DNA of 63,135 bases, the filler included, from Basidioascus undulatus (taxonomy: Eukaryota): assembly GCA_000826855.1 (NCBI GenBank). It is 4 parts of 4 records of this genome, joined end to end, with 100 filler letters (N's around TTAATTAATTAA, not from the genome) between each part and the next. Parts side by side here need not be neighbours in the genome. Positions count along the whole stretch, not along the records: positions 52,394 to 63,135 come from JTLS01001092.1; 3 more parts are not named here. One strand, written 5' to 3'. The first letter of the stretch is position 1. Every line of letters starts with the position of its first letter. The notes beneath the pieces were generated by a model, which was given only the letters and a program-made list of their open reading frames with translations, did not search any database and was not told the DNA's origin. This document shows positions 1-63,135 of this stretch, one piece after another. Made by a program: the position numbers and the translations under genes.

Positions 1-130
1 TGACGCTGCGCGAAGTCAAGGTTGGCTGTGCCTGAAGGCAATAGTTGAGCTCAGAGAGCGGCGGAGGCTTTTCATTCTGATCACCAGTCTACTGGGATAA
101 TTGGTGGTTGGTACCAGGCTGGGGTGAGGG

Positions 131-1021
131 TTGGGGTGGGGGGCGACATCTGCAGTAGTGCCGATGCAATGGGAATTCAGCACACTCGTCCAGTGCATTG
201 TCGACGCTGTCGACGCTTTCACCGGCGCCGTGCTACGTCCTGCCATTGAGGACGCGCTCCCCGATTCGCTTCCTGCCCTCGGCGACACTTCCACTCCACA
301 GCCGGCCAGCTCGCCAGCATCGACCGTTATGGCGCAGCCCGCCTGGTCGTCGCGTCTCGTTGGACCGCCGCTGCCGAAGCGCCCGGCGCAAATGACCTCA
401 CTGTGCTTCCCGCGACCGACCGTTCAGCAGCAGAGGGTGACTTCGAAGGCACACGGCGTTTCACTGCACACCCTCCTCCACACTGCTGTCGGCGTCGCCC
501 TGCATACGCTCGACCTTCCGAGCTGCACTGTCCTCGACGTTATGACGCCCGTCGCCTTGCGTCCGCTCCTTCCTCCTGCTCTCGTCCGTCCTGGCAATAG
601 CGTTGGACGCTTGTCCACCAGCTAGTTCATCGACCGCGATCAGCTTTTCTGGGACGCCGCACGTCGCTACAACGCCGCTGTCGGCGCTCCCAGACTTCGT
701 CTCGCGTCGGCGAGGACCTGTCCTCCATCGCTGCCGTTCCGGTCGACCAGTGGGAGTCGATCCTCACCGCCGGTTTCGAGTCGGGCGCGAACCGGTGCGC
801 CTTCGGAGAGACCAACCTCGGTGTCCTCGACCAACCCTCGCGGGGCGATAGTGGCATCGCTCGACATGCTGCGGTTCTGGCATTGCCCCGCGTTCGGTGG
901 GCAGCTCTGGACGGTCGTCACGTTGAAGGGCGGGTGCCTTGAACTGGTGCATGAATGGTCCGATGGGGCGTTGTGGGAAGGGAAAGGGGAACAGAGACCA
1001 GGCTCTCAAGAGGGTGATTGA
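131..1021 (+). pseudogene. Alcohol acetyltransferase/condensation-domain family, C-terminal part, disrupted
   Basis: Protein-like segments TLLHTAVGVAL...TPVALRPLLP...GNSVG, then an in-frame TAG at 623-625 followed by FIDRDQLFWDAARRY. A shifted frame carries FGETNLGVLD (SNLG-like motif), and a further shift gives WTVVTLKGGCLELVHEWSDG. The 5' part is probably upstream of the window. Confidence 0.5.
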
Positions 1022-1507
1022 GCGGCTGGCTCTGGACGGGATTGGGGAGAAGGCGAGCGTCCGAGACTTGCTGTGATGGCTACTTTCTTTGTGTTTCGTT
1101 TGTTGACGAAGAGGACGGATGTATGCGCTCCTTTCTTTTCCCGAGCATATGCTTGTGTGATTTCCTATCATTAATTCGCATTGGCAATGTGCTGCTTCGT
1201 TTGGCCGATGAAGATCCAGCAGTGGCGACGACGGTAGCATCGGGAGAGCCATAAACTCGGTTTTAACATGTCTTGTCCAGATGTCTACGACATCGCAAGA
1301 CCATTTAAAAAGTCGACTGGACCTGACCACTGTAATTTCCAGATTAGTATACACGGTAAGCGACCAGAGTGTGCTGCAGGTTGCAGTAGCCACTGCATTT
1401 TTCGTTCTAGTGTTGCCTACTTTCACAACCAGTAAACGACGACCTGGACCTCTTTGCGGCCAGAAATGCTTCGAAATTATAGATTCTTTTGGAACAAGAA
1501 CTGGACA

Positions 1508-3480
1508 TCACAGTGACACCCGCTCGAGCCCGGCCGGATACTTGTACCGTCCCTTCGCACGCAGCTCATCAAAGATCTCTAAGCGCGGTTGTTTCAGGCG
1601 CGATCGACCCCACAGTGGATGGAAAGAAGGTCGAACTCACTCCCATAGTAAGTAGCGTCTCAGAGAGCGGCATGCGGGCGTTCTCAGTCTCGCCATCTGT
1701 ACAATAGGTCAGACCAGGAAAAACTGACACGCCTTGCTGGTGCTTCTCACCTCGCAAAGAACGCTCGACCGCATCCGCCTCCCAGTGCAACCTCATACCT
1801 GCTCCCTCACTGTGCATTAGAGCTCGCATGAGGAAGCAAGGAGGTAAAACAGAGCACACCTTGGATAGGGAAGTTCCTCACTTCCTCCTCGTACTCATTC
1901 TCGGAGAAGCTGTCGGTTGAGGTGTACCGCCGAATGACAAGCTTCTGCGGCCGAGACGGACCGCCCGGGATGATGATCTCGCTGTGCAGCGGTGAAGGTA
2001 CGGGGGATAAGTCGCGCATGCGAACAGCTCAAACAGTCTTACCCGTTGGTGCCCTGCACGCGTACACATACATCCTTCGGGCTGGCGATGGAGATGTTGC
2101 AGGAGACTGCAACGGGCGCGCAAGCAGCTTTCAACATACTTCGTGCGCCTCAGATTGGCTTAGAACTGACACTCACGATTTGCGCGGGCCCCCAGCTTAG
2201 GGAAATCAAGGGTAAACGTCGAGAACATGTCTACCCCGGTGGTCGGTGTCTTCAACATCGAGATCGGGGCGTTCTCGGGGGGAGAAAGCTCGTTCTTCGG
2301 GTGATGGTAGAGGGAGAGGAGGGCCTGGAGACAGCAAATTTCCACGGTGTGCATACCCAAGAATATCGGTAGGAAGAGAGCCCTAACGGGGGTGCGACTT
2401 ACCCACATGAGCGGGTAGGGACCCAAGCTGCACGATGCGTCCCCGCCATTATCAGCAAATTGGCCAGCAGGAGCCGAAGGTAGAGCAGTACGTACTCCAG
2501 CAGCGCACCTCCGGCGAGGTCAGGGTTGAGCAGGCGATGGGTTTCGGGGATTTCTGTGTGGCGATTCAGCATTTATTTCAAGACTCAGCTGATCCACCGA
2601 GGTTACACGCACTACAAAGGAAGTTCAGACCGAAGTCCGCGAAGACCTGCTTGACATCCCCAACAACCTGCCCCTTGAAGAGAAGATCCTGAAAGGTGAG
2701 CGTCAAAGGGAAAAAGCGGGTCCAGACGCCTGCAAAAGAGATAGTAAACTGCCCTGCGGAGGAGTTTTGATAGCCAGTTCGCGGGTACCTTACCCTCAAG
2801 GAAGAAACGCTGCTTGCTCTTGGCCAAGTCGACCAGGACCTGCGCTTCAGCAAGATTCAGCGTGGCCGGCTGAATGGTCTCATGTCAGTAGATGAGTGAG
2901 TGATGCAAAGAACTTGGATTACCTTCTCGACGAGAACATGCTTGCCCGCTTCCAGTGCGGCTTTGGCCTCCTCGAAGTGCAAAGTATGCGGTGTGCCGAT
3001 GTAGACGATATCAACGTCCTTCATCGAAAAGTTCAGCTTAGCCACAGCGCCAGAGACCACTACCTCTCATAGGCTCACCGGGTGCGAACGGACTGCCTCA
3101 TACGAACCGCTGGCGACTGGCGCGGTATTGTACAGTCCGGCTTGCTGGGCGTGGCCTCCGTGCGGAGTGAACTTTCCAATGAATTCGCTTGCCTTTGCCT
3201 CTGAGCGAGAACCAACCGCCACGATGGCGTGGCTGACGTCGGACACCCCGCGACCAGCCGGGTCGAGCGAGAGGTCCTCCATTGCGAAGGGCGGGTTGAG
3301 CGCACTATGCTCATCAATGATTCAAGCGTTACCCTCCTCACCTTGGCGAATTCTGAAGATATCCCTGTAATAAATGACGGAGAACATGAATAAAGCGCTT
3401 TCATCTGCTTGCCGGGACGTGGACTCACAGCCGGTTCCGAGAATGCCCCAGCGAACAACGTAAGGTGCGGAAGAGGACAT
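1508..3480 (-). CDS. GFO/IDH/MocA family oxidoreductase (dihydrodiol/D-xylose dehydrogenase-like), multi-exon
   Basis: ATG at 3480 gives [17 protein letters not shown]. Further motifs are [64 protein letters not shown] and C-terminal [14 protein letters not shown], with TGA at 1508-1510. Introns are GT-AG. Confidence 0.93.
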
Positions 3481-3994
3481 TGCAAGCTGGCTTAGATTCA
3501 AAGCGTTGGCTTAGCAATGATCAAGTGCGATCAGAGACTTGGGAAGGTGAGGAGAAAACGCCAACAATGCATGTGGCGCTGCAATTGTATGGGAGAAATA
3601 GCCGAGCTCGGGAAATGGCCGACTTTTCAGAAATGACCGGGCCGGAGCGCAGCATTGCCAATGCACGGGTCAAATTAACTTAAGTTGTCAGCTTGTCGTG
3701 AGCCAAGCCCAGACCATGATGTTCACAAGTCCTGCGATAGCAGATGCTCTCCTTGAAATGACCGGTCGTGTCGAACCCGGCTGAAGATTGACATGTGTCT
3801 TCCAATGTCTTCCTGCCGCGCGTTGGATCATGGACGCTTCCATCTCTGGGAATTGTTGTCGGGCAGCGTCAGGTTCCATTCTTAAAGCAAACACTCTCCG
3901 CAAGTGAACAAAGTAGGGAATACGGTAATAGCCAGCCAAAGCGTACTCCATCCATCCTCATGCAGCACAGCCGATTCCGATCCCCCGCCGACTC

Positions 3995-5812
3995 CTAATA
4001 GCGTCCCCTATACCCTTCCTTACTCAAACAGATCCTTGCATGCCGTTCCTCCGGCCTTCCCATGGACCAACGATCAGGCGTTCATATCAATCTCTCGTCG
4101 CTTGGCAGCAAAAGAGAAACCACCGACTCACTCCAACCAGGGCAGGCCCAGAATCTCGAAAATCTCCTTCTCATCCTTCACGACCTTCTGCGAGCCTTCC
4201 TTCCACTCCATCGTGACCACCGAGCGACCGGACTTCTTCTCGCCCATCCCGAACTCGTTAAGCGCAAGGCCGAGGGACAGCGCGCGCGCGCGCAGGATCT
4301 TCTGGAGCTTGTTGTCGCCTGTCCCGCCGAAAAGCATGTCTGCGATAGGAGCAAGGGGAAATAAGGAGGAGGCAAGGACGGGGGTGAGAGAGAAAGGGAC
4401 ACGGACAGGGGACGGATTGCGCGGGACAGATCCGGATGTCGATGCGGCGGTGGCGGTTCGGGTTGGGGGCTTTCTTTGCTTTCTTATCCGTGTACGGGAG
4501 GCGCGCGAAGCCCTGTACAATTTGAATTAAGCGTAAGTCGACGACCAAGTGAATACAAAGGAGGGGCGGAAGGCTGAAGCGCACAATATACTTCTTCTTC
4601 CCCTCCGCAAGCGGCTCAGTCGAGAGTATGCCTCGCTCCCTCAGACCCTTCACAACGTCTGTAAGGACGCGCGAGGCAGCCTCATGTTCCTCCTTCCCCG
4701 CTGCACGAGACTGGTAGGACGGGTGCCAGATTGCGAGGTCGAGGTCCGAGGACCAGGGCGAGTCGCGGCGGCTGGGGAGGAGTCAGTGAGAGAAGCTGCG
4801 GGGTTGGGAGAGGGAATTGAGAAGGGACGGACAAGGATCCGAGGAGGGAGGACGAGAGTGAAGAGTCAAGAGCTTGAAGCGTGGTCGAGATGAGGTTGGA
4901 GAAGACGGTGCTTTCGGAGCGCGGGATGAAGCGCTCGACATCCTGCCGCTGGAAAGTCACTCCATCTACTGTCTGCATTCCAGTTTACAGACCTAAAACG
5001 CACCTCAAAGTGATCGACCCCCAACTTGATCGCTCTGCAGCGCAGCACTCAACGCTGCATTAGCTCGACCACTCAACGTAAGAGCAAAGCGCAGTAAACT
5101 CGTACTTGTACGTCGTGGCTTCACGCAACTCGTTCAGAGTTCTCGCCCCGTCCTCGACATACTTCCTAGCCTTGATAGGCCCGACGCTGTACACTCGGTG
5201 GAAAAGTGCAGCAGCGCGCTGCTCAGACGTCAGGGCCCGCAGCACGTTGGGCTCGTCGCCGGCGAGGCGGGAGTCGATGGCGCGCCAGGCTATGGACTAC
5301 AAGTAGGCGGGCAGAAATTTGTGAGAGATGGTCGAAGTGAAATACCAGGTTAGGTCTTGGCGAGGAAGGGCGCACTTCGGGCGAGAGCGCGGAGAAGACC
5401 TCTGCGAGCGTTGCGGGCTGGGGGGAGTACAGGAGTGGGTAGAGCGTGCGAATGATCGAGCTGTAGGTTTCTGCATTGCCTGATTGTTGCACCAAAATGA
5501 AGAGATAAGAGATCAGCATGACGTAAACTAGTTTGCAGCGGGATGAAAACGGCGCACGGAGTCCGTTTAGGCTCGCGTGGGACCCGATCATGCGCAGGTC
5601 TTCGAGTATGGATGGGAGGTCGACGACGACCTTGGAAGGATCCGAACTTCTGAGTTAGCGATCCCGCATGTGAAGAAAAGCGGACACGATCGTAGACGCG
5701 CCTGCATGAGCGTCGAGGAGCTCGAAACATGACCTCGAAGCAAAAGTGCGTCTGCGACGGTCGGATAGGGGTATAGGCTCCCAAGCAGGTGCGGAAGACA
5801 AGTGTTCTTCAT
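3995..5812 (-). CDS. Family X DNA polymerase (pol beta-like, no BRCT domain seen), multi-exon
   Basis: HhH motif LFHRVYSVGPIKARKYVEDGARTLNELR, then KLGVDHFEDVERFIPRSE. Catalytic motifs are LGS.RRDSPWSSDLDLAIWHP and RRIDIRI. The C-terminal region reads GTGDNKLQKILRARALSLGLALNEFG and EKEIFEILGLPWLEPEER. The start codon is uncertain (5812 or ~5707). Confidence 0.9.
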
Positions 5813-6241
5813 TTCTCAGCGCGTGAAAACGAGTGAACGAGCGCAAAAGTGACCATGCGGAAGGGGCTGATCGAGGACAGCGGAGCAGCATCATCGAGCA
5901 GAGTGCGGATGAGTGAATTCCGAGAGACGAAGAACAGAGGAGGTACGATTGAGGTTTCTGTGAGAGAGCATGTCGAAGGAAAGAAAGGAAGGGAAATTGG
6001 AGTGGCTGGGGAGCGATCCCGAGAAGGGTGAGCGAGCGGGTCAAAGGGAAGGCGGAGGCCAGAGGCGGGCCACGTCCCAAGTCCCATGCCTTTCGGTTTT
6101 TGGCCATTTCATTAAAAATAGGGTTTCCACGACCTCGGCACGATGGAGGCACTGGCAGTGTGCTGGCCCGCTGGCCGCAGCCGTGTTTCTCCTCACAGCG
6201 TCCGTTTCCTTTCGCCATCATCGCCCTCAGGGCACCCACAC

Positions 6242-8093
6242 ATGCTCCGCACCATGCTCCCGCACCTACTTATCCCCCTAGCAGCTGCGCTCCTTCCCAG
6301 CAGCGCGCTCGCGCAGTTCCAAAATACTGCGCTGACGCGGACGGTCGAGCTCGGGAGCGCGACCGTGCATGCTACGACGGCGTACCAGTTCACGGCTACC
6401 GAGGACGGCGTGCGGGAGTATGTGGTGGACTTCACGCCGGAGGAGCGCAGGGCGCTGAGCTGGTTTGAGGTCCGCGAGAAGGGCGCGAAGGAGGAGCTTG
6501 GGTGGAGATGGCTTGAGAAGGGCAGCGAGAGGTGAGTCTGCTTCCAGGAGGGACCATATTGTGCGCCATGCTCCAGAAGAGGAGAGGATCTGGCAAGTTC
6601 TGGTAGGACAACTTGGGGATTCCCCGTGGGAGGGCCTCCGAGCTGTTGCTGTTAGGAGCGGAGCAGGTCGAGCCCGAGCTACGCAGCCTCGATTGCTGAC
6701 CTCCTTCCCCCCTCCATTCCCAGCGAACCCCTCTCCCTATCAGTCCAACTCCCCTCCGCACTGTCCCCCTCCTCCCCTCTCACCACCCTCATCTTCACCG
6801 CCCTCCAAACCAACACAACCACCCCCCTCCCCTCGCACGCCGCGCAAGACGACCCGCTCCACCTCCTCTACACCACCTCCTCACACATCCCCTCGCGCTA
6901 CCCAACCGCCGCGCAGCGCACCAAGATCCGCGCGCCGACGCCCAAGCTCCTCAGCTTTTCGACCACCGCCGACGCGGAGAAGACGACCAAGTCGGGCGCC
7001 GTCGTCACGTACGGCCCGTGGAAGGACGTGCCTGCGGGCTTTGGGAGCGGCGAGGAAGTGCGGGTGCACTTTGAGGGTGACCGCGCAGTCGCAGTTGTCA
7101 AGAAGGCGGAGCGCCTCGCGGAGGTCAGCCATTGGGGCGCGGCGCTGAGTGTTGAGGACTGGATCGCGCTGCACAATGAAGGGCCTGCGTGCGTCTTCTT
7201 CATCCTCAACTTCCCTCATCGCCTTCCTCCTGATCCTTCCCGATCCCACCACAGTCTCAAGGGCCACTTCAACCGCCTCCAGCACCAGCAGTCGTCCTTC
7301 TTGCGCAAGACCTCCGCGTCGATCCTCTCGGGCCTCACGCTCCGCCTGCCCGGGACAGTCCGCAATCCGTACTACGCTGACGCGATCGGGAATGTTTCGA
7401 CGTCGCACTTCCGCCCCGAGGGCGTTCTCGAGCTTAAGCCGCGCTTCCCCATCCTCGGCGGGTGGAAGTACGAGTTCGTCGTCGGCTGGGACGCGGACCT
7501 CGGCCGGTTCGGGAGCGATCTGGGCAACGGCGAGTTTGTCGTCGGCGTACCGTTCTTAAACCCCCTTCCCGACGTCGCGGTGGATGAGGCGGTTCTGAAG
7601 GTCGTGCTGCCCGAGGGAGCGCAGTGCGTGCTTTTATCCTTTCCCTCTCTTCCGTTGTGAAAGGCAGACGCGCTTACCTTACGCTGGGTGCGCTACTCGG
7701 ACACACAGCAACATCGAGGTCCACCCGCCCTTCCCCGTCGACTCCATCACGCACGAAACAACCTACACCTTCCTCGACACGACCGGCCGTCCGACCGTAG
7801 TCCTGACCAAGCGGCGCGCATCCGAGAAGCACGGCGGGACCGTTTACGTGCGTCTTCTTCCCTTTTCCCCGCACTTTCGCCCCATCACCCCCGACTTCTT
7901 CCTTTTCTGACTCATTGCTTACCCCTGGCAACAACCACAGATCAAGTATGCCCTCCCCTGGTACCACCTCCTCCAGAAGCCGGCGGCTGTCGCGGGCGCG
8001 GCCCTCGCGTTCCTACTGCTCGCTGCGGCGCTAAAGCGCGTGCGGTGGACGACCGAGGGTGAGAGTGGGGTTGGGAAAAAGAAGGCGGAGTGA
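6242..8093 (+). CDS. OST1: Oligosaccharyltransferase subunit ribophorin I, multi-exon
   Basis: Signal peptide followed by FQNTALTRTVELG, VTYGPW, ERLAEVSHWG, LKGHFNRLQHQ, PYYADAIGNVSTSHFR, LELKPRFPILGGWKYEFVVGW, KVVLPEGA and TYTFLDTTGRP. It ends in a TM segment and a KKxx-type tail GKKKAE*. Confidence 0.95.
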
Positions 8094-8541
8094 TTTGGTA
8101 GAGATGGATAGGATCTGTGGGAGAGAGAGAGGCGCGCGCATGCATGAAGCAAGTACGGGAACGCGTGAATGAAGTTGCCTCGCACAAAGCGATACCAAAA
8201 CGAGATGTTTAAACGAGATGTTTTGTGGCGTATTCACGTCTTCAAGTGGACGCTTCTAAGTTAAAATATGGAAGGAAGGCTCTGTCAAAAGACGCTTTGT
8301 CGAAATTGACGGTGGTCTATTTGTGAGTCATGGGACAGTATCTGTTTCAACACTGAATGCCGTGGTACCGTACTGGAGTCTGGTAGATGAATATTGGCGT
8401 CCCGCTGGTGATTTCAACTACTTCCGCAGAATGATTGGCCACGAACAACCACCACCCGCCTTGCCCATCCCCACCAGCGCCGCCTCTCGGCAGCCAGTTC
8501 GCCCTCTTCGACCATAATTGAACATTTTTTGTCCTACTATC

Positions 8542-8680
8542 ATGATCGATCGTACTCCGAACGAGATCTTGTGCCGCATCTTCCGCCTTGTGATACTCGA
8601 CGCCCACTGGACCTACGGCTCGGGCGACAACCCGGCACTGTCCATCTCACCTTGAAAGCTACTTGGCGGCACGGGCGACA
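8542..8680 (+). pseudogene. F-box protein N-terminal fragment (paralog of the 19835-21030 pseudogene)
   Basis: Reads MIDRTPNEILCRIFRLVILDAHWTYGSGDNPAL then stops. It matches DLPNEFVSRILRFAIVDTEWTYGSGDHDAHPAL at ~21015-20915 (-). Confidence 0.6.
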
Positions 8681-10069
8681 AACTCCCGCCTTCATGAACC
8701 GTGCACCTCCACCGGCCCCGGCTGACGCTCCGAGTGCACTGCTCATCCGCAGCTGATACAATTGGAAGATTAATGTACCCTAGAGTAGGCCCTGGCTTCA
8801 ACTACGGCGCTTGACGCCTTGCTTGGTCCGCCGAGGAGAGCTGCTCAATGGGCGCCTCTGGAACGTGCGTATTCTTCCACATGTAAAGTCAATTAAGTGT
8901 CATTCTGATCATTTGCTAGTAGGACGGGTAACTCCAGGGCTTGATACGAATAGGTCCTTCTTTGCACACTCTGCGCTGTATACTGCAGAATCTAGCTAGC
9001 TCAGAAAGAGAAGTTCAGCTCGAGCTTCAGTCAGAGAACTTCCGTGTCAGTTATAGGACCTGTGTACATGTACATAGCGTGCTCGTCAACATAATATGCG
9101 TAGCGAATTGGTCTGTCTTATGTCCCTGCAGTGGTTCGCTTGGTACGACAGGCTGGATGACGTCCCCGGTTTAGCTACGCCCTCAGGGAATCATAAACTG
9201 CTGAAATGGGTCTTGCTCTTCTGAACTTGGGGACCATTCAGCCCTCAACGCTTCATCTGTCGAGGCGGTTTTCGTCCGGCGCTCACACGCCGCACACTGG
9301 TACCACGACGTGTCGACGGCCTCCGTCCGACGCACTCTCGCTGTGTACTTGCCGCATTTAGGGAATAAATTTCGTACCGCGCTATCTGCTGTAATAAGGG
9401 CCGAGGAATCTACAAGTGACTGTCTGAATAACTTTGTTGAACATGAGCAGGCACGACAGATTCAGAACTGCTCGTCTGCGAACAGCCTGCGTGAGACTCT
9501 GATTATCGCGACGGGTGACTCTCGGTGCGCATTTCCTTCACTTTCTCCGAGAGTTTTTTACTACTCTGGAACATGCATGGCTTGGCAAACTCGCCCATGA
9601 TCAGCAAGTACGTACCTGACGTTCTCGAGACTCATCCTGCCAGACATCTTAAAGCAGGCTGCGAGGACTGAGACCATTCCATCCCCTCAGTCGGACGCTC
9701 AACCAAGAGCTGGTTCATATCTGACGCTGGCGCCCAGGCTCTTGGTATACGGGAAAACGCAATATACGTTTCACGCTGAGGTCGAGAAGGATTAGGCATT
9801 CGGCGGATCTTCCCGGATAGGTGCACGAGGACAGGGAGAGAGGAATGCGAGGACCTAAAATGGAGTCCGTTGAATGTTAATATGATAATATTTCATAATT
9901 CAAGGGCAATAAACCCGAAGAAGGCTTCAAGAAGCAGTCATGCCGCATACCAAAGGTTGATGGGGCACTCCGATGGATAGTTCTTCCTGCAGCTGGCTGA
10001 AACTCTACCAAAAGGAGCGCATGAACTAATAACAAATCAGGTAGAGGATGTTCTATGACAACTTCCTTT

Positions 10070-10558
10070 TCATCCTCGTTTAGAGTCGCAGCATCGTCTG
10101 CAAAATGCCTTGTCTGTCTGTCGGCAGTTGGACTGCGGACCATACACCTTGAGTAATGGCGGTCCACTGGCAGCAATATCCACCTTACAACAGCGGATCT
10201 GGACGGGATCGCACGATTGCACCTCTTTTAATGCCAAACGCAGATGCATGCGAGCCAGGTAAACATTATCTAAGCGGTTGATGCGAAACTCCACTTCGTC
10301 ACGGTCAAGGAACGCAAGACACATCTTCTCCGCCGCCATCGCAAGCTGTATTGCTGTAAAAAGAAGACTTTTATAGACAACTCCATCACAAGTCGACAAG
10401 CGTTTGTGGCCCAAACTAACAAGCTCGAATGTGGTGGACCTGACCCTCTGCAACCGCGGTAGGTTACGCCTTGATAGTACCTTCAGAAAATCGATGTATA
10501 CGCAGAGGACATCATCATAGAGGTCCTGGAGTTCGATAGAAGTCTCTCGAATCTCCAA
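10070..10558 (-). pseudogene. C-terminal fragment of the same F-box/LRR-like family
   Basis: YIDFLKVLSRRNLPRLQRVRSTTFELVSLGHKRLS matches YIAFFKALSRNELPRLKIVRFVTFELLAVSHEKLS at ~20000-19900. No N-terminal part lies upstream on this strand. Confidence 0.55.
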
Positions 10559-11232
10559 GACGGGCGAGTCGGATGATGGTGGTTGGTGGTCAAGGGCAGA
10601 GCCGCAAGACTTCAGCCGTGAACCCGTGCGCCGTTCACATGAAACTTTGGCCCGAGCGCATGTGAGTAGACAAGCCAGTGGACCGCCTGAAGCGAAGCTC
10701 TGTCGGAGGTCGCGCTGGGGGTGGCGTACTTGTCTACTGATGTAAATTACACTGTCTCCAAATGGTTCGACCTTGGAGAACTATATGACAATGCTGCGTC
10801 GCAGAGTTGTCCAGCGACACAACATAATGTATTCTGAGATGCGTGGACACTTTATCCCTCCATCCTTCGCTGTTTTCCTCCTCGATCCTCGATGCTCGCC
10901 CGCTGTCTGATGACTCGGCCTCTGCCTCTCAATCCAGGGCGCGAGGCTCATTGGCTTTCACCCCAAATAATTATATCAGCCTCTGCTTTACGTTTCCAGA
11001 CAGGTCTCAGGCATCCCGAGACTCTCTTCATTCCAACGTGCTACGCGAGAGCATGAGCGCGGGTATCTTGTAGATTCGGCCATGTGGCAGCTCGTCAAGA
11101 AACAATACAATGCCATTCCTTCTACAACGGGTGAATTGGTCGGTACAAAGTATAAAGCAAACAACAACGTTCCAACAATCGTTCTCCGACACCGAAAAAG
11201 GCTATGTGCTCCACGTCAGTATCAAGCCCATC

Positions 11233-12016
11233 CTAAAAGTCCGGTGCCTTGTTCGCCCAAGACGAATAGTCCATGATCTCGAACGGCTCCTGCCGGCGCG
11301 CTTTCGTCGGACTTGAACGCAGCGGGCGGATGGGCCGTTCGGGGGTGCAGGGAAGGAAGCTGGTGGGACGGACAGTCTCTTGCGAGTCCATCTGTGGGAA
11401 CCCCATCCACGTCAGAATTGCTTGCCCACGACAGTGCACCTCAGAAGGAGAAACTACTCACGTCCATGCCCTCATCCTCAATTTCAGTATCGACCATCTC
11501 CTGCTCTTCTTCCTCTTCCTCCTGGCGGGCCAGCCGCTTCTTCCCTGGGCTCAGGCTCAGCCCCGGCCCCATGCTCGCGCTCGAGCGCGCGGCGCGACTC
11601 GACGGCGAGCCGAACAAATCCTCGTTCGCGTCGCACAGCCGGCCCACTTCGCGCCGAGCGGTGTGCAGCGCCTCGGAAGCGGAGCGGAATAGCGGTGGGG
11701 TGGAAGGTGGCGGGGGGAGCGAAGAGGACGCGGTGGAGACCGATGTGCTGCTCGCGGTGCTAGCGAAGGAGGAGGAGGGGGAGGAGAGGAAGGAGTGGGT
11801 GCGGTGGCCAATGGAGACGTCTGCGTAGCCAGTTTCCGTTACCCGTCAGCGTCAGGAGAAAAAGGTAGAACCCAGAGCAAACGCACTCTGTCGGACCCGC
11901 ATTCCAACGTTCGCCAGCGCCAAGTTTGTCTCATCATCCACCAGCCCCGCCGAACGAGGGGACGGGGAGGGGACGCAGGGCGCATACTGGCGCTTGGTAG
12001 GTGTGGTCGGCAGCAT
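11233..12016 (-). CDS. Spd1/Dif1/Hug1-like ribonucleotide reductase regulator (RNR_inhib family), 3 exons
   Basis: The spliced product is small and disordered. It contains LALANVGMRVRQNVSIGHR (compare S. pombe Spd1 LMDVGMRVRKSISTGYK, from memory) and ends IMDYSSWANKAPDF* (compare Spd1 NYNWANPPQDF). Confidence 0.75.
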
Positions 12017-12652
12017 GGTATCGGAGCAGTATAGAGGAGGCGCGATGGGTATATGGCTGCTGGAGGATATGAGGACGGGAAGGCAAGAAAGTGGAAACGA
12101 GAGAAGCGAAGAAGAGTAGGCGCTCCAGCCTGTCAGGATAATGAGGGGCGCGCATAGACGCATCGACCAACATTGAGGACGCTTCAAGCCATCCGGGATA
12201 CCTTGGTCCTTCCGCGGTCATCCCTGCAAACCAAATCCAGCGTTGTATATTGTGTGGATCTCATCAGGGCCGTTGACCGAATAATTTATGCCAATTGTAT
12301 CTCAAGCAACACATAGAGCTCATATCAGCGATGAGCGAAGTGAGCCTCCATATGCGCCAGTTGCGAACCGCGGCAGGGATGCATTGCACCAGCGCCAGTA
12401 AGCGCCGGTAGAGGCACTTTCTCTCTGATTCTGTTGAGATTGTAGATCGAAGGGTAAAGTCTAGGCGGTAAGATAGATGCCGTTGGCAGGTGAAGAGATA
12501 GTAGCCCGTGGAGGGAGCGAGTCGGTGTTGCTGTCCACACCAGGGGCGCACTCGCCAGACGATTTAGAAGTCGGCAAAATGCAGATGAGAAGTGAATGCA
12601 ATGCTAAAAAATGCTTGAACGTCAATCCACCAGCGCTCCTGACCCCCAGCAC

Positions 12653-13593
12653 CTATCGCCGGCGTCCGGATGCTTGATCCCACCATTCCTGTTCCTTCGG
12701 GTTCGCAATCGGGGGATCGAAGAACTTGCAACGCGACTTGAACGCTGAATCCGTATCAGCAAGTTAGCCCCCGATATGACAGGTAGTGCGATGGCAATAC
12801 CAAACAGATACGTGCCTTGAATGGCCCGTTGCCGCACAATGTTCTCAACGAAGACTTCCTGATGGATCTGATTTTTCTGTAGACGCACCCACATCGACAA
12901 CGGTGTCAGCCAGCAGGGCCTTTGTAATGCACCTCCATCTCGAGCGTACCTGGACCTCGTCCGAATACAAGCTCTCCCGCAACCCGCTGCGGTCCGCGTC
13001 CAGACCCGCTTCCTGCCCCGCCAGCGCCTGCTGCTTGGACGACAGCGAGGCGTCGACGACGGAGATGCAGTAGTTGATGAGCTTTTCTCGGCCGGCGAAG
13101 TTGCCTGTTGAAAGACATGGCCATGAGCGCCGGTGGGCGATGAGTGGGTGATGGTGAATTGCTCGAATGAGATCGAAGCCCAGATGATGACGATGGAAGT
13201 CAAGCGACAAGATTCGGGAGCTTCAAGTTGGTCGAGTAACGAATATTCGGCGCCATGAGAGATAGGATGGACTCACGCATCAGTTCCCTCCACGTTGCTG
13301 CGCACACTCCCTGCGGGTCCACCTGGCCCCCGCCTCTCCGCGCCGTATCCCGCTCCAACGCAGCCTCCCGGTTCATCCGCATAGTGATCTGGTCATCAAG
13401 AGCCCGGTACTGTCTCAACGCGTCTGTGGCGTGCCGACTCAAAGTCAGTTCTCCCTTCGAGCGAGCTGCTTCTCCGGTGCAGCTGCGCACCCTTGAACAG
13501 CGAGAGGTTGAGGCAGATTGACGGGGAAAGGTCCGTCACAGACGGAGGCGTGAAGGGGGAACGGAGATAGGCGCTCCCAAGAGGTTCTGACAT
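12653..13593 (-). CDS. MIX23: Mix23/Cid2/CCDC58 mitochondrial intermembrane-space protein, multi-exon
   Basis: ICLNLSLFK|DALRQYRALDDQITMRMNR, CAATWRELM..REKLINYC, QIHQEVFVENIVRQRAIQAFKSRCKFFDPP. Confidence 0.9.
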
Positions 13594-13887
13594 GGGGGCT
13601 ATGAGGGGGATGATGTAGAGGCAAGAAGATGGTGGTGAAGAGAGAAGACGAACGCAGCTCATGAAGGCCGAAATCGCGAGATCGCGCGGGCGGCATCGGG
13701 CCGCGTCCGCGTTGGCCCGCACCTCGTATTGCTCACTAACGAGAACCTCGCAGCATTTCAGAAAGCCAACAAATGGTCCATTTACATATCACTAATCTCA
13801 GCTTGTAGACAACAAAATATGGAACTGTGAGACGAACCGGGAAATGCTTTACAATACGGAGAAATTGAATTTGAAAGCAAGATTGTG

Positions 13888-13965
13888 GCTTGGCTGGGGT
13901 AGTGGTAACCTGGGTCGTTGCCATTGGAACTCGACCCGCCCCGCGTTCGATTCGCGGGTCAAGCA
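13888..13965 (+). tRNA. tRNA-Gly(GCC) with a 7-nt intron at 37/38 (13924-13930)
   Basis: Acceptor stem GCTTGGC/GTCAAGC plus A, D-loop AGTGGTA, anticodon stem GGTCG/CGACC with loop TT-GCC-A[TTGGAAC]T, T-arm CCGCG-TTCGATT-CGCGG. A TTTT run follows at 13967-13970. Mature length is 71 nt. Confidence 0.93.
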
Positions 13966-14283
13966 GTTTTGTATTCCCCAATCCTTCCCCCCAAATTTTA
14001 TTTTGGTGCTTTCTCTCCATCCAGGGTCCCGATTCAAAGCCGATGGCCATGTACGAAGCCGATCATCGCTCACAACCAACAGCCAGTGTCGTGATGTTTT
14101 CCGGTACCCCTACCGTTGCCCACCCACCCCCTCTGATTTGACCGCAAAAAGACCAAGCAACAGCTAACTTGGGTAGCACGAAAAAATTATTGCTTCGGAG
14201 GTATATTGTTGCATGCTAATCCAGAGTACAAGAGGTAGTAGGGTAGGTGGAAAAGGTGATCTTGTCTGTATGGCAACGACTTT

Positions 14284-15434
14284 TCACCACTTGCCCTTCT
14301 TCTTCTCCGCAAACTTATCCGCTCCGAACCGATCCTTCTTGAAGTCGGCGAGAGCAGCTTTCTCCTTCTTTTTCTTACCGACCTTCTCATGAGCATGCTT
14401 CTTTGCCTCCTCCTTCGCGTGCGCGGATTTCTTCTTTTCCACGTCCGCCTTGACGTCCTCCTTCTTCCTGTCGAACTTGCCAGCCGCCTTTTTGCCCTCG
14501 TCCTTGAAAGCCTTCTCCTTCTTGGACTATAGAGAGTGTACAAGTGGTGAGCTAGAATTCGCCAGCTCGCAAGACTGGGGACGACGACACGGACCTTGTG
14601 GTGCTTCTTCTTCTCCTTCTCAAACCCCTTCTTGCCCTCGGCCTGTAGACTCGATTGTCGGTGGTCAGTGAGAACGTAGAGGAGATACGGTATAAATGGA
14701 TCACATGCCTCCTCATCTTCACCAAAGTTGAACTTGTTGCCGCCGAAGCCACCAAACCCGCCCCAGCCCTTGCCGAAACCGTCGTGGTCCTTCTTGCCCA
14801 ATGCCTCCTTGTCTTTCTGTGTATGGGCAACGCATAGAGTAGGTGTTAGTAAGCATACAGGCCACACATTGGCACTTTTTACTAACCTTCTTGAAGGCAT
14901 CGAAAGCCTTGACCTTCTCGTAGTCGTCGTCCTCGTCCTCCTTGTTGGCGTAGCCGCCCTTCTTATGCTCGTCCGCCTTGAAGTCCGCCTTCTTCGCGTC
15001 CTTCTTCTTGTCCACCTTCGCCTTTACATGCTCGTCCTTTCCAACGTCCTTATACTTCTCGTCCTTGGCCTCAGCCTCCTTTGCGTACTTGTCATCCAGC
15101 TCCTTGTCCTGGTGAAGGCGGAACCATGTAAGGATGCGCGTTTCACAGTTCACAAGCAGACGCAGCTGCTCACAGCTTTCTTGCCCTTGGCAGCCTCCGC
15201 CTTCTCGTCCTTGAATTCGCGCGCCTTCTCGGGCAGGAAGCCATACTTTCTGCCGTCGAAGCCGCGTCCACCAAAGCCTTCGCCGTCGAAACCGCCATCG
15301 AAGCTGCCATCGACACCGTCGAATTGGCGTCGAACAATCGAGCTTTTGGCCGCATTGTCCGTCGTGGGCAGGGCGCGCGCCAAAGAAGAGGCCGAGATAG
15401 TGAGGGCGGCGATGGTAAGAGAGAAGGTGCGCAT
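14284..15434 (-). CDS. Secreted, highly charged (K/E/D/A-rich) protein with Gly-Phe-Asp/Gly repeats, 5 exons
   Basis: Signal peptide MRTFSLTIAALTISASSLARALP, a Kex2-like RR site, then FDGVDGSFDGGFDGEGFGG and Lys/Glu/Asp-rich exons separated by short introns. It ends KFAEKKKGKW*. Confidence 0.85.
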
Positions 15435-16582
15435 TGTGGCTATCGGAGATACGAGGCTTTGGGAGTGAGGAACTGCTGTGAGATCGCTGCTGGAAGGCTG
15501 AGGATGTCAAAACTGCCTATGCGCTCCCACTCGTTATATACTCAGCTGATAAGACTTCCGCAACTGTGAAAGCAGGGCCATATTCCGGAGAAGGCTGCGC
15601 CGGGAAACCTCCCTAGTTCCGCATGCGGTGACTGCCTCGCAGCCGAGATGGGTATCGATCCCTGCGCATTACTAACTTGCAGCGGCGCAGGGCGCCTTGG
15701 GCTCTGTGGATTGGTGTTTTCCGGGCTTGGGAAGTTCTGGTTCTCCCTGACGACTGGGCAAGGGAAGGGAAGATCCGACCAGACGTCTACCGCAGACATT
15801 TGAGTTGGCTACATTCGGCAACGCCAGCTGCAGCAAAGTGCGATGTGTACGAACCACCTGTTGGTGACAGGGTGTGGAACTCCTTGTTACAACTCAATCT
15901 CGAAGGAAGAAGAAGTGCCCGTGTCCGAATTGGCTCAAGGAAGTAGATCGGTCGGTCAACATCAATGCGTATCTCCTACGAGAGGCAAAGCATACAGTGT
16001 TCGCACAGGCAAAAACGACACAAAGACATCGCTGCTGCCAAGTACACCGGCTCAACCGCTGTGAATAAAATCCTTCTCAACACTGTTTGCACAGAGAGTA
16101 TCTGTTTTCAACAGTATTACGATCCACTCGAAGCCCTCCAATGCTCTGCTATCGCGTCATTATGGCGGCTCCCCATTTGTTTCAACGCGTGAATCGTGAT
16201 GCGCAGTGATCCTTAGAAGGAGCCAGGTAAACCACTTCAGATAAATATCTCCTGTTTACCTTCCTCCCATTGTCATGCCGTGCCGGCCTGTAATCCCGTT
16301 CACAGCTAGGTCCAACGCATGCAGGGTAAGCCGTCTTTCACAGTCTGGACCTCAACCGACTGTGTATTCCTTTAAGACCCACCGAAGATACAGGTTAGAA
16401 GTTTGTTTTACTCCAGCTCAGGAGAGTTGATTGTTGACGAGGGTCATTCCGGGAGTGCTGAAGACGCGCGACGCTGTGCGTGCAGTCCATACAAAAGAAG
16501 AATGCAAAGGAAACCGTTTCTAAAAATGCATTTCCTCTCCATACCCCCTCCAGCCATATGTCCAAGCACTTTCCTGCCCCGC

Positions 16583-19322
16583 CTATATCTTCATCGCGTT
16601 CCACGCCTCGTTGAGCGTCCCGAACACGCCATTCGCGATCATGCGCTGCTCGAGCGTCGTGTTCTTGGCCGTCAACTGCAGCATTATCCCCAAAGCATAA
16701 GCGACCCGCAATGCTAGGACTCAATAAGAGGGAGCGGAAACCGACGCACCTTGTCAGGGTGGACCTTCCCGATTGCGCGCATGTACGCCTTCTTCACGCC
16801 GTTCTCCGTAACGAGCTCGTGCATGCCGAAGCTCTTCCACGCGAGCTCCGGCCATAAGACGAGGTCCAAGCTGCTCAGGAGCGCGCGGACGTTCGTCTCC
16901 TTCCCGGCCTTCCACGCTACCAAGCGCGCGTCCACCCCGTCCTTGAGCGCGATCCGCGCCGCGTCCTCCTCCGCCTCGGCGTTGGCCGCCGCGCGGGCGC
17001 GCGTGGCAGCGACGTTGGATGTGGAAGTGCTGAAAGCGGTCGGCCGTGGTTTGGATTTGGGCTTGGAGGAGGGCGGAGGAGGGGGGTTGAGCGCGAGCCG
17101 GCACCGCCGCGCACCGTCGAACGCCTGCGTGCGGAGCCCGGAGGAGACGTACGACAGCCCTGCGAGCCGCTCCCAGTCCGCCTTCGCCTCCGCCCACCGC
17201 TCGAGCATCTCGCCCGCCTGCGCGCGCGCGCGCAGGGCCTTCCCATGGCCCTCTCCTACATCGACGCCTTCGCTCGCGCGCACGTCGTCGCCCACGAGCT
17301 CGATCGCGCTCGACGCGTCCGCGAGGGCCGCGGAGGCATCGCCCATCTTGAGGTGCGTTGTCGCGCGGTTGGTGAGCAGCGGGAGGGTAAGGATGTGCCC
17401 GGAGGGGAGGTAGGACAGCGCGGAGGTGTAGGATGTTGAGGCGGCGGGGTAGGACCCGAGCTTGAAGGACGCGTTGCCCGCTTCTTTATGCGTTGCGCAG
17501 GAGGCGAGGGAGGAAGCGGACGCGGACGGGTTGGTGCGCGGAGGTGCCGGCGGGGGCACGGGCGAGGGGGAAGGCGAGGCGGAGGTAGGTGTGCGGGCGG
17601 GTACGCGATGTCGGTTGGAAGAGACGTAAGGCTTGCGGGGATCGGCGGCGGGCGGGGGCGAGGCAGCGGCCTTGGGCGGAGCGGCGCGAGGCTTGACTGG
17701 CTCGCCCGAAAGCAAGTCTCCCTCCTCGACCTCCACCTGCTTCTGCCGCTGCTGGGCAGGCCTAACCCGCACCGGTTCCTCCGGCCTCTCCTCCTGCCCA
17801 CCCTGAACATCATCATTGTCCCTGAACCCGCTCTGCGCGCCCTCCTCCCAGCGACGCCTCCGCTCCTCCAGCTCCCTTCGCTCGCGCTCTGCAGCCTCGG
17901 CATCGCGCGCCCGCGCGCGCTGCTCCTCGAGCGCCTTCTGCGCCAGGGCCCGCCCTGCCGCAAAGTACCCGGACGCCTTGGAGAACATGGACGCCGAGAG
18001 CGCGGACGCCTGCGCCATAAGGTCGTCGGCGACGTTCTGCGCCGAGTCGGAAGACTCGGCGAGCGCGGGATGGTCCTGTTCCGGCTGCTGAGGCGGTCGA
18101 CGACCTCGCCGCGCGGCGTGCCGCTCCGCACGCTCGCGCTCCGGGCGCGCTGCGGCGTCTACGGGGGGAGGCGAAGGCGGGCGCGACGAATCGGGCACTT
18201 GAGATGCAATGAGCATCTCTGCGGCTGCAGCGACGTCGGTGCCTGAGTCGGTCGCTAGCAGGGCTTCGCGCGCTATGATAGGTGAGAAGCCCATCTCGAC
18301 TAGCTGGCCGATGATGTGCGGAGGAGGAGAGGAGGTGCGGGTAGGTGCGGATGGGGCTGGCGAGCGGGGGGGACGAGGAGCTGGGGACTATGCGGGTGCC
18401 ACGTGTGAGCGCGCGGATGAAGATGAAGATCATCGACAGTGCAGAAAGTGCAACGCACCCGAGAGGGAGCAGGCGCTGGTGTAGGCGCAGGCGCAGGTCT
18501 CTCTTCGACGGGTCGCCCGAGTGCGCCGAGGATGTCATCCGTGTCGTCTGCGCCGCTGAGGCTCGAGGATGGGCCCGACCGTCCGCTTGTTTCCCCGAAA
18601 TCCAAGCTCCCGGGAGTGCTCGATCGGGCCGGCACGGAAGGAGCGACATCGCCAAGGAGATCGAAGGGGTCGTTCGCAGCCGGTGCGGGCGCGGCGGGCT
18701 CCGAAGAGAGGAGGTCAAAGTCCCATGGGTCGGGTGCAGCGGCTGGCGCGGACGAGGAGATGGAAGGAGTGCGCGTTACGGGGGTTAGGGGAGAGGAAGT
18801 GCGAATAGATGGAGTAGAGCTTGTTGTGGGCCGGAGGATTTTGATGCTTGGGCTGGAAGCCCTGCTCGCCTGCGACTGTGCCGTACTACCACCCGTCCCC
18901 TGCGGCTTAACCGGTCCCCCAGCACCGCCAGTCCAAGCGTCCATCCCGACCCACCAGCGCTGGGCCTCGCTTCGCTGAGCAGCCGCGCGGCTGGCAGCCT
19001 CTTCGTGGAGCTTGGCCTGGCGCTCGGCCATGCTCAGCCCAGCGTCCTTGGAGCCTGAGCCGAAGGAGAGAAGCGAAGAGAAGGCATCACTGCTGGAGGA
19101 CGATGCTGCTGCGGCGGTAGGAGAGGGCTTGTTGGCTTGGGGAGGAGCGCGGTGGGGTATTGATGGCGAGGGTGTGCGGGAAGAGTACGAGGACGAGGAA
19201 GGCGTGAGGATATCGAACGCGGATTGGGGCGCGTAGCGGTTTGGCTTGGACGCCTGATTTTGCTGCTGGTTCTGCGAGAATGGTGGCGAAGAGGACCACG
19301 ACAGAGACGAGAGATCGTCCAT
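16583..19322 (-). CDS. SWA2: Auxilin-like UBA/TPR/DnaJ-domain clathrin-uncoating factor (Swa2/Ucp7)
   Basis: N-terminus MDDLSSLSW and DPWDF/DPFDLL motifs, then UBA (MGFSPIIAREALLATDSGTDVAAAAEML) and TPR (HKEAGNASFKLGSYPAA). The J-domain region reads WKAGKETNVRALLSSL...VKKAYMRAIGKVHPDK|...FGTLNEAWNA. Confidence 0.93.
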
Positions 19323-19834
19323 TCTTCTACAAAATATAAGCAGTCGTGCGCGTGGGTGATGGTCAAGGGGGCAGGTACAACAGCGAGCACGCTGGCGCGA
19401 CCGACGTTCCAAGGACCACGTCAATAGTATTGCGTGAGCCACAACCGCATCATGCAGCGTCGAACAACGAACATCCAGCAACCGTCTGGAAGAAAGGCGG
19501 GTTCTTCTATTTGTCAAGTTTCTCTCGACTAGTAGCGGTGCAGAAAGCAGGGCTTATCCTGCCGAGGATCGCCGCTCGGCAAGGACGCCACTGGGGAAAC
19601 GCGCTGCAGCGAAGAGGTAGGCCATGCCTTGCCACGCCGGAAGTATGGAAGAGTGCGAATAGGTACTAATGAAAACTTCAGACGGCTGCTTGAAGGACCA
19701 GGAACGCATCGACGTGTACTCAACGGGAGGCGCTGTGACAACTTTACATTCATCATGTGCGCCCAACAAGAATTCAAACTCTGAACTGTATCTCCACCCC
19801 CTCACGATCGAAAATGCAAGACCCCTCTCCCCCA

Positions 19835-21030
19835 TTACCATCGAAAGGTGTAGTGCGTCAAAGAACTGCTCTGGTATCTGCCCAGATCAAGAGGAGCTGA
19901 CAGTTTTTCGTGGCTCACAGCCAGGAGCTCGAATGTAACGAAGCGGACGATCTTTAGCCGCGGGAGCTCATTCCTAGACAGTGCCTTGAAAAAGGCAATG
20001 TAATCGAGAAGGAAGCTCCCGTGGCCGCCCCGGAGCAAGATAGTAGTGGAAAGGTTCGGATGACGGAGCGCGGCGCCCTGTACCTCGTTAAAGTGCAGTG
20101 GGGTGTACGTCTCGAGCGAAGGGCTAATAGAGCCGAGATTGTAGAGCGGGTTGCAAGCACTTATGTTGAGGATCAGGCGCCTCAAATGGGTTCCGATAGC
20201 ACCCAGAGTCAGGGTTGCGGAGAGCGTTGACTGGCATATCGTTGAAACTCGAAACGAGCTCAAGGTCCCTTAGCCGGGGAAGCGGCGAACGACCAAGCGT
20301 GTTAAATATCAGCCGTTCCGGGCCATTCTCTAGTGCCCATTCCGTCTCGTTGATAGTAAGAGCTTCGAGACGGGGCAAGTCAAACGCGAAATGTGTATCG
20401 TCTGAGGTGACCTCAGACTCGTCAGTGAAAATCACGATGTCAAGTCGCTCCAGGGTCGACAGCCGCGAAAGGTGTCGAGCGACGGAGAGGAAGGGAGCGT
20501 CGAAGGAGAGAGCAGCGCCCGAAGCTGTTCGACAGAGGACTGAGCGTGAGTCCTGCGATGAAGGCGGTGACCATAACGTTGTATGAGGTGGTGTCGCAGC
20601 CGTCGTTGATGCGATGGAGGCCGGTCAGGAAGTTGTAGAGAGCGAGGTGCTGGAACTCAAGAGGGCCGTCCCGGACGAATCGGGTTCGGCCGACGGTGGT
20701 GAGCACCTCACAGAGTGTCCGTCCTCCAATGCGACAGGAGCGACGACTGAGCGCCAGGATGAGCTGGGGGAGCTGAGTGGCGAGATCGCGCAAGCGACAG
20801 AAGAGCAAAGGGTCCGCCAGAGCCTGAAAGGACATCGTTAGACCGATCATCGCTTATATTGAGCGTAAGGATCATGCGCACGTGCCAGCGGCGACAGTCC
20901 AACAAGATGGGAAGCGCCGGGTGCGCGTCGTGGTCGCCCGAGCCGTACGTCCACTCGTCCACTCGGTGTCGACAATCGCAAAGCGGAGGATGCGAGAAAC
21001 GAACTCATTCGGAAGGTCGTTCACCGTGTG
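19835..21030 (-). pseudogene. F-box/LRR-like protein, frameshifted
   Basis: F-box DLPNEFVSRILRFAI...LLDCRRWH|ALADPLLF is broken by an 8-bp tandem duplication at 20948-20963. LRR-like segments (LSTLERLDI, LPRLEALTI, LPRLRDLEL, LRRLIL) are spread over different frames, and there is no in-frame ATG. Confidence 0.7.
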
Positions 21031-22419
21031 AGCGTTCAGTTATCAAATGATGTGGTAAGCGGTCGAGGCTCTTCGTGTGTTTGTCTGGAGAAGGTGAAGA
21101 TGATGATGGTTCGTGGGCAAGGTGGAGCTCGTCGCAGCCCCTGCGCACGTACGCCTAAGCATCCGATCGTGCTTCGGTACTGTGCGCCTCGTCAGAAGCG
21201 GTTCTGAAGCTTATACTTTTTACTTAATCAGTGGAGACTTATTATCGCATACAGAGAGCATAGTAACTGGAATGCCGGAGTCTGCTAGGGAGGGCGAATT
21301 GTTGGTCAGCGAACGCGTCCTTGCGTGGTGCATGCCTGCAGTGCATTTGGAATTGGATTGGTAGGGAGAGACGATGATCGTACTGGCGCGTTTCTGGATG
21401 GAACCCCTCAATTCGGATTTGCGATCTCAGAACATGCCCCCCGAAAGCTGTGCCAGCATCTTTTCTCCAGCGAGACACAAACTGATGTGGCCACCGAAGA
21501 TAGCTCATCGTTCAATTCCTCCAAAGGGGACATGGACTATCCTAACTATACCCCAGCAGTACAGCTCTCATTCCAAAGCACAGGCTCAAAACCTCGGATG
21601 GTGAACGCCGGGGGGATGATCCTGTTTCGTCTATCAACCCAAAATCTTCTTTGTCTTACAAGGAGAAACTATCAGAGGAGAGCATGAGTTGATTCTATCA
21701 GGGCACGAGATTATTCGTGGATGAGAGCAAGAGTCATTGCATCATTGCACTTGATCGGATGCACGTCGACGCATTCGACACCGGCAAAGGTCGCTGCGAA
21801 GGACCTTGTCCGATCCAACCGATCCTGCCGCAATGAGAAGCCAGCGCTTCATATTCAGTACTTATTTTTTAAAATGGAAGGATAAGGTAAAAGGTTCCCA
21901 ATTACTCCGTCTGAAAGCTCACTGCGGTTGTGCGTGCACCGACACGAAGGGTAGCTTGTGGTCAGCACCACCACCAAAAGAACAGAACCTCCCTAGCTCG
22001 ATGTGACTATCAGTGAGTCCAGGAACCTCCAAACCCTTGAAAAAAACACAACCACTGGGCCTCGACCAACCGAGGCGTACTTGAAAGTGGGGTTGAGAAT
22101 GAATATCGGTCCGAGCCACTCGATGAGGACGCAACGACCCTCCGAAGTGAATGATCGTGGTCCTGAGAATGAAGTAAATCTTTAATCAGGCTGCCCCTTT
22201 TCTTTTGAAGTGGGCAGAAGAAGGAGGTGAGGAACGCAGCACGTTGGTAGGCTAGTGCACCGTGCAAGCAGACGCATGACGACTGAGAAACCAAGTCTCC
22301 TTCGAATGCGACGTGCAGTGCGTAGTTACTTATTCAGAGCAGAAGTTGCGAAGAACTGTTGTGTTTCACGGCCTTCCCGGCTTCGGACTTGTTATCCTCT
22401 AGCGTGAACCCGCACTGCG

Positions 22420-25400
22420 TCAAAGGGAATGGATGTCCTCCTCAAACGCCCCCTTTCGGATCGACAAACGGTACCGGGTCGTTCCCGCCGATGAAGGACT
22501 CCCACTACTGGTGAAGATCCGGGATGATGGTCGACCTGGCCAAGCGATAGCGGCGCGCTCAGCATGACAACGTGAGAGTCCAAGACAGCGCAACCCCATA
22601 TGCCCACGTACCAGTACTGCTCGTCGCCCAAGTTGAGCCACGGCCCGGCTAGACCAGGATCACCCTGCCCAGCTGGAAGCACCGGTTGCGGGAACGCCGT
22701 TGCAGCCGCCGCCGCGACTGTTCCGGCGTACTCCCCCGTGGGGGGCTGATTCCGTGCGGGGTGCAAGACTGGACAGATCAGCCACATGCGAAATAGATAG
22801 GAATACACCACGTGGGACGCACCTGGCCGAACGCGCCATCAAACGGTGCTTGCGTCGGGTGCGGCGGGCCGCGGCCGGTCGAGGGCGAGTCGGCGCGCGA
22901 GCGACGGGAGATCGTGCGCTGCAGGCGCTGGAAGAAGCGGAGATAGTACGCGGGCATGTCACGCTGTGACGAGCTCGCCCGGCTGCAGACTTGCACAACC
23001 TCGTCGAACAGCTGAACCAAGCGCGCCTGACCGGGATCGCTCATCTCATTGTAATACTGCAAGAGGGTGAAGATTCATGTCAATATGCAAAAGATTGGAG
23101 GACGTATGCAAACAACAGACCTTCACAAGCCAGCCGCCAGCGGAAGCAGCGCTGAGTGCGACGATATCTTGACCATAGATGAGGGCGTTCGAAGGCGCCA
23201 GATCCCCAATCACGCTGTAAAGCGCAAGTAGATTAGCAAGCGTGCTGGCAGCGCTCAGTAGTGCACTCTACGCTACCTTTGCAGAATGTCGAAACAACAC
23301 TGCACGCAGGCCTGAAACGCCAGCTGAACGTCCATGGTCCCGCGCTCGGCATAAGCGGAAGCCGATTGCAAGGGCAAAGAGGCTTGCCCGGACTGGTCAG
23401 ACACCGAAGAGGATGCGAGGAGGAGCTGCAGCTCTGCGATCGACAGCTTCCTGCGCAGGCAGTAGAATCGCTGAAGCGATGCAGAAGTCGGATGGAACTT
23501 GCTGAATGCTGAAAAAACCGAACTCAGCGCACGTCGAATATTTCTAAGCAGAAGTACCGGTGCAAACGACTTACATGCCGGAGTTCCACCTACGCTCCCA
23601 GTGCAGCAGCAGGTCTGCGGCGTACTGTACGAGCGGTCTGTACGTTATGGCATCGAGTCCGTGCGAGACCTTCTGCTGCAGAATGTCGCATAAATCGACG
23701 AGCTTTAATCCGTCCAGTGACGCGACGAGCATCGTGTCCGCGTCTGCAATCAAGTGTAAGCCGGAGACCAACAGCGCATTGCGTTCCGGGCTTACAGCAA
23801 GGGAACTGCGAACAAGACGGTAAGGTCGGGATCGAAGCTGATGTATACAACCGTTTTCGTGCAGCGTACCTCTGGATGATCAGAAAACCAGATCATGAAG
23901 TCTGGAATGTGCTCCGCCGGTATCATACGCGGAAGTTTACGTTGCATGCTTGAGGGGAATGAGTTCAAGTAGTTCCTGTTCAATCATGAGGAAGTGAATG
24001 GAGCATACGACGTGACATCATCAAAGCAGACGAGCTCTGTAAGGTAACGTTAGCGAGGCTTTCTTCGACGAGCAATGAGCGAAGCGGATTCTCACGCAGC
24101 CAAGTTCGTTCTCTGTTCTGTGCGTAGAATGAGATGGGCACGAAGTGGTACAGCTGAGCGCGGGTGATACGCTTACCAAGATGGAGCGCGCCTGCACTTC
24201 GTCGCTCGGCAGCGGTCGCGGCCCCGGCTTATGCAAGCCCAGCTCATACGCAACGCGGATTGCGAGCCTGCAAGAACAGTCCAACAAGCTCGGCTCAACA
24301 CATAGATGTCTGCGCTTACCCGACTTTGCGCCACGCATGCGTATCCTCGGGCTCTTTCCAGAACGTGAGGACCGCAAGGCTCTGGATGAATCGACACTGG
24401 CAGTGTTGTCGAAAAGAGCTCTACCGAGAAGGCGCTGGGAGATGTCGAGGCAGGTTGGATATATGTGGGGTCTTTGAAAGCGAGAAACTGCGGTAATGAC
24501 GGCCGAAAATAGCAGGGGGGACAGGAAGCGCGTGCGCGTAGCGGTGTGGTAAGCCGGATCGAGGAGTGCGATACAAGGGTTTAGCAGTGTGTGGTAGCTG
24601 TGGCGGGGCACTCAGCTACAAGGAAAGGCCGGTGATAAAGAACAACGGGAAACTCACTCGTTGAACAATACGTCGACCTCTTCCGCAGAGACGAGACCGA
24701 GGCTGATCGGATCAGGCAAGCTCGATCGTCCAGCGCCGGCGTCGAGCTCGGGCGAATGGGCACGAGAAGGCGCCATGAGTCCGGCGAGCGAGTAAGAAGC
24801 GCTTTGCGCATCAGAGTCGCCCTTGCTGTCCATGACTGTTGATAGCCAGAAGCGCCGGTTGGGATGCCCTGCGCTTGTAGCTGAAGACACGTTCGTCAGT
24901 GCACAATTGTAGTGCGTACATGAGGCGTCTCCGGGACAAGCCTGTGAGCCTGCTGGTTGAGACAGCGAGGATGAAGGCGTCTCCATCGAAGGTAACGCGA
25001 CGGGCGGACGTTCCGCCTCTTCGGGAGGACTCGGTGCTCGCCGTGACGGCGGAGGGCAAGCCGCTGGCTCCAGCGCTTCTGCTGTCGCCTTACTTGAAAC
25101 TCGAGCAGCTCGCACGCGGGATGATGATGATACGGAGGAGGACGGCGACGGGTCCACGCTGGTTCGAGAAGTAGAGGGAGAATCGGTTGATTGTCTTTTC
25201 AAGGGCGAAGAGGTCAATCACTTTCGCTCGACAGGCTTTCACTCGGAACACTCACCGATTCTTCGGTTTACGGCCTCTTTTGTGCGATTTATATTCGCAG
25301 GCTAGTCCGAGTCGAGCACAGCGCGCGCACGGCTCATCCTCGCCATCCTTGTTGACGCAGCGGACCTGTCCGAAAGGAAGATATTGAGTTTCCAAAACGA

Positions 25401-25618
25401 AATATCGGAACGGGTTGGCCGCTCGCCTTGATCGCCCGACATCGCAAACAACTGTAGAGCAAGGATGAGTTCGCGGTCAATAACCGGCATAAAATAAAAT
25501 GCGCTCACGCTCGGGTCGTGCTTCGTTGTGGTCGCACATCTTCCCCGTCCTTCCGAGGGCGCTTCCCAACACCGCCAGGGGGGGGGCTTTGGAGCCCTGC
25601 GGGTGCGCTACATGGCAT
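22420..25618 (-). CDS. Zn(II)2Cys6 fungal transcription factor with middle homology domain; one apparent 1-nt frameshift
   Basis: Spliced zinc cluster RACLRCRAIK|VRC..PCARCARLGLACEYKSHKRGRKPK. Middle-domain motifs are PDPISLGLVS, LSPLLFSAVITA and IQSLAVLTFWKEPEDTHAWRKVG|LAIRVAYELGLH. The frame breaks at 24389-24390, and the 3' end is approximate. Confidence 0.88.
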
Positions 25619-26729
25619 GATAGACTTGTCCTCAATACCTGTGAATTCGCCGAAAGAGCGCACGAGCCGAAGTCAAGATTGAAAGGAGAGTGATCCATCG
25701 ACGTCGGTGAGTGGCATCGACCCGTCCGGTCACGTGTTTTTGACCGCGTGTTTACCGTGGATGGCGCTTCGTTGTTGTTGCCTTCCCAAGCCTTCTTTTT
25801 GCCATCCTTGGATCCAAATTATGCCTTCAAGTGGCATTTGCAACCTTTTGTTTCATTTCTTACCATCAGACAAAGCTTGCTCAAGTTACTCCGCAAGCTA
25901 TCAATACCGATCAAAAGGATCACTGCGCTAAGACCAGCGTTCCCCACGGTGTTTGCGAATTTGTCCAAGGTCCTTCCCGAGCCGACATTCCGATTACTGT
26001 GGGAGGCCTGTCGTCCACGCTGAGAAGAGAAGCCCGAAGTTGCTTGTTTAGTTTCGTATGTATCACTGAGTGTACGGTTGGTTTGTCGGTGCATAGTGCA
26101 CCGCATACTACTTCGTCTAAGAAAATTGACAGAAAGGCGTGCGGTGTCGTTTCTATCATCAGAGCCCGCATGCTATGGTAGTGCCATAGATCATAAGGAC
26201 TTTGCAACCTTGAAAATATTGCTTTCTGGCCTTTGTGGACTCAATCTCATCCTCTTCGCCTCTCGCACACTTCACATTGCATACGAATGGCTGAGGTCCT
26301 GTCTCCCTGTCGCATGTTCAAGGGCTTTCATGCCGGTTGTACAGATTTTTTGCTTATTCTAATACGTATTGCCTCTATTTTCTATCAAGCATCAAACAGA
26401 CGCCCAGTCGACCGAAGCATAGCAAGGCCTGCAACCACCCAACGCAACGTCCTCCTCACTCCTGCCAGCCGTGGAACTTTCGTGAATCTGCTGTGCTCAT
26501 CCGTGACACTTGTATCTTGCAAATTGAAGGTTTTTACCCATTCCTCAACGGTGTGCGTGTGCAATCCAGGGTTTTGTACTCGAGACAGTCGGTACTTTCG
26601 GGCCTTTCTTGTAGGCATACTTATTGCGTGCTTTACGCGCGATTAACATACTGGAAGTGCAGAAAGAGAACAATTGTGCTGGACAGAGTACCTCAGAGGA
26701 TACAGTAGTACTTAACAGGACAAACAAGA

Positions 26730-29092
26730 GATTCGACAGCGCGGCTATCAACGGCTACGCAAGGCTAGTACGAAGCCGACATTCGGCAGCTCGAACGCAG
26801 GAACTGGGCGAATTTTTCGGATACTGCAAGCCGTACTTCCTTAACCTATATAATTGTGGGACGATGCACAATAACCGGCGAAATTGTGGACTGCAAACTG
26901 CCGATCACAACTTGTCACAATCGAGAGTCGGCCATGTGAGACCGGCCAATTGCCTGGTTTCTGACGACAACGGCATCGCGACTTGAACATGTGATGGCTC
27001 AAATAACTGTCCTACGAGTTTGCCGCGCCAGAGCGCATGCGTGTCTGTTAATTGGGAAGTTTGAGCTGTGCACTTGCTGCAAGGTTCGAACATGCGGACC
27101 AGCCACGCAGGTTCCTTAGCTACCATTCCAGGAGGGGCACCCTGATGACCAATCCTTAAGAGTTACACAATTCTGTCGACCGTTGCTTGTAGGCTGTGAC
27201 AGCTGAGCATCGTCCGTTCTTAAAGACCTGACTGACGCTTCCACATTCGCACTCCTTTCACCCTTCCCGCACTAAAACTAAATCCTTTCTATCAATCAAG
27301 CCAGGACGGAAAGCGACTGGAAGGGCATTCGCACCGAAACGCACCACTGTTGGTGGTTGGATTCCGGTTAGTCCATTGTGGCATATTGTGTCGAGCCCGC
27401 CCTGACACTGCTGATTTGTGCTGGCATCTAATTAGACATGCGGGGCATGTGTTCTGTGAAGAGCGTCTGATGGGGCTCGCTTAGGGCTCCATTCTGTCCT
27501 CTGGATCTGTTTTGGTACGGCAACGCTGCACTTTGGCCGAAGAACGTTGCGTCTTCTCCGAGTAATGTGACTGATATACATCACGTTTTAGGGGCCCTGA
27601 CAATGAAAAGCTCTTGGGCCTGGCTGCCTGCACTGTACGATCCTCACTCCTCCCCGAGTTATGGTATTCACCGGGTTTCTGACCTCTTGTTAACACTGCA
27701 GTTTTCAATCTTTCTTCCCCTTCATTCCAGTGCTGGCATTTCTGTTCGCGCCTGAGTCACCTCGTACCTTTCTGTCTTTAGTAACCTGTTCAGTTTATTC
27801 ACTGACGTCGCCGTCGAAAAGGATACTTAATTCAAAAAGGCCGCAACGCCGAAGCCCTCAGCCTTCTCGCTAAGTACCATGCGAACGGAAACAAAGAGGA
27901 CGACCTTGTCCAGCAGGAGTATGTGGAGATTTGCGAAGCTCTCCATCAGGAGGATATCGCTGCTAAAATTTCCGTGTCCGAGTTCTTCCGCACCAAAGGC
28001 AACCGTTGGCACTTGTTCATCGCAATCATGTGTGGCGCTGGCGTCCAGCTGAATGGTGTCGGCATCATTAAGTGAGTATTGAAGTCTTTTCTTGCTGTGC
28101 AACACCTTTGTGCCGTTTTGTTGTCTCTTTCAGCTACTACCTCGCCCCCGTTCTGCACACAGTTGGTATCACAGACGCCAGGCAGACCACGGTGATCAAT
28201 TGTGGCCTGGCTATCTGGAACTGGATAGCCCCTGTCGGTGAGCTTCACAGAGCTTCCTCCCGCTGATGTATGTGGCTGAAGTTTTTCACAATGCAGGCGC
28301 TGCTGTCTTTGTCGATCGCGTTGGGCGTCGGCCTCTGTGGCTCATTTCGACCGCGGGTATGCTGGCGTGCTACTATGAAGGCTTTGCTTGATACTTGGTC
28401 TCAGCTCCAACTCTCCAAATATGAACCAAACTACCTTTCTCTAGGCGTCATAACCTGTTTAAGCACCCGCTTCGCTCAGACGGGAGACCACATTGCCGGG
28501 AATGCTACCACCGCTTTCCTGTTCCTCTACTACGGACTGTAAACGAGCAGATGCTGCTTTGCCTTCCGACCACTCGTACACACGCGGCACAGTTACGACA
28601 TCGCCTGGACGGACGCCGCTCGTGATCTCCTACTCTTCAGAAATCATGCCTTTTCCTCGTCGGTAAGTCAGCAGACTACTTTTCACCTTGTTATTGTGTT
28701 CGAGGAATCCTGGAATGACATTTCATGATGTACAGTCGTTTGGTTCGCTTTCCCGGAGACCAAGAACCTAGCGCTGGAAGAGAGTGCCTACACTCGTTCT
28801 TTGACCTATCGCAACAGATCCTGAACCCTACCATTGAACTAATAAAAATCTTGCAGTGATAATCGTCTTCGATGGACCAAACGCTACCATTGACCCGAAC
28901 ATGCTCTCTATTCCTGGATCGACAAGCACGACCGCGGCACCGATGCGGGCAAGGCCGAGATTGCGCACCGCGAGCATTTTCAGGTGTAGAGAGAAGGAGC
29001 CTGTTGTTTCAAGATCTTTCTTGGATTTAAAGCGAAGGGATGTATGTGGCCTCATCCTTTTACGAATAGGGACATGCATCGCCAACTTGTGA
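26730..29092 (+). pseudogene. MFS sugar porter, lactose permease/cellodextrin transporter-like, decayed
   Basis: Motifs AINGY, SSWAW-LPAL (Arg missing), GRNAEALSLLAKYHANG, SYYLAPVLHTVGI, FVDRVGRRPLWL, YDIAW, and FAFPETKNLALEE. A 4-bp duplication frameshifts YDIAW-TPL, and the TM11 region appears missing. Confidence 0.8.
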
Positions 29093-30576
29093 TGATCAAT
29101 GATCTCGTTGTCGATGATTCGTCTTCAATTACACGACGTCGTCCTCCTTCGCAACAACTGCATGAACTCCTGGCAATCATAAAAAAAGGCAGGTCATGAG
29201 CTACAGGTGAACCATAAAGCCTAATACCCTAGACATGCAGAGCGCGGAACCCAGTCTTCCGTCGCAGTTCTTGCGGAGCTGCTAGAAGCTGTTGGCGGTG
29301 CTGTCTATCTGAAGTTCTGTGGCGATACATATCCCCTCTATCGATATCTTGGAAAACTGTACGTTACAAAAAGGCTATGTCAAGCAAGGGAAGACACTCG
29401 GCCTGACTTGACTGCTGTGCCTGGTGATGCCGGCGAAACTGAGCCTCGTGAGGTTCGGCGGCTTGAAGAATAGCAGAACTTAACACAGGCTCCTGAAAGT
29501 GTCAGGAATTCAGTATAGAATGAAGCCCAAAGTGATCCCCTGAATTTGCGAGACGAGCTCGCGGGCGGACGGCCAAGGAAGCAGCAGCGGCTCAATCCAA
29601 CGTTCGCAATGAGCTCATCATTTTAAGATGAACTCGCCAAAAAGAGAGGACGTTTCAAAGGCAACTAAGAGGAAGATTCCTGTAGGTTTTCATCCGTAGT
29701 CGTGACTTGTCACCCAGCAAGTCCAGCTGCGCCTCCGCCGTCTTCGTCCTTCTTCACTCGCCCCTGCCAAGAAGCATTCTTCCCAGTGTTCCAAACTCAC
29801 ATCGCCCTCACTCGGCGTCTTAAAATGTGCGAATAATTCACTCAAGATCAAGCAAAAAATCCACAACCTCCTGAGAGAGCAACAAGATGTCCCCCTTCCT
29901 ATCCGCGTCCGGACGCACCTCCATTACCCGTTAACGATCTCAACTTGCGCGCAAGCGAAAGACGTACGTGTTCCGCCCCACGCCGTCCGGGCCTTTCGTC
30001 CAAGTCCCGTTCAGGATCTCGGCGGGGAAGCCCAGCTCCAAAGCGGAGTCGTCGCTGCGCGCGTGGCTCATCAGCTGCTTTGAGGGTTCAAGAAGATCCA
30101 AGGAAGGGAGACATACAAGACTCCCACCCACTCTCCAGAAGGTACCTGTACGTAGTGTCGGCTCAGCAACGCGAGGATGAGGTCCACGTCGAGGATCGTC
30201 CCCTCCCTGCATGTGAAGGGTTCGTTGTGAGCTGACTGTCCGACAAACAGAACGGCGAAGGAAGATGCTGCGTTACGCACGGATTGCAGAAGCGCGGACA
30301 CCCTGCGGGAATACCGTTGAGGAGCGAGAGGAGGGTTTCGATGGGGACGAGGGAGCCGGCGCTGTTGAGCTTCAAGTCAGCACTTGGCTTAGCCAACCAA
30401 ATCAGCCTCGACAGGGACAGGAACGCAGCGTACGGGTCCCTGCATAGCTCCAGCTCAGGCAAATAGACGTATCGCCCATTCACAATGCCCGCAAAGATCT
30501 CGGGATCCAGGACGTTTCCTTTTCTGTTCACCTTACCCCCCGCGTCAGCCACTCGCACTCATTACCCACTCGAAGG

Positions 30577-30676
30577 NNNNNNNNNNNNNNNNNNNNNNNN
30601 NNNNNNNNNNNNNNNNNNNNTTAATTAATTAANNNNNNNNNNNNNNNNNNNNNNNNNNNNNNNNNNNNNNNNNNNN
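30577..30676. other. Assembly gap linker (N44-TTAATTAATTAA-N44)
   Basis: An identical 100-nt construct occurs three times, and the 12-mer gives stops in all six frames. Confidence 0.97.
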
Positions 30677-33345
30677 CTCCCCCAGTCATCGTAGATCATG
30701 CTCAGTCTACGCATACGACCCTCCCAACCCTGGGTCTAGCGGCCGGCCGTCAATCGTCGTTGCGGAGGCGTGACCTCTGTTTTCGGGTTCAGGGCGGGGC
30801 TGGAACCCGGTGTGGAAGAGAATGGGGTTTTCATAGGGGCCAAAAAGGATTAGAAGGAGGGGGAATCGAGGAAAAGGGAAGGTGGGGCGGTGAAGAAGGA
30901 GGTGCTGGGGCAGTGGGGTGAAGGGAAGGAGGTGTGACGGAGGACTGAGGACTTTGTTTTGGATGTATGGCGAGGAAATAATGATATACGTGCATTAAAG
31001 AGTTGGGCATGTGTGCTGGATTTTGGTAAAGCCATGCCAATTACGTCCCACAAGCATCCGGATTGTCGCCATGGGGCCCGTATCCTCTCCCCGCTGTGTT
31101 GTCCCTCACCCCTAGTATATCTCCGCACGTGTATACTTGCGAAGAGCATCTATGTAACGGCTTGACAACTATCCTCCTCCCGGGGGGTGAAAGCTCCACC
31201 GAAAGTAGCTCGTGCGTCCAGGCGCTCGGCATCTTTGGGCTTCCTCGCTCAGATCTCTTCGCTGATGAGCTTGCTAGCCCCCTTCTAACCATTCACCAAA
31301 TGATTTCGTGTCCCTTTCTCGTTTCTCGGGGGCTCCCATTCGTTCATGCACCGTCGCCGGTCACCGTCCTTCCGCTTAGGTATGTACACCGCTTCCACCC
31401 CCCCGCTCCTCGCTCTCCCCGTCCCTCACCTTGGCTCCAACTGTTGTGATTGTAGATATATTGTGGAAGAGCTTATAAATTTTTTCGGCCCACCGCTTTG
31501 TTGTGACACTGCTCGTGATGCACTGCTCTTGCTAGGACCCCTGCCTGCAGCCGCCTGCGCTCCTCCAGCCACCTGTTTACGCATGGCCGCCCGGAAGACA
31601 GTATGCTAACGATTTAGATTGATGATTGCTCTTACTAAAACGTCTTGTGACACTCTGACCAACACCAGATCGCACAGGGATCCTGCGTAGGCCGGAACCC
31701 GGCTTCTGGGTGTGCCATGAAATGTTTGGGGTTCCGCAGGGTTTCCTCGGCATGAGTGTGATTTTAAAGTCTTTGAATAATACAAGCAAATGCTTATCCA
31801 TCTGTGCATTCAAGCCGCCGGCGTGGGTTCAATGCAGCACCGCCCCTGGTCTGTGTCCTGCTGGGCAGTTGCTCATTCCATTACTGCATTGGTGGGTTTG
31901 ACGAGGAAAGTCGGCATTTTTATAGTCTCAAATTATACATACCTGATTAATGAACGGCCCAGACTCCCAGACTCTGGTATCTGCCTACGGCACTGTTGGC
32001 GTGCGAGCAGAACAGCATTGCAGCTGAAATGGGTGGAATGGCGTATTGCCATGTAGGATTCAAATGCGGATACTACTGGGTTTACTAGCCTTGAATACAC
32101 TCAATAGTATGTTAGACTCAGCTGTACTGAGTGAACGCCCTCTGGCCACCCCTAATCTGGTGAATCGCCCACTCACGACAATGAACTGTAGCCGCATGGC
32201 TACTTCAACATGTACCAGCCCATCAACTGAGCACAAGCGAACATTTTGCAAGTGCTTGACATAATACTTTACAATATAGGCAGTGCGGCCTAGTTTGGAG
32301 ACCTATCAAAGGTACTCATGCAGCAGACGGCAAGAAAATGAACAACTCGCACACAGAGAAGTGCATGCAATGCAGCTGTGCACGGAAGTCAGATGAGACT
32401 GGCCTTCTGCTATATTATTCCACACATCTTCAAGATTGACCTTCAAGCAGTAAATATGGTCACTCTTCAACCCCACCTGCGCAATATCCAAAAAGGCGGG
32501 GTTTCAGAGGAATTGCCGTATCAGCTGAAAACTGGGCTGAGCAACCACTTGATGCTTGAGAAATGTACACAATATATGTTTTATCTGTAAAGGGTTTTAA
32601 TTCGAAGTCGTCATTAGAGCTTCTTCTTTGCAATGTGCACTGGGGAAGTCACACGCTACGGGTACCTCGAACAATTTGAATCTCGACAAGGACGCCTTTT
32701 TGAGGGGCAAGCGCAGGCCCATCACCACCATCTACACACCAGTAGCTCTTATAAGGCCACTATTTACCTTGGTAAAGCGACACTCCCACTGCTTTGAGCG
32801 TTGGGTGTCCTATTCGAGCATCATCGAAACCGGCACCTAGTGATGTGTTCTGCAGGGGGACTGCCATGGAAGAGAGGGGTAGCAAAGTACCATGAGGGTA
32901 GACCTTAAAACTATATCAATCAGTTCTCAACATTACAACAGGATCGATTGGATTCTGACCCAGTAATAAAGGGCCGAGTAGATTCACGGCAGCTGGATCC
33001 GTGGTGGAAGCCATTGTATTGCAATTACAGACAAGCGCAGTAAGCTGGCTGCATATAAGGATTCTTAGAATAAAGGTAGAGAGATTCGATGAGAGGTGTG
33101 CTGTTTTGTGGCAAGCAGGAGCCAGTGGATGGCGAGCAAAAGCCTGCCAACGATGAGCGCGAGCAGCCCAACGGCGAGCACGACGCGCCGAACGATGCCG
33201 GCACTAGGCCCGTTATTGTCTGAAGGATGGTCCGAAAGCCGAAGGTTCACGCTCCTCAGCCGCCGTACAAGCGCGCAAACACCCCCCACATTCTTCACGC
33301 AGCTTTCTGCGTTTGTTGTTGCCCAAGCTGTATGAACGCGATCAA

Positions 33346-34554
33346 TCAAAAGCTGTCGTTGCGTACGACAACTTTCAACTGAATACTGCCCCCCGTCAGC
33401 CAAGCAGCACAGCGACTGCAAGCGTCGTAACATACCTTAGAAACGTCGGGGCCCGGACGTGCCACCTTTCCGTCATAGTCGATTAACAGCTCTTTGAGCT
33501 TTGGCGGCACCAGCTGCCCCAAGGAAGTGAAGAAGTCTGCCGAAATCGTGTCACGCTCCCATAAACAGAGTCCGAGAGAATGTAAGTTCCAAATGAGGAC
33601 GTCAAGTCCGCTGAGAACAAAAAGAAGGGACATTTCGTTTCGAGAACAGATACGAAGGCCTTTGAGTGGTAACGAGGGCGCAGCAGGGGTGGATGATTGG
33701 TAATAGACCACAGAGTCATGTTAGACATGTCGACGAGGACTACTAATTCGGACTTGACGTATTTAGTGACGGCAGCAACGAATCGATAGAGAGCAGTAAG
33801 CTTAGGACCTGATGGCACCGCGACAGGAATAGAGAAGCGAACGACGCTGGTGCACCCACAGGTTAGTCTCGTTGAATATGTAACGATTTCCGGAAGAGAC
33901 GTGGAGCAGGACATACGGCACATGTGGCCACTCCTCACCCTGTGGCAATGGGACTTGTCGCAGATATCGGCGCAGAGGGACCTCAGAAGAGGTTTAGCGA
34001 TCGACTTCAGCACACAGCTGGCGAGAGAGAGTTCAAGCAGTGTGCGGCAGAGAATGCAACAGTCCTTGAAGTCGCCAGCACGGTCGAACATGGGATCGAA
34101 GAGAGCGCAGTACTCGTTGTGAACTTCGCCGACAATGAGACGAAGGACATCCTCGTCGAGGGAGAGCGCGGTACGCTAGATGGAGGACATTCTTTGACAC
34201 CGAATGAGGAGGAATGAGGAGAAGCTGCCCTATCTTCCTCCACGCGGCTGCTACCGCAGAGTCGTCTACCTTAGGGAAGTTGGAGGACCTCAACGAGTAG
34301 CCGTCGCAAGCAAGGATGAGCCTGCAAAGCTCGCCTGGGGTCATCCCCGGAGGCAGTAGTGCCCTTGCATGCCACTTCGCTGCTACGATACTGTCGAAGG
34401 CCGCCACGTCGCTACTCGAGTTCACCAGCTCGAGGATCGAGGGATCGTACGTGACTACCACCGACTTGCCGGTTCCTGCTGTGAGGCGCGACCCTAATGG
34501 AATGAGCGCGACGTCCGGGTGTGCCCACGCTTCGAGTTTCCCAAGTGCATCCAT
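33346..34554 (-). pseudogene. F-box-like protein family 2, copy A (frameshifted)
   Basis: EDVLRLIVGEVHNEYCALFDPMF...LLELSLASCVLKSIAKPLL, then ALYRFVAAVT and GLRICSRNE...WNLHSLGL...PKLKELLI. The segments lie in different frames. Confidence 0.6.
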
Positions 34555-35649
34555 GCCCGCACAACCCCTCAGTTGTGGAGGACGATGATTGGTTGTTCGA
34601 GGTCAAGCCGTAGTTCGACAGTCTACGGGCACAAGACGTGCGTCAAGGCGAAGCGCAATACGTGTAACACTTTGGGGTTACCCTGAGTTCCACAATTTTC
34701 CTGAAGCAATAAACCTATAGTACATACTTTTCGCCATGAAGAAGAACGGGTTTGCACTACGATTGCGCAAAACTTCAACTGACCTTGGCTGACACTGCTG
34801 GCAAACGCCCGAAGTGCCATCCACAGCAATTTTGTGCAGAGACATCTAGGCGTATCATAATCTGTCCAGAGCGCCCAGACATTAAACAGGTGGTTATTTG
34901 CGACTTTCATGAGCAATCTCTGCCTCAGCACCGCAGCATTACATGGTGCAAGGCCAGCTTGATAGCGCTGTCCCCGCCTGCACGTTCTGTACCTATCCTT
35001 GGGGCACACAGACAAATATAAATGTTAACACACAGTTTGCAACACACTCTGCCCCGATGCAGTTTAGTCAAGCGGTCAAGCTCCCACGAAACGAGAAAGT
35101 CGTCCTGTTTCACTGCCAGCGCGACTCTTGGTGGTAGCTGTACACAAGGACCTCCAGGTAGGATTAATGTGCATACATCTTCTCTCGACCTGACATCACT
35201 TTGATTCTTCGGACTAATTGACTATCGAAACTTTGCATCGCGAACGGATGCATTCCATGCGACGCAAAGGGAGTCTCGCAACACGCAACAGAGCAATACA
35301 CATATGCGTAATTCAGAAATTAGGATTTGGGAGACACGTACTACCGGTATAAGCCCGCACCACCAAACCGAAGCGTGTTCGTTCTCATCGCGAGTTTTGA
35401 CATCTCCTCCCCATAAACAGCGGAACGGCTCGTCCCAAACTCTCTGTACGTCCACCTAACCTCCCGAGGCATCGCAAATCCCTGCATGTGTACACGCATG
35501 TCCTGCCAGAGCATAGCGGGAATACGGCTAGCTTAGTAGCCGAACTGCCGGTCCATCGGTGTAGACAGTTGAGTCAAGTCTGGGAAAAGCTCTGTCGAGA
35601 CGTTGCGGAATGTTTCGACCATGTGAAGGGGGGCGGGCAAGGAAAGGCT

Positions 35650-37090
35650 ATCGACATGCGCCTGCAGCGATGATACGCAGATGAGTTTCCGGTCGGCAAG
35701 ACAAATGGGCCGGGCAAAGGGTTGGTCTCCTTACGAAGCATTGGAGAGCCGTCTTCTGCAAACTCTGGAAAATAATGCCGCTTAGAGCTGTCCTACAATC
35801 GAAGCCCGAGCGAACGGAGGTCCCACTGGGCGACTTCATGGCCGTGAAGGATAGCGGGCAGCTTCTTGTCGTTTCGAGAACGGATACGAAGACCTCCCGG
35901 TGTTGACACCAGGACGAGCTCGGGATTTACCCTTTGGGTGACGGCGGAGACGAATCGATAAAAATCAGTCAGATTGAAAGGTGATGCGACAGCAGGAGCG
36001 AAGCGGATGACCCTGGAAAACCGCAGGAATCAGTGCCCTCTGGAACGTGAACACTACAATGTAGATTGCCACGCCTCACTGCGCGGCGCAAAAATAAGCT
36101 GCAGGATGTCTTGCGGGAAGCAGAGGCGGCGCATAGGGCGAGCCCAGCGGCGAGCGGGAAGGGCAGCCGGTTTGTGGCGATTGAGCTGGACGCGAGCGAC
36201 AGGAAGGCGGTGGCCGAGCTGTGGGAGAAGATCCCGCAGGAACTCAGGGACGTGGACACCCTGTGTGAGTCGGGGACTTCCATTTCGATTGATCTCTGAG
36301 GTTTGTCTGAGAAGAATGACTGAAAATGATGTGCTGGGCTGTTGGCAGTCAGCAATGCGGGGCTCGTCAAGGGCGTCGAGCAAGTGAGCGACATCTCGCC
36401 TGTCATCTCGCCTGTGCGTGTTCCTCCCTTCTGCTTCCTTTCCCTTTCCTTCCTGTCGGTAACATTGTCCGACATTCCTAATGAAACCTCAACACAGGAC
36501 GACATCGACGTCATGTTCCAGACGAACGTGATCGGGCTCATCCACCTCACGCAGCTTGTCGTGGGGCGTGCGTTTCCTCTCATTCTCTCATCCTCCCCTC
36601 CTCTCACCCTCTCACCCCACACTTCAACGAATTCTAACCATAACACCGGACAATAACCCCGTTTCAAGCAGCGCAACGCTGGGCACGTCGTCGGGCTCGG
36701 GTCGATCGCAGGCTTGGAGGCCTACCCGACCGGGTCGATGCATTTCCCTCCCCTCTTCTCCCTCACTTTCCCTCCGCCTCATTCCTAAGACTCTCGGGAT
36801 GCCCACTAGCTACTGCGCGACCTAACACGCTGTCCGCGCATGTACACCGCCCACTTTGTATCCTGCGTCAAGACGGCATCTCCCACGGGGATCTCGGCGC
36901 AGAACGAGCTCAGAAGAGGTTGTTCGATCGAGTTCAGGGCACGGTTGACCAACGAGAGGTCGAGGAGATTGTTACGAAGAATTGTAAAACCCTCGAAGTC
37001 GTCGGGGTGATTCAGCAGGGGATCGAAGAGCGCGCAGTACTCGCTGTGGATTTCGCGGACGATGAGACGAAGGACATCGTGGTTTAGAGC
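35650..37090 (-). pseudogene. F-box-like protein family 2, copy B, interrupted by an SDR fragment
   Basis: 37090-36841 reads HDVLRLIVREIHSEYCALFDPLL...LLDLSLVNRALNSIEQPLL. Homology resumes below ~36015 as VIRF..DFYRFVSAVT..GLRIRSRND..WDLRSLGL*, collinear with copy A. Confidence 0.7.
36076..36840 (+). pseudogene. Short-chain dehydrogenase (YdfG/YMR226C-like) internal fragment with introns
   Basis: LTARR..KL, ELDASDR, DVDTL|VSNAGLVKG, IDVMFQTNVIGLIHLTQ, RNAGHVVGLGSIAG and YCAT*HAVRA, where the catalytic Lys codon is TAA (36823-36825). It lacks the TGxxxGIG N-terminus and the C-terminus. Confidence 0.85.
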
Positions 37091-39733
37091 GAACCCCTGG
37101 GTACAATGACATGCTTGATACGTGATACATAGAGGAAGCGCCCTCGGAGAGAGGGTGGATGGTTGTCGTGGGAGGTCAAGCCGAGGTTGGTGGGCGTAAC
37201 TAAAGGTTTGACGATGCGGGATAGGCGAGGCTTAGTAAGGCTTTGGAGTTTCCGCTGGAGCAACTTACTGACGCGAACCTGAATCGCTGGTATGCATTGT
37301 TGTCAACCAGGTGGGATCAGATGCGGATGTGATGTATGTTGCGTATCGAGGACTGCGCTTTGGGCGGTTCGAGCTGAGGTCTCTCTGGTGAAACGGGTTG
37401 ACCTCGCCGTGGCGTGAAAGCAGCGGTTTACGGATAACATGGTGCCTAAGAAAGCATAGAGATGGGTTTTTGCTGCCGTTCCGGTTACGGGAGATATATA
37501 AAAGTACCTAGCAAGCATGCGTCCATTTCCACTTAGAGCGACCGTTTCAATGCGCCTCGTGCCTCCGAGTACGGCAACCCACCTGTCCCAACTGTTACCA
37601 TGCCGCACCAACTATATGCAGTAGATCGGCTAAACAGCAGTACTCGAGCCGTTCATATGAGGTATAACAGGTGCTGGCGATCAATGAGCTAGAGGGTTTC
37701 TAACAATTTACATAGAACTTCGCTTCGCAACTTCCGGATGTTGAAGCCCAACAGCTCTGGCTCTACGGGCTTCGACATCAATATCAGGGGGCGACTCCGA
37801 TCTCACGGCCTTCACTGTCATTCTCACAGCCTCCGAACCACGAGAGCACCCCACCCGCGATACCTGAAACGTACCCAGTCTTCTACGCACCCAAAGGCCG
37901 GCACTTCCTATATTCTGGTAAGCTGCTGAACACGTCGTGCATCCCGACCCGCCCGAGCGCCCCGTCCCACCACCGCCGACGCAGTGTAGTCGAGCGGTCA
38001 AGCCCTCGCTCCACTTCGGTCCGTCAGTCTCTTGCCCCGTCCGGGAGTAGATAGGAAGGCAACAGAGGATAGTGAAGAGAGAGAAGGAATAATTAGGCTT
38101 GCCAGGCCGAGCGCACGCTCCTGGCTCGCAGTGCTCATCTGGCACGGGATGTAGCCTCGCTCGGGGGTGGGCGTAGCAAAGCTCTGTTGGACCCTTCAAG
38201 GACAACATCTTTTGTTTTCACTGCCGGATGTGGTGTTTTACGCCCACTGTTCGTTAAATAATGGAAGCAGTGAGGGAGCCGTTGTACGCGACCTCAGAGC
38301 AGGCATCGAGGTGCTGCGTGCGAGCGGAAGGCGCTTGCTCAAGTCCGACTGAGGGCGCTCGCTACTGTCCGCGAGTTGGAGTTTCAGAAAACCATACTTC
38401 TTCAAGTTTCTTCTGGCTAGCTCACACCTCTATGATAATCCCCCAAACGATTGCATCGCCTCGACATCTCCTTCCTATTTTCCCCCTTTTCCTTTTCCAC
38501 CGTCTCCTCACCACCCTCAAACAAAAGCCATCTCCATCCCCGCCCCCACGCCTATCCCCTTCCCGGGACCAGAGTACCTCCTCTTCCTTTTCCTTCCATC
38601 CCACGGGCTGCGCGCGTCCATCCGTCTGCGGCGCTGGTGGAGGTGGAGGAGAACTGCGAGCGTAACCGTGATAGCGCCTGCGGAATTTCCATATTCCCCA
38701 AATCAGTCCGTGTAAGAAATCCGGAGGGCGGAAGACGGGCGAAGTACCCAGGAATATCAGAGCTGTCTGGAACGGGTTCCCCAGCGTCGCGCACAGCTGC
38801 ACAGGGAGCGAGCGGTCCGCCCCGCCGGCGGAGGGGGAGGTGAGGGAGGCGATCCTGCGTGGGTTTGAGGGGTTCAGCGGGGGTTCGGAGGGGAGGAGGA
38901 GGTGGTGGGAAGGAGGTACAAGGGTATGCGGGAGCTGAATGGGAGGAGGGAGGGGAGGGAGGGGAGGTTGTAGGTGAAGAACTTGAAGTTGGGGAGGGGG
39001 AACATGGTCCTTTCTCTTCGTGGGAGACGCGTTTGACCGGAGCGAGTAGGTGAGAAAGGCAAGCGATGAGAAGGGAACATTTATGGCAGGGAGGAGAGGG
39101 AGGATGTTTTGCGAGGGAAAAGCAAACAACGCTGCGCTGCTGGGTTGAAGGGGACGGGGACGGAAGGGTGCAAGCTGCGAGGCTGCCGAGGCACGGAGCG
39201 TGTTCCGCTTACCCCGTTCAGTTTGTTCAAGGAGGGTAAATAGGTTTCACAGCGGAATCTTTTGATATCTTTTCTGTTGCGTGTCGCAGGCGAGCTGTTG
39301 AAGATCGAAGGCGGATGAGGATGCGCTGCAAGACAGTAGGGGACCACCTCTGACATTTCAAGGCAGTTATACCGGGATCAGGGCGTCCTTAAACAAGTAT
39401 TCTGTATCATGTAACATTGAGAATGCAGGAACAACGGCCTGCATAGGCGGACGACAATTACTTGCACCTGCGAACGGACTGCACTCCGCGACCGACTCGG
39501 AGATGCCAACGGGATGCAAAACCACTCGTGGAAAGTCGTTTCCTTTTAATAATTTATTCACAATTTTTCAATGCAGGAGCATCGACCTGCATCGAAATGG
39601 TTACTTGACGCTCGCCAGGCATGGACTGCAATCGCCGACAATGCTCCCTGTAGCGAACCCAAGGTTTGCCGAAAGCCCAAAAGTCGCCCTGGCTTCCCAC
39701 CTTCCTCCCACTTCCTTGGCTTGCACACGCACC

Positions 39734-40820
39734 ATGTCCGAGCCAGCGCACGCTTCTCCCCCTCCCCCCGCTACCGCCCAGAAGCGGCCGATGTCCCTCG
39801 CCCCCTCCCTCGCCGCCGACGCCGACGCACCCTCCAAGCGCGCGCGCGCCGACGCGGACGAGCAGCCGACACAGGCGTCCGCGTTCGAGCTCGACGACTC
39901 GCTGCTGCCCGAGGCCGAGATGGCTGAGGCCCCCGCTAAGGTCGAAGCCGACAAGCCAAAGTACGAGGTCGAGAACGTCCTCCCGCCGAGCACGAAGCTC
40001 CTGCTTAGGGAGCGGGAGGCGCAGCCGGACGACGGCTGGGACGGCGTGCATGCGCGGGAGATTGATGTGGGGATTATGCAGTATGTTGATAGGAGCGTGG
40101 GGAAGGTCCATGGCGTTATCAAGCAACGGTGAGTGGTGCTTCCGGTGTACTAGCCGAGGGGCTCGAAGGGTCCTGGATGGGTTGGCTGCGAAGGGCGCAG
40201 AGGGCACGGCTGGGCCTGAAATCTACGCTGCACTCGCCATCCTACTGGCTGCAGCCATCTCAGTCTGGTCGCTTCCAAACACTTACACCTTGTGATATAT
40301 CCCCTCCAGCTTCACCGACTTCCTCGTCTACGAAGTCGAACCATCCGGTGAGGTTGTGCGCCTGAGAGACATCCGCCGCCCGAACATCATCAACCCTCCG
40401 CCGCCGAAAGAGGAGCCGAGTCTGTCTGGCTCTTCTTTCCGTTCCCCTCAGCGTCAAACTGATCGAGAGCGGTCGCCCAGCAGAGAAGGCGGAGCCCGCG
40501 ACCGAGGGCATTGCTGCACCTTCTGCCGAGTCCAGTGCGTCTTTGCGTGCTTTCTCGCTGTCGCAGCTGTGCCCTTCCCGCTGACTTTTGCCTTGAATCC
40601 CCAGGCGACGCACCCACCCCTGCTGCAGATGCAGAAGCTTCCAACGACTCCACCCCTGCCCCCGCCCCCGCCGAAGCTCCCGCGGAGACTGTCGCCGCCG
40701 GGCCTGCGCCGGCGTCTGCTCCGGAGGCGTCCGAGGAGCCTGCAGGCGAGAAGGATTCCACTCCAAACCAGGACAAGGGCAAGAGCCCAGCGTCCAAGCC
40801 TTCCGATGTGCGCCAGAAGT
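39734..40820 (+). CDS. PUS7: tRNA/U2 pseudouridine synthase Pus7 (TruD family), 5' part only
   Basis: EIDVGIMQYVDRSVGKVHGVIKQR|FTDFLVYEVEPSGEVVRLRDI. It is cut off at ~40810 by integrase sequence. Confidence 0.85.
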
Positions 40821-41445
40821 GACCAGTGAAACGTGGGTCACGGTCCGAGATGATGATCTTCAGTTGGCCATGGTGCTTGAAGATGTGGTCAACATAGAGC
40901 TTGGCAATCCCTTGTCCAGTGACTCAGGTGGTTGTTGGGATGAAGTGTGCACGCTTGCTGAGGCGATCGACAATGACGAGGATGGCATCATGGTGCTTGT
41001 GTGTCTTGGTAGTCCAGTGACGAGGTCGAGTGACACCTGCTCCCACTTGCGTCGTGGTGTCGGCAAGGGCTGGAGGGCACCTTGAGGCTGTTGAGTCGAT
41101 GCCTTGTTGCACTGGCAGGTGTCACAGGTGGCGACATAGTCCTTGATGTGTTTGTGCATGTTGGGCCAGTAGTAGAGGCGGTGGATTCGTTCATATGTCT
41201 TGTCATATCCTGGGTGTCCAGCAGCCGGGGTGTCATGGTGATCATGGAGGACATTGTTGTGGATGGGGCCTTGAGGAACACAGAGACGTTCTCCTTCTGC
41301 AACGCCTGGGATGGCAGCATAGAGGAGGAATCTGTCACGCAATGTAAAGTGCTTGAGACGCTGTTGGAGCTCGAGGGGTGGTGGTGTGTTTTGGTCAGCT
41401 TCTTGTTGCTGGAGTGCATCCAGGATGGCCTGGAAATCTTTGTCA
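40806..41445 (-). mobile_element. Ty3/Gypsy LTR retrotransposon integrase relic
   Basis: HHCC zinc finger HDTPAAGHPGYDKT..YYWPNM..CDTCQ, then WEQVSLDLVTGLP, DAILVIVDRLSKRAHFIP and IISDRDPRFTGHFW. It has one frameshift and one internal TGA, and runs into the gap. Confidence 0.93.
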
Positions 41446-41545
41446 NNNNNNNNNNNNNNNNNNNNNNNNNNNNNNNNNNNNNNNNNNNNTTAATTAATTA
41501 ANNNNNNNNNNNNNNNNNNNNNNNNNNNNNNNNNNNNNNNNNNNN
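41446..41545. other. Assembly gap linker (N44-TTAATTAATTAA-N44)
   Basis: Same 100-nt construct as 30577-30676. Confidence 0.97.
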
Positions 41546-42006
41546 TCCGGAGAGCAGGGAAGAGAGCAGCGCATCAAAATGCAAAGATGCAGAGAAAGCA
41601 AAGGGATGAGGACGATTGTGTGGTGGAGGTGGAGGTGGTTGGGGATGGGGCGCGCGCAGGCGGGGAGGCTGTGGTCGGTGGACGGGAGGGCGGGGTGGCG
41701 CGCAAGGAGGGGGAGGCAAAGGGAGGGGACGATAGTGATGTGGAGATTATTGGGTGAGGGTGGAAACGCAGGGAGAATCAATAGATACGAAAGCTTGAGA
41801 ATGCCATCTGGCTGTTTTTGCTTGCCTGACCGTGCACACGGATAGCTAAACCCGAGAACGTCAACTACATGGGTATCGCTCCAGTGCTTGTGGGCATACA
41901 ACAAAACACATTCCCATCAAGCCTGCTCCACATCCGCCTTTTCCACTCGATGTCCCACTCAGGCGTGAGGTTTGCGCATCAAAAAGGTAGATCTGCTGGT
42001 CGCAGG

Positions 42007-44638
42007 TCAAGCCGTCAATGGTCTAGTGGTCATGCAGGGAGGCGGTGTTTCGAAGGGACGCGAAGGGACGCACGCTTGTACTCTGTCAGGTCCGTACACG
42101 CGCAATCCCTTAAATCAGTAGGGCTCGACACGGGGAAAACTAGAGGACACACGTTGCAAGCACGTCGTCCTCCGCTTGCGACTCGCGCTCACGCTCCAGC
42201 GCCCAGGTGTTGCTCCTCTGCCGACGCGGGCCCTCCAGGATGCTCTGGTCGATGTCTCGCCAGCCGAACTCCTCTTCGACCAGGACGTCGAAGCCGATCC
42301 GCCGGCCCTGCGCAAGAATAAAAGGAAAGACACAGTGAGTGGCCGATGCGGGCGACGACCTCGTGCGTCGAGTGAAGTCAGTGGGCTCACCATGTCGCTG
42401 ACCCATTCGTCTAGCTCCCTCTCGAACTCCTCCTCGTTCCGCCACCACTCAGCGTTCACGTACCTGGAAATAGGAGAAGTCAGTAAACTTGTAAAAGGCA
42501 CAGCCGCAGAGCGGACACTCACACGTCCTCCCCTTTCCCGGTGCGTCCGATGTGCACCTGCGGGGGCCTGGGTGCGCCCCCAGGCCTGTCGCACAGCGTC
42601 CGCCACGCCGTCCACATGCCCTCGCGCGAGTTATCGAGCCTCGTGACCACCGCTTCGCCGCAGCCCGACCGCAATTATCAGCATCGACAAGACTGGGAGG
42701 GAGGGCAACTGCAGGCGCACTAGCCATGAACGCTCTCGATATCAGGTCGAGGTTGTGTACTGTTTGCGCCAACTGCTCTGCATTAGGCTCGTACGAATCG
42801 CCGAAGAGACCCTTGAGCATCTCAAGCATAGACAGTTCTCTGCCGTCGCGCGAGTGAACCATGGGCGGCAGCCTCACTTCGGATAGACGGGCACGGGCTT
42901 TTGACGGGAGCATGACGGTCACATCTGAGCTGCGGGTAATGCCAGTGAAGCCTGCGCACGGGCATAAGAGCAGCTCAACATCCACCCGCGACCCAGAGTA
43001 TCCGCACAGCAGATGCGGAACGTGAAAAAAGACGCACCGTTTTGAGCTGCAGTCGCGTGGATCGTCCGCAGGGGGTCGAGATTGACCATGTGGCCCTCGA
43101 AGATGTGGTGCCACGCCAGTCGGATGCGGGTAAAGTCGGACTGAATGGGGATATCATACGAGTGATCCTCCGGGGAAGACAGCGGCGGACGAGGTCGCAC
43201 GCCCGTAAGCATCCTGTGTTGCGCGGTCAGTCAGGCGTGCAGCTCGGGCTTTGAAGAAATTACACTTGCCCATAAGTCATTTCGGTTATCTAAGACCCTG
43301 GTCAGCTACCCTGCTCGCCGATTAATCCCCGGAGAAAGCGTACCTCGACTGCGCCTCCAGGTGCCAGTATGCGCATGATCTCCTGTATGGAACGGGCAAA
43401 CGTCACCCAGGAGACTCCATCGGCTGGTTTGCACTCTCACCTCGAGTAAACTGTCCCACTTCTGCTCGGGAACCCTATAGCAGCGCTGTTAGTCGCTGGT
43501 AAAGGCTAAAGGAGGAAGGGTCCCCGCACCCAAGTCCAGCCTGGCGCGTCAGTGGTCACACGAACGACAATCAGTTCAATGCTCGTGATACAAAGTCGGC
43601 GGTATTTGCAGAAAAATAACGCACATAACGCATGTGCACGAAGTCGAAGCTTGCATCCAGGTATGGCAGACGTTGCAGACTGCAAAGCGCGGCCTCGTCA
43701 GACCGCACGTAACCAGCATCAGCTGAGAAACACGCACAAGTTGCCGACATGCCATTCCACGCGTCCCAGGAGGTCATCTGGCACCGAAACTTGGCACGGC
43801 GCGAGGTCGAAGCCGATGATGTGTGCGTTTGGCCAGAGGGATCTCGCAACGTCAATGCACCAGACGCCGGAACTGTCGGCCGCTAGATCAGCGAAGCTCT
43901 AAGGGGAAAACTAAGAGTGACTTACCCGCAGCCAAGATCAAGGACAAGTCGCGGAGCGGGAAGAGCGCGCGATTCGGCAGAAATGTGTCCTCCGAGAAAG
44001 ATCCCCCAAAGAGTGTGCAGCAAGTTGTCCCTGGGGCGAAGGGTGGTTCAGTCAGGCCGCTATGGCATGCAATGAGACAAGGTGTACGTAGACAGCACAG
44101 CAGAGCTGTAGCTGAAGAACCATGGCGCCTCTGCGTGCGTCCAAGCGTGGTACGGCACATCATCTTGAAGATATCGGAGCTCGCGACTGGGCGCGTCCCT
44201 GCACTCGCTCGCTGAAGCGGCCTGCTCATCCGTCGGATCCTCGCCAAGAAGCTCGAGCGCATCGGCCGGGTCGTACCCAAGGTCGAACGCGCTTGTCCAG
44301 CCCGGCGTGCGCTGTCCGAAGTCGGTACTGCGTCTCTGCGCGTTGACCGAGGGGCTTGCAGGCGAAGGGGCCGAAGCGAACGTGTTGATCGTAGAGCTCG
44401 ACCATCCGCCTGCCTCACTGCGGTCCGGCAAAGACAGAGACACAGACGCGTTCTCTGAGAGCGAGCGCCCTATGCGGCGCGGCCAGCCTGGGCCGACGTC
44501 GCCCCCTTTGGGCGAGGCCGTTGGCTCGACAGGGTGATAGGAAGACGACGTGTTCAGCTTCGAGAAGAGAGGCGAAATCAGCCCGCTCTTTGGGCGGAGC
44601 ATGTCGCGGCGTTTGCCCTGCTTCGATGGTGGAGCCAT
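42007..44638 (-). CDS. Class I SAM-dependent methyltransferase (fungal type with disordered N-terminus), multi-exon
   Basis: APWFFSYSSAVLS|TDNLLH, motif I PRLVLDLGCG, GVWCIDVA..WPNAHIIGFDL, RLPYLDASFDFVHMR, VPEQKWDSLLE|EIMRILAPGG. Both ends are approximate. Confidence 0.8.
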
Positions 44639-45952
44639 AAACGAGATCGACTTGAGGCGAGAACGCCGAAGAGTGAGAGGCGAAGGAGACGAATGCCAAG
44701 ACTTGTGCGACAAGGCACTTCGAGGATGAACGGCTCGACGAAGATCACGGACCGTCTCCTTGTTATGGGAAGGTGGGATTGGAAAAGGCGCGCTCTGACA
44801 TGAGCATCGTGCGCGAGCTTTCGAAGAGGAGCGCGGATGTCCCGCTGCGGTCCGCTGCCCTTCAGGAACGCTGCGCCGGCCGGCCCCACGCGGCCCTCGA
44901 AGCTCCGCTTGATAGCGGCGGATTCAGCAGTGAGTTTGAGTGAGTTGGTGATACCCCTCGAGCACAAGCAGAACCCGACCCAGAGAATCACTGTGCATGT
45001 GAGGAGAAGTAGGCAATAACTGGAGGAGGTCAAGGAAGTCTGTGAAGTCGAGAAGAGGTTGTCCTCGGCGGTGGAAGTTGGGTGGAGGAGAGTGAGTGAC
45101 CCGCCTGGCTCCTGTTTGGCCTTTTTATCCTGCTGTCCAACGCATGAAAATACACAAATCACTCCCACCATAATCATAGACGTGGACTTTCGTTCAAGTT
45201 CATTCTGCTGATCGTCTTCTAATACCCCGTCGGCCTCGACATATCATTCCTGCGAAGTCGATCACGGAAACCCCACTTGTCAGTCAAAGCAGTCGACAGA
45301 GTGCACTTTGCCAGACTTCCGTTTTTATGTACCAGTGGTATTCCCAGGGTTGAAACCCAATGGGATCCCCAGGTGCGTTTCGCCTGTAAGCCGTGCAAGA
45401 ACGGAACGCAGTGCGCACAGGAAAGCTGAAAGCGTAGCACGATCTTCACAAGTTCCCAATATTTAAAGACCTACTTCAGTCTCGATCTGTCTGGACTACC
45501 TGAAGCTGAAGAGCAGACAGTGGCTCACATGCGAAATTTCACGTTGGGTTTTCAACAGGCTGCGATCCATGCCTGTGTGCTAGAGAGATAAGATGTTCGG
45601 CTTGTTCGGGCATATTACTACGTCTGACCCCTGAAAAGGTAAGAATAATCCGCCTTCTTCCACGTGGGCAAGCCCCCGCATTATGGGCCATACGAAACGC
45701 GTTTGCATCGCAATCATACATCGCCATGGCGTGCTTAGACCGGCCGCTGTCTTTTCATACAGGGGGCTTGTTATGCAGGAGTATTCAAGAAAACTGTGAA
45801 GCCCACCATTTAAAAGGTCGCACCAGGAACTATCCCTTTCCGTGCCCTCCAGCGCCAGCGTTCAACGCTCGACCTATGACCGATAACTCTCTTCCGAGCC
45901 AGCCTCAAGACGCTTTGCGAATTGCGTACGTCTTGCGGTAAAAAACCCTCCA

Positions 45953-47460
45953 ATGTTCCTTAGCACTTAGGCAAATATAAAATCATCGGTGTTGTTCTAG
46001 CCGGCGTCTCTGCAGTGCTGGCGATCCGAAAGCTGTTGAGCGGTCTCCGCAGCCTCGTGAGGTAGGTGTCTTTGTACTTCCTTTCCCTAAACAAAAAACC
46101 CCACTGAAGCTTCAACAGGTTGGCGCCTGGATCTCATCACACCGAGCGCCGTGCAAGTCCTTCACAAGCTCGTCCCGCCTGCCGCACTCGACGGGATCGT
46201 CTTCCGCAATGGGGGGTACCCCCAACGGCGCCACGCACGGAGCCACCGCGTTCCGCTGCAACAGCTCCTGCTCTCGCAGCTCCCTTGCCACCTGGTTCAA
46301 GGCGGCAAGCAAGCGACGGGGGTGACGGTCGAGGACAATGGGGCTCAGGTATTATTTGAGGATGGCACTCAGGCTGTGGCGGACGTCGTAGTGGCGGCGG
46401 ACGGCATAAACTCGGCCTGTCGTGTCTCCTTCTTTACGACTTGTCCGCATTCGCTGACAAACTTGCATACCTCAGCTGATCCGCAAGCAGCTCCGCCAGC
46501 GCCCTATGAGGTGCTCTTCACCGGTGCTCTGGGCCTATTGCGAGGTCTTCTATGCAAGCTACGTCTCGCACATCGAGGGTTGCTTGACGACTCCTCCTGT
46601 TGGTCCGATGGGAACAAGACCATCTTCTTGTCGCCGATGGATGCTAAAGTACCTTCCCCATTGATATGTTAAACTTGACTTTACATAAGAGATATTTTCC
46701 GCAGGACTCAACAAATACGGCGTTGTTGCATTTCTTCCCGAACCAGCAGAAACCGCTGCGCATCTCGCTTGGGCGGAGGAAGGCAGCCCTGCTCGTCTGC
46801 AGCGCCTGAAAGAGGCTTTCAACGTGAGCATATTTTCCTATTCAGAAATATTTTCTTCATTCCTTACGAACAACAAGGAGGCGGGGATGGGCCCCTCTCA
46901 TCGAGCAAGTACTCGAGACCACGCCGAGCATCGGCCGGTACCCCATCTGCCGTGGTGAATGGCTTAACCAGCTCGTTTTCAATGGCCGAGTCGCTTTGAT
47001 TGGGGATGCTGCACACTGTGAGTACCCCTTATTGATGGCTCCCTTCTACGCCTTAACTCGCACCTGGCGTGCCAGACCAGCAACTGGTGGAGCCTACGGT
47101 AAACATCCTGCATACTCCGTTCTTCCCTTCCTCGGTAAATTCTCTGATCCCATGTCTTGACTGGTAGGCTCCGGTGCGGGCTTCGCCTACGGCGACGGCT
47201 ACACCCTCGCCCTGTCTCTCGCCCACGCCTTCGAAGAACACCCTTCACACACCGCGGCGTCCCTGACCGGCTGGCGCAAGCTCTGCGGCTGTACGGAGGC
47301 ATCCGGCTGCCGTTCATCAACCGCGTCTGGGACCAGCTCAGGATCTCTTCCGAGGTCGCGGCTTACGTCAAGAAGGGCGAGATGGACGAGGATCCTGGAT
47401 TGGCAGTATGATCATGATGTCGAGGGGACGTTTAGGGATGCTGTTCCGAAGCTGTAGAGT
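45953..47460 (+). pseudogene. FAD-dependent monooxygenase (salicylate hydroxylase-like), decayed
   Basis: Degenerate Rossmann motif IIGVVLAGVSAVLAI, then HRVPLQQLLL, ADVVVAADGINS, NGRVALIGDAAH and GSGAGFAYGDGYTLA. It contains stops and frameshifts. Confidence 0.8.
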
Positions 47461-47671
47461 CGGATGGGAGGGCTTTTTATGGATCATATTCTTCGGGTTT
47501 GTGCTTTAGAGCAGAACCCTCCGGACGTCGGTTGACCCGGTGGACTGTTGCGGAGCTCGCGCTTCACCAAGCTTCACGTTGTATCACTCAGTCCACCGGC
47601 GAAAACGTGACAGAACGCGTCAATGGTTCACTTTGTATCGTATTCATGTGGGCGCGACGGGAGGACACGGT

Positions 47672-48918
47672 TCAGGACTTTACCCATACGCGCTTGCGGT
47701 TGAAGTGCTGCGAGCCTGGGAATAGCATATCGAGTCAGGACGGGCTGAAAGGGTGAAAGCGGTGTCTGAAAGGACTGGGACGCACTCGGAATGTCGACAT
47801 AGAGGTGCTATGTCACGAGCAGACAAAGGCCGTCAGCACCCACGAATTGCCTGAGTAGGAAAGCCAACCAGCTTACCTTCCACACAAACCTCCCATTCGC
47901 GTCCTTGACCAAGTCCGCATGCACCTCACCGCCTTCCCACGTCCTCCCGTCTTCACCAGCCTTCGGCCCGCCGCCGCCCATCCTCCCCAGACCCTTCAAA
48001 AGCCCAAACCAACCGCCCCTGCCCGCGTCCTTCTCCTCCTTCTCCTCCTTCTCCTCCACCGGATCCCAGCGGTCCGCCGGAATGTTAGGGTTGATCAACC
48101 GCGCAATGAAGAGTCTCCCGGCGTGTGCATAGCCCCATAGCGTCTCGGTCCAGTTCTCCTCCGCTACCGCAGGCGCGGCGTGCGGCGGCGGGGACGCATC
48201 GACAAAGAAGCGGAGGAGGAGGTGCTCGTTGCCCTGGCGGTCGAGGACGACCTGGTGCGCCAGCCGCCGGTTGCGCCGGTTCCGGTGGTGCGACGGCTCG
48301 CCGTGGAACGTGTACGGCTCGCGTAGGTAGCGCGCGACTTCGGGCGAGGAGGAGACGAGGTCGCACGCCTCGCCAAAGATCACCGTGGGCGAGTTCGGGG
48401 AGAAGAGCTCACTTGCGAGTGCGTACGCCAGCAGCGCCGTCAGCGCTCCGCCCACGGCGATGAGCGTGAAGCGCGAGCTCTGCTTCCCCGCCCTGACGAC
48501 TGCACCGATTCACCCCCCACAATGAGCCTGTGCCTTGTCCTGGACAATGTACTCCAGCCGAACGAACAGCACACGCACCTTTACCCCCAGCGCTAAGCTC
48601 CGACCACTTCTTCTCCGGCTTCATCTGACCCACCCCGCCACCCAAGGCCGTCCCGCCAGGCGTCAAGCCAAGCGGGAACGGGCCCGCGTTGGAGTCGCGA
48701 GCCTTTTGCTGCTCGAGGGCCGAGAGCAAGTCTCGTGCGCTCCGGTGCGTCGAGGCGCGGTCGGCGGAGGCGGAGGTGGGTGGTTGCGGTGGAGGGGTGC
48801 TCGAATGGGTGGCATAGCGGCGGATGATGAACGCGGCGCGGAAGATCGCTGGGCCCGCTGGGGATGGAGCGGCTTGACGGACGGCTTGGAAGAGAACGGG
48901 AGGGCAAGAGGGCGGCAT
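47672..48918 (-). CDS. TIM21: Mitochondrial inner-membrane translocase subunit Tim21, multi-exon
   Basis: Presequence ..IIRRYAT, KKWSELSAGGK|VVRA, a TM segment, ELFSPNSPTVIF, FHGEP..RNRR, EHLLLRFFV, GEVHADLVKD and LYVDIP. Confidence 0.9.
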
Positions 48919-49553
48919 GCTGGGCGGATGAGCGATGGGATGAAGATCGGGAGCAAGGAGGAGGAGGAAGAGAGCGCGACAAGCGAAGACGCGCCGCTTC
49001 GTCGGCTCTCAAGCCAGCCGATGAGCTCGCACGACCGACCAAAGGCTGGCTCGCCCTTTCTTTCAGTCAAAGAAGACCACAGTAAACAAAACAAGCACAC
49101 ATAAGCGAACCCCACACCGTGCGAAACAGCAACACGGTCAATGACAGCTAGCATGGACACGAACAACGCCCTCACTACGTGCGGCAAATACTACACGATT
49201 AGGCAACTAACGACTAACTGCGTAAACACAGAAATTATGCACTGCGAACAGCGGAAAGAAAAGCCCACAACCAACCAAATAGTCCACAACGAAAAGGAAA
49301 ACATACAAGCAGCACAGCACAACAAGTGAAGCACGGCATTCCCGCCTCCCCCTCTCTCTCTCTTCCCCAACGCCAACGCCAACCCGATTACGCACGCAAG
49401 TGATGCCTGAAGAGAAAGGAAAGGGAAAGGAACCTAGAACCCGAACGGACGACGACGACTGGACTTGACGAGGGCTTTTGAGAATTGCAACGGGGGTGGG
49501 TGAGGAGAACCGCGGAGGGCGGGTATGTGGTGGTGTGGTGAGGTGGTGCGAGC

Positions 49554-51801
49554 TTAGTGCTTCTTGGGGCTGCTGCCAAAGAACTTCTTCATGGAGCCAA
49601 AGATGCTGTTCAAAATCGAGCCGGACGACGACGACGACGACGAAGGGGTGGGGGGAGAGAAGAATGGGAAGGAAAGGGGGGAGGGGGACGGGGACTGGTT
49701 CAGCGAGAGCACGAGCAAGGCGAGCGCGAGGACGGTCGCTGCGGATGCGAGCGAGAAGGAGAAGGACAGGGACAGGGGGAGGTACCTAGAGCGCTTCTTT
49801 CGCACGCTGTCGCGCAGGCTGCCAGAGTCGTGCTTCGAGGAGGGTGACGGCTCGGCCGAGTCGCTCCCACCGGGGAAGGACACGCCCTTCTCGTGCTTGG
49901 ACGGCGTCTCGGGCGCAGGCTTCGCCGGCGTAGGGGGCACGGACTCCGCAGCGGCGGGGGCGGGAGCGACGGACACGTCAGCCGCGTTGGGCGCGACAAC
50001 CAGCGCGGGGACGGCGGTCTTCTCCGCCGCTGACGGACCGGTCGCCTCGAGCGCCGCGGACGAGGGCGTGGGCTTCTCGGGCACGGCGGGCGCGGTGGAC
50101 AGGTCGGCGGGGCCTGGCTCGAGCAAGTTGCCAGAGGGGGATGAGGCAGCGGTCTCTTGCGCGCCGTTCCGGAGCGTGGGCGCCTTGTCGATCTCCTGAG
50201 AAGAGGTCATTCGTAAGCACGAGCAGAGCATGAGCTCCCGCCTTCGAAGGCGCAGCCAGCAAAAGGAACGACACGCACCGCAATGCTGGGCTCCACAACC
50301 GTCTTGGGCTTCTCGAACGGGTCCACACCGATGGAAGCCTGAATCGCAGCGCCGGCAGCGACGATCGCGCCGCCGAGACCCGCGCCGATAGCCGCAGTGG
50401 CATCTTCGAACAGCGAGTGCTCGTGCTCGCCCTCCGGCTTCGCCTCGCCTGCAACCATCGCCGCAGACGGGGTACCAGACGGGGCGCCCTCTGCGCCACC
50501 AGCGGCGGATGTTCCGTTCGTCTTGAGCGCGGACGGCGCGCCGTTCACAGCGTCCTTGGCCTGCCTAGCAGCGGCCGCGACCTTGTCATCCGCGGGCTTG
50601 ACCGCCTCCGTCACCTTCGCCTTGACCTCCTCCGCGGACGGGATGGCCGCCGCAGCGGAGGACGCGCTCTCGGCAGCCTTGCTCACAGCGGGCTGCGCCT
50701 TCTCCGTGACGAGCGTCGCCGCGCCCGCCAGCGCGCCGGCACTGGCGACGGCGACGCCCGTCGCAGCGCCGAGGGCCGTGTTCGCCTTCTCCGGGACCTA
50801 CAGTGCGCGGCAGGTCAGTCAGTACATGTCCTCAGTCAACCCAGCTATGCTTGACAGCGCACCTGCTCAGCCAGCGGCTTAACCGGGTCCGCCGGCCGGG
50901 GAGTCTCGGTCGCATCGGAAGGGATCGCTGGCGGGTCCGCGATGGGCTTGCTCGTCAGTTCGGGTGGGCCACTGAGCTCGGTCGGGGCGGAGCCGGAGAC
51001 GGGGAGGACGGGTGCGGGGGAAGCGTCGGCGGCGACGGTGGACGGAGCGGGGATAGGGTGCTCCTGGTGGTCTTCCATCAGGTCAGCTAAAGTACCTTTG
51101 CGCGCGGGACCCTAGACGCACATCCTTGACCGCCTTCTCCACCTTGCTCTCCGCTTCCTGGATCTCCTTCTGCGCCGTCTCTTTGTCGACCGCTTCCTTC
51201 TCCGCGCCGCTCAACACCGCAGCCTTCTCGCCCTGCGCAACAGGCGCGACGTTGTCTTCGACTTCCTCAGGCTGGGCCTTCACCGCAGAGGGCGCCGCGG
51301 CGGGCGCGACAAAGACGTTGTTGATGTTGCCCTTGCCGTCGTCCTCCTTGCGCTCGTCCTCCCGCACGACCCATCGCCCGTCCACGACGAACTTGTAAGT
51401 GCTGCGGAGGGCGGGTGGGTGTGAGGGGGTGGTGGGTGAGAACAAGGAGGGGAAGGACGCACTGCTTGGAACCGTAGTCAACGGGAATTGTGCCCGTGAA
51501 GCCGGTCTCGGTCTTGGTCAGGGAGAAGGAGGAAGACCAGTTGTCAAAGTCGCCCGTCGCGACGACGGTGGTCGCGTTCGGGTCGTTCCTGAAGAAACGC
51601 GTAGTAGGGTCAGAGTCAGCTTCACTATACGCTGATTCTCATTCCATAAGTTCCATGAGCCCGTACACCAGTCCAAACGGATCAACGCAGTCGGCGTCCT
51701 CAGCCCCTTCCCCTCACTGTCTCGCGTCCCTGCCGCCCTCAATCGCACCCGGCGTGGACTCTGACTCACCAGGTAAAGGTAGCTTGAAACTTCTCTGCCA
51801 T
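49554..51801 (-). CDS. AMPK-beta-type CBM48 domain protein (Crp1/Mdg1/Hmp1-like) with long Ala/Pro/Glu-rich tail, multi-exon
   Basis: MAEKFQATFTW|..TTVVATGDFDNWS..TETGFTGTI..|TYKFVVDGRW...DDGKGNINNV. It ends in a basic/amphipathic tail RKKRS|SILNSIFGSMKKFFG. Confidence 0.85.
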
Positions 51802-52293
51802 CTTCGCAGTCTATCCCGACGCAAACAAAGAGCAAAGCAAGTGGTTGTGGTGGTAGGAGGTCTAAGATGCGAGGTCGAGGAAATGGGAAAATGACGACGG
51901 CGAACGGTGGGGCGGCGTGGCTCAGGGCTGGCCGACGCCGATCAAGTGGAATCTGAGACAGTGCCGCAATGAGTTTCGGGTCAGCCTGACTCGCCCTTTT
52001 TAACACTTTCTTGTACGAATTGCTGCGCTCACTATCGTCAACGATCAAAAACCCGACCGGAATGGGCAAACGTGATGGGGGAGGAGACGAGCTGAACCGC
52101 GTGTTGTGTGGAGCAAGGCCATGCTCGAGGACCGCTGAACCTTATGTTATCTGCACGCGGATGGTGGTCAGGTCATCCGCGGTCCCAGTAATCCGTGGAC
52201 AAACCCAGGTCAGACTGTGCAGGCCAGAATTTCGAGCTAGAGAATCGCCTGCCGGTCGCCTTCCATCCAACAACTCACTCTCCCCCCCCCCTT

Positions 52294-52393
52294 NNNNNNN
52301 NNNNNNNNNNNNNNNNNNNNNNNNNNNNNNNNNNNNNTTAATTAATTAANNNNNNNNNNNNNNNNNNNNNNNNNNNNNNNNNNNNNNNNNNNN
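52294..52393. other. Assembly gap linker (N44-TTAATTAATTAA-N44)
   Basis: Same 100-nt construct as 30577-30676. Confidence 0.97.
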
Positions 52394-52532
52394 TGCGGCG
52401 GATGGGATCGCCCGCACTGGCACGGGCGAGCCGGTGTCGGTCGTCAAGAAGGTGAAGAAGAAGAAGGGCAAGGCGAAGAAGAAGGAGAAGGAGAAACCAG
52501 ATGGGCAGGCTGGCGAGGGGGTGGCGAGCTAG
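52394..52532 (+). CDS. 3' end of an unidentified gene (Lys-rich tail), truncated by the gap
   Basis: Open frame AADGIARTGTGEPVSVVKKVKKKKGKAKKKEKEKPDGQAGEGVAS* followed by 3'UTR-like sequence. Confidence 0.45.
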
Positions 52533-53039
52533 CGGCCCACCGTCCTTTCTCCTTTCTGGCTTTCACGCCTACTTCACATTAGCTACACTACACACCTACC
52601 ATTGCGCCCGCCATCGCTACCTGTATTTGGCCCACGGCTATGCGCATTATTAGTACGCTTGCATTGCACTACATTTACACGCCTGGTCCTGTTCCGGGGT
52701 GCATGCTCGTTCGCGTCTGCCCGGAGTGAAATCCGAAGAAGTATTCTGTTGGCAAGTAAAGCGGGGGAACATCGACGGATGAATCCGTCGGGCTACTGGC
52801 CATCATGATGGACCTGCAGCGGGCGGGCTGGTTCAAAATATCCCCAGAAGTGGGGAGCAACAGAGTATTGAACCCGCTCATCTTTCTGCTGTTGGCAGGC
52901 TCGTGAGTCAGCATATATACCGCAATGTCATTCAGGATGCACTGTCATCCAGGATCTTCGCTGGGCTGTCATCATGAAATTATTATGGATTCACTTTCAG
53001 TAAAAGAGCAGCCACTTGTTAAATAAGTGGTCAGTCGAG

Positions 53040-53112
53040 ATCAGGGGGTTGCAGGTTCGATCCCTGCGTCGGTCACGGCCGGCTGGCTCAATGGTAGAAT
53101 ATCTGACTACGA
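53040..53112 (+). tRNA. Circularly permuted tRNA-Arg(ACG): 3' half 53040-53075, 1-nt spacer, 5' half 53077-53112
   Basis: 3' half is A-TCAGG-GGGTT-GCAGG-TTCGATC-CCTGC-GTCGGTC-A. 5' half is GGCCGGC-TG-GCTC-AATGGTA-GAAT-A-TCTGA-CT-ACG-A. Reassembled they give a 72-nt cloverleaf with full acceptor, anticodon and T stems and one D-stem mismatch. Function is untested. Confidence 0.8.
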
Positions 53113-53672
53113 TTCTTTTGCACCTCGAGATCTTAAGGCTACAAGTTTTGCTACCCGTCCTTTACTCAATCAGAAGGGGTTGGACCGTCGTCATCTTGTT
53201 AAGAAAATTCAACCACCGGTTCATATCGGCGGGTGCACCGTGTACGATCTCGTCGCACAGGCAGAAAGCTGCAATATCGGTTTTCTGTCAGAGAACGATG
53301 CTCGACATGTTGTTGATGATGAGTAGGCCCATTTGGAGGTCAGCCGATATTGAGGGAGCATACAAAGTCGAATGCTACTGTGACACAGCACGATGCGGCG
53401 TAGCCTCAGGAGCTGCTGGCGACCGGATGACGGTCTCTTTTGTTGTCGGCGTGTTATCGAATGTGTGGAGAATAGTAATGTCCTATCCTCCCATTTGGTT
53501 GGACGGCAGCATTTCTTATGTTGAACCCGCGGACGGAAGTTCCTACGCGACTGAATCCGCTTTCGCTCCCTGCCCTCCTCCTATCATCAACCACCCGCTG
53601 GACCTCAATATTGTGTGGGTCCCTCTGAGGCTTTATTCATTGAAAAGCTTCCTCCACGTCCTCCCAGTCCAC

Positions 53673-54069
53673 ATGCAGCTGTCCACCAGCTCGCCCACCG
53701 ACCCCTTCTCCTGCATCCCTTACGATTGTCTGCGCCTCGTCTTTAGCCACCTTTCCGCTCGTGATTTCGCCCTGCTTGCAGCCTGTCCCCACTCCACCCG
53801 CCTTCTTATCGCTCAACTCGCGATGCACCCGGCGCTCTTCTTCAGACGGGGTTTCGCCGCCGAGATTACAAAAACAAAGGGCTGTTTTGCGAAATAATAT
53901 GTGGAAAACAGCAGCTCGGGTCGACTTGTCGACGTTGCATAGTGCGAGAACCGTTCACGGGTTCGAAAATTCGGCGATGGACCGCAGAATCTTGGGCGGC
54001 AGCTTTGGAGATCGATCGATGGAAGTAGAGGAGGAACGATTAATTAGGAGAGACGAGGAGATTCCGTGA
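53673..54069 (+). pseudogene. F-box-like protein remnant
   Basis: PFSCIPYDCLRLVFSHLSARDFALL followed by an early stop or frameshift. Confidence 0.45.
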
Positions 54070-54610
54070 GAGGAGTGGTCAGTGAAGGACATGATGGTTC
54101 GAGGGAGAGTGAGAACGGCGCAGGCTGGCTGGCGATGGCGATCGAGCGCCGCCGCCGCCGCTCACAACCCTACATTTGCGGCAAAATGAATACCTTCTCA
54201 CCTTTTTTTTTCTTGTGTGCATATGTTAAACACTGTAAGTTTCATTGAACTGAATTCACGAGCCGCTCAGCGGCTGCGTGCTCAGCGTGGTGCACGATTG
54301 CGCCGACATCTGCGATTGCCACAGTCCCGACCCTCGAGGACCTCCCTGATTAGCATGTTGACCTCCTGAGGGCGGTTTAAGTGCTGACATGCGTGCGGCA
54401 TATATTTACCACTTACCCTTCGCTACTCACTGTAGAAGGCATATCGAGCACGTTGGCCGGTTCGGTCTGCCGACAGACACAGCCCCTCCAACCTTCGAGG
54501 AGCAACAGCATCTCTCGCGTGAACAACATATGGAAAGCGCTTAAATTCAATGTATAAGCCTCTCCGGCCCGCCATCCTCCTCATCCCCAGGCCCGACATA
54601 CACCCTCCTC

Positions 54611-56018
54611 TCAACCATCTTCTCCCACCCCCCCTCCAGCCCTCCTAACAACATAAAACCGCTTCTCCCAATCAAACGCGTGATGCCCGTTCCCCAACCC
54701 CAGCCCCTCCCACCCGTACCGCACAGCGACGCTCTTGAGCGACGCACACTTGCGCGCCAGATCGCCGGGGAGATCGGTAGGGTGCGAGTTGAAGATGGCC
54801 TGCTCCCAGGGGTGTAGAGACCATTCTGCGGCGCCGAGGGTGAGGTACGCGAGGTGCTTGAAATTGTGCAGGGCTTCGAGGAGAGCATCCTGTTAAGTGC
54901 GGGGCGTCCAAGGTGCGCGGTGAGAAGATGACGCTGCACGCACCCTTTGGTCCAGGTTCACCCACCCCTGCGCGAAGACAAGAGCAAGATCCACAATGCG
55001 CGGGAAGAGCTCCGCGAGGAATGGCATCGCGCGATCGTCGTAGTCGTCGATCTCCCACAAGCACACCTCGAGCGCAGTCACGCGCTCGTTAGAAAGCATG
55101 TCGATGCTCCTTCAGGTGCTGAGAATGAAGAACATTATCGGTCAGTCCTCCGACACGCCCGTATCAATCGAGAACAGCTTGAGGTACCGCAGCGAGTGCG
55201 ACGGGGCGACGAGGCTGCCCAGCGCCAGGCTTTCGGAGGTCTCGAGCGTGTGGAGGCGGGGGAGGCAGGTGCGGTCGAGGGTGCGAGGGAGGAGCTGCTG
55301 CCGCGAAGAAGAAGGGCAGAGGAGCGGAGGCGGAGGTCCTCGAGCGTTGGGAGTGCGAGGAGGAACGAGTCAAGAGTGTGCGGGCCGTCCCATTCGGGGG
55401 GCCCGGAGGGGGCGCGTAGAGGTCGAGAGCGCGCAGGTGACGGAGGGAGGTGAGGCTCGAGGTGAGCGAGGGGAGGATCGAGAAGAGGACGTGGCCTTGC
55501 GTGCAGAGCGCGAATGGTTGGAAGTGCGGTGCGTACTCCGCTAGGCGGGAATAGACGGTGCGGACGCGCTTTTTGTCGTCGTTGTTCCCGAGGGACATTC
55601 GACTCTCCTGGATAAAATATAACAATCACTTTTCAGCCCTCTTCCTAGACCAAAATCGGAACTGCTCACTCAGCCGAACTCCATACCGCGCCGCTCTCGT
55701 CCTCCTTAACCACCTCGCCTTATCCAGCTCGAGATCCAGCCGTATCTTTCCAAGATACACGCTGGTCTCCCGCAATGCGCGGAACCACAGCCCCATATTG
55801 CGAAAGATAAGCGGGAACACGGCGATGCGCGTCGCCTTGTCCACGAGGGACAGAGCGAGAATGGTGCGCTGGTTCGAAGGTTCAGCGATGGCCCGCAGGA
55901 CTTCGGAGGGCAGCTTGGGGACTCCATGAGGGGGCGAAGGCGAGGGGTGGTTAGTTGCGCGAGAAGAGAGAGGTCGGAGATCGAAGTCTCGCTCGTAAGA
56001 GTCGTCGTAGGAGATCAT
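54611..56018 (-). pseudogene. F-box/LRR-like protein, disrupted
   Basis: F-box PKLPSEVLRAIAE..LALSLVDKATR..FPLIFRNM with an in-frame TGA at 55626-55628. LRR-like segments (LRHLRALDL, LPTLEDLRL, LPRLHTLET, FKHLAYLTL) are split over frames. Confidence 0.7.
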
Positions 56019-57203
56019 GATGGTGGGGTGGAAGCAGAGGGTGCAGAGGGATTAGACTGCTTTATCAGACCCCTCGCCGCTCGGGACAGGACACCGCATT
56101 ATATGGCAACACAGCGAGGGTCACAACTTTTGACAGCTATCTCTGAGGTCCCGAGCTTGCGAGGGGTCTGATCGATTAGGCCGCTTTCTCGCAGGGATTT
56201 CTGGCCCTTTGAAGGTGACTTCGTTGTCTTCAATGTAAAGAAGGCTCTTTCTTGGGTTTCATTCCACTTGAATATATCTCAATAGTACACTTGCAAAAGC
56301 AGGGCCTCTCAAGTTGTCTGCAGCTCTCTCCAGAGCGGGTCAAAGTTAGGCAAAGTGGGCCTGGTGCAGCGAAAGGCAAGCGCGCGCCAGCCGCCCACTG
56401 CGAAGTGCCTGCCTGACCCCTCACCTTTGCTGCTGAAATGAAGACTTCCGCTCTGTTTGATAGAAGAGCGCCTTGCAGAGTGGCAGTTTATGGGCATATG
56501 TTGATGATGCAGGCCTCCGATGCCGTGAGGAGTGGAGAAAAAAGAGGCAGAAGGAGAAGGCTTGACAAAAGCCAGAATATCTGCGAGAAGGCCGCCCTTC
56601 CGATCAGACCCCTCGCAAGCTCGGGACCCGAAGATAGCTGTCAAACTCCTTGTCCTTCGCTGTGTCGCCAAATATGGCTCGCCTGCGGTCCTGGCCCGAG
56701 CTTGCATGGGGTCTGATGAAGCAGTCAATCAACAGAGCGATCCTCGAGCAGCAGAACGGGGTCTGTCTTGAACATCGTGCTAAACAATAATTCTGTAGCC
56801 TGAGGCCACCAGCTATAATCTTTTGCTCTGGCGTTCACTCCACGATCCTGCATAAGAACTGTGTATATCAAGGCTGTAGCTGTTGTTATTCGGCGAGGAC
56901 GATTGGAAGAAAGGAGACGGCAGCAGTTTAGGCAGCGATCGGCGCCGCATCCCGGGCCGAAGTCGCGGTGGCCGTCCAGCCCGGCGTCCGCTTGGCGGCT
57001 GGTGCTCTGGGCAGGGACAGCGGTGGCCTCGTGAGCTGCAACGGCGTCGTTCAGTCGGTCAGGCGTTCGGTTCGCCATTGACCACGACGAGCGCGCTGCA
57101 CCCCACGACGACGCCTGACAGCAGGCGCACCCGCCCATACCGGGATTCGTGTACTTTTTCTCGGCTGCGCGCAGCTCCAGCGGCCCGATATTCCCTGGCA
57201 GCG

Positions 57204-59642
57204 ATGGCGGGCTCGTCGACGCGCCTCGTGCCCAACATCGACACGGTTCCTCCCGAAGTCCTCGAGCGCATGCAAGTCCGAACTTCATCCCTATTCTCTC
57301 TTGTTTTCTTTCCGCTTTGACCCACACACATCATTGACACCCCTGCCTGCGGGTTTCTCCCGGCGGTCGTTCCCTCAGTGCCTTCTTCGTAGCGCTCGAA
57401 CCCCACTTTGGTCCCCCCTCGCACCTCCCCGCCCTCGTTCGATCGACAAAGCACCTCGAGCGCCACCTCTCGATCAAGCATAACAAGCGCCTCTATGCGC
57501 AGCTCTTCGTGCGTTCGACTTACTCGCTCACGTTCACGTGCTCCTGCTCATCTCGGCGTCATACCCTCAGAGGTCCAAGTTCGACACGACCGCCCCCGAG
57601 CGGCGATACGCGACAGGCGGCGCGCCTCTCGCGGCGTCCAACCTGGCGGACGAGTACGTCGCACGCGTGGACACGCTCCGGCGCATCCGGCGGCGCGTCG
57701 AGCTCGGCGACATCCGCCCCGCCGAGGTAGACGGCGAAAACGCGGACGGCGAAGGCACGGGGAGGGTACTGGAGGATCTGTGGAGGTGCTGGATCACCTT
57801 GTTAGAACACGGTGAGTGGCTTCTCAACGCTGGGCTCTGAAACAGGTTGCTGGTTTGGCTGGGTCGTAGGGTCGGATGGGCTGACAGAGTGCACGGCGGG
57901 ACGCGTGCGGGTGGGCAGATGCACGCAACGTCCCGCACCTCATGCAGCACCTTCCCGACTACATTGCCCTCTACCACGCGCAGGTCTTCCTCAAAGCGGC
58001 TATCAAGCCCGGATACCCTCCTGACAACGCGGAGCGCAGCTTGGTGATGTGGCTTAGCTGGTCGCTGCAAGGCGCCCGTACGTACTCTGGCCCGTTCTCA
58101 AAAGCCATTCCTGGTTTGAACTAATGTCATTTGCATTATGTGTTCTGCGTATAGGTGCCGACCATACCAGAGCAGACCGGGACGAAAAGCTGTTTGTCCT
58201 CCGGCCCTACGTCTTCGCAGCCCACCAAGTGCGCCTATTTCCCATTCCCCCCACCCTCCAACCAAACTGACTTCGCCTTTCTCCACCTTTAAAGTTCGAC
58301 GCCTACCACGCGCCCTGGCCCTACCCGCGCCTCCCCGTATCGCTGTCGCACGTCCCCCCGCCGCCCACGCAGCCCGACCCCTTCCTCGCGGACCTCACCC
58401 CCCGCCCGCGCGCGCACACCCTCACGCACTTCGGGAACGCGCTCCGCATCTCCCCGCCAATCCTCGCGCACGCGGCGTTCCTCGGCTTCTTCGCGCGCGT
58501 GCGCCCGGACGGCGCGGGCGTGGCGGTGGCGGAGGACGATTCGGAATCCGAGGCGGATGTGGAGTCGAGCGAGGGGCAGACGGTGCTGGGGGGAGGCAGA
58601 AGCGGGAGGAGGACGAAGAAGCGGGTGCTGAAGAGCAGAGAGGTGGATGTGGAGTGGACGCGGTTGACAAGATGCTTGGACCCGTTCGAGGTCGGCGGCG
58701 GGTGCGGCGCGATGCTCTTCCGGGGGATGTTCGAGGGCGCGTGGGAGGGCCGGTTCAGCTTCTTCGAGTTTGACGCGTACCGGGACATGCTTGGCGGTAC
58801 GCTCCCTCTTCCCCCTCCCTTCGTCCTCGCCGTCCCTCAGCTAACTTATCCTGCGCGCATGGAACCCCCATCACCCAGGCTCCATCCGCTCGCTCTACGA
58901 AGGCCCCTTCTCCGAGCAGCCCCAAGTCTGGCGCCTCACCGAAAAGGTCGTCCGCGCCCGGCCGTCCTTAGCAAACACGTCCACCCTCCAGGCGATCTGC
59001 GGCGGCGACCGGCCCGCCACGGCCGGCCCGCTGGATCCAGGGCTGCTGCGGAAGAAGGAGAGCGAGGAGGGCGAGCAGGAGGACGAGGAGGAGGAGGATG
59101 TGGAGGGCTTGGAGGGAATGCCGGAGGGCGAGAAGGAGATCGCTATTACGGGAACGGTACGTTGGCAGAGAAGCGGAAGGGGGAGGGTGGGAGCTGATTG
59201 TGTTGGGTATTGACGGACAGGGACACTCAGCTTGGGGACGCTTTAATTTGAGGGGACGCGTGAGGGCTTGGGATGGAATGTTCATGCTCTGTGAGTCGTT
59301 CTCGTCGTGTCTTCCGCACGGAGGTTCGGTCGCATGCTGACGAGCTGGCGGCGCGATACGCAGGCAAGGAGTATACGGTATGCTTTTCGTAAGATATGTT
59401 TTTCGTCGACATTCGTGGCTGATCAACACGGGGGACTGCCCAACAGCCCGACCGCAGAGGACGCTGGCTCTACCGCGGGTACGTCCTACCTGGCGGGGTC
59501 CTCGTCGGACGGTGGCGCGATACCTTCACGCGTGAGTCTCGCTGTCTACCTCATACGTTTCCCATCTGACTCTTGTGTTCGCGATCATTCAGCGGTCCAC
59601 ATGGCCGGCTACGAGGGAACGTTCATGATGGTGAAGCGATGA
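57204..59642 (+). CDS. F-box domain protein with conserved C-terminal domain, multi-exon
   Basis: IDTVPPEVLERI|AFFVAL..GPPSHLPAL, NKRLYAQLF|RSKFD, GAWEGRFSFFEFDAY, GHSAWGRFNLRGRVRAWDG, WLYRGYV..LVGRWRDT and GYEGTFMMVKR*. Confidence 0.75.
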
Positions 59643-60803
59643 GAGCTCAGCCAGCGACTGCGCTTTCCCGGCGTTGGGGCGTCGTTTATCAGTCTCCTCT
59701 TCCGTTTGCTTTTTTCCCCCTTCTTGGGTTCGGACTCTGCTCAGCCTACTCTTCGCTTTTTGTTCGTCGGCTGCTACTGCGGAGGAGGGGATGGGCATTC
59801 GGCATGTGCTTCGGTTCGTTCTTGCTTGATATGTCTTTGGTGTTGTACCATTGCTTGGTTCCTTTATACCACTGAGGTTGATGATCAGTCTGCGCGTGCT
59901 GTTAAAGAGCTTTCAGTTCGGTGGACTGTGGGGTATCTGACGCAGGAGGACTTTCCAGCGAGTTCTCTGCTTGCAAAGACAGCTTCGGCTTATTTTCGTC
60001 GACCAAGCGTGATGTGTACCACAAAACAGCAGAGAAAGGAGATGGAACCGGGAATGTTGAAGCTGTGAAGCCAAATGGAGCATTTAATAAGATTATCAGC
60101 CTATCGATGCTGCGTTGTTTGTACCACCACACTTGGAGAGAAGTGGTCTTGCCACCCGGCTGTCGAGCTTCGTTCAGCAGCTTACCCGCTCAGCACATGT
60201 ACCACCAACTCCGGAGGACCGGCCAGGCACAAGTGCTGGAGCGAACGAATTCGAATGGTACGGGTGAAAGGCACGTTGAGAAGTCAGAGCGTCTTAGGAT
60301 CCCAGAGTTCCTATCCCCATTTGACTACTGCGGCTACATTACATTATGAGCACATGCACGTCGTCGTCTTCTTCAAGACCACTCGCTCGTCCCAAGTCTG
60401 CGCCCACCGTGCACTTCTTTTTTTGGTTGACTGCGTTGTCAATACACGTGCGTTGAAAGCGCAGCGCTGTTCAGCGCAGTTGGCTGGGAGATGGATCCCT
60501 GAAAATGCGGGCCAGCCGGGGGAAGGCGTCAAAAGCGCGGAGACTTGCCGAAAATAACACGGGCCCACCTGGGGAGCTCTGGAGACAGCGTCCACAGGCG
60601 TGACCCGCTGTCGGCCGGTGCACAACGGCAATAACGCGTGCCCACCGCACGATCATGATAAGAAGCAGGCGATCTTCCTCCACTCCAAAAAGGTCGTTTG
60701 ACTCACATCTTCTCATCCTCGCGGCGCTCTCTCTCGCTTCGAACCCACCCCCGTTGCTTCCTCCCCCGGAAGGAGTCAGAAGACTGTATTCTCGCTTGCT
60801 AAG

Positions 60804-63135
60804 ATGTCCGAGATCGTCAGAAAGAGGTCTGGCTTGGGGCGCATAGGCACTATCTTCGCGTGCGTAGCTCCCTATCATTATCAGCTAGACCGTCAATCTC
60901 ACGGGCACGACAATTGTAGGTGCGGCGCTGCGCTGTTTTCGGATGGGTAAGTGCTATTGTGCTGGAATCAGCATCGACTGGCGTTTAGGCTTGGGAAGTC
61001 GGAGCTGACGACTCGGGCCATGCCATAGCTACGTAAACGCTTCTGCCGGGTGAGTTGCTCGCCAGAACTACGGGCAGTTTAACATGTAGGCCGATGAGGC
61101 TGATGTGTCTGGTAACACCAGGGCGGCGCGCTACATCTTGGGGAAGATCCCGGGGTACACCGAGGCGCAACCGGCTCACTTCGCGTAAGTGTGAAGACCA
61201 GCTCTGGCAGTTCGCGCAATGCTGACCCTCGTTTGATAAACGACTTGTCCAGGGAAACCTTCTCTGCTCTAGTCTTTGCAGGAACAATTGTGGGAATGCT
61301 GGCCTTCGGATACATCTCTGACCGTGTCGGTGAGCCCCGTTCGCATTCCTTTCCGTCTTTATCGCAGACTGACTTGACACATTTCCGGGGTGACACAGGG
61401 CGGAAGGTCGGCATGGTCTTTGCATCCATGTGGCTGGCCCTGTGGTCAGTGATATCTGGCCTTGCATGGGGTGGGGGCGGCAGTATTAAGGGCATGTTCC
61501 AAGCCCTGATGGCATACCGTTTCCTTCTTGGTAAGTGCGGCCACAGCCTGATCGATCCCACAAGCTGACTCTGCAGCCTGGCGGATTTTAGGTCTTGCTA
61601 TCGGTGCCGAGTACCCCGCGGGCTCAGTAGCTGCGGCTGAGAACACCGAGGACCCGGGGTGGGTGTCCTTTTCGTCCTCTGGTGCCGATGCACCCTCGCC
61701 GAAGATAATGCTGACACGCGATCCCTCTTCCAGTGTGAGCAAGGGCGCCCAACAAAAACTCCTCATTCTTGCGACCAATAGCATGATCGATCTGGGCTTC
61801 GTGGTGCGTAGCAGCGCCGAATCGTCCTGCGGTTCAACAAAAATTTGACGCCCTTGGTTTGTCCATGTCAGCTTGCGTACTTTATACCTTACCTTCTCAT
61901 TCAAATTTTCGGGGATGATCACCTCGAGTGGGTGTGGCGGTACGTGTGGCCTTCTGAATTGCTATGAGGCGGTGAAACTGAACCGTGAGGCGCAGCGTCA
62001 CCCTTGGCTTCGGCGCTGTCCCTCCCCTCCTCGTCCTTTACTTCCGGATGCAGATGGAGGAGCCGGAGCGGTTTGTAGCTATCCCTTCGCTGGTAGTAGG
62101 CTCAGTCTGAATGAGATATCCACCGCAGGTACCGTAAGGACACGATGCGTGGCCTCAAGCTTTCCGAGTACCCTTGTACGCTACATGTTGTTCGCGGCGT
62201 TGGAGGAGAATCACTGATCGAATTGGACCAACTTAACAGGGTGGCTCATAATCAAGCGCTACTGGCACCGCGTTGCTGCGATATCGCTCGTGTGGTGGAT
62301 TTGTGAGTTGGTAAGGGGCTCGGTGCCTTCTCGTGACTGATCCAAACTTGCGCACCCCGCAGACGATTGGGGTCAGTCTATGTGTTGTAAAAGGGAGAAG
62401 ACGGAACTAGTGCTAATTGACCTTGATATATCTCAACTTCGATATCACAGTCTCTTACCCTAGTGAATCTTTCTCGTCTGCCATCTTCATTACAGCTGAG
62501 GCTGAAACTCTCTGGGCGGGTACTCTCACCAGCTGGTCTCTATTCCAACGTCATTGTGGCTCGTGGTGAGTCTCCTGTCCCCCAGTCCATCAGTGATCTG
62601 CGGCACTGACGCAAGTGGTACTCTCAGTCCTTCCGGAGGACGCCTCAATCTCTAGTAACCTCGGATGGTCGACGCTCATGGTCAGTCTGCACCGGCTGCC
62701 TACCGCAAGCGAGATGCTGATTTGGCTTTTATTTTTAGAACTTCTTCTACCTTCCCGGCACCATCGCTGGCGCGCTTGTCTCTGACCGTCGTGCGTTGCA
62801 TTTTTTGGTGAATGCGTGTTTCAATCTTGCTTGTCGCTCACAGGCTTCTATCACCCGTTCCAGTTGGCCCCAAGTGGACCATGATCGCTGGCTTGTTGGT
62901 CCAGTCAATTCGTAAGGTTTAATAAAGTAAGAGAGCACATACGGATCCGGACTGACATTGCGTTGTTTTTGGGTTCCAGTTGGGTTCGGTTTGGCTGGCG
63001 GGTACGCACGGCATCTCCTTCGTCCGGCCCGACACTGAAAGCAGCTGGTTCTTTTCTGTGCAGATACTCGAAGGTCTTGGAAAATGTTGCGGGCACCGTC
63101 GCGTCCGGCCCATCCTCTCTCACCTCTTCTTATCC
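60804..63135 (+). CDS. GIT1: MFS glycerophosphoinositol/phosphate permease (Git1-like), many short exons, runs off the window
   Basis: GAALFSDG|Y, FAGTIVGMLAFGYISDRV|GRKVG, YRFLL|GLAIGAEYPAGSVAAAE, LATNSMIDLGFV, WLIIKRYW and FYLPGTIAGALVSD|LGPK. Confidence 0.88.

Follow-up and report, generated by a model that had tools for sequence, protein, structure and literature searches.

From its sequence and from the cloverleaf formed by its joined halves, the locus described here is a truly permuted tRNA-Arg(ACG), found on the plus strand of a 63,135-nt stretch of Basidioascus undulatus DNA (hereafter the window, meaning the whole stretch that was analysed). We consider it probable that this locus belongs to a dispersed, multi-copy set of circularly permuted tRNA-Arg(ACG) genes of type II (37/38), having an intervening sequence of 1 nt.

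Layout and fold of the permuted gene

The tRNA's 3′ half (nt 38-73) comes first, at 53040..53075 (+), and contains the 3′ strand of the anticodon stem, the variable region, the T arm with the B box, the 3′ strand of the acceptor stem and the discriminator A73. A single intervening C (53076..53076, +) separates A73 from G1 and could act as C74 of the CCA end; this junction is crossed by high-depth short contigs (53046-53098) in two sequencing runs. The 5′ half (nt 1-37) follows at 53077..53112 (+), with the 5′ strand of the acceptor stem, the D arm with the A box, the 5′ strand of the anticodon stem and the loop bases C32, U33, A34, C35, G36 and A37. In the native gene order, neither ARAGORN nor Rfam detected a tRNA. 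When the halves were joined programmatically, ARAGORN folded them into a 72-nt tRNA-Arg(acg) with an acceptor stem of 7 bp (including two G.U pairs), T and anticodon stems of 5 bp each, and U33 present; in the D stem of the window copy there is one mismatch, C11.A24, and also a single G.U pair. The permuted tRNA-Arg(ACG) with its A73-C-G1 junction, as put forward in the original prediction, is thus confirmed by the sequence and by the fold of the joined halves.

Several of the traits that define a circularly permuted tRNA gene were found at this locus: the 3′ half precedes the 5′ half on the same strand, the joined cloverleaf is complete and keeps the universal features, the acceptor 3′ end is linked to the acceptor 5′ end through an intervening sequence (the one C at 53076), and an AT-rich putative promoter region lies upstream and a T stretch downstream. 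No further copy was found within the window by blastn-short or by a box scan.

A dispersed multi-copy unit

The evidence for copies elsewhere comes from the contigs of two independent DNA runs, X1 and X2, which belong to two studies. Where these contigs cover 52400-54400, they agree with the window at every position; X2 has a gap at about 52905-53036. Summed contig depth rose in X1 from 38.8-48.2 to 3795 in bin 53003-53069 and 5241 in bin 53070-53136, and in X2 from 15.5-18.1 to 1569 and 1665 in the same bins. Every junction-spanning 31-mer is held by contigs of 53-56 nt covering 53046-53098, whose depths of 472.7 in X1 and of 298.3 and 175.4 in X2 amount to about 10-12x, 16-19x and 10-11x the single-copy depth, respectively. 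We reject an assembly artefact, since contigs of both runs, which come from separate studies, contain the junction, and the joints that go back, as expected of a 90-nt tandem array or of a non-permuted gene, were absent among the joints listed. For a single tRNA gene, several tens of copies is a high number, which a burst of pseudogenes or of SINE-like elements would also fit.

In the contigs of both runs the multi-copy unit spans approximately 53033/37-53119/21, giving a shared length of about 83-89 nt. Diverged copies lie on further long contigs of single-copy depth, at least three in number: in X1 these measure 18.5 kb, 50.7 kb and 1.8 kb, and among those listed for X2 they measure 4.2 kb, 2.6 kb and 1.8 kb; they differ from the window unit at 7/83, 5/54 and 4/47 positions and stop matching after TTCTTTT(GC). 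At the right edge, one piece stops at 53121 and three contigs have loose ends behind 53119, with an onward consensus agreement of only 0.51. Since at least four other unit-bearing contigs diverge at 53119-53121, the remainder of the putative intron and the second TCGAGATC discussed below are private to this locus, the latter lying outside the shared unit and past its first T4 run. Being multi-copy with conserved boundaries, the permuted form has been maintained or amplified, in support of the preservation of this form that the original prediction had supposed. The junction contig of high depth reaches no further than 53098, and a locus-specific contig starts at 53069, from which we infer that most copies differ from the window copy at about 53099 (nt 24). 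Taken with the C11.A24 mismatch, this difference from the majority suggests that the window copy may be a damaged member of the family.

Leader, trailer and flanking regions

The leader AGTCGAG (53033..53039, +) belongs in part or in whole to the unit, as the diverged paralogous contigs share either GAG (53037-39) or the stretch from 53033, the matching pieces beginning at 53037 (which is a contig end) and at 53033. A target-site duplication of TCGAG is ruled out, because the paralogs carry the leader GAG or AGTCGAG within the unit. In the RNA, the leader GUCGAG is able to pair with the anticodon loop, and an anticodon-intron pair could arise between C32 and the leader's G at -3. In the nearest-neighbour model the resulting extended helix has -5.4 kcal/mol relative to the cloverleaf alone, versus +6.4 for the canonical drawing, where C32:G(-3) could form with a 3-nt bulge and, as read from the sequence, 3/4 pairs of the central helix would be made. 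The leader may have a role in splicing. The minimum free energy fold of the unit is ordinary (z=0.22).

The trailer TTCTTTTGC (53113..53121, +) contains a T4 run at 53116-53119. It probably serves as terminator for Pol III and marks where the unit common to the copies has its 3′ edge, given that the paralogous contigs diverge behind 53119-53121. A tRNA-Gly gene in the same window has GTTTTG directly 3′, which speaks for T4 as a terminator. The upstream flank (52963..53032, +) is AT-rich (GC 0.37); some patches in it are rich in TA, and a hairpin of 9 bp is present at 53011-53031. Only 0.8% of the 70-mers in the window are as AT-rich, and the 70 nt upstream of the tRNA-Gly gene have a GC of 0.39. 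We read this flank as an upstream region of the tRNA-gene type, and not as a tRNA relic.

The period-90 repeat

According to the original prediction, the permuted gene sits within a fossil 90-nt tandem duplication, an intron-containing tRNA-Arg having been present as a head-to-tail dimer whose outer halves decayed. Its arithmetic is correct: TCGAGATC occurs at 53035..53042 (+), straddling the boundary between the leader and the 3′ half, and again at 53125-53132, an offset of 90 that equals 72 (two halves of 36 nt), 17 (53113-53129) and 1 (the C at 53076). The comparison of 53130-53147 with 53040-53057 likewise gave 11/18 identical positions, with transitions making up 5/7 of the mismatches.

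The upstream side fared differently. The segment 52987-53022 does start with GG as described; however, its resemblance to a decayed 5′ half is at the level of noise, since at offset 90 it matches the real 5′ half at 4/36 positions, where other offsets between 80 and 100 give 5-15. Gapped local alignment yielded P=0.90 when 2000 dinucleotide shuffles served as controls and P=0.73 when 2000 random window pieces did, and the boundary-anchored score gave P=0.18. By these comparisons there is no upstream relic of the 5′ half. On these scores the upstream half ranks no better than noise, and the original prediction had itself named this outcome as one that would refute a fossil duplication.

Downstream, the second TCGAGATC (53125-32) is followed by 15 nt, of which 8 match 53043-57, and together they form a segment (53125..53147, +) outside the unit shared with the paralogs; past this unit, the sequence at the window locus continues as GCACCTCGAG-ATC. 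All P values for the repeat are nominal, for features that had been picked by eye. An exact repeat of at least 8 nt across the boundary between the leader and the 3′ half occurs in 1.0% of 200,000 random 70-nt window flanks (nominal P=0.010), and the boundary-anchored log-odds score has a nominal P=0.026 (6000 random flanks). Past the 8-mer, 11/33 positions are identical (P=0.22), with 8/15 for the first 15 bases (P=0.025) and a best-prefix value of P=0.062, again nominal. The gapped alignment of 53133-53215 with the remaining 3′ half gave P=0.39/0.47, and its best segment was out of the period-90 register. The downstream similarity thus appears to be a marginal echo of 23 nt, namely the 8-mer and 8 of the next 15 bases. 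It is probably a chance coincidence, yet to call it so outright would be unsafe with nominal values of P=0.01-0.03, and we hold it quite possible, if less so, that it is a genuine short relic of the event that founded the unit. Had the fossil duplication held, a trace of the way in which permuted genes arise would for the first time have been seen directly in sequence; on these alignments it is at best a weak hint.

Proposed maturation and rival explanations

Starting from a type II permuted gene, the preferred reading, we propose from the sequence the following course of maturation. Transcription would begin in the AT-rich flank shortly before 53033 and end at the T4 run (53116-19). The short leader GUCGAG would pair with the anticodon loop, resembling the 3′ end of a canonical 37/38 intron. 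The tRNA splicing endonuclease would cleave after A37 and before A38, and tRNA ligase would then close both ends into a 73-nt circle. RNase P would open this circle 5′ of G1, leaving a 3′ end in A73-C that the CCA-adding enzyme would finish. Counting against this reading, a 2-nt loop (A73 and C) cannot close the full 7-bp acceptor stem and is forbidden by the energy model. The reversed order of the A and B boxes is also, following the account in PMC3978253, ill-suited to the TFIIIC-dependent transcription that is usual in fungi. A bolder version, which we regard as rather improbable, would have the permuted family supply the main tRNA-Arg (ACG, read as ICG), as the first such case in fungi and opisthokonts, matured by an endonuclease and a ligase of the yeast type through the 73-nt circle and by one RNase P cut with the spacer C becoming C74, the window copy keeping about one quarter of a second turn of the founding 90-nt circular pre-tRNA cDNA.

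With regard to the origin of the locus, the dimer of the original prediction (an intron-containing tRNA-Arg(ACG) duplicated head to tail in DNA with a period of 90, both outer halves having decayed in place and being still recognisable) draws on a model already published for permuted tRNAs (PMC3978253), on the 8-mer at offset 90 placed exactly on an exon boundary and on the downstream 11/18 match, in which 5/7 mismatches are transitions. The loss of the upstream half to noise nevertheless largely refutes it, the downstream similarity ends after 23 nt, and the flank is absent from the other copies listed, which means that this locus would have to be the founder of many tens; we regard it as very unlikely. 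What survives of the claim that both outer halves are visible is the marginal downstream echo alone. The missing upstream relic and the abrupt downstream end at about 53147 would both be accounted for by an over-length copy, made by reverse transcription through approximately 1.26 turns of a circularised, end-processed, intron-containing pre-tRNA (72 + 17 + C), or from a dimeric transcript, where only 53035-53147 was duplicated and the second pass (53125-53147) decayed while the first remained under selection. Such a copy would also account for the flank-free A73-C-G1 junction, the C being the first base of CCA, and it agrees with dispersed units that are bounded like a Pol III transcript and suggest RNA-mediated spread, as well as with a model in the literature (PMC3978253, Fig. 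5B,C legend). However, its signal reaches only nominal P=0.01-0.03, the spacer C has a chance expectation of 1 in 4, neither a target-site duplication nor a tail is evident in the sequence at the window locus, and the continuation is absent from the other visible copies, so that this locus would have to be either the founder itself or a duplicate of the founder that took the flank along. We therefore consider the over-length copy doubtful.

Independently of the echo, the units could be something other than working tRNA genes: retro-pseudogenes that arose in a burst, or else a SINE-like element of very small size, stemming from a tRNA-Arg molecule that was permuted or nicked. This is unlikely on balance but is the alternative we take most seriously. 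Judged by depth (about 10-19x for every one of several variants of the junction), the copy number of this one tRNA species is high, the window copy has a D-stem mismatch and boxes in reversed order, and the unit is bounded like a transcript. On the other hand, the unit is only about 83-89 nt long without body or tail, its conserved edges fall where function would place them (at the T run and at the G in position -3 proposed for the anticodon-intron pair), its upstream flank is AT-rich like that of the bona fide tRNA-Gly gene in the window, and all universal tRNA features are retained. A tRNA-derived SINE in the strict sense, with the A box before the B box, a body, a tail and target-site duplications, was rejected: the boxes are reversed, and body, tail and flanking duplication were not seen at the locus. 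Finally, the repeat itself could be functional, with its CTCGAG and GATC palindromes, if the trailer and leader copies paired as the outer helix of a bulge-helix-bulge in a longer transcript. In the fold of 52995-53150 the leader (53033-42) does pair with the trailer around 53127-38; this fold, however, destroys the anticodon stem and is of ordinary stability (z=-1.46, with 15/200 shuffles folding at least as well), and the trailer copy lies past the first T4 run and is not common to the paralogs. A functional repeat is therefore highly improbable.

Searches beyond the window

The exact 41-nt junction string had 0 matches in metagenome, prokaryote genome and viral contigs. A degenerate pattern running from the T arm to the D arm recovered at least 120 loci in metagenome contigs, and among the 120 listed, 24 had a closed acceptor stem (6-7 complementary pairs, short loop). 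These 24 were rejected as relatives, as they look like bacterial or phage tRNA mimics, and no similarity of the listed loci to the fungal unit was found beyond the T-arm and D-arm motifs fixed by the pattern. A 40-aa translation across the unit, compared with 1.84 billion protein representatives, gave 2 matches, both to unrelated repeat proteins. Elsewhere, the window holds a Ribophorin I ORF (6656-7660), with best matches in Agaricomycetes and Tremellomycetes at 36-42% identity, as well as TIM21 and a retrotransposon integrase domain. By this content the window is fungal, its proteins being like those of basidiomycetes. In the literature that we consulted, no permuted tRNA gene is reported from a fungus.

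So far, permuted tRNA genes have been viewed as a curiosity found in a few algae and one archaeon, and have been linked to TATA-driven tRNA transcription and to permissive splicing enzymes. If our reading is true, a multi-copy permuted tRNA in a fungus would mean that the standard tRNA machinery of opisthokonts tolerates or exploits this layout, and also that standard tRNA finders miss it, ARAGORN and Rfam having both failed on the native order. It would furthermore offer a culturable system for asking how a 1-nt acceptor loop opens.

Comparison with known systems

Permuted tRNA genes of type II (37/38) are known from prasinophyte green algae, Cyanidioschyzon merolae and the nucleomorph of Bigelowiella natans (Soma 2007; Maruyama 2010, via PMC3978253), and permuted tRNA genes have been reported in Auxenochlorella (PMC12636532). 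As in the algal and nucleomorph genes, the leader and trailer of the fungal unit would act as a canonical intron's two ends do, the 5′ half is followed by a T stretch, the region upstream is AT-rich and CCA is not fully encoded. Unlike them, the fungal unit is multi-copy. Whereas the hosts of the genes described in PMC3978253 are algae, a nucleomorph and an archaeon, the host here is a fungus; Arg(ACG) is not among the permuted species tabulated there, and the intervening sequence is 1 nt here compared with 5-74 bp in the eukaryotic genes of the same tabulation. An intervening sequence of 1 nt is likewise present in the permuted tRNA-Tyr(GTA) that Thermofilum pendens carries (Chan, Cozen and Lowe 2011, via PMC3978253), and for both genes one has to ask how such a short acceptor loop is opened, although the T. 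pendens gene is described in PMC3978253 as archaeal and single-copy, with its junction at 59/60, an encoded CCA and an intron.

Both models of origin, from reverse-transcribed circular RNA and from DNA duplication, have been published before (Soma 2014 review, PMC3978253, Figure 5A-C and section 10). In that section, the permuted tRNA-Cys(GCA) of Ostreococcus lucimarinus, which has an extra 5′ half downstream, is given as a possible intermediate of the duplication model. The fungal locus resembles it in having a partial extra tRNA piece beside the permuted gene that has been read as a relic of tandem duplication, but the extra piece is described as a whole half in O. lucimarinus, whereas it is at most 23 nt of the 3′ half, of marginal significance, in the fungus. 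The YrlA / Y RNA-like tRNA mimics (RF02553) share with the fungal unit the order of T arm, closed acceptor stem and D arm, and RF02553 was the only Rfam match (53043-53107), its 24.2 bits falling short of the gathering score of 69, so that membership was not reached. Unlike YrlA, the fungal unit keeps both strands of the anticodon stem and, once joined, a complete ACG anticodon loop.

Structure of the permuted tRNA gene

The permuted tRNA-Arg(ACG) announced by the original prediction is real. On the + strand, a leader ending in GTCAGTCGAG directly before position 53040 is followed by the 36-nt tRNA 3′ half (nt 38-73; 53040-53075), a single C (53076) and the 36-nt 5′ half (nt 1-37; 53077-53112), then by TTCTTTTGCACCTCGAG (53113-53129) and, downstream of 53129, by ATCTTAAGG. 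When the halves were joined by script, 5′ half then 3′ half, ARAGORN folded them into a 72-nt tRNA-Arg(acg) with a 7-bp acceptor stem, T and anticodon stems of 5 bp, U33 and a purine at 37; one C11.A24 mismatch and one G.U pair occur in the D stem. In native order the gene was called neither by ARAGORN nor by Rfam at gathering scores. Its sole weak Rfam match, to the tRNA-like portion of YrlA, scored 24.2 bits, below the threshold of 69, and is due simply to the order T arm, acceptor, D arm, which the two have in common. Many environmental contigs also present a T arm, a fully complementary 7-bp acceptor stem with a 1-5-nt loop and then a D arm (L006, L008, L013, L017, L022, L032, L041, L046, L054, L055, L065, L069, L070, L095, L116, L119 and others); L032, L046, L054, L055 and L069 are near-identical among themselves, and these loci resemble YrlA-type tRNA mimics.

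A dispersed, multi-copy unit

Contigs of two DNA sequencing runs from two studies (X1 and X2, about 35 Mb of contigs each) were placed on 52400-54400. The flanks of the permuted tRNA are at single-copy depth (38.8-48.2 in X1, 15.5-18.1 in X2), and the two bins over 53003-53136 rise to 3795 and 5241 (X1) and to 1569 and 1665 (X2), values that are summed contig depths and not copy numbers. Contigs of just 53-56 nt cover 53046-53098 at a depth of 472.7 in X1 (one difference) and of 298.3 (no difference) and 175.4 (one difference) in X2. Provided that they were assembled from 31-letter words, as Logan contigs are, each word in the 53-56-nt contigs crosses the A73-C-G1 junction, and the junction would be present at roughly 10-19 times single-copy depth per variant. 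Among the pieces listed, diverged copies also lie in long contigs of single-copy depth, over 53037-53119 (7 differences), 53045-53098 (5) and 53075-53121 (4).

The matches have shared edges. Loose ends lie immediately behind 53119 in at least three contigs, where the onward sequence agrees at just 0.51, one of the listed pieces stops at 53121, and the match of a piece from a further run, X3, begins at 53033. Judged by these contig edges, the shared unit extends from about 53033/37 to 53119/21 and consists of the leader (AGTC)GAG, the 3′ half, the C, the 5′ half and TTCTTTT(GC), and the remainder of the stretch taken for an intron in the original prediction, together with the second TCGAGATC, is private to the window's locus. 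No joint that "goes back", as expected of a 90-nt tandem array or of an ordinary gene, was among the joints listed for 52400-54400. Locus-specific contigs stop at 53048 and start again at 53069, and the high-depth contig goes no further than 53098; the window's copy thus appears to differ from most others at 53045 or earlier and again near 53099, the latter being the mismatched A24, and given these differences it may be a slightly damaged family member. What stands out, more than the fossil that had been claimed, is a fungal family of permuted units that is conserved, dispersed and multi-copy.

In the same interval, two short purine-rich stretches (52448-52495 and 53958-54002) draw many other contigs of the X1 and X2 runs, and one X1 contig connects 52495 with 53958; both stretches appear to belong to a dispersed repeat of low complexity.

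The tandem-duplication hypothesis

The gene had been proposed to be what is left of a head-to-tail dimer of 90-nt period with decayed outer halves. The 8-mer repeat behind this proposal is real: TCGAGATC occurs at 53035-53042 and 53125-53132, and the arithmetic 90 = 72 + 17 + 1 holds. A boundary-straddling exact repeat of at least 8 arose in 1.0% of 200,000 random flanks. Beyond TCGAGATC, the similarity claimed at period 90 fares poorly in the sequence comparisons. Upstream, the supposed outer 5′ half (52987-53022) matches the 5′ half at 4/36 positions at offset 90, against 5-15 at neighbouring offsets; the best gapped alignment gives P=0.90 (shuffles) and P=0.73 (random window pieces), and the score anchored at the exon boundary P=0.18, so that a relic is not supported on this side. 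Downstream, the supposed outer 3′ half comes down to at most a 23-nt echo (53125-53147; the second TCGAGATC plus a 15-nt extension), of marginal, uncorrected significance: the first 15 positions past the 8-mer have 8 matches (P=0.025, or 0.062 with choice of the best prefix) and the anchored log-odds score gives P=0.026, whereas all 33 positions have 11 matches (P=0.22) and the free gapped alignment (P=0.39-0.47) chose a segment out of register. The mismatches were said to be mostly transitions, which is true of 5/7 in the first 18 positions but of just 11/22 over all 36.

The sequence thus hints only weakly at a decayed dimer, and from the downstream side. The echo is probably a chance coincidence, and a genuine relic, all versions taken together, is a tentative reading. 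Among these versions the full decayed dimer is very improbable. A duplication that never exceeded about 1.26 periods fits better, for example by reverse transcription that continued beyond one turn of a circular pre-tRNA of 90 nt or through a dimeric transcript; it would account for the absence of a relic upstream as well as for the sudden end near 53147. However, the continuation is missing from the other visible copies, so on this reading the window's copy, out of many tens, must be either the founder itself or a duplicate of the founder that took the flank along. Three overlapping 6-bp palindromes (CTCGAG, AGATCT, CTTAAG) stand in a row at 53124-53137 (+), the second TCGAGATC included; about 0.24 such triples are expected per window-sized stretch, and no meaning was found for them.

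Genomic context

Three N44-TTAATTAATTAA-N44 linkers (30577-30676, 41446-41545 and 52294-52393) join separate contigs, and neighbourhood across them is therefore meaningless; the contig of the permuted tRNA begins at 52394. The ORFs of the window include TIM21 and Ribophorin I; the latter has its best relatives in Agaricomycetes and Tremellomycetes (36-42% identity), and we conclude that the organism is a fungus in Basidiomycota or close to it. A further ORF, at 40860-41489 (-), encodes a zinc-binding domain of the integrase type (PF17921, E=1.9e-22), hence a Ty3/gypsy-type retrotransposon fragment on a neighbouring contig. An open frame at 53004-53897 (+) runs through the permuted tRNA and has a coding look just near its end (53667-53897), with a weak F-box match (residues 235-269) whose E of 0.00073 does not reach the Pfam cut-off; the unit probably lies in intergenic DNA, about 550 nt before that gene. 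The one ordinary-looking tRNA gene of the window, a 78-nt tRNA-Gly(gcc) at 13888-13965 (+), was called by ARAGORN with a poor anticodon stem and had no Rfam match even at E up to 10. We read it as carrying a 7-nt intron at 37/38, with which its anticodon stem becomes GGTCG/CGACC; GTTTTG lies directly 3′.

Possible expression and maturation

The edges of the shared unit appear to fall at positions that matter for the function of a canonical 37/38 intron. The G at -3 could form the anticodon-intron pair with C32, and the predicted 3′ cut site would then lie in a 3-nt bulge. GUCGAG as a whole could pair with C32-U33 and C35-G36-A37-U(+1); the energy model puts this pairing at -5.4 kcal/mol compared with the cloverleaf by itself. 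The trailer has a T4 run (53116-53119), a candidate terminator, and the 70 nt upstream of the unit have a GC of 0.37, in the lowest 0.8% of the window (0.39 for the upstream flank of the tRNA-Gly). A 9-bp hairpin with a 3-nt loop (53011-53031, +) lies immediately upstream of 53033, where one paralogous contig begins matching.

In the pathway described in PMC3978253, permuted pre-tRNAs are cut at both junction ends and ligated to a circle, whose acceptor loop is then opened. By analogy, the transcript would be cut at both ends of the junction and ligated, and the loop of the circle opened; here a single cut by RNase P would produce an A73-C end to which CA could be added. Unlike in the published pathway, the acceptor loop here is just A73 plus C, which cannot close the full stem in the energy model. 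The same source holds the reversed order of the A and B boxes to be a problem for TFIIIC-dependent transcription. We lean towards the family members being working tRNA genes, and a burst of dead copies is unlikely.

Comparison with known permuted tRNAs

Both origin models of the original prediction, a tandem duplication that loses its outer segments and the reverse transcription of a permuted or circular pre-tRNA, are already in PMC3978253 (section 10 and Figure 5 legend), which also cites the additional 5′ half next to the tRNA-Cys gene of O. lucimarinus as a possible intermediate. Hosts named in the accessible literature excerpts are C. merolae, four prasinophytes, the B. natans nucleomorph, Auxenochlorella and Thermofilum pendens, and full-text searches (fungi, Basidiomycota) returned no report of a fungal case among the papers listed and such excerpts. 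The permuted species here, Arg(ACG), is absent from Table 1 of PMC3978253, and the eukaryotic intervening sequences of that table are 5-74 bp long, in contrast to the single C between the halves of the B. undulatus gene.

Follow-up and report, generated by a model that had tools for sequence, protein, structure and literature searches.

The locus described here raises the question of whether a fungus can carry, and use, a tRNA gene whose two halves stand in the reverse order. The first-pass annotation had assigned it to a circularly permuted tRNA-Arg(ACG), with the halves split by one C, and had read it as either a functional gene or a preserved intermediate. We examined its structure, its copies in sequencing runs and its likeness to known systems. 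Coordinates refer to the window, the whole stretch of DNA that was analysed (63,135 nucleotides).

A tRNA-Arg(ACG) in permuted order

By direct reading and with a script, we located the tRNA's 3′ half (positions 38-73, 36 nt) at 53040-53075 (+) and the 5′ half (positions 1-37, 36 nt) downstream of it at 53077-53112 (+), which bears out both the permutation and the break at 37/38 proposed at first. Between position 73 and position 1 lies a single C (53076, +). The 3′ half contains the 3′ strand of the anticodon stem (53041-53045, +; from sequence reading and the fold), the T arm (53051-53067, +) with its B box at about 53054-53063, the 3′ strand of the acceptor stem (53068-53074, +) and the discriminator A (53075). 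The 5′ half opens with the 5′ strand of the acceptor stem (53077-53083, +), continues through the tRNA's own A box (53084-53094, +; 10/11 consensus matches) and the D arm (53086-53100, +), and ends with the anticodon ACG (53109-53111, +) and A37 (53112). The A box thus lies downstream of the B box, the reversed order about which the first-pass annotation had cautioned. A trailer, TTCTTTT (53113-53119, +), follows the 5′ half; its run of four T's (53116-53119), noted earlier and seen again on reading the sequence, is the proposed Pol III terminator.

The script's pair list for the re-ordered halves agreed with the stems as first described: the acceptor stem is fully paired (7/7, two G-U), as are the anticodon stem (5/5, one G-U) and the T stem (5/5). 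Three of the four D-stem pairs are formed, with C11 (53087) facing A24 (53099). ARAGORN called the re-ordered halves, which the first-pass annotation had suggested passing through a tRNA finder, as a tRNA-Arg(acg) of 72 nt, a cloverleaf with a 7-nt anticodon loop; the native order of 53040-53112 gave no ARAGORN call. Each half occurs once in the 63-kb window at up to three mismatches, and 100 shuffles gave no match. When doubled 100-nt windows from all 63 kb were passed to ARAGORN, the permuted Arg locus was the only convincing junction-spanning tRNA, and three shuffled windows gave no calls in the same scan. A second junction-spanning call, at 56971, was discarded as a false positive, its acceptor stem being mismatched and its T loop absent. 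With a 3′ half upstream of a 5′ half on one strand and a short linker between them, 53040-53112 is permuted in the sense of Soma 2007.

An Rfam scan at E<=10 returned no tRNA match at the permuted locus. The sole match there was to YrlA (53043-53107, 24.2 bits, E 0.03), and membership of this family (RF02553) was ruled out, the score standing well below the gathering score of 69. The match arises because the tRNA-like module of YrlA has its parts in the same order (T arm, acceptor-like stem, D arm); members of YrlA come from bacteria and phages, and the fungal locus has a complete anticodon arm.

Agreement with a model of marine permuted genes

We searched metagenome contigs with a general pattern (T loop, 18-30 nt, Arg-type D loop, CTACG), which occurred at 88 loci. 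Fourteen matches, in 13 of these loci, were permuted tRNA-Arg(ACG) genes, all from marine samples, which we assume to be of the Mamiellophyceae or green-picoalga kind. The remaining loci were tandem tRNA pairs and were rejected as permuted genes. In the marine permuted genes, the halves are 36 + 36 nt with a 37/38 break, the acceptor stem pairs 7/7 (6/7 in one) and the anticodon stem 5/5, the linker is 4-10 nt long, and a T run usually follows within about 20 nt downstream. After re-ordering, every one of these sequences was called tRNA-Arg(acg) by ARAGORN. One contig, L034 (Ga0115005_10370643), carries two permuted tRNA-Arg(ACG) units in tandem, about 98 nt apart, with linkers of 7 and 5 nt.

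A covariance model trained only on 11 distinct sequences of these marine genes gave a single match in the 63-kb window, at 53040-53112 (+), over its full length (52.9 bits, E 3e-13), indicating that the fungal locus fits the known type II architecture in both sequence and structure. The fungal acceptor stem was found in none of the marine permuted genes, and a pattern specific to the fungal junction had no matches in the metagenome contigs. Among the marine copies, the stem nearest to the fungal one is that of L049:387-468 (+), with acceptor strands GACCGGC and GTCGGTT, discriminator A and a 10-nt linker.

The fungal host and its conventional tRNA gene

The window encodes Ribophorin I, UBA/TPR, F-box and TIM21 proteins and a retroelement integrase. 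For the Ribophorin I exon ORF (6656-7657), the named proteins among the best 120 matches were all from Basidiomycota (35-42% identity), confirming the fungal host given in the first-pass annotation; the protein collection searched with this ORF held no closely related annotated genome. The integrase zinc-binding domain (PF17921, E 2e-22) lies at 40863-41489 (-) with long unannotated ORFs around it, and the region of about 38400-45300 is probably a Ty3/gypsy-type retrotransposon.

The sole conventional tRNA in the window is tRNA-Gly(GCC) (13888-13965, +; 78 nt, ARAGORN). A hand fold places in it, at 37/38, an intron of 7 nt (TTGGAAC), with U32 paired to A(-3); G and then TTTT follow the gene. 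This gene indicates that the host splices tRNAs at the canonical site and that a tRNA gene is closed there by four T's. A scan of the whole window at the Rfam gathering thresholds returned nothing, and so missed this tRNA-Gly(GCC) too.

An open frame of 297 codons (53004-53897, +) runs through the permuted unit and has a weak F-box match at its end (residues 235-269, E 7e-4). The real start of the F-box gene is probably well downstream of the permuted unit, which would then lie in the upstream region of that gene. We also compared the translation of the unit (53027-53146, frame +0) with the protein library for spurious ORFs over its copies; the two matches were both to unrelated long repetitive proteins.

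The locus is one copy of a dispersed family

The region was covered by three public sequencing runs: X1 and X2, which come from two studies and amount to about 35 Mb of contigs apiece, and X3, which shares its sample with X1. Their contigs, which we take to be assemblies from 31-letter words (Logan data), were aligned to 52700-53500 at >=80% likeness; 20 of the 76 aligned pieces were listed. The contigs of X3 cover the repeat only.

In X1, single-copy contigs cover 52700-53048 (depth 38.8) and 53069-53500 (depth 48.2), and in X2, a contig of 3014 nt spans 53069-53500 with zero differences (depth 18.1). The junction at 53075-53077, where the first-pass annotation had seen a risk of misassembly, is thus spanned by contigs from two studies, and its presence on one contig with unique downstream DNA in both argues that the locus is not an assembly artefact. 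In X1, a single-copy contig of 10 kb carries the joint between the leader and the 3′ half.

The stretch of about 53025-53121 is covered by 36 contigs in X1 and 36 in X2. A junction contig over 53046-53098 has a depth of 472.7 in X1, as against 38.8-48.2 for the flank contigs; in X2, two junction contigs cover the same interval, one at depth 175.4 with a single difference and the other at 298.3 with exactly the sequence of the window, as against 15.5-18.7 for the flanks. The ratio of junction to flank depth is therefore ~11 for the single X1 variant listed, and ~10 and ~17 for the two in X2; these are single-contig ratios, as summed contig depths are not copy numbers, and "tens of copies" is a rough estimate. 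The linker C is present in the deep junction contigs of the family.

Nine contigs in X1 and nine in X2 run on into flanks unlike those of the window. On the left, the listed loose ends precede 53025, 53026, 53033 and 53045; on the right, they follow 53114, 53121 and, in three contigs, 53119. The unit common to the copies thus reaches from a leader to a little beyond the T run. Further T's open several of the right flanks that are unlike the window, with T runs after position 37 behind 53114, 53119 and 53121, and the trailers of other copies diverge 2-9 nt past position 37. At the left edge, the match of other copies to the window starts at 53025 or 53033, and a further ~17 nt of leader upstream are related but not identical. 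The window locus is one copy of a multi-copy dispersed repeat of about 53025-53121. Of the two readings offered at first, a functional gene or a preserved intermediate, the permuted structure stands, but the lone gene or lone intermediate gives way to a multi-copy family in both X1 and X2. Such a family adds weight to a functional reading and to a SINE-like reading alike.

The variation among the copies is unevenly placed. The 53-nt core (53046-53098) is identical to the window in the deepest contig, and across the deep contigs the 73-nt tRNA part shows few differences or none, whereas the leader, which differs between copies at several positions, and the trailer vary. Copies have 1-7 differences overall, and some have 5-7 differences in 54-83 nt (6-9% diverged). 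The left-hand contig of the window locus ends at 53048, which implies that at least one other copy shares 53019-53048 and that the leader variant of the window is present more than once. As its right-hand contig begins at 53069, and the shared junction contig extends to 53098, the branch falls at 53099; the A at this position is found only on the single-copy contig, so other copies that share the core have another base there. From these contig breaks we infer that A24 (53099), the source of the D-stem mismatch, is probably a mutation private to the window copy; a G at 53099 in other copies would restore the C11-G24 pair. The C11-A24 mismatch, which the first-pass annotation had raised as a caveat, is thus present in the window but does not appear to be a caveat for the whole family.

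One 93-nt contig of X3 aligns on both 53033-53097 and 53068-53095, part of the unit being repeated with a period of about 63 nt. Its order is tRNA positions 1-19, directly followed by AGTCGAG and then by another 3′ half. Judging from this contig, the family's leader might be what is left of a decayed tRNA 5′ portion; alternatively, the genome might contain tandem arrays at other places.

Every fungus needs a tRNA-Arg(ACG). Among the pieces listed at >=80% likeness, no joint or loose end in X1, X2 or X3 showed the conventional order, with the 5′ half running into the 3′ half; a conventional tRNA-Arg(ACG) less than 80% alike, or one on filtered-out contigs, would escape this comparison. We regard this as moderate evidence, at the level of contig sequence, for the absence of a conventional tRNA-Arg(ACG) gene from the contigs, and the cell may draw this tRNA solely from the permuted copies.

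Leader, candidate promoter and terminator

The leader (53009-53039, +) folds into a hairpin (53011-53019 with 53023-53031). An A-box-like motif at 53020-53030 matches TRGCNNAGTGG at 9/11 positions and lies 34 nt upstream of the B box. Matches of this quality have a background of 0.0024 per nt in the window, so that ~7% of 31-nt stretches hold one by chance; the AGTGG core of the motif is among the letters common to other copies. The last seven nucleotides of the leader, AGTCGAG (53033-53039), pair with the anticodon loop and the trailer in a cloverleaf-constrained fold. The X3 contig, in which intact tRNA positions 1-19 stand at the place of the leader before AGTCGAG, suggests that the leader is a remnant of an upstream 5′ half.

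Fungi depend on TFIIIC. A working family with reversed boxes would therefore need another solution, for which we propose the A-box-like remnant in the leader; the arrangement with the B box upstream of the A box is described as unsuitable for TFIIIC (PMC3978253). Further upstream, 23-32 nt before the proposed transcript start, sequence reading revealed an AT-rich, TATA-like patch, AAATTATTAT (52977-52986, +), a possible TFIIIB site; the patch is specific to the window locus. At the other end, 53116-53119 is the only run of four or more T's within 53009-53125, and none occurs earlier in the unit.

An 8-nt direct repeat, TCGAGATC, occurs at 53035-53042 and 53125-53132 (+). Its first copy straddles the boundary between leader and 3′ half, and its second copy lies 13 nt past the 5′ half, where 53113-53129 resembles a 17-nt intron with the initial 3 nt of another 3′ half after it. 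We considered a rolling-circle or greater-than-unit-length copy as the source of this repeat and rejected it, since the sequence upstream of the first TCGAGATC copy mismatches the end of the supposed 90-nt period, the second copy is not shared by other copies of the family, and repeats of this type occur at 3.8% of random places in the window.

A putative working gene family

Judging from the sequence, we consider it an evenly balanced proposition that 53009-53119 is one copy of a working permuted tRNA-Arg(ACG) gene family in a basidiomycete-like fungus. Pol III would then start near 53009, from a promoter formed by the B box in the 3′ half and the A-box-like leader remnant bound by TFIIIC, possibly helped by the AT-rich upstream patch. 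Termination at the T run 53116-53119 would give a transcript of roughly 111 nt, whose two halves would fold into a cloverleaf, with the end of the leader pairing with the anticodon loop in the manner of an intron. The tRNA-splicing endonuclease would cut after A37 and before A38, and the tRNA ligase would join A37 to A38, creating a 73-nt circle. This circle would be opened by RNase P between the linker C and G1, and the linker C would become C74. As the product would end in A73-C, the CCA-adding enzyme would have to add CA only, and RNase Z would be dispensable. Were RNase P to act before splicing, a base-paired two-piece RNA would result and could be joined by the same enzymes. A34 would be deaminated to inosine, as in other eukaryotes. 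The window copy, with its private D-stem mismatch, would perhaps be a family member that is weaker or in decay.

The eukaryotic tRNA-splicing endonuclease requires an anticodon-intron pair. In the register of the splice sites, C32 can pair with G(-3), A34 with U(-5) and C35 with G(-6), and U33 meets C; three of the four pairs of the central helix of the BHB are possible, and hardly any of its outer helix can form. With a linker of 1 nt, the loop is only 2 nt long, so that G1-C72 would be unable to pair before cleavage.

Several features could be counted in favor of a working family: the core is conserved with the variation outside the tRNA, and the transcribed parts (leader and T runs) appear to be kept in other copies. 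The C32:G(-3) pair, the splicing of tRNA-Gly in the same host and the lack of T4 inside the unit would be compatible with transcription and processing, and the tRNA call on the re-ordered halves, the match to the marine model, the lack of a conventional order among the pieces seen and the host's need for the tRNA would point the same way. The reversed A and B boxes, the 9/11 quality of the leader motif, the imperfect BHB and the 2-nt pre-cleavage loop would count against it, as would the copies that are 5-7 letters off in 54-83 nt, which is what would be expected of decaying repeats. The metagenome contigs yielded no relative with the fungal junction, which would weigh on the same side.

Alternative explanations

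A unit that runs from start to terminator between unlike flanks is also a signature of retroposed Pol III transcripts. The family might therefore be a dead SINE-like repeat, in which a permuted tRNA-Arg-derived RNA became a Pol III master copy and its transcripts were retroposed; the halves would be intact only because the burst is young, and the real tRNA-Arg(ACG) would come from unseen conventional genes. We hold this to be a serious possibility, if one that we would not favor. The master could have arisen, for example, from a reverse-transcribed circularised pre-tRNA with the first C of CCA, or from a collapsed tandem dimer. The dispersal of many near-identical copies together with some diverged ones (1-7 differences), unit edges that fall at a plausible transcript start and at the T run, and the stem-breaking private change of the window copy are all consistent with this explanation. 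An A-box-like motif ahead of the B box would be an internal promoter travelling with each copy, and the ~63-nt period of the 93-nt X3 contig suggests unstable, rearranging repeats. On the other hand, the unit has no A-rich or LINE-like tail, and by eye no target-site duplication of at least 5 nt surrounds the window copy, TCGAGATC lying partly inside the unit. A pure SINE needs only the 11-nt B box of the tRNA part, yet the whole 73-nt tRNA part is still a near-perfect cloverleaf while the leader has diverged between subfamilies. Moreover, the tRNA is essential, and the pieces listed for X1 and X2 at >=80% likeness include no contig in the conventional order. The functional and the SINE-like readings are also compatible with each other, as a working gene with an internal promoter could retropose. 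More tentatively, and with some doubt, we envisage a joint reading from the sequence, in which the fungus, basidiomycete-like and deep-branching, would make all its tRNA-Arg(ICG) from permuted genes, the linker would serve as C74, the leader would be a promoter remnant, and the gene would have multiplied in a SINE-like manner from a reverse-transcribed founder. A promoter inside the transcript would permit such multiplication, and the lone linker C suggests that the founder was a reverse-transcribed circularised, end-matured, intron-containing pre-tRNA.

Two further explanations are much less probable. The minus strand of the unit could be a relic of retrotransposon priming, either a primer-binding site or what a reverse transcriptase leaves on reading through a primer made of a tRNA or half of one. 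Fragments from the 5′ side of a tRNA, cut in its anticodon loop, serve as primers for some fungal copia-like elements, and the window has a Ty3/gypsy-type integrase ORF at 40863-41489. Yet the copies share no LTR, their sequences parting 2-9 nt past position 37 and, on the other side, upstream of the short leader; no TGG, the complement of CCA, adjoins the acceptor strand; both halves are complete and mutually complementary; and a BLAST comparison of the unit with the window found no related primer-binding site elsewhere in it. We thus consider a priming relic very improbable. Slightly less credible still is the idea that the window locus alone was rearranged once or misassembled. It is true that 53049-53068 is covered by repeat contigs only, so that the path through it is not unique, and that X2 has no listed contig over 52916-53023. 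However, the junction lies with 400 nt of unique downstream DNA on one single-copy contig in two runs from two studies, the joint between the leader and the 3′ half lies on the 10-kb single-copy contig of X1, and the junction recurs in many contigs.

Implications of a fungal permuted family

The first-pass annotation knew of no fungal example of a permuted tRNA gene, and we found none in print either, in a search of the full-text literature with subscription journals outside its coverage. In the accounts of PMC13578239 and PMC3978253, permuted tRNA genes of eukaryotes are confined to certain unicellular algae. From its sequence, the fungal family would belong to a known kind, the type II permuted tRNA gene, with the 1-nt linker, the leader promoter remnant and the amplification as candidate variant features.

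If the family works, the permuted layout is compatible with a yeast-type splicing endonuclease, a Trl1-type ligase and a Pol III system that depends on TFIIIC, and permuted genes would be placed in a group of organisms with easy genetics and tRNA sequencing. A working family would also explain an apparently missing essential tRNA in annotation, as ARAGORN and Rfam miss the native order. If the joint reading is true, permuted genes would be known for the first time from beyond algae and archaea, and for the first time from an organism that depends on TFIIIC; a working tRNA gene would be a retroposon too, and one RNase P cut would open the circle. The repetition of a transcript-length unit bears on the origin and spread of permuted genes. 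Should the copies prove dead, they would still make up an undescribed kind of short repeat in fungi, a permuted family derived from a tRNA.

Comparison with known systems

The unit resembles fungal tRNA-derived SINEs, such as AfuSINE2 of Aspergillus fumigatus (PMC5063351), and other tRNA-derived repeats (PMC8450103) in being a short, dispersed, multi-copy, tRNA-derived unit, and the contigs of X1 and X2 show it between unlike flanks. Like them, it has Pol III boxes, ends in a T run, and escapes tRNA finders or is scored wrongly by them. Described SINEs have a normal-order tRNA head, a tRNA-unrelated body, a tail and target-site duplications, whereas the fungal unit is permuted and about 111 nt long, ends in TTCTTTT, and has halves that make a full cloverleaf. 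No normal-order head with a body and an A-rich, simple-repeat or LINE-derived tail was found in it.

In the description given by PMC3978253, the permuted genes of C. merolae likewise have the 3′ half upstream of the 5′ half, a TATA-like element upstream and a T stretch downstream; TATA-like elements are reported upstream of algal permuted genes. The C. merolae genes break at several positions, whereas the fungal family breaks at 37/38. The same source describes C. merolae as lacking recognisable TFIIIC box-binding subunits, so that reversed A and B boxes would be harmless there.

The closest parallel to the linker is the tRNA-Tyr(GTA) of Thermofilum pendens, which also has a 1-nt intervening sequence and is the only permuted tRNA described with one (Chan, Cozen and Lowe 2011, in PMC3978253). 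That gene is archaeal, breaks at 59/60 and encodes CCA before its 1-nt linker; the fungal unit has no encoded CCA, and its single C could itself be C74. How the 1-nt linker of T. pendens is removed was raised as a question in the 2014 review (PMC3978253), and the fungal linker bears on this processing of very short linkers.

The nearest relatives in architecture are the type II (37/38) permuted nuclear tRNA genes of green picoalgae, described for the Ostreococcus/Micromonas group (Maruyama et al. 2010, via PMC3978253 and PMC13578239). The fungal locus has in common with the marine, picoalgal type the tRNA-Arg(ACG) identity, the 37/38 break, the 36 + 36 nt halves and the T run after the 5′ half. 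The marine linkers are 4-10 nt long as compared with 1 nt in the fungus, and the marine leaders place GTAG opposite the anticodon loop, whereas the fungal leader ends in AGTCGAG. The acceptor stem and the host also differ, and the fungal unit is highly repeated.
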